From NCBI RefSeq assembly GCF_003018255.1, contig NZ_CP027440.1: a stretch of 64,000 nucleotides of DNA. The stretch is one strand, 5' to 3'. The notes beneath the pieces were generated by a model. The model was given only the letters and a program-made list of their open reading frames with translations, made no database searches and was not told where the DNA came from. The stretch is from Escherichia coli (GTDB lineage: Bacteria > Pseudomonadota > Gammaproteobacteria > Enterobacterales > Enterobacteriaceae). Numbering within the stretch: the first letter of the stretch is position 1; each line of letters opens with the position of its first letter. The translations under genes were made by a program, and so were the position numbers. This document shows positions 1 to 64,000 of this stretch, one piece after another.

Positions 1-1113
1 TTGCTCGGCAATTGCCACGTCGAAGTAGCGATCCGGGAATTTACGTGAAAACTCGACCATGCCGGAACCTTCACGCATCGCCGGAGTAATCGCCATCAGC
101 TTGTTATCTTTCGCTGCGGTTTCGCACAACCAGTCGCCAAAGATTTTTGAATAGCTTGGCAAACCGCCGCTACTTTTCGGCAGACAACCGCTGGAGGGAT
201 CAAATTTAGGCACGGCGTGGAAGGTGATTGGGTCTTTTTCTGCCGGTTCATAACCACGACCTTTTTTGGTCATGATATGCAGGAACTGCGGGCCTTTCAG
301 GTCGCGCATGTTCTTAAGCGTGGTGATAAGCCCCAGCACATCGTGACCGTCCACCGGGCCGATGTAGTTAAAGCCCAGCTCTTCAAACAACGTGCCAGGC
401 ACTACCATGCCTTTAATATGTTCTTCGGTACGTTTGAGCAGCTCTTTAATGGGTGGCACGCCAGAGAAAACTTTTTTTCCGCCTTCGCGCAGTGAAGAGT
501 AAAGCTTACCGGAAAGCAGCTGCGCCAGATGGTTGTTGAGCGCGCCAACATTTTCGGAAATCGACATTTCATTGTCGTTGAGAACCACCAGCATATCAGG
601 ACGGATATCGCCCGCGTGATTCATCGCTTCAAACGCCATGCCAGCAGTAATCGCGCCATCGCCAATGACACAGACGGTGCGGCGATTTTTGCCTTCTTTC
701 TCGGCAGCAACTGCGATCCCAATTCCGGCACTGATGGAGGTTGATGAATGCCCGACGCTTAATACGTCATATTCGCTTTCGCCGCGCCACGGGAACGGGT
801 GCAGGCCACCTTTCTGACGGATGGTGCCGATTTTGTCGCGGCGCCCGGTCAAAATTTTATGCGGATAAGCCTGATGCCCCACATCCCAGATTAACTGGTC
901 AAACGGGGTATTGTAGACATAGTGCAGCGCCACGGTCAGTTCGACCGTGCCCAGCCCGGAGGCGAAGTGCCCGCTGGAACGGCTCACGCTGTCGAGTAAA
1001 TAGCGGCGCAGTTCGTCGCAGAGTTTCGGTAAACTCTCTTTCGGCAACAGTCGTAACTCCTGGGTGGAGTCGACCAGTGCCAGGGTCGGGTATTTGGCAA
1101 TATCAAAACTCAT
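1..1113 (-). CDS. dxs: 1-deoxy-D-xylulose-5-phosphate synthase, N-terminal ~371 codons (3' end lies beyond window start)
   Basis: Minus-strand frame open from nt 1 to ATG at 1111-1113; translation starts [13 protein letters not shown] and reads ...[27 protein letters not shown] at the window edge; recognised as Dxs. Confidence 0.93.
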
Positions 1114-1137
1114 CAGGGGCCTATTAATACTTATTGT

Positions 1138-2037
1138 TTATTTATTACGCTGGATGATGTAGTCCGCTAGCGCTTCCAGTGCCGAGGTATCGAGTGACTG
1201 TTCAGTCAGTTGTTTCAGCGACTGACGGGCATCGTCGATCAGATCCCGGGCTTTCTTCCGGGCTTGCTCAAGACCCAGAAGTGCAGGGTAGGTACTTTTA
1301 CCAAGTTGCTGGTCGGCACCCTGGCGTTTTCCCAACGTTGCAGTATCTCCCACCACATCCAGGATGTCATCCTGAACCTGGAAGGCAAGGCCGATGCTCT
1401 CTGCGTACTTGTCGAGTACTGGCAGAGCACGACGTCCTTTATCTCCGGCGCTTAATGCACCAAGGCGAACGGCGGCGCGAATCAATGCGCCGGTTTTATG
1501 ACGATGAATACGCTCAAGCGCGTCCAGAGGTACGTGTTTGCCTTCAGCGTCTAAATCTAATGCCTGACCACCGCACATTCCGGCAATACCGCTGGCGCTC
1601 GCCAGCTCAGAAATCATCGAAATTCTGTCGCGATCTGACACTTCCGGCATATCGGCATCGCTTAGAATCGAGAACGCCAGCGTTTGTAAAGCGTCACCAG
1701 CGAGAATCGCGTTTGCTTCGCCAAACTTCACATGGCAGGTCGGCAAACCGCGACGCAGATCGTCATCATCCATCGCCGGTAAATCATCATGAATTAATGA
1801 GTAAGCGTGGATACACTCTACGGCGGCAGCGGGTGCGTCCAGTGTGTTTGTGCTAACGCCGAACATATGACCAGTGGCATAAACCAGGAAAGGTCGCAGG
1901 CGCTTACCACCTAATAATGCGCCATACTGCATGGTTTCGACCACGGGAGTGTTCTGAAAGGGCAGTGGGGCGATAAAACGGCTCAGCGCCTGGTTGGCCT
2001 GCTTAACGCAGGCTTCGAGTTGCTGCGGAAAGTCCAT
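1138..2037 (-). CDS. ispA: farnesyl diphosphate synthase
   Basis: Track ORF 1138..2037 (299 aa); two Asp-rich prenyltransferase motifs (LIHDDLPAMDDDDLRRG, FQVQDDILD); 24 nt upstream of dxs on same strand. Confidence 0.95.
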   Translation of the reverse strand: MDFPQQLEACVKQANQALSRFIAPLPFQNTPVVETMQYGALLGGKRLRPFLVYATGHMFGVSTNTLDAPAAAVECIHAYSLIHDDLPAMDDDDLRRGLPTCHVKFGEANAILAGDALQTLAFSILSDADMPEVSDRDRISMISELASASGIAGMCGGQALDLDAEGKHVPLDALERIHRHKTGALIRAAVRLGALSAGDKGRRALPVLDKYAESIGLAFQVQDDILDVVGDTATLGKRQGADQQLGKSTYPALLGLEQARKKARDLIDDARQSLKQLTEQSLDTSALEALADYIIQRNK

Positions 2038-2279
2038 TACTCATTGTCCGGTGTAAAAGGGGTTAGAGAGGCGTCTTCATTGTCAGACAGCAGAATTTGT
2101 ACGCGCTGTTCGGCTTGTTGTAATTTGGCCTGCCCCTGACGTGCCAGCTGCACGCCGCGTTCGAACTCGTTCAGCGCCTCTTCCAGCGGCAGGTCGCCAC
2201 TTTCCAGACGGGTTACAATCTGTTCCAGCTCGCTCAGCGCCTTTTCAAAGCTGGCGGGAGCCTCATTTTTCTTCGGCAT
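2037..2279 (-). CDS. xseB: exodeoxyribonuclease VII small subunit
   Basis: Track ORF 2037..2279 (80 aa); stop overlaps ispA start by 1 nt (translational coupling, xseB-ispA-dxs operon). Confidence 0.93.
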
Positions 2280-2484
2280 AATGAATGTCTGACTCTCAAT
2301 ATTTTTCGCCCCGTCATGGTAACGGACTCAGGGCAAATAGCAAATAACGCGCAATGGTAAGGTGATGTGCGCAGCAAAGCGATGTTAGTGGTATACTTCC
2401 GCGCCTGGATGCAGCCGCAGGTGTGGGCTGCTGTATTTTTCCCTATACAAGTCGCTTAAGGCTTGCCAACGAACCATTGCCGCC

Positions 2485-3933
2485 ATGAAGTTTATCATTA
2501 AATTGTTCCCGGAAATCACCATCAAAAGCCAATCTGTGCGCTTGCGCTTTATAAAAATCCTTACCGGGAACATTCGTAACGTTTTAAAGCACTATGATGA
2601 GACGCTCGCTGTCGTCCGTCACTGGGATAACATCGAAGTTCGCGCAAAAGATGAAAACCAGCGTCTGGCTATTCGCGACGCCCTGACCCGTATTCCGGGT
2701 ATCCACCATATTCTCGAAGTCGAAGACGTGCCGTTTACCGACATGCACGATATTTTCGAGAAAGCGTTGGTTCAATATCGCGATCAGCTGGAAGGCAAAA
2801 CCTTCTGCGTACGCGTGAAGCGCCGCGGCAAACATGATTTTAGCTCGATTGATGTGGAACGTTACGTCGGCGGCGGTTTAAATCAGCATATTGAATCCGC
2901 GCGCGTGAAGCTGACCAATCCGGAAGTGACTGTCCATCTGGAAGTGGAAGACGATCGTCTGCTGCTGATTAAAGGCCGCTACGAAGGTATTGGCGGTTTC
3001 CCGATCGGCACCCAGGAAGATGTGTTGTCGCTCATTTCAGGTGGTTTCGACTCCGGCGTTTCCAGTTATATGTTGATGCGTCGCGGCTGCCGCGTGCATT
3101 ACTGCTTCTTTAACCTCGGCGGCGCGGCGCATGAAATTGGCGTGCGTCAGGTGGCGCATTATCTGTGGAACCGCTTTGGCAGCTCCCACCGCGTACGTTT
3201 TGTCGCTATTAATTTCGAACCGGTCGTCGGGGAAATTCTCGAGAAAATCGACGACGGTCAGATGGGCGTTATCCTCAAACGTATGATGGTGCGTGCCGCG
3301 TCCAAAGTGGCAGAACGTTACGGCGTACAGGCGCTGGTTACCGGTGAAGCGCTCGGCCAGGTGTCCAGCCAGACGCTGACCAACCTACGCCTGATTGATA
3401 ACGTCTCCGATACGCTGATCCTGCGTCCGCTGATCTCTTACGACAAAGAGCACATCATCAACCTGGCTCGCCAGATTGGCACCGAAGACTTTGCCCGCAC
3501 GATGCCGGAATATTGCGGCGTGATTTCCAAAAGCCCGACGGTGAAAGCGGTTAAATCGAAGATTGAAGCGGAAGAAGAGAAGTTCGACTTCAGCATTCTC
3601 GATAAAGTGGTGGAGGAAGCGAATAACGTTGATATCCGCGAAATCGCCCAGCAGACCGAGCAGGAAGTGGTGGAAGTGGAAACCGTCAATGGCTTCGGCC
3701 CGAACGACGTGATCCTCGATATCCGTTCTATCGATGAACAGGAAGATAAGCCACTGAAAGTCGAAGGGATTGATGTGGTTTCTCTGCCGTTCTATAAACT
3801 GAGCACCAAATTTGGCGATCTCGACCAGAGCAAAACCTGGCTGTTGTGGTGTGAGCGCGGGGTGATGAGCCGCCTGCAGGCGCTCTATCTGCGCGAGCAG
3901 GGCTTTAACAATGTGAAGGTGTATCGCCCGTAA
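2485..3933 (+). CDS. thiI: tRNA 4-thiouridine synthase ThiI
   Basis: Track ORF 482 aa; PP-loop SGGFDSGV and C-terminal rhodanese-like region; divergent from xseB. Confidence 0.95.
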
Positions 3934-3947
3934 TTTGTGGTTTTTAC

Positions 3948-3969
3948 GTCGCATCTGGTCAGATGCGAC
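3948..3969. repeat. REP-like palindrome (GTCGCATC-N6-GATGCGAC) between convergent thiI and yajL; possible bidirectional terminator
   Basis: Inverted repeat read directly from sequence immediately 3' of thiI stop. Confidence 0.5.
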
Positions 3970-3986
3970 GCTTACCGCATCCGACA

Positions 3987-5451
<1,465 letters not shown>

Positions 5452-5618
5452 TGTTCCTCCTCACCCGCAACCACTCCGGGTGTTCAATAAGGCTATCCCT
5501 TAATTGTGCATGCTGTTGCGACTATGCACAATTAAGGGATACGTCCTGGTGCGGGACTGTCGGTTATTTAACTTTGCGGGTATTATGCTTCGCATCAAAA
5601 ATGAAGGGAGAGGAAAAG

Positions 5619-6110
5619 ATGCCATCTTTCGATATTGTCTCTGAAGTTGATCTTCAGGAAGCACGTAACGCGGTCGATAACGCGAGCCGCGAAGTGGAGT
5701 CCCGTTTTGACTTCCGTAATGTTGAAGCCTCATTTGAGCTGAATGACGCCAGCAAAACCATCAAAGTGTTGAGCGAGTCCGACTTCCAGGTCAATCAGTT
5801 GCTGGATATTCTGCGTGCCAAGCTGCTGAAGCGCGGCATTGAAGGCAGTTCACTGGATGTACCGGAAAATATCGTTCATAGCGGTAAAACCTGGTTTGTG
5901 GAAGCGAAACTGAAACAGGGCATTGAGAGCGCGACTCAGAAGAAAATCGTCAAAATGATCAAAGACAGCAAACTGAAAGTGCAGGCGCAAATTCAGGGCG
6001 ATGAGATCCGCGTAACGGGTAAATCTCGTGATGATTTGCAGGCTGTCATGGCGATGGTACGTGGTGGCGATCTCGGTCAGCCGTTCCAGTTCAAAAACTT
6101 CCGCGATTAA
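5619..6110 (+). CDS. yajQ: nucleotide-binding protein YajQ (UPF0234)
   Basis: Track ORF 5451..6110 trimmed to ATG 5619 ([10 protein letters not shown]...), 163 aa, preceded by GGGAGAGG Shine-Dalgarno. Confidence 0.9.
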
Positions 6111-6136
6111 TCGCGACAACCTGCGCTTTGTTCATG

Positions 6137-6223
6137 TCAGATGCGGCATGAACGCCTGATTTGGCTTACAAAGGTTTGTAACTCAGGAACTTAGTAGGCC
6201 TGATAAGCGTAGCGCAGCAGGCA
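6137..6223. repeat. REP-type palindromic units (includes GTAGGCCTGATAAGCGTAGCGCAGCAGGC)
   Basis: Sequence matches the REP family seen again at 50963-50992; between convergent yajQ and yajR. Confidence 0.6.
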
Positions 6224-6237
6224 ATTTCGCCTCGCTT

Positions 6238-7602
6238 TTATGCCTGGCGAATTGCCTGTTCAACCTCAAAGCGATTCGTCACTTTGCTGTCGATTTTCAC
6301 ATACACTGAATGTTCTTCTTCTGCAATCAACACTTCTTTGACGCCTTCAGTTTCCAGCAAACGTACTTCTAACGCTTCGTTTGCGGCAGTGTCCGCCGGG
6401 ATTTCAATGCGCAAGCTGCTGACATACGGCGGTTCTTTCATGGTACTGGCGACTGCCAGCCACACTGCGGCCAGCATTGCGCCAGCGAGAAATACTCCCT
6501 GACCGTCAAACATGCCGTCAATCCAGCCGCCCAGCGAACCGCCAATCGCCACGCCAAGAAACTGGCTGGTGGAGTAAACACCCATCGCCGTACCTTTGTA
6601 ACCTGCTGGCGATTCTTTACTGATAAGTGAAGGCAGAAGGGCTTCCATCAAATTAAACGCCACAAAGAAAAGCTGCACGCCGACCACCAGTTGCCAGAAC
6701 TGCGTTTGTGCGTTCCACAACACAATTTCCGCAACCACGATCAGCCCGACGCAAAAGACAAAGACTTGCTTCATTTTGCGCTTAACTTCAGCGTAGATAA
6801 TGAAAGGCACGACCGAGCCAAAGGCGATTAACATCGTTGCCAGGTAGACCTTCCAGTGTTCAGCCGCCGGGAACCCCGCATCAGCCATCTGTCCGGGCAG
6901 GGCAACAAAGGTCGACATCAGCAAAATATGCAGACACATAATGCCAAAGTTGAGTTTCAGCAGCCGCGGTTCCGCCAGCACTTTACTGAAACTTCCTTTC
7001 ACCATTCCGGACTCACGATTAAGTACGTGAGTGCTACTGTTGGGCACAACCCAAATGGTCAACGCAATGCCGGTTGCTGCCAGAATAGCGATCATCCAGA
7101 ACAGCGCGTGCAGCCCAAGTTTGTGAGTGATGATCGGGCCAAGCACCATCGCAATGGCAAAGGTAATGCCAAAGCTCACGCCGATAAACGCCATCGCTTT
7201 GGTGCGGTTTTGTTCGCGCGTGAGATCGGAAAGCAGCGCCATAACGGCAGCGGCAATCGCACCGGAGCCTTGTAGCGCCCGGCCCAGAATAATTCCCCAG
7301 ATGGAGTCAGAGAGCGCAGCGATAACGCTACCGGCGGCAAACACTGCCAGCCCACCGACAATTAATGGTTTGCGACCAATGCGGTCGGAAAGCAGGCCAA
7401 ACGGAATCTGAAAAACGGCCTGAGTCAGACCATAAATACCAATGGCAATACCGATTAATGCTTCGCTGGCACCTTGCAGAGCCATGCCGTACGTGGTCAG
7501 AACCGGCAGAACCATGAACATGCCCAGCATGCGCAACGAGAATACGGTCCCTAAACCCCAGGTCGCGCGTCGCTCACCTGGCGTCATTTTATAATCGTTC
7601 AT
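6238..7602 (-). CDS. yajR: major facilitator superfamily transporter YajR
   Basis: Track ORF 6238..7800 trimmed to ATG 7600-7602 (MNDYKMTPGE...), 454 aa, polytopic membrane protein. Confidence 0.9.
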   Translation of the reverse strand: MNDYKMTPGERRATWGLGTVFSLRMLGMFMVLPVLTTYGMALQGASEALIGIAIGIYGLTQAVFQIPFGLLSDRIGRKPLIVGGLAVFAAGSVIAALSDSIWGIILGRALQGSGAIAAAVMALLSDLTREQNRTKAMAFIGVSFGITFAIAMVLGPIITHKLGLHALFWMIAILAATGIALTIWVVPNSSTHVLNRESGMVKGSFSKVLAEPRLLKLNFGIMCLHILLMSTFVALPGQMADAGFPAAEHWKVYLATMLIAFGSVVPFIIYAEVKRKMKQVFVFCVGLIVVAEIVLWNAQTQFWQLVVGVQLFFVAFNLMEALLPSLISKESPAGYKGTAMGVYSTSQFLGVAIGGSLGGWIDGMFDGQGVFLAGAMLAAVWLAVASTMKEPPYVSSLRIEIPADTAANEALEVRLLETEGVKEVLIAEEEHSVYVKIDSKVTNRFEVEQAIRQA

Positions 7603-7710
7603 TACCACCTCTGTTTTAAATTCGCGACTAGTGTAAAGCGGCAAACGAATGGGGTAAACATGCGGATTTTTTAGTAAATATTTCGAGAGGGATATGATTC
7701 TAATGCTAAG

Positions 7711-7735
7711 AAAAAAGGTGCCGTAGCACCTTTTT
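7711..7735. terminator. Rho-independent terminator at end of cyoABCDE (bidirectional hairpin AGGTGC-cgta-GCACCT flanked by A6 and T5)
   Basis: Stem-loop and flanking runs read from sequence 16-40 nt downstream of cyoE stop. Confidence 0.8.
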
Positions 7736-7750
7736 AACTGAGAGGTTGTG

Positions 7751-8641
7751 TTACCACACAGCAGCCAGCAGCGTATGCGAGTCCGGCACCATAAAATCAA
7801 CGGACATCATCACCGAGAGGGCAGTGATGGCGATGATAGAGAAGCCGAACAGCTTGCGCGCCCAGATTCTGTCATCAGCAACTTTATAACCGCGCAGAGC
7901 CATGCCTAACCACCAGACGCTCACCGCCGCGGCGACTACCAGATATTTATACCCAGCGTAACCGCCAAGAGAGAGCATCAGCGTGGCAACGGCAAAGGCG
8001 ATGATATACAGCGTGATGTGATTCTTCGCCACCGAAATGCCTTTTACCACTGGCAATACCGGAATGTTTGCCGCCTGGTAATCCTTAAAGCGGAAAATGG
8101 CGATGGCATAGGAGTGAGGCATCTGCCACAGACTGAAGATAGCAAGCAGGATCGCTGCGCCACTATCGAACTCGCCGGTTACTGCACAGTAGCCGATCAC
8201 CGGCGGCGCAGCGCCGGAGAGCGAACCAATCAATGTGCCGTAGACTGAGTGGCGTTTCATGTACAGGCTATAAACGCCGACATAAACCACAAAGCCCATC
8301 ACCCCCAGCCAGCAGGCCAGCGGATTCGCGCCAAACCACAGCAGCATAAAGCCAGCAATACCCAGCAAGGTGGCGTACACCAGCGAGACAGCAGGTGAGA
8401 TCAGGCCTTTAACCAGCACCCGATTCTTCGTCCTTTCCATCTTTCTGTCGATATCCCTGTCGATGTAGTTGTTAAACACACAACCCGACGCCACAACCAG
8501 TGACACCCCAACCAGCGTGTAGATAAACAGGGGATAATCAATGCTGCCCTTTGAGGCCAACAGGAATCCCCCAATCACCGAGATCAGGTTGCCAAAGATG
8601 ATGCCTGGTTTCGTTACTTGCAGGTATTGCTTAAACATCAT
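7751..8641 (-). CDS. cyoE: protoheme IX farnesyltransferase (heme O synthase)
   Basis: Track ORF 7751..8686 trimmed to [13 protein letters not shown] (296 aa); UbiA-family membrane prenyltransferase. Confidence 0.92.
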
Positions 8642-8652
8642 AACCGCCGCTC

Positions 8653-11589
<2,937 letters not shown>

Positions 11590-11598
11590 TCAACCCCT

Positions 11599-12546
<948 letters not shown>

Positions 12547-12757
12547 TTAACGACCTCAATTCCACGGGATCTGGTGGCGTTTAAAGTGTGTGGGCATTTT
12601 ACGGGAAGGTTACATTACTGTAAACATGATTAAATTCCTGTTACTTGGATTTGGCTTACAGGTCACATATGTTGCAAAACATATCAGGTTGATTTTAAGA
12701 AGCTGTTGCAAAAGGGCGTTATAACAAAAGGGGAGTGCAGAAGGAGTCTGGGCGGGC

Positions 12758-12773
12758 AATTGGTATAACCAAT
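12758..12773. promoter_or_regulatory. PdhR-type operator (AATTGGTATAACCAAT; ATTGGT-N3-ACCAAT inverted repeat) in cyoA upstream region
   Basis: Inverted repeat read from sequence about 210-230 nt upstream of cyoA ATG; PdhR is a known repressor of the cyo operon. Confidence 0.6.
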
Positions 12774-13005
12774 GCGAAATAAAACAATTATTTAACAAAT
12801 AATTATCATTAAGGTGACAACTGGGTAGTGGGAAAATAAAGACTCATTAGCTGAATCGTGTAAGAAAAATAGAATTCATAAATGGCGTCAATAATTTCCA
12901 GACGCTAAGCCGCACAAAAGAACAAATATTAATAAGCGATGCTGATGTTTATTTAGCCGTAATAATTACGGCGAGTGATTACTACGGCTAAATAATATTT
13001 ACAGA

Positions 13006-14481
13006 TTACGTCAGATGCGTTTTTCGTAGCGCCAGATAATCCAGTAAACCACCAAGCACGACGCCAGAAAGGGCGACTAAAACCCCGACTTCCAGCAGAG
13101 CAGGCAGGAAAGAGAAGTGCGTCAAATCCAGCGCGTCCATCGTCAACAGCAGTAACCACACGGCCAACAGGCTGACGCCCGCCGCCAGTGTCCACATGGC
13201 AAAGGCATAACCTGCCGGATATTCGGTACGGGAGATAAAGTTATCATTTACTCGTGTATATTCAAGCGTCTGGCGACAAACCAGCAGCAAGATAAGCCCT
13301 GGTACGGCAGCGGCGACGGAGAATAGATAGAATGTCGACCAGCCGTGTGCTTCAACAAACCAACCCGCCACGGGGCCGACATAAACTCGCCCTACAGCAG
13401 AAAGCGCTGAGAGCAGGGCAAATTGAGTAGCGGAAAATGACTTATTACACAGCGTCATTAACAGCGCGACAAAGGCTGATGTACCCATCCCGCCACAGAG
13501 GTTTTCGAAAAAGACGGCTGCGCCCATGCTGTAGAGATGCTTATCAGTAATCGACAGCAGCCAGTAACCGGCGTTAGATGCACCTTGTAAAATGCCGAAA
13601 ATCAGCAGTGCACGGAACAGCGACAGGCGCTGCATCAAAATCCCACCGTACAATGCGCCAACAATGGTCGCCAGTAAGCCAAGCGTTTTGTTAACCACGC
13701 CTACTTCACCCGCATCAAACCCGACGCCGCGAATCAAAAACGTGGTTGTCAGGCTCATAGCGAATGCGTCGCCCAGCTTATACAGCACGATAAGAAGCAA
13801 AATAAGCCAGGCATTATTGCGACCAAAGAAATCTCGCAGAGGTGCAACAACCGCTTGTTCCAGCGTTTTGGGCACAGGAATGGTGTCGGTGGGTTCTGGT
13901 GCAAGCAACGTCGCGATAATACAGGGGATCAACAGCGCCGCCATCAACCAGTACATGCCCTGCCAGCCCAGCCATTTATCTGCCAGCCACAGGGCTAAGC
14001 CGCCGGAAACCAGCATCCCTAAACGGTAACCCAGCACGCTGATTGCCGCGCCCGCACCACGTTCTTCTGCCGGGAGCACATCGGTTTTCCACGCATCGAA
14101 GACAATATCCTGGGAGGCAGAGCAAAAAGCGATCACCACCGCCAGTGCCGCCATCCAGCGGAGCTGGGTGCCTGGTTCGAGAAAACCCATCGCCGCAATG
14201 GCGACTAATAACAGAATTTGCGTGGCGAGCAGCCAACCGCGCCGCCGCCCGAAAAATGGGGGCGTGTAGCGGTCCATCAGTGGTGACCAGAGGAATTTAA
14301 AAACGTAAGCCTGGCCTACCAGAGAGAAGAAACCAATGGTTTTGAGATCGATATTCTCGACCGTCATCCAGGCCTGTAAGGTGCCGGACGTCAGGGCGAG
14401 CGGTAGCCCGGAAGCAAAACCCAGGATCAGCAATATGGCTGAACGCGGCTGTTGAAAAATACGTAAATATTGACTGGACAT
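13006..14481 (-). CDS. ampG: muropeptide permease (MFS)
   Basis: Track ORF 491 aa, MSSQYLRIFQQPRSAILL... Confidence 0.95.
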   Translation of the reverse strand: MSSQYLRIFQQPRSAILLILGFASGLPLALTSGTLQAWMTVENIDLKTIGFFSLVGQAYVFKFLWSPLMDRYTPPFFGRRRGWLLATQILLLVAIAAMGFLEPGTQLRWMAALAVVIAFCSASQDIVFDAWKTDVLPAEERGAGAAISVLGYRLGMLVSGGLALWLADKWLGWQGMYWLMAALLIPCIIATLLAPEPTDTIPVPKTLEQAVVAPLRDFFGRNNAWLILLLIVLYKLGDAFAMSLTTTFLIRGVGFDAGEVGVVNKTLGLLATIVGALYGGILMQRLSLFRALLIFGILQGASNAGYWLLSITDKHLYSMGAAVFFENLCGGMGTSAFVALLMTLCNKSFSATQFALLSALSAVGRVYVGPVAGWFVEAHGWSTFYLFSVAAAVPGLILLLVCRQTLEYTRVNDNFISRTEYPAGYAFAMWTLAAGVSLLAVWLLLLTMDALDLTHFSFLPALLEVGVLVALSGVVLGGLLDYLALRKTHLT

Positions 14482-14524
14482 GGGCGTCTACAGGCCCGGC
14501 TTGCACCGGGCCAGAGGGCAGAAA

Positions 14525-15103
14525 TTAACGCGCGTTCTGCTTGATGAATTCGTGGATGCTGGTGTCCTGAGACATATCAGCGATGGTATCGGTCAGCACA
14601 CTGTTAACCGCATCGGCGATATTTTTGTTGGAGGCCTGGAACGCACCTTCAACGTTGTAGCTGGCACGATAGTTTTTGGTCATTTTGTTGCCATTCTGCG
14701 CGGTAGCGATGATGGCGATATCCGCTTTGGTCGCGATGTTGTAGCGCACGTTGCCCTGGGACACGTCAGCATACAGTTGGCTAACGATGATTTGCAGATT
14801 AACCGGGCCATTCGGACCAACCATGTATCCACGGGCGGTCATTTGTTTTTCCAGCACTTCTTGCAGCAGGAAACGCAGATCGCGGGAGGCGGTCAGGGTA
14901 ACGATTTGATTATCGCGGGTGACTTTTGCCAGCGCCTGATCGGTACGCTGATCGGCACCATTAATGCTTACGGTGACGCCCATCAGGCTTGGATCCTGCT
15001 GTGGCAGTGTAATCGTCGGGGAAACTTCAATAGTTGTTGGCGGTTTTGCGCATCCTGCAAGCATAAACAGAGCAACTAACGGGAAGAGGATTTTTTTGAA
15101 CAT
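14525..15103 (-). CDS. yajG: lipoprotein YajG
   Basis: Track ORF 14525..15262 trimmed to MFKKILFPLVALFMLAGC (192 aa; signal peptide plus lipobox LAGC); 43 nt upstream of ampG. Confidence 0.9.
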   Translation of the reverse strand: MFKKILFPLVALFMLAGCAKPPTTIEVSPTITLPQQDPSLMGVTVSINGADQRTDQALAKVTRDNQIVTLTASRDLRFLLQEVLEKQMTARGYMVGPNGPVNLQIIVSQLYADVSQGNVRYNIATKADIAIIATAQNGNKMTKNYRASYNVEGAFQASNKNIADAVNSVLTDTIADMSQDTSIHEFIKQNAR

Positions 15104-15352
15104 GTTCGGGCTCTCAGAGACTCTTAAGCGTGTTTGGTAAAAATTCCCGCCATCATAACATTGCCAACGGCGAGGGGAAGTGGGTAAGGCATGTAAATTC
15201 ATCATGTTGACGAAATAATCGCCCCTGGTAAAAGAAACGCTGATGCGAGGCCTGTGTTTCAATCTTTAAATCAGTAAACTTCATACGCTTGACAGAAAAA
15301 CCAGGACGAAACCTAAATATTTGTTGTTAAGCTGCAATGGAAACGGTAAAAG

Positions 15353-15361
15353 CGGCTAGTA
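15353..15361 (+). promoter_or_regulatory. bolA P1 gearbox-type -10 element (CGGCTAGTA)
   Basis: Motif read about 47 nt upstream of bolA ATG; gearbox promoters use a CGGCAAGT-like -10. Confidence 0.5.
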
Positions 15362-15407
15362 TTTAAAGGGATGGATGACATCTCAGCGTTGTCGGAGGAG
15401 ATATTTC

Positions 15408-15725
15408 ATGATGATACGTGAGCGGATAGAAGAAAAATTAAGGGCGGCGTTCCAACCCGTATTCCTCGAAGTAGTGGATGAAAGCTATCGTCACAATGTC
15501 CCAGCCGGCTCTGAAAGCCATTTTAAAGTTGTGCTGGTCAGCGATCGTTTTACGGGTGAACGTTTTCTGAATCGTCATCGAATGATTTACAGTACTTTAG
15601 CGGAGGAACTCTCTACTACCGTTCATGCGCTGGCTCTGCATACTTACACTATTAAGGAGTGGGAAGGGTTGCAGGACACCGTCTTTGCCTCTCCTCCCTG
15701 TCGTGGAGCAGGAAGCATCGCGTAA
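15408..15725 (+). CDS. bolA: BolA transcriptional regulator
   Basis: Track ORF 15375..15725 trimmed to [15 protein letters not shown] (105 aa). Confidence 0.93.
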
Positions 15726-15781
15726 AAACGCATTTGCAACTGTCGGCGCTTTTCCAGTATGTTGCTAAAGATTTTATGAAA

Positions 15782-15808
15782 AACGGCCTGCGGGCCGTTT
15801 TGTTTTGT
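15782..15808 (+). terminator. Rho-independent terminator after bolA (AACGGCC-tgcg-GGCCGTT plus T-tract)
   Basis: Perfect 7-bp stem and U-rich tail read from sequence. Confidence 0.8.
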
Positions 15809-16059
15809 CTGGATTTTGCGCTTTTTGCCCAGCATTCAGACGAAAATTGCCCGGGAATTGTGAAAAAATACGCGACAGCGCGCAATAACCGTTCTCGACT
15901 CATAAAAGTGATGCCGCTATAATGCCGCGTCCTATTTGAATGCTTTCGGGATGATTCTGGTAACAGGGAATGTGATTGATTATAAGAACATCCCGGTTCC
16001 GCGAAGCCAACAACCTGTGCTTGCGGGGTAAGAGTTGACCGAGCACTGTGATTTTTTGA

Positions 16060-17367
<1,308 letters not shown>

Positions 17368-17400
17368 TTTACGCAGCATAACGCGCTAAATTCGCACAAA

Positions 17401-17433
17401 GGCCCGTCACCGCCAGGTGGTGGGCTTTTTTTT
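17401..17433 (+). terminator. Rho-independent terminator after tig
   Basis: GC-rich imperfect hairpin GCCCGTCACC/GGTGGTGGGC followed by T8. Confidence 0.7.
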
Positions 17434-17504
17434 GTCATGAATTTTGCATGGAACCGTGCGAAAAGCCTCTTTCGGTGTTAGCGTAACAACAAAAGATTGT
17501 TATG

Positions 17505-17534
17505 CTTGAAATATGGTGATGCCGTACCCATAAC
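17505..17534 (+). promoter_or_regulatory. sigma-32 heat-shock promoter of clpP (CTTGAAA-N15-CCCATAAC)
   Basis: Motifs read about 80-110 nt upstream of clpP ATG; clpP is a known sigma-32 regulon member. Confidence 0.6.
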
Positions 17535-17612
17535 ACAGGGACTAGCTGATAATCCGTCCATAAGGTTACAATCGGTACAGCAGGTTTTTTCAATTTTATC
17601 CAGGAGACGGAA

Positions 17613-18236
17613 ATGTCATACAGCGGCGAACGAGATAACTTTGCACCCCATATGGCGCTGGTGCCGATGGTCATTGAACAGACCTCACGTGGTGAGCGCT
17701 CTTTTGATATCTATTCTCGTCTACTTAAGGAACGCGTCATTTTTCTGACTGGCCAGGTTGAAGACCACATGGCTAACCTGATTGTGGCGCAGATGCTGTT
17801 CCTGGAAGCAGAAAACCCAGAAAAAGATATCTATCTGTACATTAACTCCCCAGGCGGGGTGATCACTGCCGGGATGTCTATCTATGACACCATGCAGTTT
17901 ATCAAGCCTGATGTCAGCACCATCTGTATGGGCCAGGCGGCTTCGATGGGCGCTTTCTTGCTGACTGCAGGGGCAAAAGGTAAACGTTTCTGCCTGCCGA
18001 ATTCGCGCGTGATGATTCACCAGCCGTTGGGCGGCTACCAGGGCCAGGCGACCGATATCGAAATTCATGCCCGTGAAATTCTGAAAGTTAAAGGGCGCAT
18101 GAATGAACTTATGGCGCTTCATACGGGTCAATCATTAGAACAGATTGAACGTGATACCGAGCGCGATCGCTTCCTTTCCGCCCCTGAAGCGGTGGAATAC
18201 GGTCTGGTCGATTCGATTCTGACCCATCGTAATTGA
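17613..18236 (+). CDS. clpP: ATP-dependent Clp protease proteolytic subunit
   Basis: Track ORF 207 aa; active-site Ser in GQAASMG. Confidence 0.97.
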
Positions 18237-18361
18237 TGCCAGAGGCGCAACTGTGCCGCTATACTTATCCAGGGCGGCACAACGCTGTAAGCGGCTTGCG
18301 CCTGAGAATGGCATTTGCGTCGTCGTGTGCGGCACAAAGAACAAAGAAGAGGTTTTGACCC

Positions 18362-19636
18362 ATGACAGATAAACGCAAAGATGGCTCAGGCAAATTGCTG
18401 TATTGCTCTTTTTGCGGCAAAAGCCAGCATGAAGTGCGCAAGCTGATTGCCGGTCCATCCGTGTATATCTGCGACGAATGTGTTGATTTATGTAACGACA
18501 TCATTCGCGAAGAGATTAAAGAAGTTGCACCGCATCGTGAACGCAGTGCGCTACCGACGCCGCATGAAATTCGCAACCACCTGGACGATTACGTTATCGG
18601 CCAGGAACAGGCGAAAAAAGTGCTGGCGGTCGCGGTATACAACCACTACAAACGTCTGCGCAACGGCGATACCAGCAATGGTGTCGAGTTGGGCAAAAGT
18701 AACATTCTGCTGATCGGTCCGACCGGTTCCGGTAAAACGCTGCTGGCTGAAACGCTGGCGCGCCTGCTGGACGTCCCGTTCACCATGGCCGACGCAACCA
18801 CGCTGACCGAAGCCGGTTATGTGGGCGAAGACGTTGAAAACATCATTCAGAAGCTGTTGCAGAAGTGCGATTACGACGTACAGAAAGCGCAGCGCGGGAT
18901 TGTCTACATCGATGAAATCGACAAGATTTCTCGTAAGTCAGACAACCCGTCCATTACCCGAGACGTTTCCGGTGAAGGCGTACAGCAGGCACTGTTGAAA
19001 CTGATCGAAGGTACGGTAGCTGCTGTTCCACCGCAAGGTGGGCGTAAACATCCGCAGCAGGAATTCTTGCAGGTTGATACCTCTAAGATCCTGTTTATTT
19101 GTGGCGGTGCGTTTGCCGGTCTGGATAAAGTGATTTCCCATCGTGTAGAAACCGGCTCCGGCATTGGTTTTGGCGCGACGGTAAAAGCGAAGTCCGACAA
19201 AGCAAGCGAAGGCGAGCTGCTGGCGCAGGTTGAACCGGAAGATCTGATCAAGTTTGGTCTTATCCCTGAGTTTATTGGTCGTCTGCCGGTTGTCGCAACG
19301 TTGAATGAACTGAGCGAAGAAGCTCTGATTCAGATCCTCAAAGAGCCGAAAAACGCCCTGACCAAGCAGTATCAGGCGCTGTTTAATCTGGAAGGCGTGG
19401 ATCTGGAATTCCGTGACGAGGCGCTGGATGCTATCGCTAAGAAAGCGATGGCGCGTAAAACCGGTGCCCGTGGCCTGCGTTCCATCGTAGAAGCCGCACT
19501 GCTCGATACCATGTACGATCTGCCGTCCATGGAAGACGTCGAAAAAGTGGTTATCGACGAATCGGTAATTGATGGTCAAAGCAAGCCGTTGCTGATTTAT
19601 GGCAAGCCGGAAGCGCAACAGGCATCTGGTGAATAA
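18362..19636 (+). CDS. clpX: Clp protease ATP-binding subunit ClpX
   Basis: Track ORF 424 aa; N-terminal zinc-binding CSFCGK...CDEC; Walker A GPTGSGKT. Confidence 0.97.
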
Positions 19637-19668
19637 TTAACCATTCCCATACAATTAGTTAACCAAAA

Positions 19669-19698
19669 AGGGGGGATTTTATCTCCCCTTTAATTTTT
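19669..19698 (+). terminator. probable terminator after clpX (GGGGA/TCCCC stem, U-rich tail)
   Basis: Hairpin and T-rich run read from sequence. Confidence 0.6.
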
Positions 19699-19713
19699 CC
19701 TCTATTCTCGGCG

Positions 19714-19740
19714 TTGAATGTGGGGGAAACATCCCCATAT
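19714..19740 (+). promoter_or_regulatory. sigma-32 heat-shock promoter of lon (TTGAAT-N13-CCCCATAT)
   Basis: Motifs read about 85-110 nt upstream of lon ATG. Confidence 0.7.
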
Positions 19741-19823
19741 ACTGACGTACATGTTAATAGATGGCGTGAAGCACAGTCGTGTCATCTGATTACCTGGCGG
19801 AAATTAAACTAAGAGAGAGCTCT

Positions 19824-22178
19824 ATGAATCCTGAGCGTTCTGAACGCATTGAAATCCCCGTATTGCCGCTGCGCGATGTGGTGGTTTATCCGCACATGGT
19901 CATCCCCTTATTTGTCGGGCGGGAAAAATCTATCCGTTGTCTGGAAGCGGCGATGGACCATGATAAAAAAATTATGCTGGTCGCGCAGAAAGAAGCTTCA
20001 ACGGATGAGCCGGGTGTAAACGATCTTTTCACCGTCGGGACCGTGGCCTCTATATTGCAGATGCTGAAACTGCCTGACGGCACCGTCAAAGTGCTGGTCG
20101 AGGGGTTACAGCGCGCGCGTATTTCTGCGCTCTCTGACAATGGCGAACACTTTTCTGCGAAGGCGGAGTATCTGGAGTCGCCGACCATTGATGAGCGGGA
20201 ACAGGAAGTGCTGGTGCGTACTGCAATCAGCCAGTTCGAAGGCTACATCAAGCTGAACAAAAAAATCCCACCAGAAGTGCTGACGTCGCTGAATAGCATC
20301 GACGACCCGGCGCGTCTGGCGGATACCATTGCTGCACATATGCCGCTGAAACTGGCTGACAAACAGTCCGTTCTGGAGATGTCCGACGTTAACGAACGTC
20401 TGGAATATCTGATGGCAATGATGGAATCGGAAATCGATCTGCTGCAGGTTGAGAAACGCATTCGCAACCGCGTTAAAAAGCAGATGGAGAAATCCCAGCG
20501 TGAGTACTATCTGAACGAGCAAATGAAAGCTATTCAGAAAGAACTCGGTGAAATGGACGACGCGCCGGACGAAAACGAAGCCCTGAAGCGCAAAATTGAC
20601 GCGGCGAAAATGCCGAAAGAGGCAAAAGAGAAAGCGGAAGCAGAGTTGCAGAAGCTGAAAATGATGTCTCCGATGTCGGCAGAAGCGACCGTAGTGCGTG
20701 GTTATATCGACTGGATGGTACAGGTGCCGTGGAATGCGCGCAGCAAGGTCAAAAAAGACCTGCGTCAGGCGCAGGAAATCCTTGATACCGACCATTATGG
20801 TCTGGAGCGCGTGAAAGATCGCATCCTTGAGTATCTTGCGGTTCAAAGCCGTGTCAACAAAATCAAGGGACCGATCCTCTGCCTGGTAGGGCCGCCGGGG
20901 GTAGGTAAAACCTCTCTTGGTCAGTCCATTGCCAAAGCCACCGGGCGTAAATATGTCCGTATGGCGCTGGGCGGCGTGCGTGATGAAGCGGAAATCCGTG
21001 GTCACCGCCGTACTTACATCGGTTCTATGCCGGGTAAACTGATCCAGAAAATGGCGAAAGTGGGCGTGAAAAACCCGCTGTTCCTGCTCGATGAGATCGA
21101 CAAAATGTCTTCTGACATGCGTGGCGATCCGGCCTCCGCACTGCTTGAAGTGCTGGATCCAGAGCAGAACGTAGCGTTCAGCGACCACTACCTGGAAGTG
21201 GATTACGACCTTAGCGACGTGATGTTTGTCGCGACGTCGAACTCCATGAACATTCCGGCACCGCTGCTGGATCGTATGGAAGTGATTCGCCTCTCCGGTT
21301 ATACCGAAGATGAAAAACTGAACATCGCCAAACGTCACCTGCTGCCGAAGCAGATTGAACGTAATGCACTGAAAAAAGGTGAGCTGACCGTCGACGATAG
21401 CGCCATTATCGGCATTATTCGTTACTACACCCGTGAGGCGGGCGTGCGTGGTCTGGAGCGTGAAATCTCCAAACTGTGTCGCAAAGCGGTTAAGCAGTTA
21501 CTGCTCGATAAGTCATTAAAACATATCGAAATTAACGGCGATAACCTGCATGACTATCTCGGTGTTCAGCGCTTCGACTATGGTCGCGCGGATAACGAAA
21601 ACCGTGTCGGTCAGGTAACTGGTCTGGCGTGGACGGAAGTGGGCGGTGACTTGCTGACCATTGAAACCGCGTGCGTTCCGGGTAAAGGCAAACTGACCTA
21701 TACCGGATCGCTTGGCGAAGTGATGCAGGAGTCCATTCAGGCGGCGTTAACGGTGGTTCGTGCGCGTGCGGAAAAACTGGGGATCAACCCTGATTTTTAT
21801 GAAAAACGCGACATCCACGTCCACGTACCGGAAGGTGCGACGCCGAAAGATGGTCCGAGTGCCGGTATTGCTATGTGCACCGCGCTGGTTTCTTGCCTGA
21901 CCGGTAACCCGGTTCGTGCTGATGTGGCAATGACCGGTGAGATCACTCTGCGTGGTCAGGTACTGCCTATCGGTGGTTTGAAAGAAAAACTACTGGCAGC
22001 GCATCGCGGCGGGATCAAAACAGTGTTAATTCCGTTCGAAAATAAACGCGATCTGGAAGAGATTCCTGACAACGTAATTGCCGATCTGGATATTCATCCT
22101 GTGAAACGCATTGAGGAAGTTCTGACTCTGGCGCTGCAAAATGAACCGTCTGGCATGCAGGTTGTGACTGCAAAATAG
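19824..22178 (+). CDS. lon: Lon protease
   Basis: Track ORF 19779..22178 trimmed to [16 protein letters not shown] (784 aa); Walker A GPPGVGKT; catalytic Ser in PKDGPSAG. Confidence 0.97.
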
Positions 22179-22210
22179 TGACCTCGCGCAAAATGCACTA
22201 ATAAAAACAG

Positions 22211-22247
22211 GGCTGGCAGGCTAATTCGGACTTGCCAGCCTTTTTTT
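22211..22247 (+). terminator. Rho-independent terminator after lon
   Basis: GGCTGGCAGG...CTTGCCAGCC stem followed by T7. Confidence 0.8.
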
Positions 22248-22386
22248 GTCTCGCTAAGTTAGATGGCGGATTGGGCTTGCCCTTATTAAGGGGTGTTGTA
22301 AGGGGATGGCTGGCCTGATATAACTGCTGCGCGTTCGTACCTTGAAGGATTCAAGTGCGATATAAATTATAAAGAGGAAGAGAAGA

Positions 22387-22659
22387 GTGAATAAATCTCA
22401 ATTGATCGACAAGATTGCTGCAGGGGCTGATATCTCTAAAGCTGCGGCTGGCCGTGCGTTAGATGCTATTATTGCTTCCGTAACTGAATCTCTGAAAGAA
22501 GGGGATGATGTAGCACTGGTAGGTTTTGGTACTTTTGCCGTTAAAGAGCGTGCTGCCCGTACTGGCCGCAATCCGCAGACCGGTAAAGAGATCACCATCG
22601 CTGCTGCTAAAGTACCGAGCTTCCGTGCAGGTAAAGCACTGAAAGACGCGGTAAACTAA
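22387..22659 (+). CDS. hupB: DNA-binding protein HU-beta
   Basis: Track ORF 90 aa starting at GTG 22387. Confidence 0.95.
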
Positions 22660-22694
22660 GCGTTGTCCCCAGTGGGGATGTGACGAAGTTCAAG

Positions 22695-22721
22695 GGCGCA
22701 TCTACTGATGTGCCTTTTTTA
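22695..22721 (+). terminator. Rho-independent terminator after hupB
   Basis: GGCGCATC-tact-GATGTGCC stem followed by T6. Confidence 0.8.
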
Positions 22722-22850
22722 TTTGTATTCGGTGACTTTCTGCGTCTTGTGGGCTGACAATTGCCCCCGTTTCTTGTCACAATATGCCTTTGCGCGCATC
22801 GATACGTTGCGTGAGGTACACAGTCATCTACAGCGGAGTGTTGTTACACC

Positions 22851-25296
<2,446 letters not shown>

Positions 25297-25337
25297 TGAC
25301 CTCTGTACTTATAACAACAACGTAAGGTTCTCGCGCT

Positions 25338-25736
25338 ATGCAAACACAAATCAAAGTTCGTGGATATCATCTCGATGTTTACCAGCACGTTAATAACGCC
25401 CGCTATCTGGAGTTTCTCGAAGAAGCCCGCTGGGATGGGTTGGAAAATAGCGACAGTTTTCAGTGGATGACGGCCCATAACATCGCTTTCGTGGTGGTGA
25501 ATATCAATATTAACTATCGTCGCCCGGCGGTATTAAGCGACTTGTTAACCATTACGAGCCAGTTACAGCAATTAAACGGTAAAAGCGGCATCTTAAGCCA
25601 GGTCATTACACTGGAGCCGGAAGGGCAGGTGGTAGCGGATGCGCTTATTACGTTTGTTTGTATTGATCTTAAAACGCAGAAAGCATTAGCTCTGGAAGGG
25701 GAATTGCGCGAAAAGCTCGAGCAGATGGTTAAGTAA
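25338..25736 (+). CDS. fadM: acyl-CoA thioesterase III
   Basis: Track ORF 132 aa, hotdog-fold thioesterase. Confidence 0.92.
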   Translation: MQTQIKVRGYHLDVYQHVNNARYLEFLEEARWDGLENSDSFQWMTAHNIAFVVVNININYRRPAVLSDLLTITSQLQQLNGKSGILSQVITLEPEGQVVADALITFVCIDLKTQKALALEGELREKLEQMVK

Positions 25737-25748
25737 ACGTTTTGTGGT

Positions 25749-25773
25749 GCCGGATGCTCAAGCCGCATCCGGC
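25749..25773. repeat. REP-like palindrome GCCGGATGC-N7-GCATCCGGC between convergent fadM and queC
   Basis: Perfect 9-bp inverted repeat read from sequence; likely bidirectional terminator. Confidence 0.6.
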
Positions 25774-25787
25774 GACACCCGGAATAA

Positions 25788-26483
25788 TTACTTCAACCCG
25801 GTTTTCTGCTTCATCGCTGCCATCACCGTCGGTTTATCGGCCAGATAATGATGCAAACCGTTGGCACGTAAATTACACGCCGCACAATGACCGCAACCGT
25901 CGCCTTTAATGCCGTTATAACAGGTCAGCGTTTCGTTACGGACTAAATCCAGCTTGCCGTAATAATCTGCCAGCGCCCAGGTTTCCGCTTTATCAATCCA
26001 CATCAGCGGCGTTTCAAAACGAATGTCTTTCGCCATACCCAGACTGACGGCATGGTTCAGTGCTTTCACAAACTCATCGCGGCAATCCGGGTAGCCGGAG
26101 AAATCCGTTTCGCAGACGCCGGTAATCACCGCTTCTGCTTTTACCTGATACGCATATATTGCCGCCAGTGTCAGGAACAAAATATTACGCCCAGGGACAA
26201 ACGTATTCGGGATGCCATCGGCTTCAGGTTCATAATCTGGCACTGGAATGCTGTCACGTGTCAGGCTGCTGACCGCCAGCTCGTTGAGCAGCGTTACATC
26301 AAGAACCTTATGCGCGCGTGCCCCCAGTTTCAGCGCCAGTTCGCGTGCCACGTCGATTTCCGCGCGATGTCGCTGACCGTAATCGAACGTCACGCAATGG
26401 ACTTCATCATATTGTTGTAATGCCTGCACCAGACAGGTGGTAGAATCCTGGCCTCCACTGAACACAACGACAGCACGTTTCAT
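25788..26483 (-). CDS. queC: 7-cyano-7-deazaguanine synthase
   Basis: Track ORF 231 aa; PP-loop VVFSGGQDS; C-terminal Zn-binding Cys cluster CGHCAAC. Confidence 0.95.
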
Positions 26484-26547
26484 AGATAATCCTGCTTGAA
26501 CAATAAAAGCGTTATGGTAACGCCTGCGATGAACCCGGACCAGCTAT

Positions 26548-28248
26548 TCATTGCGACGGCGCGGGAAGCCAGGCTTCGGTAAATTCAAACCAGCCTCGCG
26601 GTGTCAGTCGCACACCGTTCACGCCGGGAGGGGCGCTAATGCGATAGTGATAGTTGAACAGCGGCGTCAGCGTCGCATCTGCCATTAACTGGCTAAAAAC
26701 CGCTTTCAGGGCATTAAATCGGTTTTCCTCATCAGGCATTACTTGCACCGCGTCCAGTGTCGATTGCAAATGTGCATATGCTGGAGCGTCGAAAACATGT
26801 GGCCATAGTGGATCGCAACGCAGCCATTGCTCCAGGGTATATTCCGGTGCTTCGCCAATTAATCTGTCGCCCATCATGAGGTCTGCGTGTGCCAGTAGGG
26901 TCGTGTCGTCCCAGTTTTTTGCGTTATGAAAAATAATTGTGAGTTCACAGCCTTCCGCTGCCAGTGTCGCCTGTAGACGTTCTGCCATGGTATGAAGTTC
27001 TATCGGTAGGTGATAAACCAGCGTCAAGGTTTTCGGTAGTTTGACCTCATCCGGTACTTGCCATTGCGGAATAGTCCAGCCTGGCAGTAATGCATGACTG
27101 GCGGTGATCAGGTTTTCTCCGACTTCTAACGTTTGTAATAAACCGGATTGATGAATAATGGAAATCACTTTTCGCGCCTGCCAGAGGGACAGTCGGGGAC
27201 TTTTGCGCAACGTTAAATAGCAAAAACCTAAACTGATGCCACTACTGACCTGGCTGACCCGTTGCAGCTCCTCCGGTTTGCCGATGGTGATTTGCACGGG
27301 ATGCCGACAACTGGTTCCCAAATCTTTTTCGAAAAGCGGCGGAGTTATCCAGTACTCAACCGCTTTAAGCAGCGGATGACGTAAATGGTAATAATCATGG
27401 CTTTCCAGGCGCACCAGCTCCGCTGTGAATTGTGTTAAGCGAAAAGGACCCGTGCCGATCAGTGGGAATTGCGGATGCGCCAGATGGCTGCAATAGCTCG
27501 CCAGTCGGTGCGCAAGCCAGTAATCGGGGCGATGTAAAAAGAAGGTCAGACACTGCGGATGGGTGACTTCAATACGCTTCACGCTAATAAATAATTGATC
27601 CAGTGCTGGCAGTTGTAACAGCAGCAATAATCGCTGGTGTAAGTGTGAGGCTTTTACTGCATCGCCGTTATGCCAGTGTAGGGTTGAACGAAGATAAAAG
27701 TCCCAGCGTAACCCGTCAGTAGAGGTTTCCCAGTGATGTGCTAAATCGCCAATCGGGCGCTGAGTATTATTATCGAAGCGGGTCAGGCCGGAAAATATCT
27801 GCCCGGCCAGATGCTGCTCGGCACGGCCGGGCAAAAAGCCCGGTTGTAGCGGTTCGAGCGGGCGATAGTAGGGAATACGCAACGTGGGCGTATCGTTTTG
27901 CCATTGTCCGCCCATAAACGGCTGTAACAGAGTGCGCAGCTCACCTGGGGCCAGTTGCGCCAGCTCCAGCACATCTTGCTGCTTTCCGGTTTCCAGCGCC
28001 TGTTCCATCATCGCATTGCGTAGCGATTCTGGCGTGACCAGAAAGCGTAGTTGCCCGCGTTTTCCGCGTCCTGACTGCGCCTGCCACTCCAGCCATCCCG
28101 CCTCCTGTGCCTGGCGTAACAGCGTACGAACATGGCGTTCGCTGCAAAAACAGCGTTCGGCCAGTTCGCTGACGGTGACGGTTTGCGGCTTTCCGGCGGA
28201 AGGTTGCCACAGACGTTGATACTGGTTAAGACGGTTGAGCAGTCGCAT
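26548..28248 (-). CDS. ybaE: uncharacterized solute-binding-protein-like protein YbaE
   Basis: Track ORF 26548..28263 trimmed to MRLLNRLNQYQRLW (566 aa, from recalled protein length); function not known to me. Confidence 0.85.
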   Translation of the reverse strand: MRLLNRLNQYQRLWQPSAGKPQTVTVSELAERCFCSERHVRTLLRQAQEAGWLEWQAQSGRGKRGQLRFLVTPESLRNAMMEQALETGKQQDVLELAQLAPGELRTLLQPFMGGQWQNDTPTLRIPYYRPLEPLQPGFLPGRAEQHLAGQIFSGLTRFDNNTQRPIGDLAHHWETSTDGLRWDFYLRSTLHWHNGDAVKASHLHQRLLLLLQLPALDQLFISVKRIEVTHPQCLTFFLHRPDYWLAHRLASYCSHLAHPQFPLIGTGPFRLTQFTAELVRLESHDYYHLRHPLLKAVEYWITPPLFEKDLGTSCRHPVQITIGKPEELQRVSQVSSGISLGFCYLTLRKSPRLSLWQARKVISIIHQSGLLQTLEVGENLITASHALLPGWTIPQWQVPDEVKLPKTLTLVYHLPIELHTMAERLQATLAAEGCELTIIFHNAKNWDDTTLLAHADLMMGDRLIGEAPEYTLEQWLRCDPLWPHVFDAPAYAHLQSTLDAVQVMPDEENRFNALKAVFSQLMADATLTPLFNYHYRISAPPGVNGVRLTPRGWFEFTEAWLPAPSQ

Positions 28249-28347
28249 ATAAACCCGGAACAATATTATTTAACTATTCACTATTACTTCCGTATATATC
28301 AGGTGATACTCAATCACCATTAACCGTGTCACAGAGTGGAGAAAGAA

Positions 28348-29166
28348 ATGGCTCGTCTGGCAGCATTTGATATGGATGGCACTTTATTGATGCCTGACCA
28401 TCATTTAGGTGAGAAAACCCTCTCTACTTTGGCGCGACTGCGTGAACGCGACATTACCCTCACTTTTGCCACTGGGCGTCATGCGCTGGAGATGCAGCAT
28501 ATTCTCGGGGCGCTATCGCTGGATGCATATTTGATTACCGGCAACGGAACGCGCGTGCATTCTCTGGAAGGTGAACTTTTACATCGTGATGATTTACCTG
28601 CGGATGTCGCGGAGCTGGTGCTGTATCAGCAGTGGGATACCCGAGCCAGCATGCATATCTTCAATGACGACGGTTGGTTTACCGGGAAAGAGATCCCTGC
28701 GTTGTTGCAGGCATTTGTCTATAGTGGTTTTCGTTATCAGATAATCGATGTCAAAAAAATGCCACTCGGCAGCGTCACCAAGATCTGCTTCTGTGGCGAT
28801 CACGACGATCTTACACGCTTGCAGATCCAGCTATACGAAGCATTAGGCGAGCGTGCACATTTGTGTTTTTCCGCCACGGATTGCCTCGAAGTGCTGCCGG
28901 TGGGCTGCAATAAAGGCGCTGCATTGACGGTGCTGACCCAACATTTAGGTTTATCGTTGCGCGATTGCATGGCCTTTGGTGATGCGATGAACGATCGCGA
29001 AATGTTAGGCAACGTCGGTAGCGGATTTATTATGGGCAATGCGATGCCGCAATTGCGCGCGGAGCTCCCGCATTTACCGGTGATTGGACATTGCCGAAAT
29101 CAGGCTGTCTCTCACTATTTGACGCACTGGCTGGACTATCCACATCTACCTTATTCCCCCGAATAA
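28348..29166 (+). CDS. cof: HAD-superfamily HMP-PP phosphatase Cof
   Basis: Track ORF 28336..29166 trimmed to [14 protein letters not shown] (HAD motif I DMDGT). Confidence 0.92.
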
Positions 29167-29318
29167 CGAGATCCCTTCCAGCACCGGGCAATTGCCCGGT
29201 TTTTTTTGCGTTGAATTTGTCATTTTGTGCCGTGGTGTTTAAACCGCACAGAATAAATTGTCGCGATTTCACCTTTAAAATAGAATTAAAAGAGAAAAAA
29301 ATTCTCTGTGGAAGGGCT

Positions 29319-29777
29319 ATGTTAGATAAAATTGACCGTAAGCTGCTGGCCTTACTACAGCAGGATTGTACCCTCTCTTTGCAGGCACTGGCTGAAGCCG
29401 TTAATCTGACAACCACCCCGTGCTGGAAGCGTCTGAAACGGCTGGAGGACGACGGTATTCTTATCGGCAAAGTCGCCCTGCTGGATCCGGAAAAAATAGG
29501 CCTCGGCCTGACCGCCTTTGTGCTGATAAAAACGCAACATCACAGCAGCGAATGGTATTGCCGCTTTGTCACGGTGGTTACCGAAATGCCAGAAGTGCTG
29601 GGGTTCTGGCGCATGGCCGGTGAATACGATTATCTGATGCGCGTCCAGGTTGCCGACATGAAACGCTACGACGAGTTTTATAAGCGTTTGGTAAACAGCG
29701 TGCCGGGGCTGTCGGACGTCACTTCCAGCTTCGCGATGGAACAGATTAAATACACCACTTCTTTACCCATCGAATAA
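29319..29777 (+). CDS. decR: Lrp/AsnC-family transcriptional regulator DecR (YbaO)
   Basis: Track ORF 29091..29777 trimmed to [16 protein letters not shown] (152 aa). Confidence 0.9.
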
Positions 29778-29806
29778 ATATCCAGAATCAGGTCAGGACA
29801 CAACGC

Positions 29807-33353
<3,547 letters not shown>

Positions 33354-33396
33354 ATAGCGCAATATTTCATCGTTGGTGCAAAAATGTAACGCACTG

Positions 33397-33413
33397 TGCA
33401 CTGTCATAGTGCG
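33397..33413. promoter_or_regulatory. candidate NtrC-type site (TGCACT-N5-AGTGCG) upstream of glnK
   Basis: Partial match to TGCACC-N5-GGTGCA read about 55-70 nt upstream of the sigma-54 promoter. Confidence 0.4.
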
Positions 33414-33465
33414 TTTTTGTTTTCAATCTTCTTAACTTCCTGCTCTCCTTCTCGTTTTTCATTTC

Positions 33466-33481
33466 TGGCACACCGCTTGCA
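33466..33481 (+). promoter_or_regulatory. sigma-54 promoter of glnK-amtB (TGGCAC-N5-TTGCA)
   Basis: Exact -24 GG / -12 GC consensus read about 55 nt upstream of glnK ATG. Confidence 0.8.
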
Positions 33482-33533
33482 ATACCTTCTTCGTGTAGCA
33501 GAACCATTACCGAATTCTGACCGGAGGGGATCT

Positions 33534-33872
33534 ATGAAGCTGGTGACCGTGATAATCAAACCATTCAAGCTGGAAGACGTTCGTGAAGCGTTATCTTCCA
33601 TTGGTATTCAGGGCCTGACCGTCACCGAAGTGAAAGGTTTCGGGCGTCAGAAAGGGCATGCCGAGCTGTACCGGGGAGCGGAATACAGCGTCAACTTTCT
33701 GCCAAAAGTAAAAATTGATGTGGCGATTGCTGATGACCAACTCGATGAAGTGATCGATATCGTCAGTAAGGCGGCTTACACCGGAAAAATTGGCGACGGC
33801 AAAATCTTTGTCGCTGAATTGCAACGCGTCATTCGTATTCGTACCGGCGAAGCCGACGAAGCGGCGCTGTAA
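33534..33872 (+). CDS. glnK: nitrogen regulatory protein PII-2
   Basis: Track ORF 33396..33872 trimmed to MKLVTVIIKPFKLEDV (112 aa). Confidence 0.95.
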   Translation: MKLVTVIIKPFKLEDVREALSSIGIQGLTVTEVKGFGRQKGHAELYRGAEYSVNFLPKVKIDVAIADDQLDEVIDIVSKAAYTGKIGDGKIFVAELQRVIRIRTGEADEAAL

Positions 33873-33901
33873 TCTCTGGCACACAGCAACAGGAACGAAA
33901 A

Positions 33902-35188
33902 ATGAAGATAGCGACGATAAAAACTGGGCTTGCTTCACTGGCGATGCTGCCGGGACTGGTAATGGCTGCACCTGCGGTGGCCGATAAAGCCGACAATGCG
34001 TTTATGATGATCTGTACTGCGCTGGTGCTGTTTATGACTATTCCGGGGATTGCCCTGTTTTACGGTGGGTTGATTCGCGGCAAAAACGTGCTGTCGATGC
34101 TGACGCAGGTGACGGTGACGTTTGCACTGGTCTGTATTCTCTGGGTGGTTTACGGTTACTCGCTGGCGTTTGGTGAGGGCAACAACTTCTTCGGCAACAT
34201 TAACTGGCTGATGCTGAAAAACATCGAACTGACGGCGGTGATGGGCAGCATTTATCAGTATATCCACGTAGCGTTTCAGGGATCGTTTGCCTGCATTACC
34301 GTAGGCTTGATAGTTGGGGCGCTGGCGGAACGAATCCGCTTCTCAGCTGTGTTGATTTTCGTGGTGGTATGGCTGACGCTCTCCTACATTCCGATTGCGC
34401 ATATGGTGTGGGGCGGTGGTTTGCTGGCTTCTCACGGTGCGCTGGATTTCGCGGGTGGCACGGTGGTGCACATTAACGCCGCAATCGCCGGTCTGGTGGG
34501 CGCATATCTGATAGGCAAACGCGTGGGCTTCGGTAAAGAGGCGTTTAAACCGCACAACCTGCCGATGGTCTTCACCGGGACTGCCATTCTCTATATCGGT
34601 TGGTTTGGCTTTAACGCCGGGTCAGCGGGCACGGCGAATGAAATCGCGGCACTGGCATTTGTGAATACTGTGGTCGCAACGGCGGCGGCAATTCTTGGCT
34701 GGATCTTCGGTGAATGGGCGCTGCGCGGAAAGCCTTCACTGCTGGGAGCGTGTTCTGGTGCGATTGCCGGTCTGGTCGGCGTGACGCCAGCGTGTGGCTA
34801 CATTGGTGTTGGCGGCGCGTTGATTATCGGCGTGGTAGCTGGTCTGGCGGGCTTGTGGGGCGTTACCATGCTCAAACGCTTGCTGCGGGTGGATGATCCC
34901 TGCGATGTCTTCGGTGTGCACGGCGTTTGTGGCATTGTCGGCTGTATCATGACCGGGATTTTTGCCGCCAGCTCGCTGGGCGGCGTGGGCTTCGCTGACG
35001 GTGTGACGATGGGCCATCAGTTGCTGGTACAGCTGGAAAGCATCGCCATTACGATCGTCTGGTCCGGTGTGGTGGCGTTTATTGGCTACAAACTGGCAGA
35101 TCTGACGGTTGGCCTGCGTGTGCCGGAAGAACAGGAGCGAGAAGGGCTGGATGTCAACAGCCATGGCGAGAATGCATATAACGCGTAA
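33902..35188 (+). CDS. amtB: ammonium transporter
   Basis: Track ORF 428 aa with signal peptide; 29 nt after glnK. Confidence 0.96.
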   Translation: MKIATIKTGLASLAMLPGLVMAAPAVADKADNAFMMICTALVLFMTIPGIALFYGGLIRGKNVLSMLTQVTVTFALVCILWVVYGYSLAFGEGNNFFGNINWLMLKNIELTAVMGSIYQYIHVAFQGSFACITVGLIVGALAERIRFSAVLIFVVVWLTLSYIPIAHMVWGGGLLASHGALDFAGGTVVHINAAIAGLVGAYLIGKRVGFGKEAFKPHNLPMVFTGTAILYIGWFGFNAGSAGTANEIAALAFVNTVVATAAAILGWIFGEWALRGKPSLLGACSGAIAGLVGVTPACGYIGVGGALIIGVVAGLAGLWGVTMLKRLLRVDDPCDVFGVHGVCGIVGCIMTGIFAASSLGGVGFADGVTMGHQLLVQLESIAITIVWSGVVAFIGYKLADLTVGLRVPEEQEREGLDVNSHGENAYNA

Positions 35189-35199
35189 CAAGCACTGCA

Positions 35200-35239
35200 A
35201 AAAAACAGCCGGACGGTTTTCACCTCCGGCTATTTTTTT
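35200..35239. terminator. bidirectional terminator between convergent amtB and tesB
   Basis: AGCCGGA...TCCGGCT hairpin flanked by A6 and T7 runs. Confidence 0.7.
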
Positions 35240-36098
35240 AATTATGATTACGCATTACCCCTTCCTGAACGGTCGAGGCAACCAGCACGCCATCCTGGGT
35301 ATAAAACTCACCGCGCACAAAGCCGCGAGCGCTGGACGCCGAGGTGCTCTCCACGCTATACAGCAGCCATTCATTCAAATTAAACGGGCGATGGAACCAC
35401 ATGGAATGGTCAATGGTGGCAATCTGAATCCCCGGTTCGAGAAAACCGATGCCGTGCGGCTGTAAAGCTACCGGCAGGAAATTAAGATCAGAAGCGTAAC
35501 CGAGCAGATACTGATGAACGCGCAGATCATCCGGCACGTTACCATTTGCGCGGATCCACACCTGACGATGCGGTTCTGCGACGTGCCCTTTCAGTGGGTT
35601 ATGAAACTCCACCGGACGGACTTCAAGCGGACGATCGCAGATGAATTTATCTTTCAGCACTGGCGGCAGCAGGTGCGCCAGCGATTGGGCGATTTGCGTT
35701 TCCGAAGGCAGGCCATCAGGCGCTGGCGCGGACGGCATTGTTTTTTGATGTTCGAAACCCGCTTCTGGTGCCTGGAAAGAGGCAGTCATATAAAAAATCG
35801 GTTTGCCGTTTTGAATAGCAGCAACCCGGCGGGCGCTGAAGCTGTTACCGTCACGCAGCGTTTCGACATCATAAATAATCGGCTTCTTACTATCGCCTGG
35901 GCGAAGAAAGTAGCTGTGAAACGAATGTACCAGCCGCTCTTCAGGGACGGTCTCTTTTGCAGCATACAAGGCCTGACCCACGACCTGGCCGCCAAACACC
36001 TGGCGTAAACCTAAATCTTCACTCTGGCCGCGAAAGAGTCCTTCCTCAATTTTTTCCAGATTTAACAATGTCAGTAAATTTTTTAGCGCCTGACTCAT
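35238..36098 (-). CDS. tesB: acyl-CoA thioesterase II
   Basis: Track ORF 35238..36182 trimmed to [20 protein letters not shown] (286 aa). Confidence 0.93.
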
Positions 36099-36315
36099 AT
36101 AACTCTCCAGTAACAAAGCTGCCGCAGCAAGCCAAAGTGAGTTGAGTATAACGCAAATTTGCCACTGGTCCGATGGGTGCAATGGTCTGAATTACGGGCT
36201 AATTACAGGCAGAAATGCGTGATGTGTGCCACACTTGTTGACGTTACTATTTTGTTAACCACTCTTCCGGCGAGGAAAGTTAGCCCGCTGGTGCATTGAT
36301 AATAAGGAGAAGTGA

Positions 36316-36885
36316 ATGAAACTCGTGCACATGGCCAGTGGTTTAGCGGTTGCGATTGCGTTGGCGGCTTGCGCAGATAAAAGCGCGGATATTCAGACGC
36401 CAGCACCGGCTGCAAATACGTCTATTTCAGCAACACAACCTGCTATCCAGCAACCGAATGTCTCCGGTACCGTCTGGATCCGTCAGAAAGTCGCACTGCC
36501 GCCTGATGCTGTGCTGACCGTGACACTTTCTGACGCGTCGTTAGCCGATGCGCCGTCAAAAGTGCTGGCGCAGAAAGCGGTGCGTACCGAAGGTAAACAG
36601 TCACCATTCAGCTTTGTTCTGCCATTTAACCCGGCAGATGTTCAGCCGAACGCGCGTATTCTATTGAGTGCGGCGATTACCGTGAATGACAAACTGGTAT
36701 TTATTACCGATACCGTTCAGCCGGTGATCAATCAGGGCGGAACTAAAGCCGACCTGACATTGGTGCCGGTGCAGCAAACCGCCGTGCCGGTTCAGGCCAG
36801 CGGTGGCGCAACGGCTACCGTACCTTCGACTTCACCAACTCAGGTGAATCCGTCTTCGGCAGTTCCAGCTCCTACGCAATATTAA
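36316..36885 (+). CDS. ybaY: lipoprotein YbaY
   Basis: Track ORF 189 aa; signal peptide with lipobox LAAC; AAGGAGA Shine-Dalgarno 5 nt upstream. Confidence 0.88.
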   Translation: MKLVHMASGLAVAIALAACADKSADIQTPAPAANTSISATQPAIQQPNVSGTVWIRQKVALPPDAVLTVTLSDASLADAPSKVLAQKAVRTEGKQSPFSFVLPFNPADVQPNARILLSAAITVNDKLVFITDTVQPVINQGGTKADLTLVPVQQTAVPVQASGGATATVPSTSPTQVNPSSAVPAPTQY

Positions 36886-36915
36886 GCGCAGTTAACCCTC
36901 TCCGCCCGGAGAGGG

Positions 36916-37305
36916 TTAGTAGTTCCAGCGATAACGCTGCAAGTCGATTTGCCCGCTTCCCGATACCATCACACCTTCTGCCAGTAATGCCTGTCGTTGA
37001 CGCTGTAAATCCGGTCCGGTTAGCGAAATTGTGCCGTGGCGATTAACCACCCGGTGCCAGGGCAAGGTGCTGCCTTCGGGGAGACGCTTTAACACACCGC
37101 CTACCTGGCGCGCGGCGCGCGGCGATCCCGCCAGTTTCGCCACATCACCGTAAGTGGTGACATAGCCTTCGGGAATAGCGGCGACGATTTGCCAGACGCG
37201 TTGGGGAAATGAATCTTCTTTTTCCATCTTTTCTTCCTGAGGTAATTTTTCAGCATAATCTGGAAAAACGCCCGAGTGAAGCCGCATTGCGCAAGAAACC
37301 AGCAT
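36916..37305 (-). CDS. atl: alkyltransferase-like DNA-damage-binding protein (MGMT fold, PWHRV in place of catalytic PCHRV)
   Basis: Track ORF 36916..37326; start at 37305 (129 aa) from recalled protein length, 37326 also possible. Confidence 0.85.
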   Translation of the reverse strand: MLVSCAMRLHSGVFPDYAEKLPQEEKMEKEDSFPQRVWQIVAAIPEGYVTTYGDVAKLAGSPRAARQVGGVLKRLPEGSTLPWHRVVNRHGTISLTGPDLQRQRQALLAEGVMVSGSGQIDLQRYRWNY

Positions 37306-37320
37306 CTGGCACGCAATGGG

Positions 37321-37349
37321 TTGCAATTAGCCGGGGCAGCAGTGATAAT
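37321..37349 (+). promoter_or_regulatory. ffs promoter (TTGCAA-N17-GATAAT)
   Basis: Near-consensus sigma-70 hexamers read about 33 nt upstream of the mature 4.5S 5' end, consistent with a processed leader. Confidence 0.6.
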
Positions 37350-37381
37350 GCGCCTGCGCGTTGGTTCTCAACGCTCTCAAT

Positions 37382-37495
37382 GGGGGCTCTGTTGGTTCTC
37401 CCGCAACGCTACTCTGTTTACCAGGTCAGGTCCGGAAGGAAGCAGCCAAGGCAGATGACGCGTGTGCCGGGATGTAGCTGGCAGGGCCCCCACCC
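37382..37495 (+). ncRNA. ffs: 4.5S RNA (signal recognition particle RNA), 114 nt
   Basis: Sequence GGGGGCUCUGUUGGUUCUCCCGCAACGC...GGCAGGGCCCCCACCC read directly; matches 4.5S RNA including the conserved GGAA tetraloop region. Confidence 0.95.
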
Positions 37496-37605
37496 ATTTC
37501 TGCCTCCCCCCGTTTCGTCAAAAAATCCCAACATGGCTAAACTTTAACCACAACTGACGTCGCAAGAATTGTCTGGCTGCGCAGTACGCTTCGGAGGTAT
37601 GTCTG

Positions 37606-37959
37606 ATGAAGTATGTTGATGGTTTTGTTGTTGCCGTTCCTGCCGATAAAAAGGATGCCTATCGGGAAATGGCCGCTAAGGCCGCGCCATTATTTAAAGA
37701 GTTCGGTGCGCTTCGTATTGTCGAATGCTGGGCCAGCGATGTACCGGATGGTAAAGTGACCGATTTTCGTATGGCGGTGAAAGCGGAAGAGAATGAAGAG
37801 GTTGTCTTTAGCTGGATTGAATACCCTTCAAAAGAGGTCCGCGACGCTGCTAATCAAAAGATGATGTCGGACCCACGGATGAAAGAGTTCGGCGAGTCCA
37901 TGCCGTTTGACGGCAAGCGAATGATCTATGGTGGATTCGAATCAATCATCGACGAGTAG
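37606..37959 (+). CDS. ybaA: DUF1428 family protein YbaA
   Basis: Track ORF 117 aa. Confidence 0.9.
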   Translation: MKYVDGFVVAVPADKKDAYREMAAKAAPLFKEFGALRIVECWASDVPDGKVTDFRMAVKAEENEEVVFSWIEYPSKEVRDAANQKMMSDPRMKEFGESMPFDGKRMIYGGFESIIDE

Positions 37960-38000
37960 GTAGCGTGACGGGCTGTGCGGCGTGCCGTCAGCCCTAAAAT

Positions 38001-39551
38001 TCACAAATGTTGCTCGGCCCAGCGTAAGAAATCCTCTTTCGGTAATGCCTTGCTGTAGAGCCAGCCCTGACCGTAGTGCACGCCATGCTGGCGTAACCAC
38101 TCTTCTTGTTTACTGGTTTCGATTCCCTCCGCTACCATTTTCAGTTTCAGTGTTTTTGCCATTTCGATGATATGCGGCGTGACATTTTTATATTCCAGCG
38201 CATCAACGAAAGATTTATCGATCTTCAGAATGTCGACATCCAGATCCTGTAAATAACTTAAACTTGAATACCCCGTACCAAAATCATCGAGATAAATTTC
38301 ATGGCCCGCCTCCCGGTAGCGAGAAATTATCGGGGCGCTGGTTTTCGGATCGGCAAACTCGCGTTCAGTGAGTTCAAGCGCGATCTGTCTGGGATTAACC
38401 TGATAGTGATTGATCATTTCACGCAGCAATTGCGGGATTTTTTCCGAGGTGAGCACGGTGGATTCAAGATTGATCGAAATATGCTGCTGCGGATGCTGAC
38501 GCAGCCAGTCGCCCATATCTTCGAAGACGCTTCTTATGATCAGTAGCGTCAACGGCTCAGAAAGGCCCGTTTGCTGTGCCAGCGGAATAAAACTATCTGG
38601 TGACAACCAACTACCGTCTGTCTGCGGCCAGCGCGCCAGTGCCTCAGCACCGACAATTTTGCCATTGGCTAAGGAGACAATCGGCTGATAGTGCACGCAA
38701 ATATCACGATTTTCGATAGCATCCTGCAGCCGATGATGCGGTGACTGGATACGGCGCAAAATACGCAGCACAAACATCGCTGCCAGCAGGCCAATCACCA
38801 ACCCGAGCGGTAACCAAATAAAGACTTGCCGATGCCAGCCTTTCTGCAACATTTTCGTTGAAGACCAGGTGATGATCGAAATATTCATTTCCGGGAAGGG
38901 CAGGATATCGTAAATGATTCCATTATTTTCGATATGCTCACCGGGTGTTTTTTGTAGTCTGGTAATAATTCCCTGAGCAATTTCATCGCTGCTGGTTATC
39001 ACAACGTTATGGGCATTGCCAATAATGGCGGCATCAATTTGCCATGAGCTATAGGGAATGACATCAATAAAGGAAGCGGGGTCGATCATGACGACATAAT
39101 GTGCCGTTCCCATGGCAACCATGTAACGGATAATGCCTAAATCGTTATGCGATGTTAACCAGACACGATAACCATCTTTCGAAATTTTACCTGGCTCGGG
39201 GAAGGTATCGGGCGGGCTTTCATGCTCCAGAGACGAACACTGGGGAACGTTGTTATCGATATAAACCACTTCCTGAATATAGCGATAACTGTAAGATACC
39301 CGACGCATTTCCATGAGATGGGCTTCGCTACAGGCAGCGCCTTGCCATCTTTCCAGCTCTTGCAGCGCATCTTTCCCTTGTGTCGCCACCTTATTGGCCC
39401 GAATAGCGACGCGGGAGGAATACGTATTCAGCTCTTCAATAAATGATGTTTCTACCTGCTGATGGGCCAGCCAGATGCTTAAGCCGACAGGCAGCAATAC
39501 TGAAAGAATCAGTACTCCCGAAATAAGGCCGACCAGATGTCGTGTTCTCAC
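38001..39551 (-). CDS. pdeB: c-di-GMP phosphodiesterase PdeB (membrane CSS-EAL type; formerly YlaB)
   Basis: Track ORF 38001..39557; EAL motif in VGAEALARW; N-terminal TM helix; GTG start at 39551 (516 aa) from recalled protein length. Confidence 0.88.
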   Translation of the reverse strand: MRTRHLVGLISGVLILSVLLPVGLSIWLAHQQVETSFIEELNTYSSRVAIRANKVATQGKDALQELERWQGAACSEAHLMEMRRVSYSYRYIQEVVYIDNNVPQCSSLEHESPPDTFPEPGKISKDGYRVWLTSHNDLGIIRYMVAMGTAHYVVMIDPASFIDVIPYSSWQIDAAIIGNAHNVVITSSDEIAQGIITRLQKTPGEHIENNGIIYDILPFPEMNISIITWSSTKMLQKGWHRQVFIWLPLGLVIGLLAAMFVLRILRRIQSPHHRLQDAIENRDICVHYQPIVSLANGKIVGAEALARWPQTDGSWLSPDSFIPLAQQTGLSEPLTLLIIRSVFEDMGDWLRQHPQQHISINLESTVLTSEKIPQLLREMINHYQVNPRQIALELTEREFADPKTSAPIISRYREAGHEIYLDDFGTGYSSLSYLQDLDVDILKIDKSFVDALEYKNVTPHIIEMAKTLKLKMVAEGIETSKQEEWLRQHGVHYGQGWLYSKALPKEDFLRWAEQHL

Positions 39552-39714
39552 CAGCATATCCTTATTAACACAGTGTAGGGAAAGTATATCTGATTGTGGA
39601 AAAAGGCTGGCAGGAGATAAGGAGGTAGAGCCGGGATTTCATGAAGGGATGGGTGGAAACGAACGTTGTCATTTGACCAGGCGCAGAGCTTTACGCCTGG
39701 TATGTAACCCTAAC

Positions 39715-40185
39715 TTAAGATGTTGATTCGGCGCGAGCGAGGGTAAAAATATCGTAAAAAGATAGTTCACCTTTACGGACGATCATTTTTTGCAGTTGTT
39801 CTTTATGAACATCCGCGACACGCGGAGAGTTCAGGATGGCTTCAACTAGCGCGGCAGGTACAAAGCGCGTGTTGTACCATTCGCCGTTATAGCAAACGCG
39901 GAAATCCAGCACGTCGATATCTTCATAGCGGTAGCGTGGGTAGACATCGAAAAAGAAGAAACCATTAAGCAGGATAAATAATACAACCAGTAGCCAGACA
40001 GAGCCTGAAAGCGTTTCGGACTGCAACATCACTGCCAGGGTGGCAAAAAAAGCAACGTACATACCGATAAACAACCCCGGATGTTTACGGATAAAACTGA
40101 TACTAAAGCGGGGTTTGTTGTCGCGTTTTTCGCGGGTATTTAGAGACTCAATTGTTTCGGTCAGCAGGCGTTGTATTTCGGTCAT
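39715..40185 (-). CDS. ylaC: inner membrane protein YlaC
   Basis: Track ORF 39715..40224 trimmed to [15 protein letters not shown] (156 aa). Confidence 0.88.
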
Positions 40186-40300
40186 CGTTTGCCTTCGTGG
40201 TATCTGCAACTTTCCAGGGAACACCCTATTTTAACGTGGGAATAGTAGAGGGAAAGTAACAGATTTACCACAATTTTGCATAACAGTTGCGAAAAACCGA

Positions 40301-40852
40301 TTACAATTTTTTAATTATTCTGGCTGGATTACCGCCCACGACAACGTTGTCCGGGACATCTTTTGTGACAACTGCACCTGAGGCTACCACGACGTTATCA
40401 CCAATGGTCACACCAGGGTTAATGACCGCACGTCCGCCAATCCAGACGTTATTACCGATGGTGACGGGTTTCCCCAGTTCAGCACCGCTATTACGTGCTA
40501 CAGGGTCGATGGGATGTGTTGCCGTGTAGATATGAACGCCTGGTGCCAACATACAGTTATCACCAATGCGAATAGGGCAGACATCAAGCATCACGCAATC
40601 GAAGTTGGCGAAAAAATTATTGCCGAGAAAAATGTTATAACCATAGTCACAGCGAAACGTTGGCTCAATATAAGCCTCTGTCACCTGACCGAATAAATCA
40701 GCAAGAATTTGCTGGCGTAATGTGTGCTCTTCCGCCAGGGAATGATTGTATCGGTGAATAAGCCGACGAGCGCGCAGGCGATCGCGAGATAACGCCTCAT
40801 CTGCCGAGTGATACAACTCACCAGCAATCATCTTTTCTTTTTCTGTGCTCAT
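40301..40852 (-). CDS. maa: maltose O-acetyltransferase
   Basis: Track ORF 183 aa; left-handed beta-helix hexapeptide repeats. Confidence 0.95.
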
Positions 40853-40930
40853 TACTGACCTCCGGTTGCTGAAAATGCGGCAACACAGTAAGACGAAAAG
40901 TCAGTGAAGAGAACGTTCCCATTACATCTG

Positions 40931-40946
40931 TGTGATGAAGATCACA
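40931..40946. promoter_or_regulatory. CRP consensus box TGTGA-N6-TCACA (TGTGATGAAGATCACA) upstream of maa
   Basis: Exact match to both CRP half-sites read from sequence, about 80-95 nt upstream of maa ATG. Confidence 0.6.
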
Positions 40947-41024
40947 TAGGGTATGCCTTCATGGCGAAAGAATTATAAAACTCTTAATAAACAGCCGGTT
41001 ATAGCTCCGAAAGCGAGTTATTTA

Positions 41025-41243
41025 TTAGCGAATAAATTTCCATACTGAGGAAGGGATCTTGTCGTACAGTTTATTCATGGTCAATTCGGCGAGGCGGTGA
41101 TCTGCGGCTGAGTAAAATACCGCCAGTTCATTATCTGATAATTCGTATTTATTTTTCTCGATAACACGCTCCAGCGTGTCAATTGTCTGGCAACGACGTA
41201 AACGCATTAAATAATCGGTTTTTGTTAAAGGTTTTTCGGACAT
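41025..41243 (-). CDS. hha: haemolysin expression-modulating protein Hha
   Basis: Track ORF 41025..41489 trimmed to [22 protein letters not shown] (72 aa). Confidence 0.95.
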
Positions 41244-41268
41244 ACTTCTACCCATGGTTGTAATAATT

Positions 41269-41643
41269 CTAACAAGATAAACTCGCAGGATTCTCTTTCG
41301 TCGCATTGACAAAACAACGGAATAGTCGATTACCTGACTTCCGCCATTTCTGAAGATCCTGCATATTAATACCATAACTACTGAACAACATAAAGGTGTC
41401 ATCCAGATATTCGTCGATCTGCTCAATGAGCTTATTGTCTTCATTATACTTAATTTTGTAATTAAGTGCGAAGGTCGCAATATGCTCAATCAGTTCATTC
41501 AACTGGAGGTTGATCGCCGAGGTTGGGTCGTTAACCCAGCCATGATTGCTTTCTTCAAGGTTTGCAAGACAGTCATGATACAGGGTTTCACAGAGAAACT
41601 TAAGCTGCGCGATATCATGTCTTTTGGGTGAGTATTCATCCAT
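41269..41643 (-). CDS. tomB: Hha toxicity modulator TomB
   Basis: Track ORF 124 aa; 25 nt upstream of hha (tomB-hha operon). Confidence 0.93.
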
Positions 41644-42144
41644 AACGCGTCCCCTTCTTAGCGGTTGAACTAACGGACACCTTTCGGGATGGAAAAAACT
41701 TACTGACCTGGACTTGCCCTCTCGTTTGTTAGCTTAACTATAAGCCACTCTTTGCAGGTTTTCATCGCATTATTACGAAAAATTACAATTAGGAAGGAAG
41801 CGGGACAGGACTCACTTTTTCATACTAGCACTAACCCGCAGCAGGTAAAAGCAGTTTGCTCGAACTGTTCATAACATTTCAGGATTATCGCCAGATGAAA
41901 TTGGTAACACTAATACCAGGATTGCTCTGAATATGACGTAATAACCGAGGAATGAATAAAGAATTACCGTAAATAATTAAGAATAGCCTCTAAATGATTA
42001 TGGATTATTAAATCTATTAGCGCTACTTAATATAAATTAACTAACAATCAGTATTTTTTATGAATTTTATACGTGTTTAATACTGGTTTTCGTATGAGAT
42101 CCTGAGTTGGTGGTTCAATGACTCCTTAATGTTCGTCGGTTATG

Positions 42145-42170
42145 CATAAAAAAGGCCGCTTGCGCGGCCT
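42145..42170 (-). terminator. Rho-independent terminator after acrB
   Basis: AGGCCGC-ttgc-GCGGCCT stem; on the minus-strand transcript it is followed by a U5 run (A5 at 42148-42152 on plus). Confidence 0.8.
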
Positions 42171-42188
42171 TAGTGATTACACGTTGTA

Positions 42189-45341
<3,153 letters not shown>

Positions 45342-45360
45342 TTAACGGCTCCTGTTTAAG

Positions 45361-46554
45361 TTAAGACTTGGACTGTTCAGGCTGAGCACCGCTTGCGGCT
45401 TGCTGGTTATTATCAGCGGTAACTTCTTGTGCTTTTACCTGGACACCAGGACGCACTTTCTGCAGCCCACTTATTACTACGCGATCGCCTGCTTTCAGAC
45501 CTTCTGTCACCAGCCACTTATCGCCGATAGCCTGGCTTGCAACGATCGGACGGGTTTCCACTTTGTCATCCGCGCCAACCACCAGTACGGTGGCATCGCC
45601 ACGCGGCGTACGGGTTACGCCCTGTTGCGGGACTAAAATAGCGTTTGGATTAAGCCCTTCTTCCAGACGTGCACGTACGAACATACCCGGCAGCAGAGTG
45701 TGATCCGGGTTCGGGAAGATAGCGCGTAGGGTGATAGACCCGGTGGTCTGATCAACGGTAACGTCAGAGAATTCCAGCGTACCGTCCTGCGGGAACTTAA
45801 TGCCGTCACTGGTGATCAGCGACACTTTGGCTTTGCCGTTCTCTTGTTTCAGCGTGCCATTTGCCAGTTCCTGTTTCAGGCGCAGGAAGTCGTTGCTGGA
45901 CTGGGTCACATCAACGTAGATCGGATCAAGTTGCTGCACGGTTGCCAGCGCAGTCGCCTGACCGTTCTGTACCAATGCGCCTTCTGTCACGTTCGACTTA
46001 CCAATGCGACCGCTAATCGGAGAGGTAACTTTGGTGTAAGCCAGATTGATTCGCGCAGTTTCAACGGCAGCTTTCGCCGCAGTTACCGCAGCATTCGCCT
46101 GTTGCGCATCAGCCAGAGCCTGATCGTACTCTTGTTTACTGATGTACTGAGTACCGAGCAGTTTCTGATAACGATTCACCGTCAATTGCGCGATATTTGC
46201 TGCAGCCTGGGCTTTCGCCAGATCACCTTTCGCACTGTCGTATGCCGCCTGATAGGTCGCAGGATCAATCTGATAGAGAGAGACACCTGCTTCGATGTCG
46301 CTACCTTCTTTGAAATTACGCTTCAGGATAATCCCGCTAACTTGAGGACGAACTTCTGCGATCCGGTAGGCACTGGTGCGACCCGGAAGCTCGGTTGTGA
46401 TCTGCAGAGGTTCAGTTTTGACTGTTACTACGCCAACGGCGGGCATCTGCTGGCCACCTTGTTGGGCCTGTTTGTCGTCACATCCTGTTAGGGCTAAGCT
46501 GCCTGAGAGCATCAGAACGACCGCCAGAGGCGTAAACCCTCTGTTTTTGTTCAT
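45361..46554 (-). CDS. acrA: periplasmic adaptor (membrane fusion) protein
   Basis: Track ORF 45361..46590 trimmed to MNKNRGFTPLAVVLMLSGSLALTGC (397 aa, lipobox). Confidence 0.96.
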   Translation of the reverse strand: MNKNRGFTPLAVVLMLSGSLALTGCDDKQAQQGGQQMPAVGVVTVKTEPLQITTELPGRTSAYRIAEVRPQVSGIILKRNFKEGSDIEAGVSLYQIDPATYQAAYDSAKGDLAKAQAAANIAQLTVNRYQKLLGTQYISKQEYDQALADAQQANAAVTAAKAAVETARINLAYTKVTSPISGRIGKSNVTEGALVQNGQATALATVQQLDPIYVDVTQSSNDFLRLKQELANGTLKQENGKAKVSLITSDGIKFPQDGTLEFSDVTVDQTTGSITLRAIFPNPDHTLLPGMFVRARLEEGLNPNAILVPQQGVTRTPRGDATVLVVGADDKVETRPIVASQAIGDKWLVTEGLKAGDRVVISGLQKVRPGVQVKAQEVTADNNQQAASGAQPEQSKS

Positions 46555-46643
46555 ATGTAAACCTCGAGTGTCCGATTTCAAATTGGTCAATGGTCAAAAG
46601 TTAATAAACCCATTGCTGCGTTTATATTATCGTCGTGCTATGG

Positions 46644-46667
46644 TACATACATTCACAAATGTATGTA
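46644..46667. promoter_or_regulatory. AcrR operator, 24-bp palindrome TACATACATTCACAAATGTATGTA
   Basis: Inverted repeat (10-bp arms) read in the divergent acrA/acrR spacer, 28 nt upstream of acrR ATG. Confidence 0.8.
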
Positions 46668-46695
46668 AATCTAACGCCTGTAAATTCACGAACAT

Positions 46696-47343
46696 ATGGC
46701 ACGAAAAACCAAACAAGAAGCGCAAGAAACGCGCCAACACATCCTCGATGTGGCTCTACGTCTTTTCTCACAGCAGGGGGTATCATCCACCTCGCTGGGC
46801 GAGATTGCAAAAGCAGCTGGCGTTACGCGCGGTGCAATCTACTGGCATTTTAAAGACAAGTCGGATTTGTTCAGTGAGATCTGGGAACTGTCAGAATCCA
46901 ATATTGGTGAACTCGAGCTTGAGTATCAGGCAAAATTCCCTGGCGATCCACTCTCAGTATTAAGAGAGATATTAATTCATGTTCTTGAATCCACGGTGAC
47001 AGAAGAACGGCGTCGATTATTGATGGAGATTATATTCCACAAATGCGAATTTGTCGGAGAAATGGCTGTTGTGCAACAGGCACAACGTAATCTCTGTCTG
47101 GAAAGTTATGACCGTATAGAACAAACGTTAAAACATTGTATTGAAGCGAAAATGTTGCCTGCGGATTTAATGACGCGTCGGGCAGCAATTATTATGCGCG
47201 GCTATATTTCCGGCCTGATGGAAAACTGGCTCTTTGCCCCGCAATCTTTTGATCTTAAAAAAGAAGCCCGCGATTACGTCGCCATCTTACTGGAGATGTA
47301 TCTCCTGTGTCCCACGCTTCGTAACCCTTCCATTACCGAATAA
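46696..47343 (+). CDS. acrR: TetR-family repressor of acrAB
   Basis: Track ORF 215 aa; N-terminal HTH. Confidence 0.96.
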
Positions 47344-47470
47344 CCCTGAATCTGACTCCAGGATTTTTCCTGGACATTTTCGTCGTTGCTATTCTGGTTC
47401 ACTGCGTCGTGATATTCTTGCGGTTTGACTTTTTCAGGTCGTTCTTCAGGTTCAGAAACCTTCATTCATC

Positions 47471-50400
47471 ATGACTATGTTCCAGTATTACAAACGATCA
47501 CGGCATTTTGTTTTTTCAGCATTTATTGCTTTTGTTTTTGTCTTGTTATGCCAGAACACGGCGTTTGCGCGGGCGTCATCGAATGGTGATCTGCCGACAA
47601 AAGCGGACCTGCAGGCACAACTTGACTCACTGAATAAACAAAAAGATCTTTCTGCTCAGGACAAACTGGTGCAGCAGGATCTGACAGATACATTAGCTAC
47701 CCTCGATAAAATCGATCGCGTAAAAGAAGAGACAGTTCAGCTACGGCAAAAGGTTGCTGAAGCGCCGGAAAAAATGCGCCAGGCGACCGCGGCGTTAACT
47801 GCACTTAGCGATGTCGATAATGACGAAGAAACGCGCAAAATTCTGAGTACGCTTTCGTTGCGCCAGCTGGAAACTCGCGTTGCCCAGGCGCTGGACGATT
47901 TGCAAAACGCACAAAACGATCTGGCGTCTTATAACAGCCAGCTGGTTTCGTTACAGACGCAGCCCGAACGCGTGCAAAATGCGATGTATAACGCTTCGCA
48001 GCAGCTGCAACAAATTCGCAGTCGTCTGGATGGGACTGATGTCGGCGAGACTGCCTTACGTCCCAGCCAGAAAGTGTTAATGCAGGCTCAGCAGGCGTTG
48101 CTGAATGCCGAGATTGACCAGCAGCGTAAAAGCCTGGAAGGGAACACAGTCTTACAGGATACCTTGCAAAAGCAACGGGATTACGTGACGGCGAACAGCG
48201 CCCGTCTGGAGCACCAGTTGCAGCTGTTGCAAGAAGCAGTAAACAGCAAGCGTCTGACTTTAACCGAAAAAACGGCGCAGGAAGCCGTCTCCCCGGATGA
48301 AGCCGCGCGTATTCAGGCTAATCCGCTGGTGAAGCAGGAACTGGAAATTAACCAGCAGTTAAGTCAGCGTCTGATTACCGCGACTGAAAACGGTAATCAG
48401 TTGATGCAGCAAAACATTAAAGTCAAAAACTGGCTGGAGCGGGCGCTGCAATCGGAACGCAATATTAAAGAGCAGATTGCCGTCCTGAAGGGCAGCTTGC
48501 TGTTGTCTCGTATCCTTTACCAGCAACAACAAACGCTGCCCTCGGCGGATGAACTGGAAAACATGACCAACCGCATCGCGGATTTGCGTCTCGAACAGTT
48601 TGAAGTTAACCAGCAGCGTGATGCACTCTTCCAGAGCGATGCGTTCGTCAACAAACTGGAAGAAGGTCACACCAACGAAGTCAACAGCGAAGTTCACGAT
48701 GCATTATTGCAAGTGGTTGATATGCGTCGCGAATTGCTGGATCAGCTTAACAAACAGTTGGGTAACCAATTGATGATGGCCATTAACCTGCAAATCAACC
48801 AGCAGCAGTTAATGAGTGTGTCGAAAAACCTGAAATCCATCCTGACTCAGCAAATCTTTTGGGTGAACAGTAACCGTCCAATGGACTGGGACTGGATCAA
48901 AGCGTTCCCGCAAAGCCTGAAAGATGAATTTAAGTCGATGAAAATCACGGTGAACTGGGAAAAAGCCTGGCCTGCCGTTTTTATCGCTTTCCTCGCCGGT
49001 TTGCCGCTGCTGTTGATTGCCGGGCTGATCCACTGGCGTCTGGGCTGGCTGAAAGCGTATCAACAAAAACTGGCTTCCGCTGTGGGTTCCCTGCGTAACG
49101 ACAGCCAGCTCAACACACCAAAAGCGATCCTTATCGACCTGATCCGTGCGCTGCCGGTGTGCCTGATTATTCTCGCGGTTGGCCTGATTCTGTTGACCAT
49201 GCAGCTCAACATCAGCGAACTGCTATGGTCGTTCAGTAAAAAACTGGCGATTTTCTGGCTGGTGTTTGGCCTGTGCTGGAAGGTACTGGAGAAAAACGGC
49301 GTTGCCGTGCGTCACTTTGGTATGCCGGAACAGCAGACCAGCCACTGGCGTCGGCAAATTGTCCGCATCAGTCTCGCGTTGCTGCCTATCCATTTCTGGT
49401 CTGTGGTGGCAGAACTTTCCCCGCTGCATCTGATGGATGATGTGCTGGGGCAGGCGATGATTTTCTTCAACTTGCTGCTGATTGCCTTCCTGGTGTGGCC
49501 GATGTGCCGCGAAAGCTGGCGTGATAAAGAGTCGCACACCATGCGACTGGTCACCATTACCGTACTGTCGATTATCCCGATTGCGTTGATGGTGCTGACT
49601 GCCACGGGTTATTTCTACACCACGCTGCGCCTCTCCGGGCGTTGGATTGAAACCGTTTATTTGGTGATCATCTGGAACCTGCTGTACCAGACGGTATTGC
49701 GCGGCTTAAGCGTAGCGGCGCGGCGTATCGCCTGGCGTCGTGCGCTGGCGCGTCGGCAGAATCTGGTGAAAGAGGGCGCAGAAGGTGCTGAACCGCCGGA
49801 AGAACCCACCATTGCACTGGAGCAGGTTAACCAGCAGACGCTGCGTATTACCATGTTGCTGATGTTTGCGCTGTTCGGTGTCATGTTCTGGGCAATTTGG
49901 TCCGATTTGATCACCGTGTTCAGCTATCTGGACAGCATCACGCTCTGGCATTACAACGGCACTGAAGCTGGCGCTGCGGTGGTGAAAAACGTCACCATGG
50001 GCAGTCTGTTGTTTGCGATTATCGCCTCAATGGTGGCCTGGGCGTTGATTCGCAACCTGCCTGGTTTACTGGAAGTGCTGGTGCTCTCGCGACTGAATAT
50101 GCGCCAGGGCGCGTCGTATGCCATTACTACCATCCTTAACTACATCATTATTGCCGTTGGTGCGATGACGGTGTTCGGATCGCTGGGCGTCTCGTGGGAT
50201 AAACTCCAGTGGCTGGCGGCAGCATTATCCGTAGGTCTTGGTTTTGGTTTACAAGAGATCTTCGGTAACTTCGTTTCCGGTTTGATCATTCTGTTCGAAC
50301 GTCCGGTGCGCATAGGCGACACGGTAACCATTGGTAGCTTCTCGGGTACGGTCAGCAAGATCCGTATTCGTGCGACAACGATTACCGATTTCGATCGCAA

Positions 50401-50833
50401 AGAAGTGATTATCCCGAACAAAGCGTTTGTTACCGAGCGTCTGATCAACTGGTCGTTGACTGACACGACTACGCGTCTGGTGATCCGTCTCGGCGTAGCT
50501 TATGGCTCCGATCTGGAAAAAGTGCGTAAAGTGTTGCTGAAGGCGGCGACTGAGCACCCAAGGGTGATGCACGAACCAATGCCGGAAGTCTTCTTTACGG
50601 CATTTGGTGCCAGCACGTTGGATCATGAGCTGCGTCTGTATGTGCGTGAACTGCGTGACCGTAGCCGTACTGTCGATGAGCTGAACCGTACTATCGATCA
50701 GCTGTGCCGTGAAAACGACATCAACATTGCCTTTAACCAGCTTGAAGTGCATCTGCACAACGAGAAGGGCGATGAGGTGACGGAAGTCAAACGCGACTAC
50801 AAAGGCGACGATCCGACGCCAGCGGTAGGGTAA
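47471..50833 (+). CDS. mscK: potassium-dependent mechanosensitive channel MscK
   Basis: Track ORF 1120 aa; signal peptide, long coiled-coil periplasmic domain, C-terminal MscS-like channel domain. Confidence 0.95.
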   Translation: MTMFQYYKRSRHFVFSAFIAFVFVLLCQNTAFARASSNGDLPTKADLQAQLDSLNKQKDLSAQDKLVQQDLTDTLATLDKIDRVKEETVQLRQKVAEAPEKMRQATAALTALSDVDNDEETRKILSTLSLRQLETRVAQALDDLQNAQNDLASYNSQLVSLQTQPERVQNAMYNASQQLQQIRSRLDGTDVGETALRPSQKVLMQAQQALLNAEIDQQRKSLEGNTVLQDTLQKQRDYVTANSARLEHQLQLLQEAVNSKRLTLTEKTAQEAVSPDEAARIQANPLVKQELEINQQLSQRLITATENGNQLMQQNIKVKNWLERALQSERNIKEQIAVLKGSLLLSRILYQQQQTLPSADELENMTNRIADLRLEQFEVNQQRDALFQSDAFVNKLEEGHTNEVNSEVHDALLQVVDMRRELLDQLNKQLGNQLMMAINLQINQQQLMSVSKNLKSILTQQIFWVNSNRPMDWDWIKAFPQSLKDEFKSMKITVNWEKAWPAVFIAFLAGLPLLLIAGLIHWRLGWLKAYQQKLASAVGSLRNDSQLNTPKAILIDLIRALPVCLIILAVGLILLTMQLNISELLWSFSKKLAIFWLVFGLCWKVLEKNGVAVRHFGMPEQQTSHWRRQIVRISLALLPIHFWSVVAELSPLHLMDDVLGQAMIFFNLLLIAFLVWPMCRESWRDKESHTMRLVTITVLSIIPIALMVLTATGYFYTTLRLSGRWIETVYLVIIWNLLYQTVLRGLSVAARRIAWRRALARRQNLVKEGAEGAEPPEEPTIALEQVNQQTLRITMLLMFALFGVMFWAIWSDLITVFSYLDSITLWHYNGTEAGAAVVKNVTMGSLLFAIIASMVAWALIRNLPGLLEVLVLSRLNMRQGASYAITTILNYIIIAVGAMTVFGSLGVSWDKLQWLAAALSVGLGFGLQEIFGNFVSGLIILFERPVRIGDTVTIGSFSGTVSKIRIRATTITDFDRKEVIIPNKAFVTERLINWSLTDTTTRLVIRLGVAYGSDLEKVRKVLLKAATEHPRVMHEPMPEVFFTAFGASTLDHELRLYVRELRDRSRTVDELNRTIDQLCRENDINIAFNQLEVHLHNEKGDEVTEVKRDYKGDDPTPAVG

Positions 50834-50892
50834 TAACCAAAGGGGGCGACATTTAGTTGCCCCGAGATTACTAACAAAGTGCGCGTTGTTCA

Positions 50893-50992
50893 TGCCGGAT
50901 GCGGCGTGACCGCCTTATCCGGCCTACGAAACCGCAAGAATTCAATATATTGCAGGAGCGGTGTAGGCCTGATAAGCGTAGCGCATCAGGCA
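50893..50992. repeat. BIME: two REP units in opposite orientation (TGCCGGATGCGGCGTGACCGCCTTATCCGGCCTAC and GTAGGCCTGATAAGCGTAGCGCATCAGGC)
   Basis: Canonical REP sequences read directly between convergent mscK and ybaM. Confidence 0.85.
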
Positions 50993-51044
50993 GTTTTGCG
51001 TTTGCCCACAATCTTAGGGGACATTTAGCGACCCCATTTATTTC

Positions 51045-51206
51045 TCACTTTTCCGCCTCATCATCGCGCGTTAATTTCTTTTCATAATCGCGTTTTACAA
51101 TATCCAGCGCGCGCAGTACGGTGCGGGCTGGGATCTGATTTTCTTCCAGCAGCACAATCAAATCGACGGCCAGTTTGACATCGTCAGGGGCATTTTCCAG
51201 TGACAT
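51045..51206 (-). CDS. ybaM: small protein YbaM (DUF2496), 53 aa
   Basis: Not in the 60-aa-minimum ORF track; hand translation of minus strand gives [53 protein letters not shown]; 13 nt downstream of priC. Confidence 0.8.
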
Positions 51207-51219
51207 ACTCTCTCCATTG

Positions 51220-51747
51220 CTAGCGGGTTAAACGCGCTAACCTGTTTTCGATTTTTTCCAGCGCATGGCGGCAGCGTGCCAGGCGCGCTTCATAGGCTTC
51301 CACTTCACGATGCAGCGTTTGCTGTTCCACGAGATCGGTCACCCGCGCCAGGCGGGCTCGACGTTCAGCAACCATCTCACTTAGCCGCCGCTCAAAATCC
51401 TGATGCTGAATACGTTTACGCTGCCAGCGGGCAATTTTCGGTGGCGCACTGTCCCACTCGCGTAGCGACCAGGCTGTGGCTTCACGCGCTATAGCCTCCA
51501 GTTGCGCCGCCAGATGTTCCGCCAGCCAGGCGACTTGCGGCAGCTGTTGCTGCTCAACCGCATGACGAAGCGCAGCCAGATTATCGCCCGCCTCATCGAG
51601 ACAAGCCTGCAGTGTTGTCGCACGAGTCTGAAAAAGATGCCTGTCAAAACGGGCGCTTAGCGTGGCAAATTGCGCTACCGGGGCACAACGCTGACGCAGC
51701 GTAGCGAGCTGTCCTTCCAGTTTTTCCAGCAGCAGGGCGGTTTTCAC
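51220..51747 (-). CDS. priC: primosomal replication protein N''
   Basis: Track ORF 175 aa. Confidence 0.93.
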
Positions 51748-51816
51748 GATAAGACCTCAATGAAAATGATAATTGTTATGCTAAAGTAGCAACTCTGTAA
51801 GCTGACAACACTCAAT

Positions 51817-52194
51817 ATGCAACGAATCATTTTAATCATCATTGGCTGGCTGGCGGTAGTGCTGGGTACGCTGGGCGTGGTATTACCGGTATTACCGACG
51901 ACGCCGTTTATCCTGCTGGCGGCCTGGTGCTTTGCCCGTTCTTCCCCGCGCTTTCACGCCTGGTTGCTGTACCGCTCATGGTTTGGCAGCTATCTACGTT
52001 TCTGGCAGAAACATCATGCGATGCCGCGCGGCGTCAAACCGCGGGCGATTTTGCTTATTTTGCTCACGTTTGCCATTTCTCTGTGGTTCGTCCAGATGCC
52101 ATGGGTGCGCATCATGTTGCTGGTAATTCTCGCCTGTTTGCTTTTTTATATGTGGCGAATTCCAGTGATTGATGAAAAGCAAGAAAAGCACTGA
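51817..52194 (+). CDS. ybaN: DUF454 inner membrane protein YbaN
   Basis: Track ORF 125 aa, hydrophobic. Confidence 0.9.
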
Positions 52195-52346
52195 AGCACA
52201 ACAATCGCAGTTGCAATTATTGCGTACAGCCAGTACATTCTGGCGTTTTCGAGCACAGGCGCAGGCGGTCAAAGGTTAAACAACTGTTACTTTTGATACG
52301 TTTAAAACGCGCCGTGAGTACCACCGTAACAAGCAGGCATACACTT

Positions 52347-52898
52347 ATGACCGCGACTGCACAGCAGCTTGAGTATCTCAAAAATAGCATCAAAAGCATT
52401 CAGGACTACCCAAAACCCGGCATTCTTTTCCGCGATGTCACCAGCTTACTGGAAGACCCGAAAGCTTACGCTCTCAGCATCGACTTGCTGGTTGAGCGTT
52501 ACAAAAATGCGGGCATTACCAAAGTGGTCGGCACCGAAGCGCGTGGCTTCTTGTTTGGCGCTCCGGTAGCTCTGGGTCTGGGCGTTGGCTTTGTACCGGT
52601 CCGTAAACCGGGCAAACTGCCGCGTGAAACCATCAGTGAAACTTACGACCTGGAATACGGCACCGATCAGCTGGAAATCCACGTTGATGCCATCAAACCG
52701 GGCGACAAAGTTCTGGTGGTGGACGATTTGCTGGCAACCGGCGGCACTATCGAAGCGACCGTTAAACTGATCCGTCGTCTGGGTGGTGAAGTAGCTGACG
52801 CTGCGTTCATTATCAACCTGTTCGATCTTGGCGGCGAACAGCGTCTCGAAAAACAGGGCATTACCAGCTACAGCCTTGTCCCGTTCCCGGGCCATTAA
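52347..52898 (+). CDS. apt: adenine phosphoribosyltransferase
   Basis: Track ORF 52293..52898 (begins at TTG) trimmed to ATG 52347, [16 protein letters not shown] (183 aa); PRPP-binding [13 protein letters not shown]. Confidence 0.95.
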
Positions 52899-53026
52899 TT
52901 ATCGTCAGTCTTGCGCTGCTCACGCTACGGGCAGCACAAGATGTGCATTCAGCCTCGCCGTTCTGACGGGGCTGTGTTAGCATTACCCCTTCGTGAATCC
53001 ACCTTCCAGCGTTTCAGAGCCTGCCA

Positions 53027-54958
53027 ATGAGTTATCAGGTCTTAGCCCGAAAATGGCGCCCACAAACCTTTGCTGACGTCGTCGGCCAGGAACATGTGCT
53101 GACCGCACTGGCGAACGGCTTGTCGTTAGGGCGTATTCATCATGCTTATCTTTTTTCCGGCACCCGTGGCGTCGGAAAAACCTCTATCGCCCGACTGCTG
53201 GCGAAGGGGCTAAACTGCGAAACCGGCATTACCGCGACGCCGTGCGGCGTGTGCGATAACTGTCGTGAAATCGAGCAGGGGCGCTTTGTCGATCTGATTG
53301 AAATCGACGCCGCCTCGCGCACTAAAGTTGAAGACACTCGCGACCTGCTGGATAACGTCCAGTACGCTCCGGCGCGTGGTCGTTTCAAAGTTTATCTCAT
53401 CGACGAAGTGCATATGCTGTCGCGTCACAGCTTTAACGCACTGTTAAAAACCCTTGAAGAGCCGCCAGAGCACGTTAAGTTTTTGCTGGCGACGACCGAT
53501 CCGCAGAAATTGCCGGTGACGATTTTGTCACGCTGTCTGCAATTTCATCTCAAGGCGCTGGATGTCGAGCAAATTCGCCATCAGCTTGAGCACATCCTCA
53601 ACGAAGAACATATCGCTCACGAGCCGCGGGCGCTGCAATTGTTGGCACGCGCCGCTGAAGGCAGCCTGCGAGATGCCTTAAGTCTGACCGACCAGGCGAT
53701 TGCCAGCGGTGACGGCCAGGTTTCAACCCAGGCGGTCAGTGCGATGCTGGGTACGCTTGACGACGATCAGGCGTTATCGCTGGTTGAAGCGATGGTCGAG
53801 GCCAACGGCGAGCGCGTAATGGCGCTGATTAATGAAGCTGCTGCCCGTGGTATCGAGTGGGAAGCGTTGCTGGTGGAAATGCTCGGTCTGTTGCATCGTA
53901 TTGCGATGGTACAACTTTCGCCTGCTGCTCTTGGCAACGACATGGCCGCCATTGAGCTGCGGATGCGTGAACTGGCGCGCACCATACCGCCGACGGATAT
54001 TCAGCTTTACTATCAGACGCTGTTGATTGGTCGCAAAGAATTACCGTATGCGCCAGACCGCCGTATGGGTGTTGAGATGACGCTGCTGCGCGCGCTGGCG
54101 TTCCATCCGCGTATGCCGCTGCCTGAGCCAGAAGTGCCACGCCAGTCCTTTGCGCCCGTCGCGCCAACGGCAGTAATGACGCCAACACAGGTGCCGCCGC
54201 AACCGCAATCAGCGCCGCAGCAGGCACCGACTGTACCGCTCCCGGAAACCACCAGCCAGGTGCTGGCGGCGCGCCAGCAGTTGCAGCGCGTGCAGGGAGC
54301 AACCAAAGCAAAAAAGAGTGAACCGGCAGCCGCTACCCGCGCGCGGCCGGTGAATAACGCTGCGCTGGAAAGACTGGCTTCGGTCACCGATCGTGTTCAG
54401 GCGCGCCCGGTGCCATCGGCGCTGGAAAAAGCGCCAGCTAAAAAAGAAGCGTATCGCTGGAAGGCGACCACTCCAGTGATGCAGCAAAAAGAAGTGGTCG
54501 CCACGCCGAAGGCGCTGAAAAAAGCGCTGGAACATGAAAAAACGCCGGAACTGGCGGCGAAGCTGGCGGCAGAAGCCATTGAGCGCGACCCGTGGGCGGC
54601 TCAGGTGAGTCAACTTTCGCTACCAAAACTGGTCGAACAGGTGGCGTTAAATGCCTGGAAAGAGGAGAACGGCAACACGGTGTGTCTGCATTTGCGCTCC
54701 TCTCAGCGTCATCTGAATAACAGTGGCGCACAGCAAAAACTGGCTGAAGCGTTGAGCACGTTAAAAGGTTCAACGGTTGAACTGACTATCGTTGAAGATG
54801 ATAATCCCGCGGTGCGTACGCCGCTGGAATGGCGTCAGGCGATATACGAAGAAAAACTTGCGCAGGCGCGCGAGTCCATTATTGCGGATAATAATATTCA
54901 GACCCTGCGTCGGTTCTTCGATGCGGAGCTGGATGAAGAAAGTATCCGCCCCATTTGA
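53027..54958 (+). CDS. dnaX: DNA polymerase III subunit tau (full-length product)
   Basis: Track ORF 643 aa; Walker A GTRGVGKTS; Zn module CGVCDNC. Confidence 0.97.
   Translation: MSYQVLARKWRPQTFADVVGQEHVLTALANGLSLGRIHHAYLFSGTRGVGKTSIARLLAKGLNCETGITATPCGVCDNCREIEQGRFVDLIEIDAASRTKVEDTRDLLDNVQYAPARGRFKVYLIDEVHMLSRHSFNALLKTLEEPPEHVKFLLATTDPQKLPVTILSRCLQFHLKALDVEQIRHQLEHILNEEHIAHEPRALQLLARAAEGSLRDALSLTDQAIASGDGQVSTQAVSAMLGTLDDDQALSLVEAMVEANGERVMALINEAAARGIEWEALLVEMLGLLHRIAMVQLSPAALGNDMAAIELRMRELARTIPPTDIQLYYQTLLIGRKELPYAPDRRMGVEMTLLRALAFHPRMPLPEPEVPRQSFAPVAPTAVMTPTQVPPQPQSAPQQAPTVPLPETTSQVLAARQQLQRVQGATKAKKSEPAAATRARPVNNAALERLASVTDRVQARPVPSALEKAPAKKEAYRWKATTPVMQQKEVVATPKALKKALEHEKTPELAAKLAAEAIERDPWAAQVSQLSLPKLVEQVALNAWKEENGNTVCLHLRSSQRHLNNSGAQQKLAEALSTLKGSTVELTIVEDDNPAVRTPLEWRQAIYEEKLAQARESIIADNNIQTLRRFFDAELDEESIRPI
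54294..54350 (+). other. dnaX: dnaX programmed -1 ribosomal frameshift cassette producing gamma: SD-like AGGGAG (54294-54299), slippery A_AAA_AAG (54310-54316), -1 frame stop TGA (54319-54321), downstream stem-loop (about 54323-54350)
   Basis: All elements read in the dnaX frame (AAA=Lys429, AAG=Lys430); a -1 shift yields ...K-K-E-stop, a 431-aa gamma. Confidence 0.9.
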
Positions 54959-54995
54959 TCGTAAGCACAGCTTACGTTCGTCATCCTTAACGTGA

Positions 54996-55339
<344 letters not shown>

Positions 55340-55340
<1 letters not shown>

Positions 55341-55945
55341 TGCAAACCAGCCCGCTGTTAACACAGCTTATGGAAGCACTGCGCTGTCTGCCGGGCGTTG
55401 GCCCGAAGTCGGCGCAGCGTATGGCGTTCACGCTGCTTCAGCGCGATCGTAGCGGCGGGATGCGTCTGGCGCAGGCGCTCACCCGGGCGATGTCGGAAAT
55501 CGGCCACTGCGCCGATTGCCGCACCTTCACCGAACAGGAAGTCTGTAACATCTGTTCGAATCCGCGTCGTCAGGAAAACGGTCAAATCTGCGTGGTGGAG
55601 AGTCCGGCGGACATCTACGCCATTGAGCAGACGGGGCAGTTTTCAGGCCGTTATTTTGTGTTGATGGGACACCTGTCACCGCTGGACGGCATCGGTCCGG
55701 ATGATATCGGGCTTGATCGTCTGGAACAGCGTCTGGCAGAGGAAAAAATCACTGAAGTGATCCTCGCCACCAACCCCACGGTTGAAGGTGAAGCTACCGC
55801 TAACTACATTGCCGAGCTTTGCGCGCAATATGACGTGGAAGCCAGCCGAATCGCTCATGGCGTACCGGTTGGCGGCGAACTGGAAATGGTCGATGGCACC
55901 ACGCTGTCACACTCCCTTGCCGGGCGTCATAAGATTCGTTTTTAA
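55340..55945 (+). CDS. recR: recombination protein RecR
   Basis: Track ORF 201 aa; Cys4 zinc finger CADCRTF...CNIC; Toprim region; ATG overlaps ybaB stop (TGATG). Confidence 0.96.
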
Positions 55946-55950
55946 GCAAA

Positions 55951-55974
55951 CGAGAGCAGGATCACCTGCTCTCG
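55951..55974 (+). terminator. hairpin after recR (CGAGAGCAGG-atca-CCTGCTCTCG), probable weak terminator
   Basis: Perfect 10-bp stem read from sequence; tail only moderately U-rich. Confidence 0.5.
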
Positions 55975-56003
55975 CTTGAAATTATTCCCCCTTGTCCCCA
56001 TCT
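55975..56003 (+). promoter_or_regulatory. sigma-32 heat-shock promoter of htpG (CTTGAAA-N14-CCCCATCT)
   Basis: Near-perfect sigma-32 consensus read about 50-80 nt upstream of htpG ATG. Confidence 0.8.
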
Positions 56004-56054
56004 CTCCCTCATCCTGTTTTTAACCTTAAAATGGCATTATTGAGGTAGACCTAC

Positions 56055-57929
56055 ATGAAAGGACAAGAAACTCGTGGTTTTCAGTCAGAAGTGAAGCAGC
56101 TTCTGCACCTGATGATCCATTCTCTCTATTCCAATAAAGAAATCTTCCTGCGTGAGCTTATCTCTAACGCCTCCGATGCGGCGGACAAGCTGCGTTTCCG
56201 CGCGCTCTCTAACCCGGATCTGTACGAAGGTGATGGCGAACTGCGCGTTCGTGTCTCTTTCGATAAAGACAAGCGCACGCTGACCATCTCCGATAACGGC
56301 GTGGGGATGACCCGCGACGAAGTGATTGACCATCTGGGGACTATCGCTAAATCCGGCACCAAATCATTCCTCGAATCCCTGGGTTCTGACCAGGCGAAAG
56401 ACAGCCAGCTGATCGGTCAGTTTGGTGTTGGTTTCTACTCTGCGTTTATCGTGGCCGACAAAGTGACCGTGCGTACTCGCGCGGCAGGCGAAAAACCAGA
56501 AAACGGTGTTTTCTGGGAATCGGCTGGTGAAGGTGAATACACCGTTGCCGACATCACCAAAGAAGATCGTGGTACTGAAATCACCCTGCATCTGCGTGAA
56601 GGCGAAGACGAGTTCCTCGATGACTGGCGCGTGCGTTCCATCATCAGCAAATACTCCGACCATATCGCGCTGCCGGTAGAGATCGAAAAACGCGAAGAGA
56701 AAGATGGCGAAACCGTTATCTCCTGGGAGAAAATCAACAAAGCGCAGGCGCTGTGGACCCGTAACAAGTCGGAAATCACCGATGAAGAGTACAAAGAGTT
56801 CTACAAACACATCGCCCACGACTTTAACGATCCGCTGACCTGGAGCCACAACCGTGTTGAAGGTAAGCAGGAGTACACCAGCCTGCTGTACATTCCGTCC
56901 CAGGCTCCGTGGGATATGTGGAACCGCGATCATAAACATGGCCTGAAACTGTACGTCCAGCGTGTGTTCATCATGGACGACGCAGAACAGTTCATGCCGA
57001 ACTATCTGCGCTTCGTGCGTGGTCTGATTGACTCCAGCGATCTGCCGCTGAACGTTTCCCGTGAAATCCTCCAGGACAGCACGGTAACGCGTAACCTGCG
57101 CAATGCGCTGACCAAGCGTGTGCTGCAAATGCTGGAAAAACTGGCGAAAGACGACGCGGAAAAATACCAGACCTTCTGGCAACAGTTTGGCCTGGTACTG
57201 AAAGAAGGTCCGGCGGAAGATTTCGCTAACCAGGAAGCGATCGCCAAACTGCTGCGTTTTGCTTCTACCCATACCGATTCTTCTGCGCAGACCGTGTCTC
57301 TGGAAGACTACGTTTCCCGCATGAAAGAAGGGCAGGAGAAAATCTACTATATCACCGCAGACAGTTACGCGGCAGCGAAGAGCAGCCCGCACCTGGAACT
57401 GCTGCGTAAGAAAGGCATCGAAGTTCTGCTGCTTTCCGACCGCATCGATGAGTGGATGATGAACTATCTGACTGAGTTCGACGGTAAACCGTTCCAGTCT
57501 GTGTCTAAAGTTGACGAGTCGCTGGAAAAACTGGCTGACGAAGTTGATGAGAGCGCGAAAGAAGCGGAGAAAGCACTGACTCCGTTCATCGACCGTGTGA
57601 AAGCCCTGCTCGGCGAGCGCGTGAAAGATGTCCGTCTGACTCACCGTCTGACCGATACGCCAGCGATCGTTTCGACCGACGCGGACGAAATGAGCACTCA
57701 GATGGCGAAACTGTTCGCTGCGGCGGGCCAGAAAGTGCCAGAAGTGAAATACATCTTCGAACTGAACCCGGATCACGTACTGGTGAAACGTGCGGCGGAT
57801 ACTGAAGATGAAGCGAAGTTCAGCGAGTGGGTAGAACTGCTGCTGGATCAGGCGCTGCTGGCAGAACGCGGTACGCTGGAAGATCCGAACCTGTTTATTC
57901 GTCGTATGAACCAGCTGCTGGTTTCCTGA
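56055..57929 (+). CDS. htpG: molecular chaperone HtpG (Hsp90)
   Basis: Track ORF 624 aa; GHKL ATPase N-domain. Confidence 0.97.
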
Positions 57930-57933
57930 TGTC

Positions 57934-57972
57934 ATGCCGGATGACCTTCGTGTCATCCGGCATTTTTCTTTT
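57934..57972 (+). terminator. Rho-independent terminator after htpG
   Basis: TGCCGGATGA...TCATCCGGCA 10-bp stem followed by T-rich tail. Confidence 0.85.
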
Positions 57973-58037
57973 CTTCATCTGCACTTTCCGCAAATTATCT
58001 TGCCATTAACCGTTTCAGCCTCAGGTGCCTTTCTTGA

Positions 58038-58754
<717 letters not shown>

Positions 58755-58885
58755 TCAAGCCGCAGCAGATCTGCTTTCGGGCAGGTCTGCTCATCCTCCT
58801 CAGGCAATACCTCTCACAGCAATTAGTTCTTCTTCTTCACTTTTCCGCTACAATTATCAACAAGTTGAATCGATAAGAGGCGGTA

Positions 58886-59848
58886 ATGCGTCAGACTAAA
58901 ACCGGTATCCTGCTGGCAAACCTGGGGACGCCCGATGCCCCCACACCTGAAGCGGTAAAACGCTATCTGAAACAATTTTTAAGCGACAGACGTGTGGTTG
59001 ATACCTCACGGTTGTTATGGTGGCCATTGCTACGCGGCGTGATTTTGCCGCTGCGCTCGCCGCGTGTGGCGAAGCTGTATGCCTCTGTCTGGATGGAAGG
59101 TGGCTCGCCGCTGATGGTTTACAGCCGCCAGCAACAGCAGGCGCTGGCACAACGTTTACCGGAGACGCCCGTAGCGCTGGGAATGAGCTACGGCTCGCCA
59201 TCACTGGAAAGCGCCGTAGATGAACTACTGGCAGAGCATGTAGATCATATTGTGGTGCTGCCGCTTTATCCGCAATTCTCCTGTTCAACGGTCGGTGCGG
59301 TATGGGATGAACTGGCACGCATTCTGGCGCGCAAACGTAGCATTCCGGGGATATCGTTTATACGTGATTACGCCGATAACCACGATTACATTAATGCACT
59401 GGCGAACAGCGTACGCGCTTCTTTTGCCAAACATGGCGAACCGGATCTGCTGCTGCTCTCTTATCATGGCATTCCCCAGCGTTATGCAGATGAAGGCGAT
59501 GATTACCCGCAACGTTGTCGCACAACGACTCGCGAACTGGCTTCCGCACTGGGGATGGCACCGGAAAAAGTGATGATGACCTTTCAGTCGCGCTTTGGGC
59601 GGGAACCCTGGCTGATGCCTTATACCGACGAAACGCTGAAAATGCTCGGAGAAAAAGGTGTAGGTCATATTCAGGTGATGTGCCCGGGCTTTGCTGCGGA
59701 TTGTCTGGAGACGCTGGAAGAGATTGCCGAGCAAAACCGTGAGGTCTTCCTCGGTGCGGGCGGGAAAAAATACGAATATATTCCGGCGCTTAATGCCACG
59801 CCGGAACATATTGAAATGATGGCTAATCTTGTTGCCGCGTATCGCTAA
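58886..59848 (+). CDS. hemH: ferrochelatase
   Basis: Track ORF 320 aa. Confidence 0.96.
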
Positions 59849-60804
59849 AGCTGAGCGGTAAAGAATTGAGCGCCGTCGCGAAGAGCCTCGTCGGCGGTTT
59901 TCATCATCCGTGAATAATGCAAAAAGGCGTGCAGCGTGCCTGGGTAGAGTTTGAACTCACAGGGCTGCTGATGCGCCGCTAACGTCTGGTAAAGCAGACG
60001 GCTGTCATCCAGCAGCGGATCGAACTCCGCCCCGGCAATAAAACAGGGCGGAACTTCGCGAGTGAGATCATTATTAAACAGGCAGTAATACGGCGACTCG
60101 CGGTCCGCGTCGTTACTTAAATACGCCTCTTCATACATCTGTAAATCCTGTTGCGTTAAGCCATCCCAGACACCGCCCAACAGACGACGAGTCACGGAAT
60201 CCCGTAATCCGTAAAGCCCATACCACAGCAAAACGCCCGCAACTTTACCGCAATCGATCTGTTTATCACGCAACCACAACGCACTGGCGAGCGCCAGCAT
60301 GGCACCTGCGGAATCACCGGCAAAGCCAATGCGGGACATATTGATTTGATAATCTTCCGCCTGCTGGTGGAAATAACAACAGGCAGCCACAATTTCCTCT
60401 ATCGCTTGCGGAAAACACGCTTCAGGTGAAAGGGTGTAATCAATGCCAATCACCGTACATTGGCTGTAGCTTGCCAGCAGGCGCATGATGCGATCGTGGG
60501 TATCAAGATTGCCGAGAATAAAACCGCCGCCATGCAAATAAAATAGCGTCGCCGGGCTATCTGGCTGCGGACAAAAGAGACGTGTTTCCACCTGCCCATA
60601 TTTTGTTGGAACCATGTAAGCTCTGGTTGCCATTTCTGGAGCGCCCGCATTCCAGAATCGGCGCTCAAGCGTGTAATGCTGTCGTTGCTCAGCAATCGTT
60701 CCCGTTGCGGGCCAGGGCGGTAAATCCGGCTGAAGAGTATTCACAACGGTCTTCATTTCAGCAGAAATAAGGTCCAGAACGGGTAATTTGTTTTCCGGCT
60801 TCAT
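59845..60804 (-). CDS. aes: acetyl esterase (alpha/beta hydrolase, HSL family)
   Basis: Track ORF 319 aa; HGGG oxyanion motif and GDSAG nucleophile motif. Confidence 0.95.
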
Positions 60805-60955
60805 GCAAAAACTCCTTTCAAATTACGTCATTGTAAGGAACCACTGCCATGAAAATGCGATCCCGCCTGCTGATATTGAAACTGGCTGCGTCTCGCGCGC
60901 TCCCGTCAGATTGTGTTAACATTCGCCGCTCAGTTAACCACCCGTAAAAACAACC

Positions 60956-62260
60956 ATGAAATTTCCCGGTAAACGTAAATCCAAACATTACTTCCCCGTA
61001 AATGCACGCGATCCGCTGCTTCAGCAATTCCAGCCAGAAAACGAAACCAGCGCTGCCTGGGTAGTGGGTATCGATCAAACGCTGGTCGATATTGAAGCGA
61101 AAGTGGATGATGAATTCATTGAGCGTTATGGATTAAGCGCCGGGCATTCACTGGTGATTGAGGATGACGTTGCCGAAGCGCTTTATCAGGAACTAAAACA
61201 GAAAAACCTGATTACCCATCAGTTTGCGGGTGGCACCATTGGTAACACCATGCACAACTACTCGGTGCTCGCGGACGACCGTTCGGTGCTGCTGGGCGTC
61301 ATGTGCAGCAATATTGAAATTGGCAGCTATGCCTATCGTTACCTGTGTAACACCTCCAGCCGTACCGATCTTAACTATCTACAAGGCGTGGATGGCCCGA
61401 TTGGTCGTTGCTTTACGCTGATTGGCGAGTCCGGGGAACGTACCTTTGCTATCAGCCCTGGCCACATGAACCAGCTGCGGGCTGAAAGTATTCCGGAAGA
61501 TGTGATTGCCGGAGCCTCGGCACTGGTTCTCACCTCTTATCTGGTGCGTTGCAAGCCGGGTGAACCCATGCCGGAAGCAACCATGAAAGCTATTGAGTAC
61601 GCGAAGAAATATAACGTACCGGTGGTGCTGACGCTGGGCACCAAGTTTGTCATTGCCGAGAATCCGCAGTGGTGGCAGCAATTCCTCAAAGACCACGTCT
61701 CTATCCTTGCGATGAACGAAGATGAAGCCGAAGCGTTGACCGGAGAAAGCGATCCGTTGTTGGCATCTGACAAGGCGCTGGACTGGGTTGATCTGGTGCT
61801 GTGTACCGCAGGGCCAATCGGCTTGTATATGGCGGGCTTTACCGAAGACGAAGCGAAACGTAAAACCCAGCATCCGCTGCTGCCGGGTGCTATAGCGGAA
61901 TTTAACCAGTATGAGTTTAGCCGCGCCATGCGCCACAAGGATTGCCAGAATCCGCTGCGTGTCTATTCGCACATTGCGCCGTACATGGGCGGGCCGGAAA
62001 AAATCATGAACACTAATGGAGCAGGGGATGGCGCACTGGCAGCGTTGCTGCATGACATTACCGCCAACAGCTACCACCGTAGCAACGTACCAAACTCCAG
62101 CAAACATAAATTCACCTGGTTAACTTATTCATCGTTAGCGCAGGTGTGTAAATATGCTAACCGTGTGAGCTATCAGGTACTGAACCAGCATTCACCTCGT
62201 TTAACGCGCGGCTTGCCGGAGCGTGAAGACAGCCTGGAAGAGTCTTACTGGGATCGTTAA
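60956..62260 (+). CDS. gsk: inosine-guanosine kinase
   Basis: Track ORF 434 aa, PfkB-family sugar kinase fold. Confidence 0.95.
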   Translation: MKFPGKRKSKHYFPVNARDPLLQQFQPENETSAAWVVGIDQTLVDIEAKVDDEFIERYGLSAGHSLVIEDDVAEALYQELKQKNLITHQFAGGTIGNTMHNYSVLADDRSVLLGVMCSNIEIGSYAYRYLCNTSSRTDLNYLQGVDGPIGRCFTLIGESGERTFAISPGHMNQLRAESIPEDVIAGASALVLTSYLVRCKPGEPMPEATMKAIEYAKKYNVPVVLTLGTKFVIAENPQWWQQFLKDHVSILAMNEDEAEALTGESDPLLASDKALDWVDLVLCTAGPIGLYMAGFTEDEAKRKTQHPLLPGAIAEFNQYEFSRAMRHKDCQNPLRVYSHIAPYMGGPEKIMNTNGAGDGALAALLHDITANSYHRSNVPNSSKHKFTWLTYSSLAQVCKYANRVSYQVLNQHSPRLTRGLPEREDSLEESYWDR

Positions 62261-62292
62261 GTTATCGACCAGACCGGACGACGATGGCATCC

Positions 62293-62329
62293 GTAGGCCG
62301 GATAAGATGCGTCAGCATCGCATCCGGCA
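62293..62329. repeat. REP element (GTAGGCCGGATAAGATGCGTCAGCATCGCATCCGGCA)
   Basis: REP-family palindromic sequence read between convergent gsk and ybaL. Confidence 0.75.
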
Positions 62330-62343
62330 ATGGAATCAATGTT

Positions 62344-64000
62344 TTACCCCGTCACCACCTCACCCGCCGGTGGCGTTTCCAGCAGTTCCAGCATAGTACG
62401 AGCAATTTCACGCTCACCCATCACTACCTGATTCGCACCACGTTCGGTGATATACGCCACTTCATCGTCATAATGGGCGCGGGCAATAATCTCAATATCC
62501 GGATTTTTCGCGCGGGCAGATGCCACAATCTCGCCCGCTTCATAACCGTTGGGAATCGTCAGGATCAGCCATTTTGCACATTCCAGATGCGCCAGTTGCA
62601 TAATTTCTTCGTTCGCCGCATTGCCCAATACTGCGCGGACCCCGCGCTCTCGCAGTTCATCAACACGGGTTCGTGACGTCTCAATCACCACCAGCGGAAT
62701 ATCAGAGGCGAGCAATTTCTCCCCCAGCAGGCTGCCTACACGACCGTAACCTACCAGTAGCGCATGGTTGCAAATATCCACTGGGATCTGCTTCTCTTCT
62801 TCGATAGCCTCTTCCAGCGTCTGCTCTTCCAGCGTTTCGGTCTTCGCCAGATATTTCTCCAGCAGCGCAAACAGGACCGGGTTGAGCATAATCGACAAAA
62901 TCGCCCCTGCCAGTACCAGGTTCTGCCCGGCTTGCGGCAATAGATCCAGCGCCATGCCCAGTCCCGCCAGGATAAACGCGAACTCACCAATTTGCGCCAG
63001 GCTGGCGGCGATAGTTAATGCCGTACGTTGGGAGTGACCAAACAGTCGCACCAGGAAAAACGCGGCTAACGACTTACCAAACAGAATAATCGCCAGCGTC
63101 GCCAGCACTGCCAGCGGTTGCTGAATCAGAATTAACGGATCAAACAACATCCCGACGGAGACAAAAAACAGCACCGCAAACGCGTCGCGCAATGGCAGCG
63201 TATCGTGGGCGGCACGGTGACTCAGTTCAGACTCGTTCAGTACCATCCCGGCAAAGAACGCACCGAGTGCAAAGGAGACATCAAACAGCTCCACCGCACC
63301 AAAGGCAATCCCTAACGCCAGTGCCAGCACCGACAGGGTAAACAGCTCACGGGAACCGGTTGCTGCGCTACGTGCCATAATCCACGGCACCAGACGGCGA
63401 CCTACCAGCATCATAATGGCGATAAATGCGATCACCTTGCCGATGGTGATCCCCATATCGACAGCAAGAGTGGCAAAGCCCACATCGCCTTGTTCCATCA
63501 TTCCTGCCACTGCGGGCAGCAACACCAGCGTCAGAACCATGACCAGGTCTTCCACAATCAACCAACCGATGGCGATTTGCCCACGCTGACTGTCAATTAA
63601 TTGCCGTTCTTCAAGTGCGCGCAGTAACACCACGGTACTGGCGGTGGAAAGACATAAACCGAACACGATACCGGTCATTAACGACCAACCCAGCACGGCG
63701 GAGAGCGCCATACCCAGCAGCGTAGCCACGGCTATCTGGGCGATCGCGCCGGGAATGGCGATGGCCTTTACCGCCATCAAATCCTTGAGCGAAAAGTGCA
63801 AACCGACGCCAAACATCAACAGAATGACGCCCAGTTCAGCCAGTTCCGGCGCAAGCTTGGTATCGGCAACAAAGCCCGGAGTGAATGGTCCTGCCAGCAC
63901 ACCCGCTAACAGATATCCCACCAGAGGAGAAATACGTAGTTTATTGGCCAGCATGCCGAGGATAAAGGCGAGCACAAGGCCGCCAACAATGGTGGTGATA
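62344..64000 (-). CDS. ybaL: CPA2-family cation:proton antiporter YbaL, 3' portion (N-terminus lies beyond window end)
   Basis: Track ORF 62344..63975; minus-strand frame stays open to nt 64000 (reads ...ITTIVGG upstream of the track Met); C-terminal TrkA-N/Rossmann region present. Confidence 0.9.
   Translation of the reverse strand, partial: ITTIVGGLVLAFILGMLANKLRISPLVGYLLAGVLAGPFTPGFVADTKLAPELAELGVILLMFGVGLHFSLKDLMAVKAIAIPGAIAQIAVATLLGMALSAVLGWSLMTGIVFGLCLSTASTVVLLRALEERQLIDSQRGQIAIGWLIVEDLVMVLTLVLLPAVAGMMEQGDVGFATLAVDMGITIGKVIAFIAIMMLVGRRLVPWIMARSAATGSRELFTLSVLALALGIAFGAVELFDVSFALGAFFAGMVLNESELSHRAAHDTLPLRDAFAVLFFVSVGMLFDPLILIQQPLAVLATLAIILFGKSLAAFFLVRLFGHSQRTALTIAASLAQIGEFAFILAGLGMALDLLPQAGQNLVLAGAILSIMLNPVLFALLEKYLAKTETLEEQTLEEAIEEEKQIPVDICNHALLVGYGRVGSLLGEKLLASDIPLVVIETSRTRVDELRERGVRAVLGNAANEEIMQLAHLECAKWLILTIPNGYEAGEIVASARAKNPDIEIIARAHYDDEVAYITERGANQVVMGEREIARTMLELLETPPAGEVVTG

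Follow-up and report, generated by a model that had tools for sequence, protein, structure and literature searches.

The junction between the converging mscK and rsmS genes of an Escherichia coli chromosome very probably owes its present structure to a BIME-1 element, a member of an already known family, which now lies inside a formerly single bidirectional terminator and whose REP units stand in 3′ untranslated regions (3′ UTRs). The window, that is, the whole 64,000-nucleotide stretch of chromosome that was analysed, is collinear with 439-503 kb of K-12. The 100 bases flagged in it at the outset are the Y REP, L linker and Z1 REP core of a single-copy BIME-1 (RIP/RIB). Nothing sets the element itself apart from ordinary BIME-1 copies. 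What the original prediction had missed is the BIME-1 type with its IHF-type linker, the absence of the element from about 28% of E. coli genomes, and its nesting between two copies of a hairpin.

Five REP Units at Three Convergent Junctions

REP units were searched for with a profile of our own, built from 43 K-12 copies rather than from curated REP/RIP coordinates. The 43 copies in 267 kb of K-12 are all intergenic; across them 96.8% of the REP helix is paired, and two of its pairs show compensatory changes. With the covariance model, five units of the window scored 34-55 bits (E = 1e-5 to 4e-10), the next best match in the 64 kb reaching 11.8 bits (E = 1.3), and nhmmer returned the same five. 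A leave-out model made only of the 37 REPs from other loci retained the three canonical units (E = 1e-9, 2e-8 and 2e-5) and ranked the yajQ pair next (E = 0.005 and 0.01). Two of the five units lie at mscK-rsmS, two at yajQ-yajR and one at gsk-ybaL. Their predicted folds range from -11.5 to -21.5 kcal/mol, each with an internal mismatch, and the GTAG/CTAC foot is found in four of them, being decayed to TTAC in the first unit after yajQ. By profile match, by a palindrome with a tetranucleotide foot and by the presence of dispersed extragenic copies, the five units belong to the E. coli REP family. A 701-nt mscK-rsmS query including the REPs found a median of 19 places per genome with megablast, an indirect control for the single-copy hairpins described below, whose counts were obtained in another search mode. 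A scan with an 11-mer allowing 2 mismatches was uninformative (37 matches against 23 expected).

The match after yajQ had been put down as a canonical palindrome. It does belong to the family, but it consists of two units, a decayed Y-type REP and a Z1-type REP (Table 1). The former (leave-out nhmmer E = 0.005) aligns with other BIME-1 copies and is preceded by an A-motif remnant, CTGCGCTTTGTTCAT; the linker between the two (6170-6193) is only 24 nt long and lacks the L/IHF core. The yajR stop codon (6238-6240, minus strand) is followed, 15 nt downstream, by the end of the Z1-type unit, and beyond this unit, at 445327, lies the K-12 Term-seq 3′ end on the yajQ side. To judge by these sequence features, the pair is a decayed BIME-1 relic.

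The REP expected after gsk was found there as a single unit. Its hairpin (-21.5 kcal/mol) lies 32 nt past the gsk stop codon and starts 15 nt past that of ybaL (62344-62346, minus strand). K-12 and most strains have a different, two-REP allele at gsk-ybaL, which in K-12 is a Y plus long-Z pair. The mscK-rsmS, gsk-ybaL and adk-hemH spacers are all strain-polymorphic for small repeats.

Table 1. Positions of repeat units, motifs and hairpins in the window (CM, covariance model).
Feature	Position	Strand	Remarks
Palindrome, thiI-yajL: CGTCGCATCTG-GT-CAGATGCGACG	3947-3970		perfect; not REP; one arm mimics REP left arm
Y-type REP after yajQ	6136-6169	+	decayed; TTAC tail, not CTAC; CM 34.4 bits, E = 1e-5
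Z1-type REP after yajQ	6194-6222	-	CM 36.2 bits, E = 5e-6
Hairpin, fadM-queC: GCCGGATGC-TCAAGCC-GCATCCGGC	25748-25774		perfect; not REP; no GTAG/CTAC tail, no internal mismatch
Hairpin H1: GGGGCGAC-ATTTA-GTTGCCCC	50843-50863		left copy of mscK/rsmS terminator hairpin; A-run before
A motif: GAGATTACTAACAAAGTGCGCGTTGTTCAT	50864-50893	+	element begins at 50865; consensus at other BIME-1 loci CAGATTGTTGACAAAGTGCGCTTTGTTCAT
Y-type REP: GCCGGATGCGGCGTGACCGCCTTATCCGGCCTAC	50894-50927	+	CTAC tail 50924-50927; CM 54.6 bits, E = 4e-10
L linker, conserved core AATTCAATATATTGCAG	50928-50962	+	core 50939-50955
REP assigned to Z1: GCCTGATGCGCTACGCTTATCAGGCCTAC	50963-50991	-	short type, 29 nt; CM 43.1 bits, E = 1e-7
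B motif: AGTTTTGCGTTTGCCCACAATCTTA	50992-51016	+	U-rich directly past Z1; element ends at 51014
Hairpin H2: GGGGACATTTAGCGACCCC	51017-51035		right, partly decayed copy of terminator hairpin
htpG intrinsic terminator: GCCGGATG/CATCCGGC stem, then TTTTTCTTTT	57934-57963	+	-21.3 kcal/mol
REP between gsk and ybaL: GCCGGATGCGATGCTGACGCATCTTATCCGGCCTAC	62293-62328	-	single unit; CM 49.8 bits, E = 5e-9

A Single-Copy BIME-1 between mscK and rsmS

The two units after mscK are opposite in orientation, as had been predicted, with 35 nt between them, and the full element measures 150 nt (50865-51014). The Y REP (nhmmer E = 1e-10; leave-out model E = 1e-9) folds into an RNA hairpin of -21.2 kcal/mol (z = -4.9). 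The Z1 REP, with its GTAG at 50963-50966 on the plus strand, gives a hairpin of -13.2 kcal/mol, and the region around it shares 85% identity with the copy at 6184-6230 over 47 nt. The K-12 coordinates of the two-unit repeat are 489959-490056. In E. coli strain S3 and locus L012, IS621 sits right after the GTAG of this Z1 REP.

L-type linkers are of the kind that IHF binds in DNA. Here the linker carries a putative site resembling the IHF consensus, ATTCAATATATTG (50940-50952), with one mismatch to WATCAANNNNTTR; an IHF site is often contained in L linkers (PMC3333891). With up to 1 mismatch allowed, the L core was found at 4 places in the 267 kb of K-12, always between a Y and a Z1 REP, and the Y-L-Z1 architecture is found at four K-12 loci and at 65 metagenome loci. 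Among the sampled K-12 copies, Z units of the short, 29-nt type are paired with Y over the long L linker, and those of 36-37 nt build tandem arrays, sucB-sucC being an example. By the published definition, BIME-1 combines Y and Z1 with an L that bears an IHF site, and BIME-2 combines Y with Z2 (PMC3333891); sucB-sucC is recorded as carrying BIME-2 (PMC3333891; PMC6379681). The names Y, Z1 and Z2 are assigned here from context, not by comparison with published consensus sequences. Other names for BIME-1 are RIP (repetitive IHF-binding palindromic) and RIB (Gilson, Bachellier and Hofnung; Boccard and Prentki 1993; Oppenheim 1993).

Outside the REP units lie the two stretches that we take to be the A and B motifs of Gilson 1991. 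The B motif is retained at other BIME-1 loci (consensus ARTTTTGCGTTTGTCATCAGTCTCA), and the outer A motif and the end of the B motif form an imperfect terminal inverted repeat of 15-16 nt, AGATTGNTGACAAAG ... CTTTGNCANCAATCT, with 12/15 positions matching in the consensus.

Terminator Hairpins on Either Side of the Element

The element is bordered by two hairpins, H1 on the mscK side and H2 on the rsmS side. H1 folds as an 8-bp stem, which on the minus strand is followed by CUUUGGUUAUU. In K-12 the minus-strand stem is followed by CUUUCGUUUUU, and Term-seq maps a strong minus-strand 3′ end at 489902/3, 6 nt beyond the stem (PMC7815308 supplementary files 1 and 2). With hairpin, U-run and mapped 3′ end, H1 is an intrinsic (Rho-independent) terminator on the minus strand, and because this 3′ end maps beyond the BIME, the element lies inside the rsmS 3′ UTR. 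Past H2 come first ATTTATTTC and then the stop codon of rsmS (51045-51047, minus strand). H2 is weak in the window strain, with 4 G-C pairs, and better kept in other Escherichia species. The alignment of H1 with H2 as a direct repeat scores 12, against a maximum of 10 among 182 mismatched flank pairs, and four other Escherichia species share the repeat with the window. The mscK-rsmS junction of Kluyvera, Klebsiella and Raoultella has a single hairpin, which resembles H1. A consensus terminator scan of 50700-51200 made no relevant call, and the REPs themselves were not called; the published Term-seq data told more. We also considered that H1 and H2, together with the inner inverted repeat, might form a locus-specific palindrome; this was rejected, because the inner repeat consists of parts of the A and B motifs common to other BIME-1 loci.

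The element is carried at this junction by 3,880 of 5,425 E. coli genomes. Genomes without it have a plain bidirectional terminator instead; in ST131 and O157:H7, for example, the mscK-rsmS intergenic region is 38 nt long and contains AAAGGGCG...CGCCCTTTATTTTTT. Since about 28% of the genomes do without it, the element is dispensable at mscK-rsmS. In the BIME-less allele both the loop of the hairpin and the final ~40 nt of rsmS have diverged. As an empty site this allele is thus not clean, and the polarity of the change at mscK-rsmS rests on the outgroups and on analogy with other loci.

We propose that the ancestral junction had one bidirectional intrinsic terminator between mscK and rsmS, which would later have been split by BIME-1, H1 retaining the upstream A-run and H2 the downstream T-run. 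With a hairpin on both sides, each converging transcript has to pass its nearer hairpin, which lacks the tract, and then the entire BIME before it meets a terminating signal. The rsmS transcript does so and ends at H1. By the same read-through, the transcript of mscK would run on towards a Rho termination region farther downstream, which in K-12 is found at 490200 (plus strand, score 3.2), about 300 nt downstream (PMC7815308 supplementary files); the published K-12 data report no plus-strand Term-seq 3′ end near the focal BIME.

REP Units, Convergent Junctions and Transcript 3′ Ends

All five junctions named in the original prediction are convergent, and the link that it drew between REPs and such junctions is upheld in K-12: over 267 kb, REPs are found at 12 of 40 convergent, 7 of 168 co-directional and 1 of 40 divergent junctions (Fisher p = 3e-6), which corresponds to an occupancy of 30% for convergent and about 4% for other junctions. 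The preference of REPs and BIMEs for 3′ ends and convergent junctions has been known since the 1980s and 1990s. REP hairpins within 3′ UTRs can slow 3′-to-5′ decay or attenuate transcription.

This distribution could mean that REP hairpins are selected as RNA 3′-end structures, which would halt or attenuate the transcription of the converging genes or obstruct 3′ exonucleases, a reading to which we give somewhat less than an even chance. The enrichment at convergent junctions is strong, and the association has been published before (PMC1525189). At the yajD-tsx BIME-1 the tsx transcript has its Term-seq 3′ end in the B motif, which is U-rich and directly follows Z1 (K-12 430963), another 3′ end lies 8-9 nt past a REP at K-12 508673, and the Rho termination region at K-12 501531 is 4 nt past the second gsk REP. 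Annotated REPs hold 24% of the 3′ ends that depend on Rho and 13% of the intrinsic ones (PMC6061677). The yajR and ybaL REPs, 15 nt past the stop codon, fall in a distance class reported to lower translation (PMC12306157, citing Liang 2015). Between mscK and rsmS, however, a strong 3′ end has been mapped only at H1, which is no REP and lies past the BIME; the REPs there are therefore passengers of 3′ UTRs, not terminators. Moreover, the element is replaced by a plain terminator in the BIME-less genomes, REP copies decay in place, as after yajQ, and REP alleles at gsk differ between strains. Enrichment at convergent junctions would be equally expected if the element merely targeted terminator hairpins, and the two views are compatible, not exclusive.

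The terminating or stabilising role attributed to the REPs, which is that of the textbooks and for which a comparison with transcript 3′ ends had been suggested, thus receives some support at yajD-tsx, at 508673 and at gsk, but not at mscK-rsmS, where the transcript ends past the BIME. Returning to the split terminator, we infer that REPs mark convergent junctions largely because BIME-1 sits at terminator hairpins, where converging genes end.

Palindromes outside the REP Family

The palindromes after thiI and fadM, predicted to be variant REPs, did not cluster with the family, an outcome that the prediction itself had named as refuting it. For the thiI hairpin the covariance model gave no hit at E<=10, and the fadM hairpin scored 9.5 bits (E = 4). 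With nhmmer, half of the REP model was matched in both (E = 0.2-0.7 for the whole window; E = 0.24-0.66 for thiI). Across 5,424 E. coli genomes the thiI hairpin is found in one place per genome, and that of fadM is essentially single-copy (about 5,424 genomes). Both were rejected as REPs for want of a profile match, of the internal mismatch and of multiple copies, and the fadM hairpin also for want of the foot.

It is unlikely that the two are old, diverged REPs, in which case five junctions, not three, would carry the family. They agree with the REP left arm over 9-14 nt (GATGCGACGC; GCCGGATGC), and they are the best sub-threshold nhmmer matches in intergenic DNA, with E values that would be roughly 100-fold lower for the ~0.6 kb of convergent spacers alone. 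The thiI hairpin has an ACTAC tail at the expected distance, and TTTGTGGT, upstream of both, resembles the BIME-1 A motif TTTGTTCAT. Against this, their scores are within the noise of the covariance model, the nhmmer alignments stop at half of the model, the right arm complements the left perfectly and lacks the TTAT mismatch typical of REPs, the fadM hairpin has no GTAG/CTAC tail, and both are single-copy and nearly invariant over the 5,424 genomes. The same GCCGGATG/CATCCGGC stem is also used by ordinary intrinsic terminators such as that of htpG, which scores only 9.3 bits (E = 4.5) with the covariance model. Perfect hairpins with this stem (fadM, htpG) make up a small second class at gene 3′ ends, and in K-12 such hairpins coincide with Term-seq 3′ ends at crl, ushA and cysS; the stem is thus not confined to the REP family. 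Neither the thiI nor the fadM hairpin should be annotated as a REP.

A search for BoxC and ERIC cores found none, and a repeat search of the window gave no convincing family besides REP. The view that REPs are its only repeat family is therefore essentially correct, the small GCCGGATG/CATCCGGC class being an addition to it.

Duplicated Terminator Hairpins at Other BIME-1 Loci

Further BIME-1 loci were collected by an exact-match scan for the consensus L motif, a sample biased towards young copies. Of the 14 distinct loci, 5 have flank repeats scoring at least 11, a score that none of the 182 mismatched pairs reached (permutation p = 2e-4). Direct copies of the terminator hairpin of the locus thus border the element at about a third of the loci in this sample, and at 11 of the 14 a strong hairpin abuts one end of the element. 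The repeated unit is locus-specific and comes within 0-1 nt of the element ends at independent loci; its length varies among loci, from about 18 to 36 nt. The orientation of the element is consistent, with the Y side towards the A-run and the Z1 side towards the T-run.

Two loci give clean filled/empty pairs. At metE-ysgA one hairpin in the empty allele corresponds to hairpin-BIME-hairpin in the filled one; at fbaA-mscS the duplication is 36 nt long, with microhomology at the junction, and the B end is truncated. At mngB-cydA no BIME-less allele was found among the E. coli genomes carrying the locus, and no filled/empty comparison could be made. The BIME-less alleles at mscK-rsmS and katE-chbG were set aside as proof of target duplication, because they are replaced sequence and not clean empties.

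It is most improbable that the flanking copies are pre-existing tandem terminators or products of later duplication or recombination, with the BIME-less alleles arising by deletion: direct repeats of 19-36 nt would indeed promote deletion between the copies, so that "empty" alleles could be derived, two of these alleles are replaced sequence, and the variable duplication with the microhomology and truncated B end at fbaA-mscS is unlike the work of a fixed-stagger transposase, but a locus-specific unit that abuts the element ends at independent loci, the exactly one hairpin found in related genera and likewise in all E. coli at metE-ysgA, and an A-run on the left copy with a T-run on the right, as expected of one split terminator, all speak for insertion.

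As to how a single terminator comes to be split, we tentatively suggest that BIME-1 elements may be MITE-like units of about 150 bp that home to the base of a terminator hairpin and duplicate the whole hairpin on insertion, which we consider possible rather than probable. The length of the duplication is apparently set by structure or microhomology, suggesting template switching or structure-guided cutting, not the fixed stagger of a transposase. Such homing, if true, would account both for the presence of BIME-1 at convergent junctions and for its embedding in both 3′ UTRs, of which that of rsmS is an observed case. The hairpin-duplication signature may be undescribed. Flanking duplication of terminator hairpins is unmentioned in the BIME-1 literature examined, and the reviews examined deny MITE signatures to REPs and BIMEs; one of 2011 describes REP sequences as lacking them (PMC3184786).

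As first flagged, the mscK-rsmS repeat carries little weight, being an ordinary copy of a known element. A hairpin duplicated around BIME-1, together with clean filled/empty pairs, is by comparison a concrete and testable signature of an insertion event. It bears on how REP and BIME elements spread, offers a simple reason for their distribution in genomes, and merits examination on a genome-wide scale.

Relation to Known Systems

The focal element shares with BIME-1 (RIP/RIB) the inverted Y and Z1 units, the long L linker with an IHF-type site, the single copy and the A and B motifs. BIME-2, made of tandem Y/Z2 arrays, is built from REP units of the same family; it differs from the focal element, which has a short Z, a long L linker and one Y/Z pair, with no tandem repetition. 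BIME-2 arrays are sites for DNA gyrase.

IS621, a REP-specific member of the IS110 family, targets the focal Z1 REP elsewhere and is an occupant of the repeat, not part of the window. Its insertion at the 3′ side of REPs has been reported (PMC3184786, PMC1525189), and its position in S3 and L012 agrees with this.

The REPINs mobilised by RAYT (TnpA_REP) have in common with the focal element an inverted REP doublet, the presumed mobile unit, and the GTAG/CTAC foot of the hairpin. This tetranucleotide is the motif recognised and cleaved by RAYT (Nunvar 2010; Bertels & Rainey 2011; Ton-Hoang 2012). No RAYT gene is present among the genes of the window, and the K-12 sequence that was analysed does not extend to the RAYT locus. 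The flanking duplications of BIME-1, 18-36 nt long, are unlike the products of IS200/IS605-type enzymes, which are not known to make target duplications.

MITEs such as Correia, ERIC/IRU and RUP resemble BIME-1 in being about 150 bp long and non-coding, in their imperfect terminal inverted repeats and flanking direct repeats, and in presence/absence polymorphism. The target duplications of MITEs are short and of fixed length (2-10 bp), whereas the unit duplicated around BIME-1 is a whole hairpin and varies in length; a transposase cognate to BIME-1 was not found. Lastly, bacterial class C group II introns are an example of mobile elements that target terminators, inserting beside the stem-loop of an intrinsic terminator, a safe extragenic site. 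Unlike BIME-1, they are autonomous retroelements, and they insert downstream of the terminator hairpin without duplicating it.

REP sequences of the window

The window is collinear with K-12 MG1655 439,065-503,100 at ~98% identity, apart from the adk-hemH and gsk-ybaL spacers, which are replaced. Genes are named after their K-12 counterparts. The adk-hemH spacer (58756-58808, 53 nt) is unrelated to its K-12 counterpart (~157 nt; positions 25821-25977 of L002, a K-12 stretch), which carries a BoxC-like repeat and a terminator (Term-seq 3' end 497939). The window's Rfam matches, to sraA, ffs and the dnaX element, are all expected for its part of the E. coli chromosome. The REP/BIME stretch considered here lies in the 211-nt spacer between mscK and rsmS.

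Forty-three REP copies were collected from 267 kb of K-12 sequence (about one per 6 kb) by iterating nhmmer to convergence, and aligned to give a covariance model. In this alignment the REP helix is 96.8% paired over the copies, and two of its pairs show compensatory changes. Used without filters, the model identified five REPs in the window at 34-55 bits (E=1e-5 to 4e-10), the best remaining match reaching 11.8 bits (E=1.3); an nhmmer search gave the same picture. Since this model included the K-12 orthologues of four window hits, it was rebuilt from the 37 copies that come from other loci. With the rebuilt model, the three canonical REPs were recovered at E=1e-9, 2e-8 and 2e-5, and the two yajQ REPs ranked next (E=0.005 and 0.01). 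These scores place two REPs after mscK, two after yajQ and one after gsk. The original prediction was right at these three junctions, including the inverted arrangement of the mscK pair, except that it assigned a single unit to yajQ, where there are two, the first decayed. It was wrong at two others, thiI and fadM.

The hairpins following thiI and fadM, taken for variant REPs, do not belong to the family by covariance model, nhmmer, copy number or fold. The fadM hairpin scored 9.5 bits (E=4) against the covariance model, and the thiI hairpin gave no match at E<=10 in the window search; in nhmmer both aligned with the left half of the REP model only (E=0.2-0.7). Both are single-copy across ~5,424 E. 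coli genomes and fold as perfect hairpins without the REP mismatch, that of fadM also lacking the GTAG/CTAC foot. They fall in a more loosely defined group of perfect GCCGGATG/CATCCGGC hairpins, whose stem is the REP outer stem and which recur at gene 3' ends without matching the REP profile. K-12 members include fadM, htpG, ushA and fetB (seven pattern matches versus 0.6 in shuffled sequences), and the K-12 Term-seq tables map RNA 3' ends on some of them (crl, ushA, cysS). Under a very broad published definition, by which every extragenic palindrome of 10 nt or longer counts as a "REP", both hairpins would qualify (PMC12306157); this definition differs from the REP repeat family.

All five junctions named in the original prediction are convergent, and the bias is real: REP clusters were present at 12 of 40 convergent junctions of the K-12 sample, compared with 7 of 168 co-directional and 1 of 40 divergent ones (odds ratio 10.7, p=3e-6). 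Such a bias has already been reported (PMC1525189).

Features of the mscK-rsmS junction and related elements. Coordinates are those of the window unless a comparison sequence (L number) is named.
Feature	Location	Strand	Remarks
mscK	47471-50833	+	name from K-12
3' end at H1	~50837-50838 (K-12 489902/3)	-	Term-seq
H1 hairpin	50843-50863		GGGGCGACATTTAGTTGCCCC
BIME-1, whole	50865-51014
Y REP	50894-50927	+	GCCGGATGCGGCGTGACCGCCTTATCCGGCCTAC
Z1 REP	50963-50991	-	reverse complement, GCCTGATGCGCTACGCTTATCAGGCCTAC
H2 hairpin	51017-51035		GGGGACATTTAGCGACCCC
rsmS/ybaM	51045-51206	-	name from K-12
IS621 in Z1 REP	L005 (E. coli strain S3) 1817-3175; L012 1960-1991
BIME-1 loci with flanking hairpin copies	window; L125, L137, L095, L100, L113, L008:20615-20830		copies of ~18-36 nt
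GCCGGATG/CATCCGGC perfect hairpins	25748-25774, 57934-57963, 3947-3970; K-12 L006:1577-1594, 12370-12393
sraA sRNA	19657-19752	-	Rfam match
4.5S/SRP RNA (ffs)	37390-37486	+	Rfam match
dnaX frameshift element	54291-54355	+	Rfam match

The mscK-rsmS element is a BIME-1

REPs of the K-12 sample fall into three types, Y, long Z and short Z (34, 36-37 and 29 nt, respectively). Long Z and Y alternate in tandem arrays, such as that of sucB-sucC, named BIME-2 in the literature (PMC6379681); short Z partners Y over a long linker. BIME-1 is defined as Y plus Z1 plus a conserved L, which frequently harbours an IHF site (PMC3333891). All four instances of the linker core, AATTCAATATATTGCAG, in the 267 kb fall between Y and Z1; the core contains ATTCAATATATTG, the IHF consensus with one mismatch. 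Alignment of BIME-1 copies showed that their outer motifs, CAGATTGTTGACAAAGTGCGCTTTGTTCAT beside Y (A) and ARTTTTGCGTTTGTCATCAGTCTCA beside Z1 (B), are conserved and that the ends of these motifs make an imperfect inverted repeat. On folding, every REP hairpin of the spacer forms, as does H1, and long-range Y:Z1 pairing is possible. The focal element is a known BIME-1 and, as such, an ordinary finding. The yajQ-yajR element is of the same kind, decayed to a degenerate Y and a 24-nt linker without the L core.

Variation among strains and species

BIME-1 is present at mscK-rsmS in 3,880 of 5,425 E. coli genomes, and also in E. albertii, E. whittamii and two cryptic-clade genomes. About 1,500 E. 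coli genomes, including ST131 and O157:H7, have in its place a 38-nt spacer containing a single bidirectional terminator (AATAAAGGGCGACAGTGATGCCGCCCTTTATTTTTT), with a diverged rsmS 3' end. There RsmS ends in ...SDETSQSE (54 aa; positions 485-560 of the ST131 and O157:H7 sequences, L003 and L004), versus ...RDDEAEK (53 aa) in the window allele (compared stretch 50834-51070). Thus, the two alleles are set apart by a replaced patch that extends ~40 nt into the gene; both occur among phylogroup B2 relatives. In strain S3 and in locus L012, IS621 (IS110 family) lies inside the focal Z1 REP directly after GTAG, and AG is seen at either junction; REPs are a known target of this element (PMC1525189, PMC3184786). 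In L013, an E. coli strain E69 record (1804-2060), BoxC-type repeats (GGGGAGAGGGCTAGGGTGAGGGG) replace the BIME-1 core, the outer A and B ends and both hairpin copies being kept. The junction holds one G+C-rich hairpin in Klebsiella, Raoultella and Kluyvera, BoxC-like repeats in Enterobacter and the genus's own REPs in Citrobacter. Elsewhere, the yajQ-yajR element is almost fixed among E. coli, and the single REP of the window's gsk-ybaL spacer (62268-62342) is a minority allele, K-12 (L002:29437-29560) and most strains having a Y and long Z pair with GTAG ends outward.

Terminator hairpins are often duplicated at the ends of BIME-1

H1 and H2 are direct copies of one hairpin on either side of the focal BIME-1. 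H1 retains the upstream A-run and H2 the downstream ATTTATTT, the pattern that would be expected if one bidirectional terminator had been split with its stem-loop duplicated. To assess how general the duplication is, the L core was searched for in metagenome contigs; it gave 121 matches, 65 of them BIME-1, with 14 distinct loci having both end motifs. Direct-orientation alignment of the 35 nt beyond each end scored 16, 15, 14, 12 and 11 at five of the 14, a score of 11 or more being reached by none of 182 mismatched left/right flank pairs (permutation p=2e-4). What is repeated is the hairpin particular to each locus, adjoining the element ends, and at 11 of 14 loci one end or both are touched by a hairpin at least as strong as -8 kcal/mol. 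On reading the sequences, a T-run was seen on the Z1 side at six of the seven loci in the table, L095 having none.

Two clean comparisons of junctions with and without BIME-1 were found. At metE-ysgA, all E. coli have a single hairpin (ACCGGGTGGTATTACCACCCGGT) and a relative has hairpin-BIME-hairpin, a 171-nt insert. Between strains, the fbaA-mscS junction varies by 167 nt; here the duplication is 36 nt long, and the B end is truncated and shows microhomology. The BIME-less alleles of katE-chbG and mscK-rsmS carry replaced sequence and are uninformative either way.

Transcript ends and relation to known elements

Published K-12 Term-seq and bicyclomycin data (PMC7815308) place a strong minus-strand 3' end 6 nt past the reverse complement of H1 (GGGGCAACTAAATGTTGCCCC CUUUCG), listed for two of the three growth conditions and missing from the first tab. 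This implies that the rsmS-side transcript reads through H2 and all of BIME-1 before it ends at H1, the element lying within its ~210-nt 3' UTR. The signal ranks among the region's strongest minus-strand 3' ends (~336,000 in one condition) and hints at a condition-dependent, abundant RNA containing BIME-1. On the plus strand, the same data map no 3' end near the BIME; they report, antisense to rsmS, a region of Rho termination at 490200 (score 3.2). Elsewhere in K-12, the tsx 3' end falls within the U-rich B motif right after Z1 of the yajD-tsx BIME-1, a Rho termination region lies 4 nt past the second gsk REP, and the yajQ-side end (445327) is at another hairpin past the BIME relic. These observations fit the published view that REPs are often protective stem-loops of Rho-terminated transcripts and only sometimes terminators (PMC6061677).

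The part of PMC12306157 citing Liang 2015 reports that a REP closer than 16 nt to the stop codon reduces translation. REPs past yajR (6222/6238) and ybaL (62328/62344) both start exactly 15 nt after the stop, within this class at its upper limit; the spacings of 60 nt at mscK and 53 nt at rsmS fall outside it.

The best-supported reading of the focal BIME-1 is a non-essential repeat in a former bidirectional terminator, within the 3' UTRs of converging genes. By analogy with its family, it probably binds IHF and stabilises RNA. BIME-1 "excisions" were reportedly described by Bachellier in 1997. Of these results, only the duplication of the terminator hairpin at the ends of BIME-1 may be new; a review presents REP sequences as being without transposon-like signatures (PMC3184786).

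Follow-up and report, generated by a model that had tools for sequence, protein, structure and literature searches.

The stretch of Escherichia coli DNA analysed here (64 kb, hereafter the window) carries at positions 51045-51206, on the minus strand, a 162-nt open reading frame (ORF) of 53 codons with an ATG start and a TGA stop. Directly upstream on the same strand, beyond a 13-nt spacer, lies priC (51220-51747), which runs from a GTG start at 51747 to a TAG stop at 51220-51222 and encodes primosomal replication protein N'' (Pfam PriC, E = 1.9e-51; NCBIfam equivalog, 334 bits; annotation). A preliminary description of this DNA had proposed that the ORF, 13 nt past priC, is the 53-aa protein-coding gene ybaM, and our translation of the minus strand is exactly the sequence quoted there. 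The window is collinear with K-12 from ~439,065 to 503,218 (dxs to ybaL) at ~98.3% identity, and in the curated K-12 record the counterpart of the ORF is b0466 ybaM, at 490,110-490,271. The encoded protein matches Pfam family PF10689 (DUF2496) at 84.7 bits against a cut-off of 25 (E = 3.5e-24, profile positions 1-43 of 43) and the NCBIfam equivalog for RsmS, NF008266, at 94 bits against a cut-off of 76. The K-12 annotation, these family matches, and the codon-level conservation described below bear out both the name and the status of a real protein-coding gene; together with the translation, they make it virtually certain that the ORF is rsmS/ybaM. The PGAP/NCBI name is now rsmS ("pleiotropic regulatory protein RsmS"), ybaM being the dated one, and rsmS is not an uncharacterised y-gene because its genetic function has been published (PMC6418279). 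The original observation is correct, yet it concerns a gene already known, annotated, and named.

The gene had also been said to be hidden from an ORF track with a 60-aa threshold. At that default threshold it is indeed absent from the ORF listing over these coordinates, and the sole cause is that 53 aa falls below 60 aa. The only ORF in the track at this place is a plus-strand, 62-aa ATG ORF (50899-51087) that crosses REP repeats, overlaps the 3' end of rsmS, and is unannotated in the records examined; we regard it as almost certainly spurious. At a threshold of 30 aa, the 64-kb window gains 374 ORFs of 30-59 aa (301 of 30-49 aa and 73 of 50-59 aa), among which ybaM alone shares its stop with an annotated gene. 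It is likewise the only CDS shorter than 60 aa in the syntenic region of the curated K-12 record. Between its genes, the window has 70 distinct ORFs of 20-59 aa; scored for Shine-Dalgarno pairing, ybaM forms the best anti-Shine-Dalgarno duplex of them all (-6.4 kcal/mol), and it is also the longest. The nine that rank next were checked as well: their compositions are implausible, and none matches an NCBIfam model credibly (best E = 0.065, 13 bits against a cut-off of 137). The further point that other small proteins may have been missed in the window is logically valid, but none was found in a search that covered annotated genes and the best-scoring intergenic ORFs of 20-59 aa, and only ybaM of the 374 is annotated. 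The locus offers a calibration case in which a 60-aa filter hides a conserved, real regulator. Since 374 extra ORFs were gained for one gene, a lower threshold must be paired with Shine-Dalgarno and conservation tests.

ORF length by itself is weak evidence for this gene, because 53 random codons stay free of stops with a probability of 0.079 per start, and 73 ORFs of 50-59 aa are present in the window; a chance open frame without a functional protein would look no different in this respect. What effectively refutes that reading, to which we give next to no credence, is the codon-level conservation seen over the ORF. In 80 Enterobacterales loci, dN/dS has a median of 0.13, variability is 0.14, 0.09, and 0.39 at the first, second, and third codon positions, both shifted frames contain stops in every locus, and the ATG start is kept in 79 and accompanied by a conserved Shine-Dalgarno site. 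Moreover, the family extends to Vibrionales and Alteromonadales with invariant residues, and Pectobacterium rsmS mutants are complemented by plasmid-borne rsmS alone (PMC6418279). The Shine-Dalgarno site, family matches, and codon-level conservation place rsmS beyond chance. Within the species, one copy of rsmS is present in each of 5424 of the 5426 complete E. coli genomes, and it is annotated as rsmS in every listed record among these matches.

Compared with K-12, rsmS of the window differs in 7 codons, of which 6 are synonymous and 1 is nonsynonymous (R28S). The rsmS segment (51045-51219) is 94.9% identical to K-12 over 175 nt versus ~98.3% for the whole window, and its differences are nearly all synonymous. 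The 5424 genomes fall into two identity bands for this segment, at least 95% (3140 genomes) and 90-95% (2284 genomes), which suggests two old rsmS allele groups or a local recombination patch. Two of the 5424 segment matches sit on plasmid-typed records; these could be fragments of the chromosome, replicons given the wrong type, or large integrative plasmids.

The 13-nt spacer between priC and rsmS (51207-51219, minus strand; CAATGGAGAGAGT) holds the Shine-Dalgarno site of rsmS, GGAGAG at 51210-51215, with GGAG at -9 to -6, 5 nt ahead of the ATG. Same-strand priC lies upstream of rsmS in 78 of the 80 Enterobacterales loci, and the spacer is 11-19 nt long in 46 of the 80, in most of which a GGAG/AGGA-type site precedes the ATG. 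A consensus scan for promoters and terminators returned no minus-strand promoter or terminator for the priC-rsmS operon and none between the two genes. Cotranscription is thus indicated by the short spacer, the lack of such signals between the genes, and the recurrence of priC upstream. Consistent with this, genetic work in Pectobacterium has demonstrated a priC-rsmS operon, and one has also been reported in E. coli (PMC6418279, PMC5778457). In our model, rsmS would be the second gene of this operon, sharing a transcript with priC and using its own GGAG site in the spacer for translation, so that ribosomes ending priC could reinitiate on rsmS. The operon promoter presumably lies in the 69-nt divergent priC/ybaN intergenic region (51748-51816); the consensus scan gave no minus-strand sigma-70 match in that region or within priC. 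Complementation of an E. coli ybaM mutant reportedly depended on the promoter that precedes priC (Hobbs 2010, cited through PMC6418279).

At the other end of the gene, a short hairpin-like element with a GC stem (51017-51035, minus strand; 19 nt; GGGGTCGCTAAATGTCCCC) starts 10 nt past the rsmS stop. Its direct-repeat partner lies at 50845-50863, just past the mscK stop, giving 2 copies in the window against 0.01 expected. No T-run follows the hairpin at 51017-51035 and it was not called as an intrinsic terminator; the element may mark a transcript 3' end. It occurs in 2 of the 80 Enterobacterales loci, both of Escherichia. Between the two copies, the convergent mscK/rsmS intergenic region (50834-51044) contains two REP-like palindromes, with arms at 50894-50906/50911-50923 and 50914-50927/50963-50976.

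Several features elsewhere in the window were recorded alongside the locus. A strong Rfam match (106.7 bits) to the small RNA sraA lies between clpX and lon (19657-19752, minus strand) and is absent from the features listed for the corresponding stretch of the K-12 record; a 27-codon ATG ORF (19702-19785, minus strand) overlaps it. In BLAST comparisons, strain 20Ec-P-124 is without ~7.2 kb (cof, decR, mdlA, mdlB, glnK, and amtB) that is present in the window and in K-12. The deletion falls at ~35301 of locus L001, corresponds to 28051-35304 of the window, and leaves a truncated ybaE-like pseudogene abutting tesB. Two intergenic regions do not align to K-12, namely adk-hemH (58755-58809; 53 nt versus ~157 nt in K-12) and gsk-ybaL (62267-62343; 75 nt versus ~124 nt in K-12), and these differences probably reflect repeat-element content.

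The RsmS protein of the window is a small, acidic polypeptide of 53 aa and 6.1 kDa, with a computed pI of 4.6 and a GRAVY of -0.46. AlphaFold predicts a two-helix hairpin (helices 8-22 and 27-52; pLDDT 93.7), and structure comparison returned no solved structure and no informative fold match. Among 86 diverse family members, A13, A33, and D40 are invariant, and L12, V14, D15, L16, I17, L20, and E21 are each at least 90% conserved, forming a near-invariant LAVDLI..LE motif. RsmS thus has the properties of a small (~50-60 aa) soluble protein with the conserved core motif. A substitution at one of the invariant residues, A13V, was found in an E. coli lineage evolved in the gut in vivo (PMC11406977). 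Residues 1-45 are conserved, and the tail varies widely in length and sequence across genera (48-64 aa in total). A 55-aa form, in which two residues are inserted into the acidic C-terminal tail (...DDEAQSEK), occurs in loci L010-L012, that is, in Escherichia albertii and E. coli strains SCPM-O-B-8794 and E69.

The PF10689 family is small, with 181 representatives at the 50% clustering level, and was found in at least 588 of ~100,000 species genomes, ranging over Enterobacterales, Vibrionales, and Alteromonadales. It has been published that rsmS is "always immediately downstream of priC" (PMC6418279). We found this arrangement in Enterobacteriaceae, Morganella, Pectobacterium, and Aliivibrio, but it does not hold generally. 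In ~24 Erwiniaceae loci (Pantoea/Erwinia, among L024-L087), a conserved gene for an 81-aa membrane protein (MGLLSWII...PGRPGG...; for example, L045 3082-3327 and L058 3747-3992) is inserted between priC and rsmS, widening the gap to ~290-460 nt and contradicting the published statement. The inserted protein has no hit in Pfam, and its match to NCBIfam PRK10457 (E = 1.5e-16) falls short of the cut-off. An 81-aa ORF also intervenes between the two genes in Pragia.

These neighbourhoods bear on a rival explanation, in which YbaM is mainly a partner of PriC in replication restart and Csr-related phenotypes are secondary. The near-constant upstream priC and short spacers of the Enterobacterales loci fit it, as do a 14-nt overlap of rsmS with priC in Aliivibrio and locus L007 and the presence of priC nearby even in Pseudoalteromonas. 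However, another gene separates the pair in Erwiniaceae and Pragia, and in Algibacillus and locus L093 no priC lies within the displayed neighbourhood of the homolog. Moreover, the priC replication phenotype is complemented by priC alone and the Rsm phenotype by rsmS alone. We therefore consider a primary role with PriC quite improbable and favour the accessory role in the Csr/Rsm system set out below.

In Alteromonadales, members of the family often have a different neighbour, with which they are translationally coupled. A DUF2496 gene directly follows a ComFB-family gene (PF10719) in six independent loci, from Algibacillus agarilyticus, Pseudoalteromonas aurantia, P. xiamenensis, and three metagenomic contigs (L005 3723-4174; L008 1827-2292; L093 1562-2048; L094 2732-3174; L096 174-643; L097 2729-3168). 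The two genes overlap by 1, 4, 4, and 14 nt in four of these loci and are separated by 14 and 28 nt in the others. One or two genes upstream, priC is found in three of the six. The order is helicase-TauE-PriC-(HDAC)-ComFB-DUF2496 in the two Pseudoalteromonas genomes and PriC-HDAC-ComFB-DUF2496 in contig L008; in Aliivibrio, the helicase-TauE-PriC array recurs and priC is followed immediately by DUF2496. The ComFB-linked proteins of Pseudoalteromonas and Algibacillus belong to PF10689 and share with RsmS the invariant A13, A33, and D40 and the LAVDLI motif, but their immediate upstream gene is of the ComFB family, often overlapping, and not priC as in E. coli. A ComFB gene in the Erwiniaceae priC-rsmS gap was also considered and rejected; that gap encodes the 81-aa membrane protein instead.

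ComFB proteins, in the members tested, are receptors for c-di-GMP/c-di-AMP; enterobacteria are reported to be without ComFB, and cyanobacterial comFB is often in an operon with hfq (PMC12448109). The main text of that study does not mention DUF2496, RsmS, PriC, or CsrA, and a full-text literature search for "DUF2496" did not return the ComFB-DUF2496 pairing. Of the leads from this analysis, only this linkage might be new. The pairing itself is observed in six loci, and a functional ComFB-RsmS partnership is speculation. One tentative scenario, which we regard as somewhat unlikely, is that RsmS/DUF2496 was ancestrally the translationally coupled downstream partner of a ComFB cyclic-di-nucleotide receptor, and that Enterobacterales and Vibrionales kept RsmS by priC after ComFB left the locus. 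If this were true, RsmS would be an output arm linking c-di-GMP sensing to CsrA-type posttranscriptional control. The linkage offers a fresh, testable lead on the function of the DUF2496 family.

The function of rsmS is best documented in plant-pathogenic Pectobacterium, where rsmS mutations suppress rsmB mutants of both P. atrosepticum and P. carotovorum and raise exoenzymes, quorum-sensing signal, and virulence (hypervirulence) in both species (PMC6418279). Overexpression of rsmS gives the same phenotype as its loss (PMC6418279), and therefore RsmS dosage matters. In Serratia, an rsmS mutant has increased cas expression, to which rsmA is epistatic and which is rsmB independent (PMC8450108). 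From these results, we propose that RsmS is a 6-kDa, acidic, cytoplasmic two-helix hairpin that would act as a dose-sensitive protein accessory of the Csr/Rsm posttranscriptional system, assisting CsrA (RsmA), an RNA-binding protein, at its target mRNAs by a route that does not involve the decoy RNAs CsrB/RsmB. Effective CsrA activity would then drop when RsmS is lost, and RsmS excess would have the same net effect. Taken as a whole, this explanation (rsmS, its operon with priC, and an accessory function in Csr/Rsm) is highly probable; the role in the Csr/Rsm pathway, considered separately, is likely. A CsrA role does not account for why the gene is so strictly linked to priC or, in other orders, to ComFB.

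RsmS may well bind CsrA directly, a mechanism whose chance we place just short of even. A single YbaM-CsrA match from a high-throughput yeast two-hybrid screen in E. coli is cited in PMC6418279, where Monson et al. label their own RsmS model speculative. Campa et al. (PMC8450108) credit the Pectobacterium paper with showing RsmS binding, but PMC6418279 only proposes binding. We folded a fusion of YbaM with two copies of CsrA (YbaM - GS30 - CsrA - GS30 - CsrA), using an E. coli CsrA sequence checked against 1Y00 and homolog sequences for the CsrA-only alignment rows; the model had a pTM of 0.40 and a mean pLDDT of 64.7, left YbaM confidence unchanged, and came without PAE or contacts, so that it shows no confident docking and speaks neither for nor against binding. 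Alternatively, RsmS could influence Csr/Rsm traits indirectly, without touching CsrA, either as a small adaptor that makes a different regulator more or less stable or by way of quorum-sensing or ppGpp circuits. We judge such an indirect route unlikely and keep an accessory of CsrA as the preferred reading.

By analogy with its orthologs, RsmS would have the same Csr/Rsm role in E. coli. Our literature search returned no Csr-pathway experiment on E. coli ybaM itself. According to the accounts given in PMC6418279, E. coli ybaM is associated with an envelope-stress competition defect, its mRNA has a shorter half-life in a csrA51 mutant, and priC-ybaM mRNA is halved in a csrD mutant. The main text of Esquerre 2016 mentions neither ybaM nor priC. 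The Keio ybaM mutant is among the curli (Congo red) hits (PMC5745457), and ybaM is also listed in the literature among silver-screen hits. RsmS/YbaM, a small protein that has received little study, appears to act as an input to the global regulon of CsrA, through which carbon storage, biofilm, motility, virulence, and CRISPR expression are controlled.

The closest known system is RsmS (ECA1172) of Pectobacterium atrosepticum/P. carotovorum (Monson et al. 2019, PMC6418279), which belongs to PF10689 and the same NCBIfam equivalog and occupies the same place after priC. In the Pectobacterium loci analysed, the protein has 56 aa versus 53 aa here, the proteins of loci L073 and L081 are 62-69% identical to ours over the matched region, and the priC-rsmS spacer is 35-37 nt in Pectobacterium (PMC6418279) versus 13 nt in the window. 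The rsmB-suppressor, virulence, and antibiotic phenotypes come from Pectobacterium only, whereas E. coli has only screen-level phenotypes. Beyond this family, we found no sequence or fold homology of RsmS to FliW, of Bacillus and its relatives, or to CesT, of enteropathogenic E. coli. Both are proteins, not small RNAs, that bind and modulate CsrA, as captured in the complexes 5DMB and 5Z38, and it is in the manner of such FliW/CesT-type protein regulators of CsrA that RsmS is proposed to work.

Follow-up and report, generated by a model that had tools for sequence, protein, structure and literature searches.

The dnaX locus of this Escherichia coli genome (NZ_CP027440.1) raises the question of how a single gene comes to encode two proteins, tau and gamma, when only one long reading frame runs through it. 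In the window, by which we mean the whole stretch of 64,000 nucleotides that was analysed, the sole long ORF over 54290–54355 is 53027..54958 on the plus strand, and the ORF list accordingly gives tau only, as the preliminary description of this DNA had said of any single-frame ORF caller. The ORF scores 982 bits against the NCBIfam equivalog NF005942 'DNA polymerase III subunit gamma/tau' (cut-off 613), and its neighbours are arranged as in K-12, with ybaN and apt upstream and ybaB, recR and htpG downstream (ybaN-apt-dnaX-ybaB-recR-htpG). We are practically certain that the element lying inside this ORF, 3′ of the part encoding domain III, is the programmed −1 ribosomal frameshift cassette of E. 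coli dnaX; no feature of the sequence speaks against this reading.

The sequence of 54290–54355 reads gtgcAGGGAGcaaccaaagcAAAAAAGagtgaaccggcagccgctacccgcgcgcggccggtgaat, and the elements recognised in and around it are collected in Table 1. Their presence, phase, spacing and conservation, as well as the domain content of the two products, were observed directly, and all six sequence-level features that were tested as marks of an E. coli-type dnaX frameshift element were found.

Table 1. Positions of the dnaX gene, its two coding paths and the frameshift elements in the window.
Feature	Position	Strand	Basis and remarks
dnaX zero-frame ORF (tau)	53027..54958, end including stop codon	+	ORF list; 643 aa, 71.0 kDa
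Gamma coding path	53027..54321	+	zero frame to AAG 54314-54316, −1 slip, GAG 54316-54318, TGA 54319-54321
Match to Rfam RF00382 (DnaX ribosomal frameshifting element)	54291..54355	+	96.8 bits, E = 5.8e-20
Internal SD-like stimulator AGGGAG	54294..54299	+	sequence; 10 nt upstream of heptamer
10-nt spacer CAACCAAAGC, SD-like element to slippery site	54300..54309	+	sequence
Slippery heptamer A_AAA_AAG, Lys429-Lys430 of tau frame	54310..54316	+	computed phase
−1 frame GAG (Glu431 of gamma), then TGA	54316..54321	+	translation one base back: ...S K K E *
3′ stimulatory stem-loop	54322..54351	+	fold of 54317-54355; same helix in Rfam consensus structure

The preliminary description had placed a complete cassette at 54294–54350, with AGGGAG ending 10 nt before a heptamer in the tau frame, and both the spacing and the frame were borne out. 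As 54310, where the heptamer begins, is position 3 of codon 428 counted from 53027, the phase is indeed A_AAA_AAG, on which that description had staked its claim; the tau frame around it reads GC-A AAA AAG AGU GAA, which is the X_XXY_YYZ arrangement. The statement that the −1 frame runs immediately into TGA was right about the stop codon and wrong about 'immediately', one sense codon (GAG) being read first, as the KKE ending given in the same description itself implies. Likewise, the cassette lies where it had been placed, but an end at 54350 clips U54351 of the closing A-U pair of the stem. The −1 frame nevertheless stops almost at once, so that the shifted product is the shorter gamma. For AGGGAG and the 3′ end of 16S rRNA (GAUCACCUCCUUA) a 6-bp duplex of −7.4 kcal/mol is predicted; on the strength of this predicted duplex, AGGGAG may pair with the anti-SD.

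The heptamer as such is common, AAAAAAG occurring 22 times in the window against 14 copies expected. Of these copies, just the one at 54310 stands in A_AAA_AAG phase, considering stop-to-stop frames of at least 150 codons. Downstream of the frameshift site, dnaX contains two more AAAAAAG heptamers, at 54440-54446 and 54518-54524 (+), which encode KKE and KKA in tau. They were rejected as slippage sites, as their offset from 53027 is 0 and they are read as AAA_AAA_G, which is not a phase for tandem slippage.

The GC-rich stem-loop that had been foreseen downstream of the heptamer appeared when 54317–54355 was folded: the segment forms a single hairpin of 11 bp with an MFE of −19.1 kcal/mol (z = −2.33; 3 of 200 shuffles were as stable), made up of a 5′ arm at 54322-54333, the 5-nt loop UACCC at 54334-54338 and a 3′ arm at 54339-54351, with A54328, C54342 and G54345 unpaired. 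It starts 5 nt past the heptamer (6 nt without the closing A-U pair). Taken alone, the z-score of −2.33 points to a modest excess of predicted stability. Within the 91-nt context 54285-54375 the fold was no better than that of shuffled sequences (z = −0.60), while the same local hairpin persisted; given this value and the lack of support for the additional long-range pairs, we claim the local hairpin alone.

The element itself is already known. The frameshift in K-12 dnaX was reportedly described in 1990 by Tsuchihashi and Kornberg, by Flower and McHenry and by Blinkowa and Walker, and further work on it is said to have been published by Larsen et al. in 1994 and 1997. The match to RF00382 covers model positions 1-65 of 65 at a score well above the gathering score of 35, PGAP labels exactly the same 65 nt 'DnaX frameshifting element' in other E. 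coli genomes, and gamma is entered in the RefSeq record of K-12 as a separate, two-piece joined CDS (YP_009518751.1). As public annotation pipelines thus already flag the element, nothing here is hidden or new, and the window adds no new biology. Over 87 nt the cassette and its surroundings are identical to K-12 MG1655, with which the locus shares the gene, the context, the element spacing and the products. The full-length Rfam match, the base-for-base agreement with MG1655, the joined gamma CDS of K-12 and the published experiments together bear out the identity that the preliminary description had assigned from the letters alone.

Within the species, the cassette is held far more tightly than the gene around it. 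Of 5426 complete E. coli genomes, 5424 have a match to whole dnaX and two have none; among the 5424, identity is at least 99% in 69 and 95–99% in the others, whereas over the 111 nt surrounding the site 5401 of the 5426 genomes (5424 matching) reach 99% identity or more. Plasmid-labelled records account for two of the 5424 dnaX matches, and in the O157:H7 genome H45 the match extends over just 75% of the 111-nt cassette query.

To look beyond E. coli, we scanned 100,044 species genomes (one per species) for the pattern AGGGAG-N10-AAAAAAGAGTGA, which gave at least 120 loci. Since SD, spacer length, heptamer and AGTGA were all demanded by this pattern, which left the hairpin free, the comparative set tests conservation of the hairpin only. 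Among the matches listed, 76 of 120 loci lie in dnaX homologues by tblastn, and the genera represented there include Escherichia, Citrobacter, Enterobacter, Kluyvera, Kosakonia, Pluralibacter and Pantoea as well as Erwinia, Mixta, Serratia, Buttiauxella, Siccibacter and Trabulsiella. One more locus (L067) carries a dnaX-like cassette, though tblastn picked up no tau match for it. A hairpin sits at the same position in 52 of the 53 distinct downstream segments among the matches listed, with −18 to −30 kcal/mol, and in many of these segments the upper stem GCCGC/GCG-GC is swapped for a different GCGC/GCGC helix with loops of 3–8 nt.

Covariation was assessed in an alignment of 62 sequences, namely 61 distinct Enterobacterales dnaX sequences from the matches listed plus the window, using the eight pairs common to all forms. 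In this alignment 98.8% of the stem cells are paired, compared with 20–58% when the partners are slid. At the closing pair, 54322-54351, 41 sequences have A-U and 19 have G-C; pair 54326-54347 shows one change from G-C to A-U, and the observed covariation score was reached by none of 500 shuffles. Three of the eight common pairs are invariant and most of the lower stem is unchanging, so these pairs are uninformative on covariation. Judged from these alignments, the hairpin is kept in Enterobacterales dnaX through compensatory changes and alternative upper stems.

Some of the matches deserve separate mention. Candidatus Pantoea persica (L053:2969-3036, minus strand) has an intact dnaX of 642 aa in which SD-like element, heptamer and −1 TGA are all present, but where, compared with other Pantoea, the hairpin has lost its loop and 3′ arm to an in-frame deletion; in this natural hairpin-less variant frameshifting would be expected to be less efficient. 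The contig with the title 'Chryseobacterium sp. 18061' (L066:3021-3088, plus strand) has almost the same cassette as 'Citrobacter sp. 18056' (L063), which stems from the same study, and is likely a mislabelled or contaminated assembly. Around 35 Collinsella loci among the matches listed were rejected as dnaX-like elements, as they mark the start of a sigma-70 gene and the hairpin is absent. At L035:9769-9796 (minus strand), as at about 35 other loci, the match is an exact AGGGAG-N10-A_AAA_AAG-AG-TGA in slippery phase with a −1 stop, situated at the extreme 5′ end of a sigma-70 (rpoD-like) gene and 3′ of a dnaG-like gene (MKGESVPKKSES...). AGGGAG resembles a ribosome-binding site that belongs to this sigma-70 gene and serves an in-frame GTG 5 nt downstream, and folding of the sequence 3′ of the pattern found no hairpin (z = +1.7). 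The recurrence in Collinsella probably reflects a coincidence that counts many times over because the genus has many species clusters; abortive frameshifting directly following initiation is conceivable instead. The remaining loci among the matches listed, about eight, are scattered and were taken as chance.

The Collinsella matches bear on one objection to the cassette in the window, namely that its motifs are functionless and happen to coincide where tau has a GC-rich linker containing Lys. The same 28-nt in-phase pattern does occur at the 5′ end of Collinsella rpoD by apparent coincidence, AAAAAAG with its 22 copies is not rare, and GC-rich coding sequence folds often. Chance is, however, hard to reconcile with an Rfam E-value of 5.8e-20, with a cassette that is near-invariant in about 5400 E. 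coli genomes while the remainder of dnaX varies by up to 5%, and with a stem that covaries across genera, and it is already refuted by published mutagenesis and experiments on the identical sequence (PMC5009743, PMC7282821, PMC5389563). We regard it as vanishingly improbable.

Those experiments show that the sequence shared by the window and K-12 directs frameshifting (PMC5009743, PMC5389563, PMC7282821). About 50% of ribosomes shift to −1 and end one codon later (PMC5009743), and an efficiency of 50–80% is given elsewhere, falling from about 60% to about 25% without the hairpin (PMC7282821). In vitro, frameshifting dropped from 84% to 50% when AGGGAG was mutated, from 84% to 20% when the hairpin was deleted, and to 2% when the heptamer was changed to G_AAG_AAG (PMC5389563). 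The slippage mechanism, an efficiency of about 50% and the incorporation of gamma into the holoenzyme would carry over from this work to the window, and by virtue of the identical K-12 sequence gamma is presumably made by ribosomal slippage at about 50% in this strain as well.

The run of As at the site also calls to mind a different route, in which RNA polymerase slips during transcription and the ribosome merely reads the edited mRNAs normally. This is the documented source of gamma in Thermus thermophilus (PMC5009743), whose dnaX resembles the present one in yielding tau and a truncated gamma at roughly 1:1 from one gene, and it has been inferred for dnaX genes with 9–10 As (PMC5009743, PMC3711429). 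The T. thermophilus site, however, comprises 9 As slipped on by the polymerase, whereas the window has six As together with stimulators directed at the ribosome, and efficient transcriptional slippage has been described from about 8–9 As upward, the Thermus type calling for a run of about 8–10 (PMC5009743, PMC3711429). Furthermore, slippage in transcription needs neither a conserved, correctly spaced SD-like element nor a covarying hairpin, and a defined dnaX mRNA gave 60–84% frameshifting in purified in vitro translation (PMC7282821, PMC5389563), which makes this route highly improbable here.

Experiments published for the identical sequence have demonstrated that ribosomes slip on two tRNA-Lys while translocating, with the hairpin and SD:anti-SD pairing as stimulators, and in the window this would take the following course. 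A ribosome on A_AAA_AAG would hold tRNA-Lys on AAA in the P site and on AAG in the A site, while the 11-bp hairpin at the mRNA entry channel would hinder EF-G-driven translocation and AGGGAG, 10 nt upstream, would still be paired to the 3′ end of 16S rRNA. During stalled, repeated attempts at translocation both tRNAs would re-pair one base back, on AAA_AAA, after which GAG would be read and translation would stop at UGA. About half of the ribosomes would thus release gamma (431 aa), and the others tau (643 aa). Two published observations concern the same steps: for the sole tRNA-Lys, AAA is a better pairing partner than AAG (PMC5009743), and two-tRNA slippage is translocation-dependent (PMC6771820).

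The two products differ in their domain content. As the preliminary description had stated, the translations give a gamma of 431 aa ending in KKE and a tau of 643 aa from one gene; the masses computed from the sequence are 47,544 Da (47.5 kDa) and 71,037 Da, respectively, and the C-terminus of gamma reads ...ATKAKKE. In Pfam terms, tau comprises domains I-III at residues 20-358 (domain III at 232-358), domain IV at 417-498 and domain V at 500-640, with the slippery codons 429-430 past domain III and within the N-terminal edge of domain IV. Ending at residue 431, gamma thus retains domains I-III, the ATPase module of the clamp loader, but lacks nearly the whole of domain IV, which binds DnaB, and all of domain V, which binds the Pol III alpha subunit. 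A chain of 431 aa that matches residues 1-430 is deposited in the PDB as 8giy_B, and full-length tau is found there too.

A short form of DnaX could in principle be cut from tau, the cassette being inert. In Caulobacter, the protease acting on DnaX is ClpXP. Caulobacter likewise obtains two DnaX isoforms from one locus, and there gamma is cleaved proteolytically from tau, a route that is real in C. crescentus (PMC5009743); according to PMC4756838, some authors also took the gamma in E. coli holoenzyme preparations for a breakdown product of tau. Proteolysis cannot, however, supply Glu431, which is encoded in the −1 frame only, and mutations of the heptamer, the SD or the hairpin directly alter the yield of the frameshift product (PMC5389563). 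Compensatory evolution of the hairpin is not expected of inert sequence either, and Dohrmann et al. report that gamma is a genuine holoenzyme component, with one gamma per Pol III* complex (PMC4756838). Proteolysis in place of frameshifting is thus very improbable for the window. Mutants that make tau only are described as UV-sensitive and defective in Pol IV-dependent mutagenesis (PMC4756838).

Set beside other recoding systems, the dnaX frameshift cassette shares single elements with several of them. Transposases of the IS3 family (IS911, IS150) use the same type of A_AAA_AAG heptamer, frequently with an upstream SD-like stimulator and a downstream RNA structure (PMC5009743). Their shifted product is a longer OrfAB fusion made at a low-to-moderate level, whereas the shifted product of dnaX is the shorter one and is made at about 50%, and their RNA structures can be more elaborate than the dnaX hairpin, as in the three-way junction of IS911. 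The RF2 gene prfB likewise employs an internal SD:anti-SD interaction as 5′ stimulator (PMC5009743), yet it shifts in the +1 direction with a much shorter spacer, serves autoregulation at a UGA codon and has no 3′ hairpin. In the 'reversed' dnaX genes of Chlorobi and others, described by Antonov et al. in 2013, two DnaX isoforms come from one locus as they do here (PMC5009743, PMC3711429); in those genes gamma is the zero-frame product and tau requires recoding, whereas tau is a single zero-frame ORF in the window.

Programmed −1 frameshifting in cellular genes has one of its founding examples in the dnaX cassette, which is also a standard model in single-molecule and kinetic work on the maintenance of the reading frame. 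Recognition of the cassette in a genome matters for correct annotation because a single-frame ORF caller cannot see gamma, and bears on clamp-loader stoichiometry, i.e. tau2-gamma versus tau3. One may further ask whether the cassette acts as a condition-sensitive valve and not as a fixed 1:1 splitter, the gamma:tau ratio moving with aminoacyl-tRNA supply or ribosome traffic. Candidate routes are a slow one-tRNA 'hungry' pathway, which operates when aminoacyl-tRNA is limiting (PMC6771820), and the effects of ribosome collisions, as described in vitro and with reporters (PMC6815119). If this were so, the composition of the replisome would be tuned under stress. The idea has its basis in the literature, with nothing peculiar to this window, and we consider it rather unlikely.

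Outside the cassette, the tau encoded here and that of K-12 agree in 638 of 643 residues. The five differences (S548N, D549G, A551T, R566S and M578T; window 54668-54760, residues 548-578) all fall into domain V, far downstream of the frameshift site. Together with a whole-gene identity that reaches 99% in only 69 of 5424 E. coli genomes, set against the near-invariant cassette, this clustering suggests a divergent or recombinant allele of the dnaX 3′ part. Two further Rfam families were matched elsewhere in the window, the sRNA family sraA (RF02029) over its full length at 19657-19752 on the minus strand (106.7 bits vs 56), and the bacterial small SRP RNA (4.5S RNA, ffs; RF00169) at 37390-37486 on the plus strand (68.1 bits vs 40).

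What the first reader, a model, noticed from the sequence alone, without database searches (positions are those of the whole stretch)
56364..57956. Very long antisense ORFs embedded in highly expressed genes (htpG, tig, lon, cyoB)
The ORF track shows a 530-aa ORF antisense to htpG (56364-57956), 433 aa antisense to tig (16078-17379), 410 aa antisense to lon (20106-21338) and 453 aa antisense to cyoB (9523-10884). They are Phe/Arg/Val-rich and are most simply explained by codon bias in the sense genes depleting reverse-complement stop codons, but their sheer length makes them worth one null-model test.
Basis: inference. Interest (0 to 1): 0.2.

Follow-up and report, generated by a model that had tools for sequence, protein, structure and literature searches.

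The report
Codon-bias shadow ORFs antisense to htpG
The very long reading frames on the strand opposite htpG, tig, lon and cyoB are real in the sequence, but they are an ordinary, long-known side effect of these highly expressed E. coli genes avoiding three rare codons, not hidden genes.

Summary
All four antisense ORFs exist at the stated coordinates in this E. coli dxs–ybaL window. Each is exactly codon-aligned with its sense gene, so an antisense stop can arise only from a sense TTA, CTA or TCA codon. These are rare codons: 2 of 624 in htpG and 1 of 432 in tig, against 2.06% window-wide.

Synonymous shuffling already gives very long antisense frames. For htpG the mean is about 380 stop-free codons against 520 observed (p≈0.08). 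For tig, p≈0.06. Both become non-significant once the known 5′ enrichment of A/T-rich rare codons is respected.

lon and cyoB nominally exceed their shuffles (p≈0.002–0.02, uncorrected for 54 genes). But their ORFs carry premature stops in other E. coli strains, and in 66 of 70 (lon) and 41 of 47 (cyoB) related species.

Stop-creating synonymous variants occur at the same relative rate inside these ORFs as in 37 neighbouring genes (O/E 0.54 in both). The htpG antisense ATG lies inside the htpG terminator hairpin. No Pfam family matches, and the two database hits examined are miscalls.

Merino 1994, Silke 1997 and Mir 2012 described the phenomenon. Only htpG-as (intact in 25 of 25 E. coli) leaves a small residual doubt.

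The parts
56055..57929 (+). htpG coding sequence (sense gene, 624 codons); only two TTA/CTA/TCA codons (codons 11 and 104, both TCA)
56364..57956 (-). 530-aa codon-aligned antisense (shadow) ORF in htpG; judged a non-coding by-product
56364..56366 (+). htpG codon 104 (TCA), which read on the minus strand is the TGA that ends the antisense ORF
57934..57963 (+). htpG intrinsic terminator hairpin (12-bp stem followed by a T-tract); the antisense ORF's ATG (57956-57954) lies inside the stem
16069..17367 (+). tig coding sequence; a single TCA at codon 4
16078..17379 (-). 433-aa codon-aligned antisense ORF in tig; truncated to 324 aa in E. coli O157:H7 SS17
19824..22178 (+). lon coding sequence; TTA/CTA/TCA at codons 29, 59, 95, 559, 564, 565, 642, 723, 735
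20106..21338 (-). 410-aa codon-aligned antisense ORF in lon; broken in E. coli strain 98194, in E. albertii and in 66 of 70 Enterobacterales
9586..11577 (-). cyoB coding sequence; all six TTA/CTA/TCA codons lie in the first 232 codons
9523..10884 (+). 453-aa codon-aligned antisense ORF in cyoB; broken in E. coli O157:H7 SS17 (178 aa), in strain 98194 (377 aa), and in 41 of 47 related species

Best explanation
These are non-coding 'shadow' ORFs produced mechanically by sense-strand codon usage. In the antisense frame that is in register with the sense codons, a stop (TAA, TAG, TGA) appears only where the sense gene uses TTA (Leu), CTA (Leu) or TCA (Ser). E. coli disfavours these three codons, most strongly in highly expressed genes, so htpG, tig, cyoB and lon contain very few of them. 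The few that occur are concentrated near the 5' end of the sense gene, where A/T-rich rare codons are tolerated or favoured. This leaves the 3' two-thirds or more of each gene free of antisense stops. Shown here: the frame geometry, the codon counts, the shuffle distributions, the 5' gradient, the lack of conservation, and the background-level rate of stop-creating variants. Inferred: the selective cause of the codon avoidance (translational selection and 5' mRNA-structure effects), taken from established knowledge and the cited papers.
For: Frame and codon usage:
- All four ORFs are codon-aligned.
- TTA/CTA/TCA counts are 2/624 (htpG), 1/432 (tig), 9/784 (lon) and 6/663 (cyoB), against 2.06% window-wide.
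- Codon bias on non-Leu/Ser codons predicts their depletion (rho=-0.65, p=6e-8).

Null models:
- Within-gene synonymous shuffles give a mean of 380-386 stop-free codons for htpG (observed 520, p=0.075-0.086) and about 330 for tig (observed 428, p=0.06).
- With the first 20-50 codons held fixed, p=0.2-0.3 for htpG and 1.0 for tig.
- Resampling with the codon usage of other high-bias genes gives P=0.04-0.45 for all four.

5' gradient:
- These codons make up 25% of Leu+Ser codons at positions 2-11 and fall to 10.6% after codon 101.
- The gradient is steeper in high-bias genes (2.2-fold vs 1.3-fold), as reported for E. coli by Hockenberry 2014 (PMC4069614) and Bentele 2013 (PMC3964316).

Comparative and population data:
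- The lon zone is open in only 4 of 70 species and is broken in E. albertii, whose Lon is 100% identical.
- The cyoB zone is broken in 41 of 47 species.
- The htpG longest run varies from 214 to 613 codons among genera and tracks GC3.
- tig-as, lon-as and cyoB-as carry premature stops in some of five E. coli strains.
- Stop-creating synonymous variants show O/E 0.54 in the focal zones and 0.54 in 37 other genes.
- htpG synonymous variant density is 0.142 per codon inside the ORF and 0.144 outside.
- 24-26 nucleotide differences in htpG give 0-1 sense but 22-25 antisense amino-acid changes.

Expression signals and homology:
- The antisense ATG lies in the htpG terminator stem and no promoter-like site is found.
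- No Pfam family matches, the exact sequences are absent from 15 billion proteins, and only 13 similar clusters exist; the two examined are miscalls.
Against: - lon (p=0.002-0.005) and cyoB (p=0.007-0.02) exceed their own gene-wide shuffles, even with a window-average 5' gradient. In lon the stop-free zone does not have stronger codon bias than the rest of the gene.
- In the window, four genes have runs of at least 400 codons against about 1 expected, and 7-9 of 54 genes have p<0.05.
- htpG-as is intact in 25 of 25 E. coli strains, with 0 of 74 in-zone synonymous variants creating a stop. The naive expectation is 5-6 (P=0.002-0.005) and the calibrated expectation is 1.6-3.5 (P=0.03-0.20). Three of 15 variants in codons 1-104 do create such codons.
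- No expression data could be examined.
Confidence: 0.95

Rival explanations
1. The htpG antisense ORF (or part of it) is a young, Escherichia-restricted overlapping gene, translated at a low level from an antisense transcript. This would resemble the long frame -1 overlapping genes olg1 and olg2 of Pseudomonas aeruginosa.
For: - The ORF is intact at 530 aa in 25 of 25 E. coli strains (20 haplotypes), and the stop-free zone is also intact in E. albertii.
- 0 of 74 in-zone synonymous variants create a stop, while 3 of 15 outside the zone do.
- Long antisense overlapping genes with RiboSeq and mass-spectrometry support exist in P. aeruginosa and are likewise species-restricted (PMC8850804).
Against: - ORF length is within the synonymous-shuffle expectation (p=0.08-0.3).
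- After calibration on other genes, the absence of stop-creating variants is not significant (P(0)=0.06-0.10 in the conditional test; 0.03-0.20).
- The 3-of-5 rate in codons 1-104 equals the general rate for the first 100 codons of other genes (12/28 vs 29/120 later).
- Synonymous diversity is not reduced in the overlap (0.142 vs 0.144 per codon).
- The start codon is buried in a -23 kcal/mol terminator hairpin and no promoter-like site is found.
- E. albertii lacks that start, and Salmonella, Atlantibacter, Cedecea and Erwinia have stops at different positions.
- There are no domain hits and no genuine database homologs.
- The locus is not named in the searched E. coli initiation-profiling or overlapping-gene papers.
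Confidence: 0.03
2. The antisense frames are kept open by direct selection on the sense mRNA that is not about tRNA supply. One candidate is avoidance of UA-containing or A-ending codons because of mRNA cleavage or stability. The open antisense frame would still be a by-product, but of a different sense-strand pressure.
For: - Two of the three codons contain TA.
- TTA alone drives most of the clustering signal in the window (12.8% of genes at p<0.05, vs 3.0% for CTA and 2.4% for TCA).
- General UA under-representation in bacterial coding sequence is established knowledge and was not tested here.
Against: - Depletion correlates strongly with a codon-bias index built from unrelated amino acids (rho=-0.65), as expected from translational selection.
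- Other rare A-ending codons without TA show the same 5' gradient.
- No test here separates the two pressures.
Confidence: 0.15
3. The ORFs are relics of an ancient complementary-strand coding system. This idea was raised for frame -1 ORFs by Merino et al. 1994, and for long antisense ORFs in heat-shock genes (the latter from my own knowledge).
For: - htpG, lon and tig are ancient chaperone or protease genes.
- Frame -1 ORFs are a widespread phenomenon (Mir 2012, citing Merino 1994).
Against: - ORF extents differ between genera, and even between strains.
- The antisense translation changes at nearly every sense-synonymous substitution.
- There is no detectable protein family.
Confidence: 0.005

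Closest known systems
Frame -1 'shadow' ORFs caused by codon bias of highly expressed genes (Merino et al. 1994; Silke 1997; Mir et al. 2012, PMC3454372)
   Same: - The antisense frame is codon-aligned.
- Stops arise only from sense TTA/CTA/TCA.
- The longest examples lie in high-codon-bias E. coli genes.
[quoted passage not shown]
   Different: Nothing essential differs. This analysis adds that the 5'-to-3' rare-codon gradient, steeper in high-bias genes, further lengthens the open run.
Experimentally supported long antisense overlapping genes: olg1 and olg2 in Pseudomonas aeruginosa (Kreitmeier et al. 2022, PMC8850804); pop, ano, laoB and others in E. coli O157:H7
   Same: - A long ORF is embedded antisense in an annotated gene (frame -1 for olg1 and olg2).
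- Intactness is restricted to one species or genus (true of htpG-as).
   Different: - Those genes have RNA-seq, RiboSeq and (for olg1 and olg2) mass-spectrometry evidence, mapped transcription starts, ORF lengths significant under the synonymous-mutation test, and reduced synonymous variation in the mother gene.
- Here the length tests are non-significant for htpG and tig.
- Synonymous variation is not reduced.
- Three of the four ORFs are polymorphic for premature stops.
- The htpG-as start lies in a terminator hairpin.
- No expression evidence is available.
Position-dependent codon usage at gene starts in E. coli (Bentele et al. 2013, PMC3964316; Hockenberry et al. 2014, PMC4069614)
   Same: - A/T-rich rare codons are enriched near the 5' end.
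- Positional dependence is stronger in highly expressed genes.
- Both are seen here for TTA/CTA/TCA.
   Different: Those papers concern sense-strand translation and do not discuss the consequence for antisense ORF length.

Membership tests
Codon-bias by-product (shadow) ORF in frame -1 | The ORF is in the antisense frame in register with the sense codons, so its stops correspond to sense TTA/CTA/TCA | tested here: met
   Register is 0 for all four ORFs.
Codon-bias by-product (shadow) ORF in frame -1 | The sense gene is depleted of TTA/CTA/TCA in proportion to its overall codon bias | tested here: met
   These codons make up 0.23-1.15% of codons in the four genes vs 2.06% window-wide. Spearman rho=-0.65 with Fop computed on non-Leu/Ser codons.
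Codon-bias by-product (shadow) ORF in frame -1 | Synonymous-codon shuffles that preserve the protein and the gene's codon usage give comparably long antisense ORFs | tested here: inconclusive
   Met for htpG (p=0.08; 0.12 with the gradient; 0.2-0.3 with 5' codons fixed) and tig (0.06; 0.13; 1.0). lon (0.002-0.01) and cyoB (0.007-0.047) nominally exceed the shuffles but do not survive correction for 54 genes.
Codon-bias by-product (shadow) ORF in frame -1 | ORF extent is not conserved among strains or species beyond what codon usage predicts | tested here: met
   The lon zone is open in 4 of 70 species. The cyoB zone is broken in 41 of 47. htpG runs range from 214 to 613 codons. tig is interrupted at varying positions. 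Three of the four ORFs are truncated in some E. coli strains.
Functional antisense overlapping gene (OLG) | Depletion of stop-creating variants in the overlap, beyond the genomic background | tested here: not met
   O/E is 0.54 in the focal zones and 0.54 in 37 other genes (0.31 in other high-bias genes). For htpG alone, P(0)=0.06-0.10 in the conditional test.
Functional antisense overlapping gene (OLG) | Reduced synonymous variation of the mother gene across the overlap | tested here: not met
   htpG has 0.142 synonymous variants per codon inside the ORF and 0.144 outside. Pi at 4-fold sites is 0.039 (n=242) vs 0.059 (n=54), which is noisy.
Functional antisense overlapping gene (OLG) | Intact ORF conserved throughout a clade | tested here: inconclusive
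   htpG-as is intact in 25 of 25 E. coli strains but has lost its start in E. albertii and is broken in Salmonella and other genera. The other three ORFs are not conserved even within E. coli.
Functional antisense overlapping gene (OLG) | Own promoter and an accessible ribosome-binding site and start codon | tested here: not met
   No promoter-like site on either strand in 57850-58150. The ATG lies within the 12-bp terminator stem (-23.3 kcal/mol, z=-5.8). This consensus scan is a weak test.
Functional antisense overlapping gene (OLG) | Evidence of antisense transcription and translation (strand-specific RNA-seq, Ribo-seq or initiation profiling, mass spectrometry) | not testable with these tools
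   No raw data are accessible. The searched papers and 18 supplementary files do not name these loci, though they may use locus tags.
Functional antisense overlapping gene (OLG) | The protein product is recognisable (family, homologs) or has gene-like coding statistics | tested here: not met
   No Pfam hit. The exact sequences are absent from 15 billion proteins. 13 similar clusters exist, and the two examined are miscalls. Codon log-likelihood is -0.00 to 0.25 bits/codon, vs 0.10-0.68 for real genes.

The most novel reading that the evidence does not exclude
The 530-aa ORF antisense to htpG is intact in all 25 sampled E. coli strains, and none of 74 in-zone synonymous variants creates a stop. 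It could be a young, Escherichia-restricted overlapping gene, or at least a translated proto-gene, embedded in the bacterial Hsp90 gene. That would be analogous to olg1 and olg2 of Pseudomonas aeruginosa.
Probability: 0.03. Interest if true: 0.6.

Novelty: already known. Interest (0 to 1): 0.06.

Why it matters
As it stands it matters little. It is a textbook example of why gene finders discard 'shadow' ORFs, and a reminder that ORF length alone is not evidence of coding.

The practical lessons are methodological:
- A null model for antisense ORF length must preserve the gene's own codon usage and its 5'-to-3' rare-codon gradient. Otherwise highly expressed genes throw up false positives.
- A naive neutral expectation for stop-creating variants overestimates by about two- to three-fold, because these codons are selected against everywhere.
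- Public protein collections contain shadow-ORF miscalls that come from scaffold gaps and from bisulfite-converted reads.

If, against the evidence, htpG-as were translated, a 530-residue overlapping gene inside E. coli's Hsp90 gene would be a striking addition to the debate on overlapping genes.

Tried and rejected
- **General excess clustering.** In the window, TTA/CTA/TCA clustered more than any control set: 0 of 100 random frequency-matched triples, 0 of 22 rare-A-ending triples and 0 of 15 Leu/Ser triples reached the real 15-17% of genes at p<0.05. This looked like a specific signal. In 367 ortholog gene-instances with the first 20 codons fixed, the real set (7.5%) was within the control ranges (4.9±2.0%, and 7.0±1.6% with 8 of 15 reaching it). 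I attribute the window excess to the 5' gradient plus small-sample noise.
- **Local AT-richness or low-bias neighbourhoods as the cause of clustering.** Not supported: the local GC3 difference is -0.006 vs +0.002, p=0.1.
- **Regional codon-bias differences within the gene.** These explain cyoB (CTG share 0.86 vs 0.55, p=0.014) but not lon.
- **P0122 as a diverged natural homolog of htpG-as** (530 aa, 79% identical). Rejected: its contigs differ from htpG by 350 G-to-A changes out of 372, the signature of bisulfite-type conversion. The sense frame has 11 stops, and the antisense 'protein' needs TAG/TAA read as Gln.
- **P0121.** This shadow ORF was called only because htpG is interrupted by a 77-N scaffold gap.
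- **The naive neutral test for htpG** (P=0.002-0.014). Rejected as miscalibrated after measuring the same ratio in other genes.
- **Merino 1994** (PMC308092) is not held and is cited only through Mir 2012.
- **Structure prediction** of the antisense products was not attempted. With no alignment it would be uninformative.
Full report
**Observation.** The window is an E. coli chromosome segment from dxs to ybaL, 99.8% identical to NZ_CP116067.1.
- 56364-57956(-), 530 aa, inside htpG (56055-57929 +).
- 16078-17379(-), 433 aa, over tig (16069-17367 +).
- 20106-21338(-), 410 aa, inside lon (19824-22178 +).
- 9523-10884(+), 453 aa, over the 3' two-thirds of cyoB (9586-11577 -).

Three of the products are Phe/Arg/Val/Gln-rich (Phe 13-18% vs 3.9% in the window's real genes). 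cyoB-as is not Phe-rich.

**Anatomy.** All four ORFs are in the antisense frame that is exactly in register with the sense codons. In that frame an antisense stop can arise only from a sense TTA, CTA or TCA codon. htpG has 2 such codons in 624 (codons 11 and 104, both TCA). tig has 1 in 432 (codon 4). cyoB has 6 in 663, all within the first 232 codons. lon has 9 in 784, at codons 29, 59 and 95 and then from 559 onward. Window-wide these codons make up 2.06% of codons. Each antisense ORF ends at the innermost 5'-proximal rare codon. For example, htpG codon 104 (56364-56366) is the antisense TGA. Across the 56 mapped genes, the frequency of these three codons falls with codon bias measured only on non-Leu/Ser codons (Spearman rho=-0.65, p=6e-8). 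tig, htpG and cyoB rank 1st, 6th and 7th by that index.

- Resampling with window-average synonymous usage gives expected longest stop-free runs of only 152-175 codons (P<=0.003 for all four). The ORFs are therefore 'too long' for an average gene.
- Permuting synonymous codons within each gene, which keeps the protein and that gene's codon usage, gives a mean of 380-386 stop-free codons for htpG (observed 520, p=0.075-0.086). For tig the mean is about 330 (observed 428, p=0.06).
- The same permutation gives 223-226 for lon (observed 463, p=0.001-0.004) and 239-242 for cyoB (observed 431, p=0.007-0.012).
- The two non-aligned antisense frames are unremarkable in all four genes.
- With the codon usage of the other high-bias genes in the window, P=0.04-0.45 for all four.

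**The 5' gradient.** TTA/CTA/TCA make up 25% of Leu+Ser codons at positions 2-11, then 19%, 15% and 14% in successive bins, and 10.6% beyond codon 101. Other rare A-ending codons show the same trend. The gradient is steeper in high-bias genes: 2.2-fold, or 1.9-fold without the four focal genes, against 1.3-fold in low-bias genes. This agrees with published work on E. coli (Bentele 2013, PMC3964316; Hockenberry 2014, PMC4069614). Holding the first 20 or 50 codons fixed gives p=0.32 and 0.21 for htpG, and 1.0 for tig. lon stays at 0.005-0.01 and cyoB at 0.035-0.047. The stop-free zone of cyoB also has locally stronger bias (CTG share of the other Leu codons 0.86 vs 0.55, p=0.014). The lon zone does not.

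**A possible general signal, followed up.** In the window, 8-9 of 54 genes had p<0.05, including gsk, decR and tomB. No control codon set reached that level. A gradient-aware null still left 7 of 54, and it gave about 1 expected gene with a run of at least 400 codons against 4 observed. Local GC3 or codon-bias neighbourhoods did not explain this. I then tested 367 gene-instances (tig, clpP, clpX, lon and ppiD in about 75 Enterobacterales), with the first 20 codons held fixed. The real codon set gave 7.5% at p<0.05. That lies within the range of random matched triples (4.9±2.0%; 4 of 40 reach it) and of non-optimal Leu/Ser triples (7.0±1.6%; 8 of 15 reach it). So there is no specific tendency to keep antisense frames open. 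lon alone remains somewhat clustered across species (16.5%), because TTA/CTA/TCA recur in its first ~100 codons, with codon 59 affected in 47 of 70 species.

**Comparative evidence.**
- *lon.* The E. coli stop-free zone (codons 96-558) is open in only 4 of 70 equal-length orthologs. In E. albertii, whose Lon is 100% identical, the longest run is 286 codons. The median across 79 species is 256 codons at varying positions, with median shuffle p of 0.38.
- *cyoB.* 41 of 47 partial orthologs have stops inside the E. coli zone.
- *tig.* The frame stays long (median 377 of 432), as expected for a gene with 0-5 such codons, but it is cut at different positions in about half of the species.
- *htpG.* The longest run is 613 codons in Enterobacter and Kosakonia (GC3 0.72-0.75) and 520 in E. 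albertii. It is 455 in Cedecea, 353 and 232 in two Salmonella, 260 in Atlantibacter and 214 in Erwinia, with the breaks at lineage-specific positions.

**Within E. coli.** Among five strains, three of the four ORFs carry premature stops somewhere:
- tig-as is cut to 324 aa in O157:H7 SS17.
- lon-as is cut to 361 aa in strain 98194.
- cyoB-as is cut to 178 aa in O157:H7 SS17 and to 377 aa in strain 98194.

Synonymous variants that create TTA/CTA/TCA occur in the four zones at 5 observed vs 9.3 naively expected (O/E 0.54). That is the same ratio as in 37 other genes of the region (41 vs 75.4, O/E 0.54), and higher than in other high-bias genes (0.31).

**The primary locus in more depth.** htpG-as is intact in 25 of 25 strains (20 haplotypes). 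None of 74 in-zone synonymous variants creates a stop, whereas 3 of 15 in codons 1-104 do. Taken naively this looks significant (P=0.002-0.005), but three observations argue against reading it as selection:
- Only 10 in-zone variants fall at codons one step from a stop-complement codon, with 2.1-2.4 stop-creating variants expected from comparable genes (P(0)=0.06-0.10).
- Other genes show the same 5' excess in polymorphism (12 of 28 in the first 100 codons vs 29 of 120 later).
- Synonymous variant density is equal inside and outside the ORF (0.142 vs 0.144 per codon).

Between strains, 24-26 nucleotide differences in htpG change 0-1 HtpG residues but 22-25 residues of the antisense translation.

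**Expression signals and homology.**
- The antisense ATG (57956-57954) sits inside the 12-bp stem of the htpG intrinsic terminator (57934-57963). As antisense RNA the hairpin folds at -23.3 kcal/mol (z=-5.8). No sigma-70-like site is found on either strand in 57850-58150.
- None of the four translations hits a Pfam family, and none exists as an exact sequence among about 15 billion proteins.
- Only 13 clusters in 5.8 billion resemble htpG-as, against more than 8,000 (capped) for HtpG.
- The two best of those 13 are artefacts. One comes from a scaffold in which htpG is split by 77 Ns. The other comes from contigs carrying 350 G-to-A changes out of 372, the signature of bisulfite-type conversion, and was translated with TAG/TAA read as Gln.
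- Codon-usage log-likelihood for the antisense ORFs (-0.00 to 0.25 bits/codon) lies at or below the bottom of the real-gene range (0.10-0.68).

**Literature.** Mir et al. 2012 (PMC3454372) summarise that Merino et al. 1994 described long frame -1 ORFs as a general phenomenon caused mainly by codon usage, and that Silke 1997 explained most of them by biased codon usage. [quoted passage not shown] Genuine long antisense overlapping genes do exist (P. aeruginosa olg1 and olg2, PMC8850804), but those rest on RiboSeq, mass spectrometry, significant length tests and reduced synonymous variation. None of that is seen here. E. coli initiation-profiling papers and the EDL933 overlapping-gene screen do not name these loci in their text or in the 18 searchable supplements, although those may use locus tags.

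**Verdict.** These are codon-bias shadow ORFs, lengthened further by the 5' rare-codon gradient of highly expressed genes. They are already known as a class and of low interest. The only residual uncertainty is the uninterrupted htpG antisense frame within E. coli. I give it about a 3% chance of reflecting a young translated ORF. Strand-specific initiation profiling and a survey of all matching genomes would settle it.

Noticed in passing
window 16078-16080 (tig codon 4), 56085-56087 (htpG codon 11), 19998-20000 (lon codon 59): Individual rare TCA codons near the 5' ends are retained across many Enterobacterales despite otherwise saturated synonymous divergence. tig codon 4 and htpG codon 11 are TCA in most species examined. 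lon codon 59 is TTA, CTA or TCA in 47 of 70 species, and codons 29, 78 and 95 also recur. This may reflect 5' mRNA-structure or translation-ramp constraints.
   Followed up: partly
L105 and L106 (Logan contigs ERR1356766_389 and ERR3578264_498), protein P0122: Public assembled contigs of E. coli htpG carry 350 G-to-A changes out of 372 differences, apparently bisulfite-converted reads. They yielded a spurious 530-aa 'protein' called on the antisense strand with TAG/TAA read as Gln. This is a contamination class in large protein collections.
   Followed up: yes
L107 (ENA scaffold SHAO19-1_SAMEA5617766_METAG-scaffold_1378), protein P0121: A 77-N scaffold gap interrupts htpG, and the gene caller annotated the 426-aa antisense shadow ORF in its place.
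   Followed up: yes
window 19657-19752 (-): Rfam finds the sRNA sraA (106.7 bits) on the minus strand in the clpX-lon intergenic region, just upstream of lon. It is separate from the lon antisense ORF. Rfam also finds the dnaX frameshift element (54291-54355 +) and the 4.5S/SRP RNA ffs (37390-37486 +).
   Followed up: no
window 58110-58754 (adk) and 58074-58625 (-): adk and ybaB contain no TTA/CTA/TCA codon at all, so their entire codon-aligned antisense frames are open (183-aa ORF antisense to adk). This is the same phenomenon in shorter genes.
   Followed up: partly
window 60956-62260 (gsk), 29319-29777 (decR), 41269-41643 (tomB): These low- or medium-bias genes also show TTA/CTA/TCA clustering beyond within-gene shuffles (p=0.003-0.009). 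Orthologs were not checked. The result is compatible with multiple testing plus the 5' gradient.
   Followed up: no
window 11599-12546 (cyoA) and 36316-36885 (ybaY): Relative to the closest complete genome (NZ_CP116067.1), cyoA is 948 nt instead of 957 and ybaY is 570 nt instead of 573. These are small in-frame length differences between strains.
   Followed up: no

Follow-up and report, generated by a model that had tools for sequence, protein, structure and literature searches.

Convergent hemH and aes of Escherichia coli overlap by a CTAA tetranucleotide, and each transcript probably ends inside the partner gene

Introduction

Convergent genes that overlap at their 3' ends form a described class in Escherichia coli. 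Lillo and Krakauer (2007; PMC2174442) counted 58 convergent overlaps in this species, and CTAA, TTAA, CTAG or TTAG is the tetramer typically seen in the overlaps that measure 4 bp. When genes overlap convergently, a Rho-independent terminator has no other place than the coding sequence (CDS) of the partner, and 19 of the 58 E. coli overlaps have such a predicted terminator for one member of the pair (PMC2174442).

Other descriptions start from the transcripts. In an excludon, by definition, interference or RNase III makes the expression of the two genes mutually exclusive. The ExcludonFinder study (Sanmartin et al. 2025, NAR; PMC12288877) lists 165 convergent excludons in strain MG1655, seen in no fewer than 50% of the 58 RNA-seq samples of that strain, and 146 of the 165 have TransTermHP terminators inside the transcription unit of the neighbour. 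Many bidirectional terminators of convergent pairs in E. coli are neither canonical intrinsic nor Rho-dependent terminators (bioRxiv 10.1101/2022.10.23.513370), and Rho-dependent 3' ends that are trimmed to a stem-loop have been described as well (Dar & Sorek 2018, PMC6061677; Adams et al. 2021, PMC7815308).

Here we compare with these systems the E. coli genes hemH (ferrochelatase) and aes (acetyl esterase), for which an original prediction had held that the two stop codons overlap, that no intergenic space is left for terminators, and that the transcript of each gene must extend into the other, with antisense interference or termination inside the partner as the consequence. The overlap itself is already known: it stands in the reference annotation, its class was described in 2007, and the pair was catalogued in 2025.

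Materials and methods

The window is the whole stretch of 64,000 nucleotides of E. coli DNA that was analysed, and coordinates are window coordinates unless stated otherwise; an MG1655 coordinate is the window coordinate plus 439169. The terminator scan (58000-62400) called for at least 5 T in 8 bases, with the first of these bases within 2 nt of the stem. A scan of a genome collection with Aes gave only 8 close loci, and the set was widened by protein searches and exact-sequence look-ups to 19 sequences from 10 genera, 15 with aes or an aes pseudogene beside hemH and 4 without aes.

Results

The original prediction placed the two stops correctly: on re-reading the sequence, hemH ends with TAA at 59846-59848, and CTA at 59845-59847, read on the - strand, is the TAG of aes. 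The + strand around 59834-59854 reads GCC GCG TAT CGC TAA AGC TGA. The coding sequences overlap by 4 nt and the stop codons have 2 nt in common, the TA at 59846-59847, which leaves no intergenic room, as had been claimed (Table 1). The identities of both genes are firm. The hemH product matches the ferrochelatase model TIGR00109 over its full length (residues 1-319, E 2e-134), the aes product likewise matches the acetyl esterase model NF007547 (residues 1-319, E 5e-189), and the crystal structure 4KRX of E. coli Aes has the same 319 residues, 1-319, through the C-terminus. The RefSeq annotation of MG1655 has the identical overlap (hemH 498055..499017, aes 499014..499973), and the 2.1-kb hemH/aes locus is present in 5424 of 5426 complete E. 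coli genomes.

Table 1. Features at the hemH/aes junction, in window coordinates.
Feature	Position	Strand	Details	Basis
hemH (ferrochelatase) CDS	58886..59848	+	320 aa; stop TAA 59846-59848	ORF list, TIGR00109, RefSeq
aes (acetyl esterase) CDS	59845..60804	-	319 aa; stop TAG	ORF list, NF007547, 4KRX
CTAA tetranucleotide common to both CDSs	59845..59848	no strand		sequence read; tetramer class in PMC2174442
Stem-loop, predicted aes intrinsic terminator	59775..59812	-	15 bp, 8-nt loop; hemH codons 297-309	
Tail CGUAUUUUUU after the aes stem	59765..59774	-	U6 at 59770-59765, opposite the hemH Lys-Lys codons AAA AAA	
Weak hairpin followed by GGUUUUC, candidate leaky terminator	59867..59903	+	19 nt past the hemH stop; -17.6 kcal/mol, z -1.9	
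Stem-loop UCCGCCC...GGGCGGA (60026-60052) with 3' terminus peak (60054-60063)	60026..60063	+		fold; PMC10687069 (rows examined)
C-rich, G-poor tract, Rho-loading-like	60089..60288	+	C/G ratio 1.7-2.5; holds the Rho peak at 60163	

How unusual is such a junction? A stop codon that is preceded by a pyrimidine gives a stop codon on the opposite strand since TA is self-complementary, and aes has its in-frame TAG because the reverse complement of the C TAA end of hemH is in phase with the aes frame. The MG1655 equivalent of the window holds 9 convergent pairs, and hemH/aes is the sole pair that overlaps; in the remaining 8, spacers of 30-211 nt separate the genes. Statistically the arrangement is unremarkable, and it has the form expected of a convergent overlap. 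Two of the spaced pairs in the window, ybaY/ybaZ (36782-36812, 30-nt spacer) and ybaA/pdeB (37856-37897, 41-nt spacer), are also in the MG1655 excludome list. A scan of the whole window against Rfam gave no match at the hemH/aes junction, and a sigma-70 promoter scan of 58000-62400 gave no match. Elsewhere in the window, Rfam matches at the gathering threshold were the sraA sRNA (19657-19752, -), the 4.5S SRP RNA (ffs; 37390-37486, +) and the dnaX programmed frameshift element (54291-54355, +), all of which are known E. coli features.

Six genera (Escherichia, Salmonella, Citrobacter, Pseudocitrobacter, Trabulsiella and Shimwellia) have aes abutting hemH and convergent to it, their genes being arranged as ybaL, gsk, aes, hemH, adk, htpG, and HemH has 320 aa in all of them except Shimwellia (323 aa). 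What is conserved among them is the tight abutment and not the shared stop, for the junction spans everything from a 2-nt spacer to a 26-nt overlap. The overlap measures 4 nt in Salmonella, with TTAA as the tetramer and an Aes of 323 aa, and likewise 4 nt in E. coli, E. whittamii and C. sedlakii; it is 15 nt in Pseudocitrobacter, 23 nt in Shimwellia and 26 nt in E. marmotae. Spacers of 0, 1 and 2 nt are found in a Citrobacter MAG, Trabulsiella and C. amalonaticus, respectively. A 13-nt deletion near the 3' end of aes is common to E. marmotae and E. albertii NBRC 107761. In E. marmotae (locus L010, 3444-3469) it shifts the frame, and the resulting Aes of 322 aa ends only after 26 nt of hemH. 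The aes of NBRC 107761, the type strain of E. albertii (locus L009, 2974-3970), is split into two open reading frames (2974-3675 and 3632-3970) and is probably a pseudogene.

Klebsiella, Enterobacter, Kosakonia and Kluyvera are without aes, and gsk follows hemH on the same strand after about 62 nt; aes is found elsewhere in the genome in [Enterobacter] lignolyticus, Edwardsiella and Proteus. The hemH-gsk spacer of the four aes-less genera (loci L018-L021, 3464-3526) holds a conserved GC-rich inverted repeat around the motif TGTGCTAC(C/T)AT, which aligns with the E. coli sequence upstream of gsk, GATTGTGTTAACATT (window 60900-60955). This element may be a hemH terminator or a promoter or leader element of gsk, and the motif also marks the point at which aes was inserted or deleted. 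In Proteus hauseri (CP026364.1, locus L016, 3466-3469), aes, at a different locus, again has a 4-nt convergent overlap, TTAA, with a NUDIX/NrtR-like gene, which makes this junction a second, independent case of stop-sharing geometry for aes.

Since there is no intergenic DNA between hemH and aes, any terminator of either gene must lie in the CDS of the partner. For aes, the top match of the terminator scan was on the - strand within hemH, at 59812..59775, and has the arrangement AAUAUGUUCCGGCGU-GGCAUUAA-GCGCCGGAAUAUAUU followed by CGUAUUUUUU. The hairpin starts 33 nt after the aes stop, hairpin and U-tract together occupy 33-80 nt past the stop, and the tail lies opposite hemH codons 293-296. 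In the aes sense the hairpin has a folding energy of -22.9 kcal/mol (z -4.9; none of 200 shuffles reached this stability) with 6 G-C pairs. On the hemH-sense strand it is weaker (-15.9 kcal/mol, z -2.7) because 2-3 G-U pairs turn into A-C mismatches. The tail passes the scan rule, with a U-tract that is not fully canonical in that 4 nt separate the extended stem from the U6 run; in Pseudocitrobacter the U-tract after the hairpin is poor or degraded.

The hairpin coincides with the most synonymously conserved 13-codon window of hemH among 7 taxa from 5 genera. Invariant codons make up 60-67% of the hairpin window versus 18.6% of hemH as a whole, and the top windows all overlap the hairpin. Across 13 sequences in which aes, or the E. 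albertii aes pseudogene, abuts hemH, 96.9% of the stem cells are paired, and the variation in the stem consists solely of changes from G-U to A-U or from U-G to C-G, which preserve pairing. A covariation test on these 13 sequences found no two-sided compensatory changes, so that the support for the hairpin is of conservation and of presence and absence, and not of covariation. The energy of the hairpin is -17.6 to -22.7 kcal/mol in 14 of the 15 sequences with aes abutting hemH, the exception being Shimwellia (-5.6 kcal/mol, hairpin absent), and between -5.6 and -7.3 kcal/mol for Klebsiella, Enterobacter, Kosakonia and Kluyvera. The hairpin is intact in five genera with aes abutting hemH and destroyed, partly by synonymous changes, in the four aes-less genera (Fisher test at the genus level, p about 0.02, uncorrected for phylogeny, with few and related taxa). 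From its stability and these comparisons we infer that the hairpin is probably the intrinsic terminator of aes, with a predicted 3' UTR of about 80 nt that would be fully antisense to the 3' end of hemH. The link between a terminator-like hairpin within hemH codons and the presence of aes is the only new element here.

Several further observations concern this region. The hairpin is still intact in E. albertii NBRC 107761 despite its split aes. In Shimwellia blattae (locus L017, 3441-3466) the sole terminator-like site, GCGCG-ACGG-CGCGC followed by TTTTTC, is inside aes, upstream of the aes stop. Directly downstream of the E. coli hairpin on the - strand lies a C-rich, G-poor tract (window 59645-59764, C/G 1.8-2.2), which could provide back-up termination by Rho for aes transcription that reads on inside hemH.

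The original prediction had named the mapping of 3' ends for both genes as a check, and published tables answer it for hemH, whose end lies inside aes in the rows examined, and, in the parts examined, list none for aes near the hairpin. Neither the Term-seq tables of PMC7815308 nor the rows examined of PMC10687069 give an aes-sense 3' end near MG1655 498934-498940, or any - strand 3' end at MG1655 4988xx-4990xx. Low expression of aes is a possible reason for the lack of a mapped aes 3' end.

For hemH, the LB sheet of Supplementary Data 3 of PMC10687069 (TRS analysis of RNAtag-seq) has, in the rows examined, an entry for a 3' terminus on the + strand that covers 499223-499232 (dominant position 499229), has a signal of 0.92 and is annotated as antisense to aes. 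The flanking 52-mer in that entry matches window 60010-60061 exactly, which puts the 3' end at window 60060, 212 nt past the hemH stop and 8 nt after a stem-loop that has no U-tract. The DirectRNA-seq data of Adams et al. 2021 (PMC7815308, Supplementary file 2), obtained in the presence and absence of bicyclomycin, give a region of Rho termination at 499332 on the + strand, antisense to aes, with a Rho score of 4.07 (p 6e-10); its peak corresponds to window 60163, about 315 nt past the hemH stop, and the region is coarse, being based on 800-nt windows and with upstream coverage also raised by bicyclomycin. The hemH transcript thus has the traits of a Rho-terminated one: read-through goes up on Rho inhibition, as published, and the RNA after 59848 is untranslated, C-rich and G-poor. 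The mapped 3' end, as entered in the rows examined, is upstream of the C-rich tract at 60089-60288, and it probably arose by exonucleolytic trimming to the stem-loop.

The hairpin just past the hemH stop (59867-59903) was also considered as the main hemH terminator and was rejected. It is weak and not significant (the surrounding 118 nt have z +0.4), its conservation does not reach beyond Escherichia, as Citrobacter shows, and neither PMC7815308 nor the examined rows of PMC10687069 report a 3' end at this site.

At the other end of hemH, a Term-seq 3' end of Adams et al. lies at window 58770 (MG1655 497939, +) in the adk-hemH spacer, 116 nt upstream of the hemH start, and a second Rho region is located at the start itself (window 58891, MG1655 498060, +; score 4.02, p 1e-17). 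These data suggest Rho-controlled read-through from adk into hemH.

Discussion

What ends the two transcripts when no DNA is left between the genes? We consider it likely that the whole explanation is an ordinary tail-to-tail overlap of the 4-bp CTAA type in which each transcript ends inside the partner gene. The expectation of termination within the partner is supported on the hemH side by the published 3' end in the rows examined and by the Rho region, and on the aes side by a terminator-like hairpin in hemH that is kept with convergent aes and lost without it.

In the mechanism that we propose, aes sits in opposite orientation between hemH and gsk and adjoins hemH without a spacer. A polymerase transcribing aes would pass the stop codon and, about 33 nt further on, make the 15-bp hairpin and the CGUAUUUUUU tail, both written on the strand opposite hemH codons 293-309, where it probably terminates as at an intrinsic terminator. 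On the other strand, ribosomes would leave at the hemH stop while the polymerase continues and makes untranslated RNA that is antisense to aes. Rho may load on this C-rich RNA and stop the polymerase in or beyond the tract about 240-440 nt downstream, and the hemH RNA would then be trimmed back to the stem-loop, giving the stable 3' end 212 nt past the stop. The hemH and aes mRNAs would as a result carry complementary 3' regions of about 300 nt (about 59765-60060).

One alternative is that the overlap has been selected for regulation and works as a functional convergent excludon, in which head-on polymerase collisions, or RNase III acting on the duplex of about 300 bp, make the transcription of one gene lower the expression of the other; OxyR-driven induction of hemH, for example, might silence aes. 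The pair is indeed among the convergent excludons of MG1655 and shares their detection in at least 50% of the 58 RNA-seq samples (PMC12288877), the 3' regions are complementary over about 300 nt, and in six genera the genes still abut tail to tail with at most 2 nt of spacer. Overlap of the hemH and aes transcripts, the property that places a pair among the excludons, is apparent from the geometry, the excludome listing and the published 3' end in the rows examined. However, two expressed genes with overlapping CDSs acquire this property almost automatically. The junction drifts between a 2-nt spacer and a 26-nt overlap, as expected of neutral movement of stop codons, no functional link is known between ferrochelatase and acetyl esterase, four genera do not have aes beside hemH, and three genera have aes elsewhere. 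A literature search on hemH, aes and gsk found no papers, and no reciprocal expression data for hemH and aes. On these grounds a selected regulatory role is unlikely. Antisense interference between hemH and aes is possible. There is a slim chance that the hemH hairpin, under purifying selection at synonymous sites, and the antisense overlap of about 300 nt together form a real regulatory node; if so, induction of hemH (e.g., by OxyR under oxidative stress) would repress aes, or the reverse, via polymerase collision or RNase III.

A second alternative, which we hold to be about as doubtful as a selected excludon, is that the hairpin has nothing to do with aes termination and reflects codon preference, hemH mRNA structure or a palindromic DNA site for a protein, with aes transcripts ending by Rho or by decay further into hemH. 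All codons of the stem (CCG, GCG, GAA, CAT, TAT and ATT) are the ones that E. coli uses most for the amino acids concerned. The C-rich tract downstream on the - strand (59764-59645), the absence of the hairpin from Shimwellia, and the fact that the published tables, in the parts examined, map no aes 3' end to the U-tract are also in keeping with this alternative. Against it, Enterobacter and Kosakonia encode the residues YIPA...PEHI with other codons that break the stem, and since the residues are kept where the stem is not, the HemH protein does not require the hairpin. Moreover, folding energy separates the taxa with aes from those without it cleanly, Shimwellia apart, the G-U/A-U and U-G/C-G exchanges keep pairing in the aes-sense RNA only, and the U-run is on the aes-sense side only.

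It is also conceivable that converging polymerases collide at an overlapping bidirectional terminator for which the hemH hairpin serves as a two-way pause site. In the model reportedly due to Ju et al. 2019 and Wang et al., polymerase collisions drive termination at such overlapping terminators. Many sites of this kind are found between convergent pairs of E. coli, and the hairpin does fold on the + strand too. On that strand, however, it lies inside translated hemH, where ribosomes should unwind it, and both the stronger fold and the U-tract belong to the aes-sense side. The hemH-sense 3' end at 60060, from the rows examined, is 250-285 nt beyond the hairpin, and not at a position coincident with it, and hemH-sense read-through is bicyclomycin-sensitive and hence Rho-dependent. 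With the 3' ends so far apart and read-through sensitive to Rho inhibition, the model fits poorly, and we regard it as quite improbable.

That the overlap is an annotation artefact, with one protein really ending earlier, has next to no chance of being true, since both reading frames run uninterrupted to their stops and align end to end with curated family models, a stop position cannot be mis-called as a start can, the Aes structure reaches residue 319, and 5423 genomes have the region, and we found no evidence in favour of it.

Although an ordinary CTAA overlap with termination inside each partner matters little in itself, the locus has modest added value as a natural experiment, in which a terminator-like hairpin embedded in hemH is kept where aes abuts (Shimwellia excepted) and decays, partly by synonymous changes, where aes is missing. 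The transcription signal of a neighbour can, in this manner, constrain the synonymous sites of a housekeeping gene. As a practical warning, synonymous recoding of the hemH 3' end could alter the expression of aes.

The locus can be set beside four described systems. Relative to intrinsic terminators that are embedded in the CDS of a convergent neighbour, the candidate aes terminator is similar in its GC-cored 15-bp stem, its U-rich tail and its position past the stop of its own gene. It differs in that its U6 run is 4 nt from the stem, in that the tables examined map no 3' end to it, and in that the element is also constrained by coding for HemH residues 293-309.

Compared with Rho-dependent ends that are trimmed to a stem-loop (PMC6061677, PMC7815308), hemH is alike in its bicyclomycin-sensitive read-through, in a stable 3' end 8 nt after a stem-loop devoid of a U-tract, and in the C-rich tract downstream. 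Unlike those ends, its termination zone is wholly antisense within the CDS of another gene, and its trimming is proposed by analogy with them.

Among the convergent excludons of PMC12288877, hemH-aes is listed by name, its transcript 3' ends overlap and at least one terminator is placed inside the unit of the neighbour, whereas an excludon is defined by mutually exclusive expression via interference or RNase III and the pair was listed from RNA-seq coverage. The closest counterpart is the group of 4-bp YTAR overlaps (PMC2174442). The 3' ends of hemH and aes overlap on opposite strands by exactly 4 nt, CTAA, with the TA in both stop codons and the partner as the place for any terminator, and the pair resembles the group throughout, as a plain example of it.
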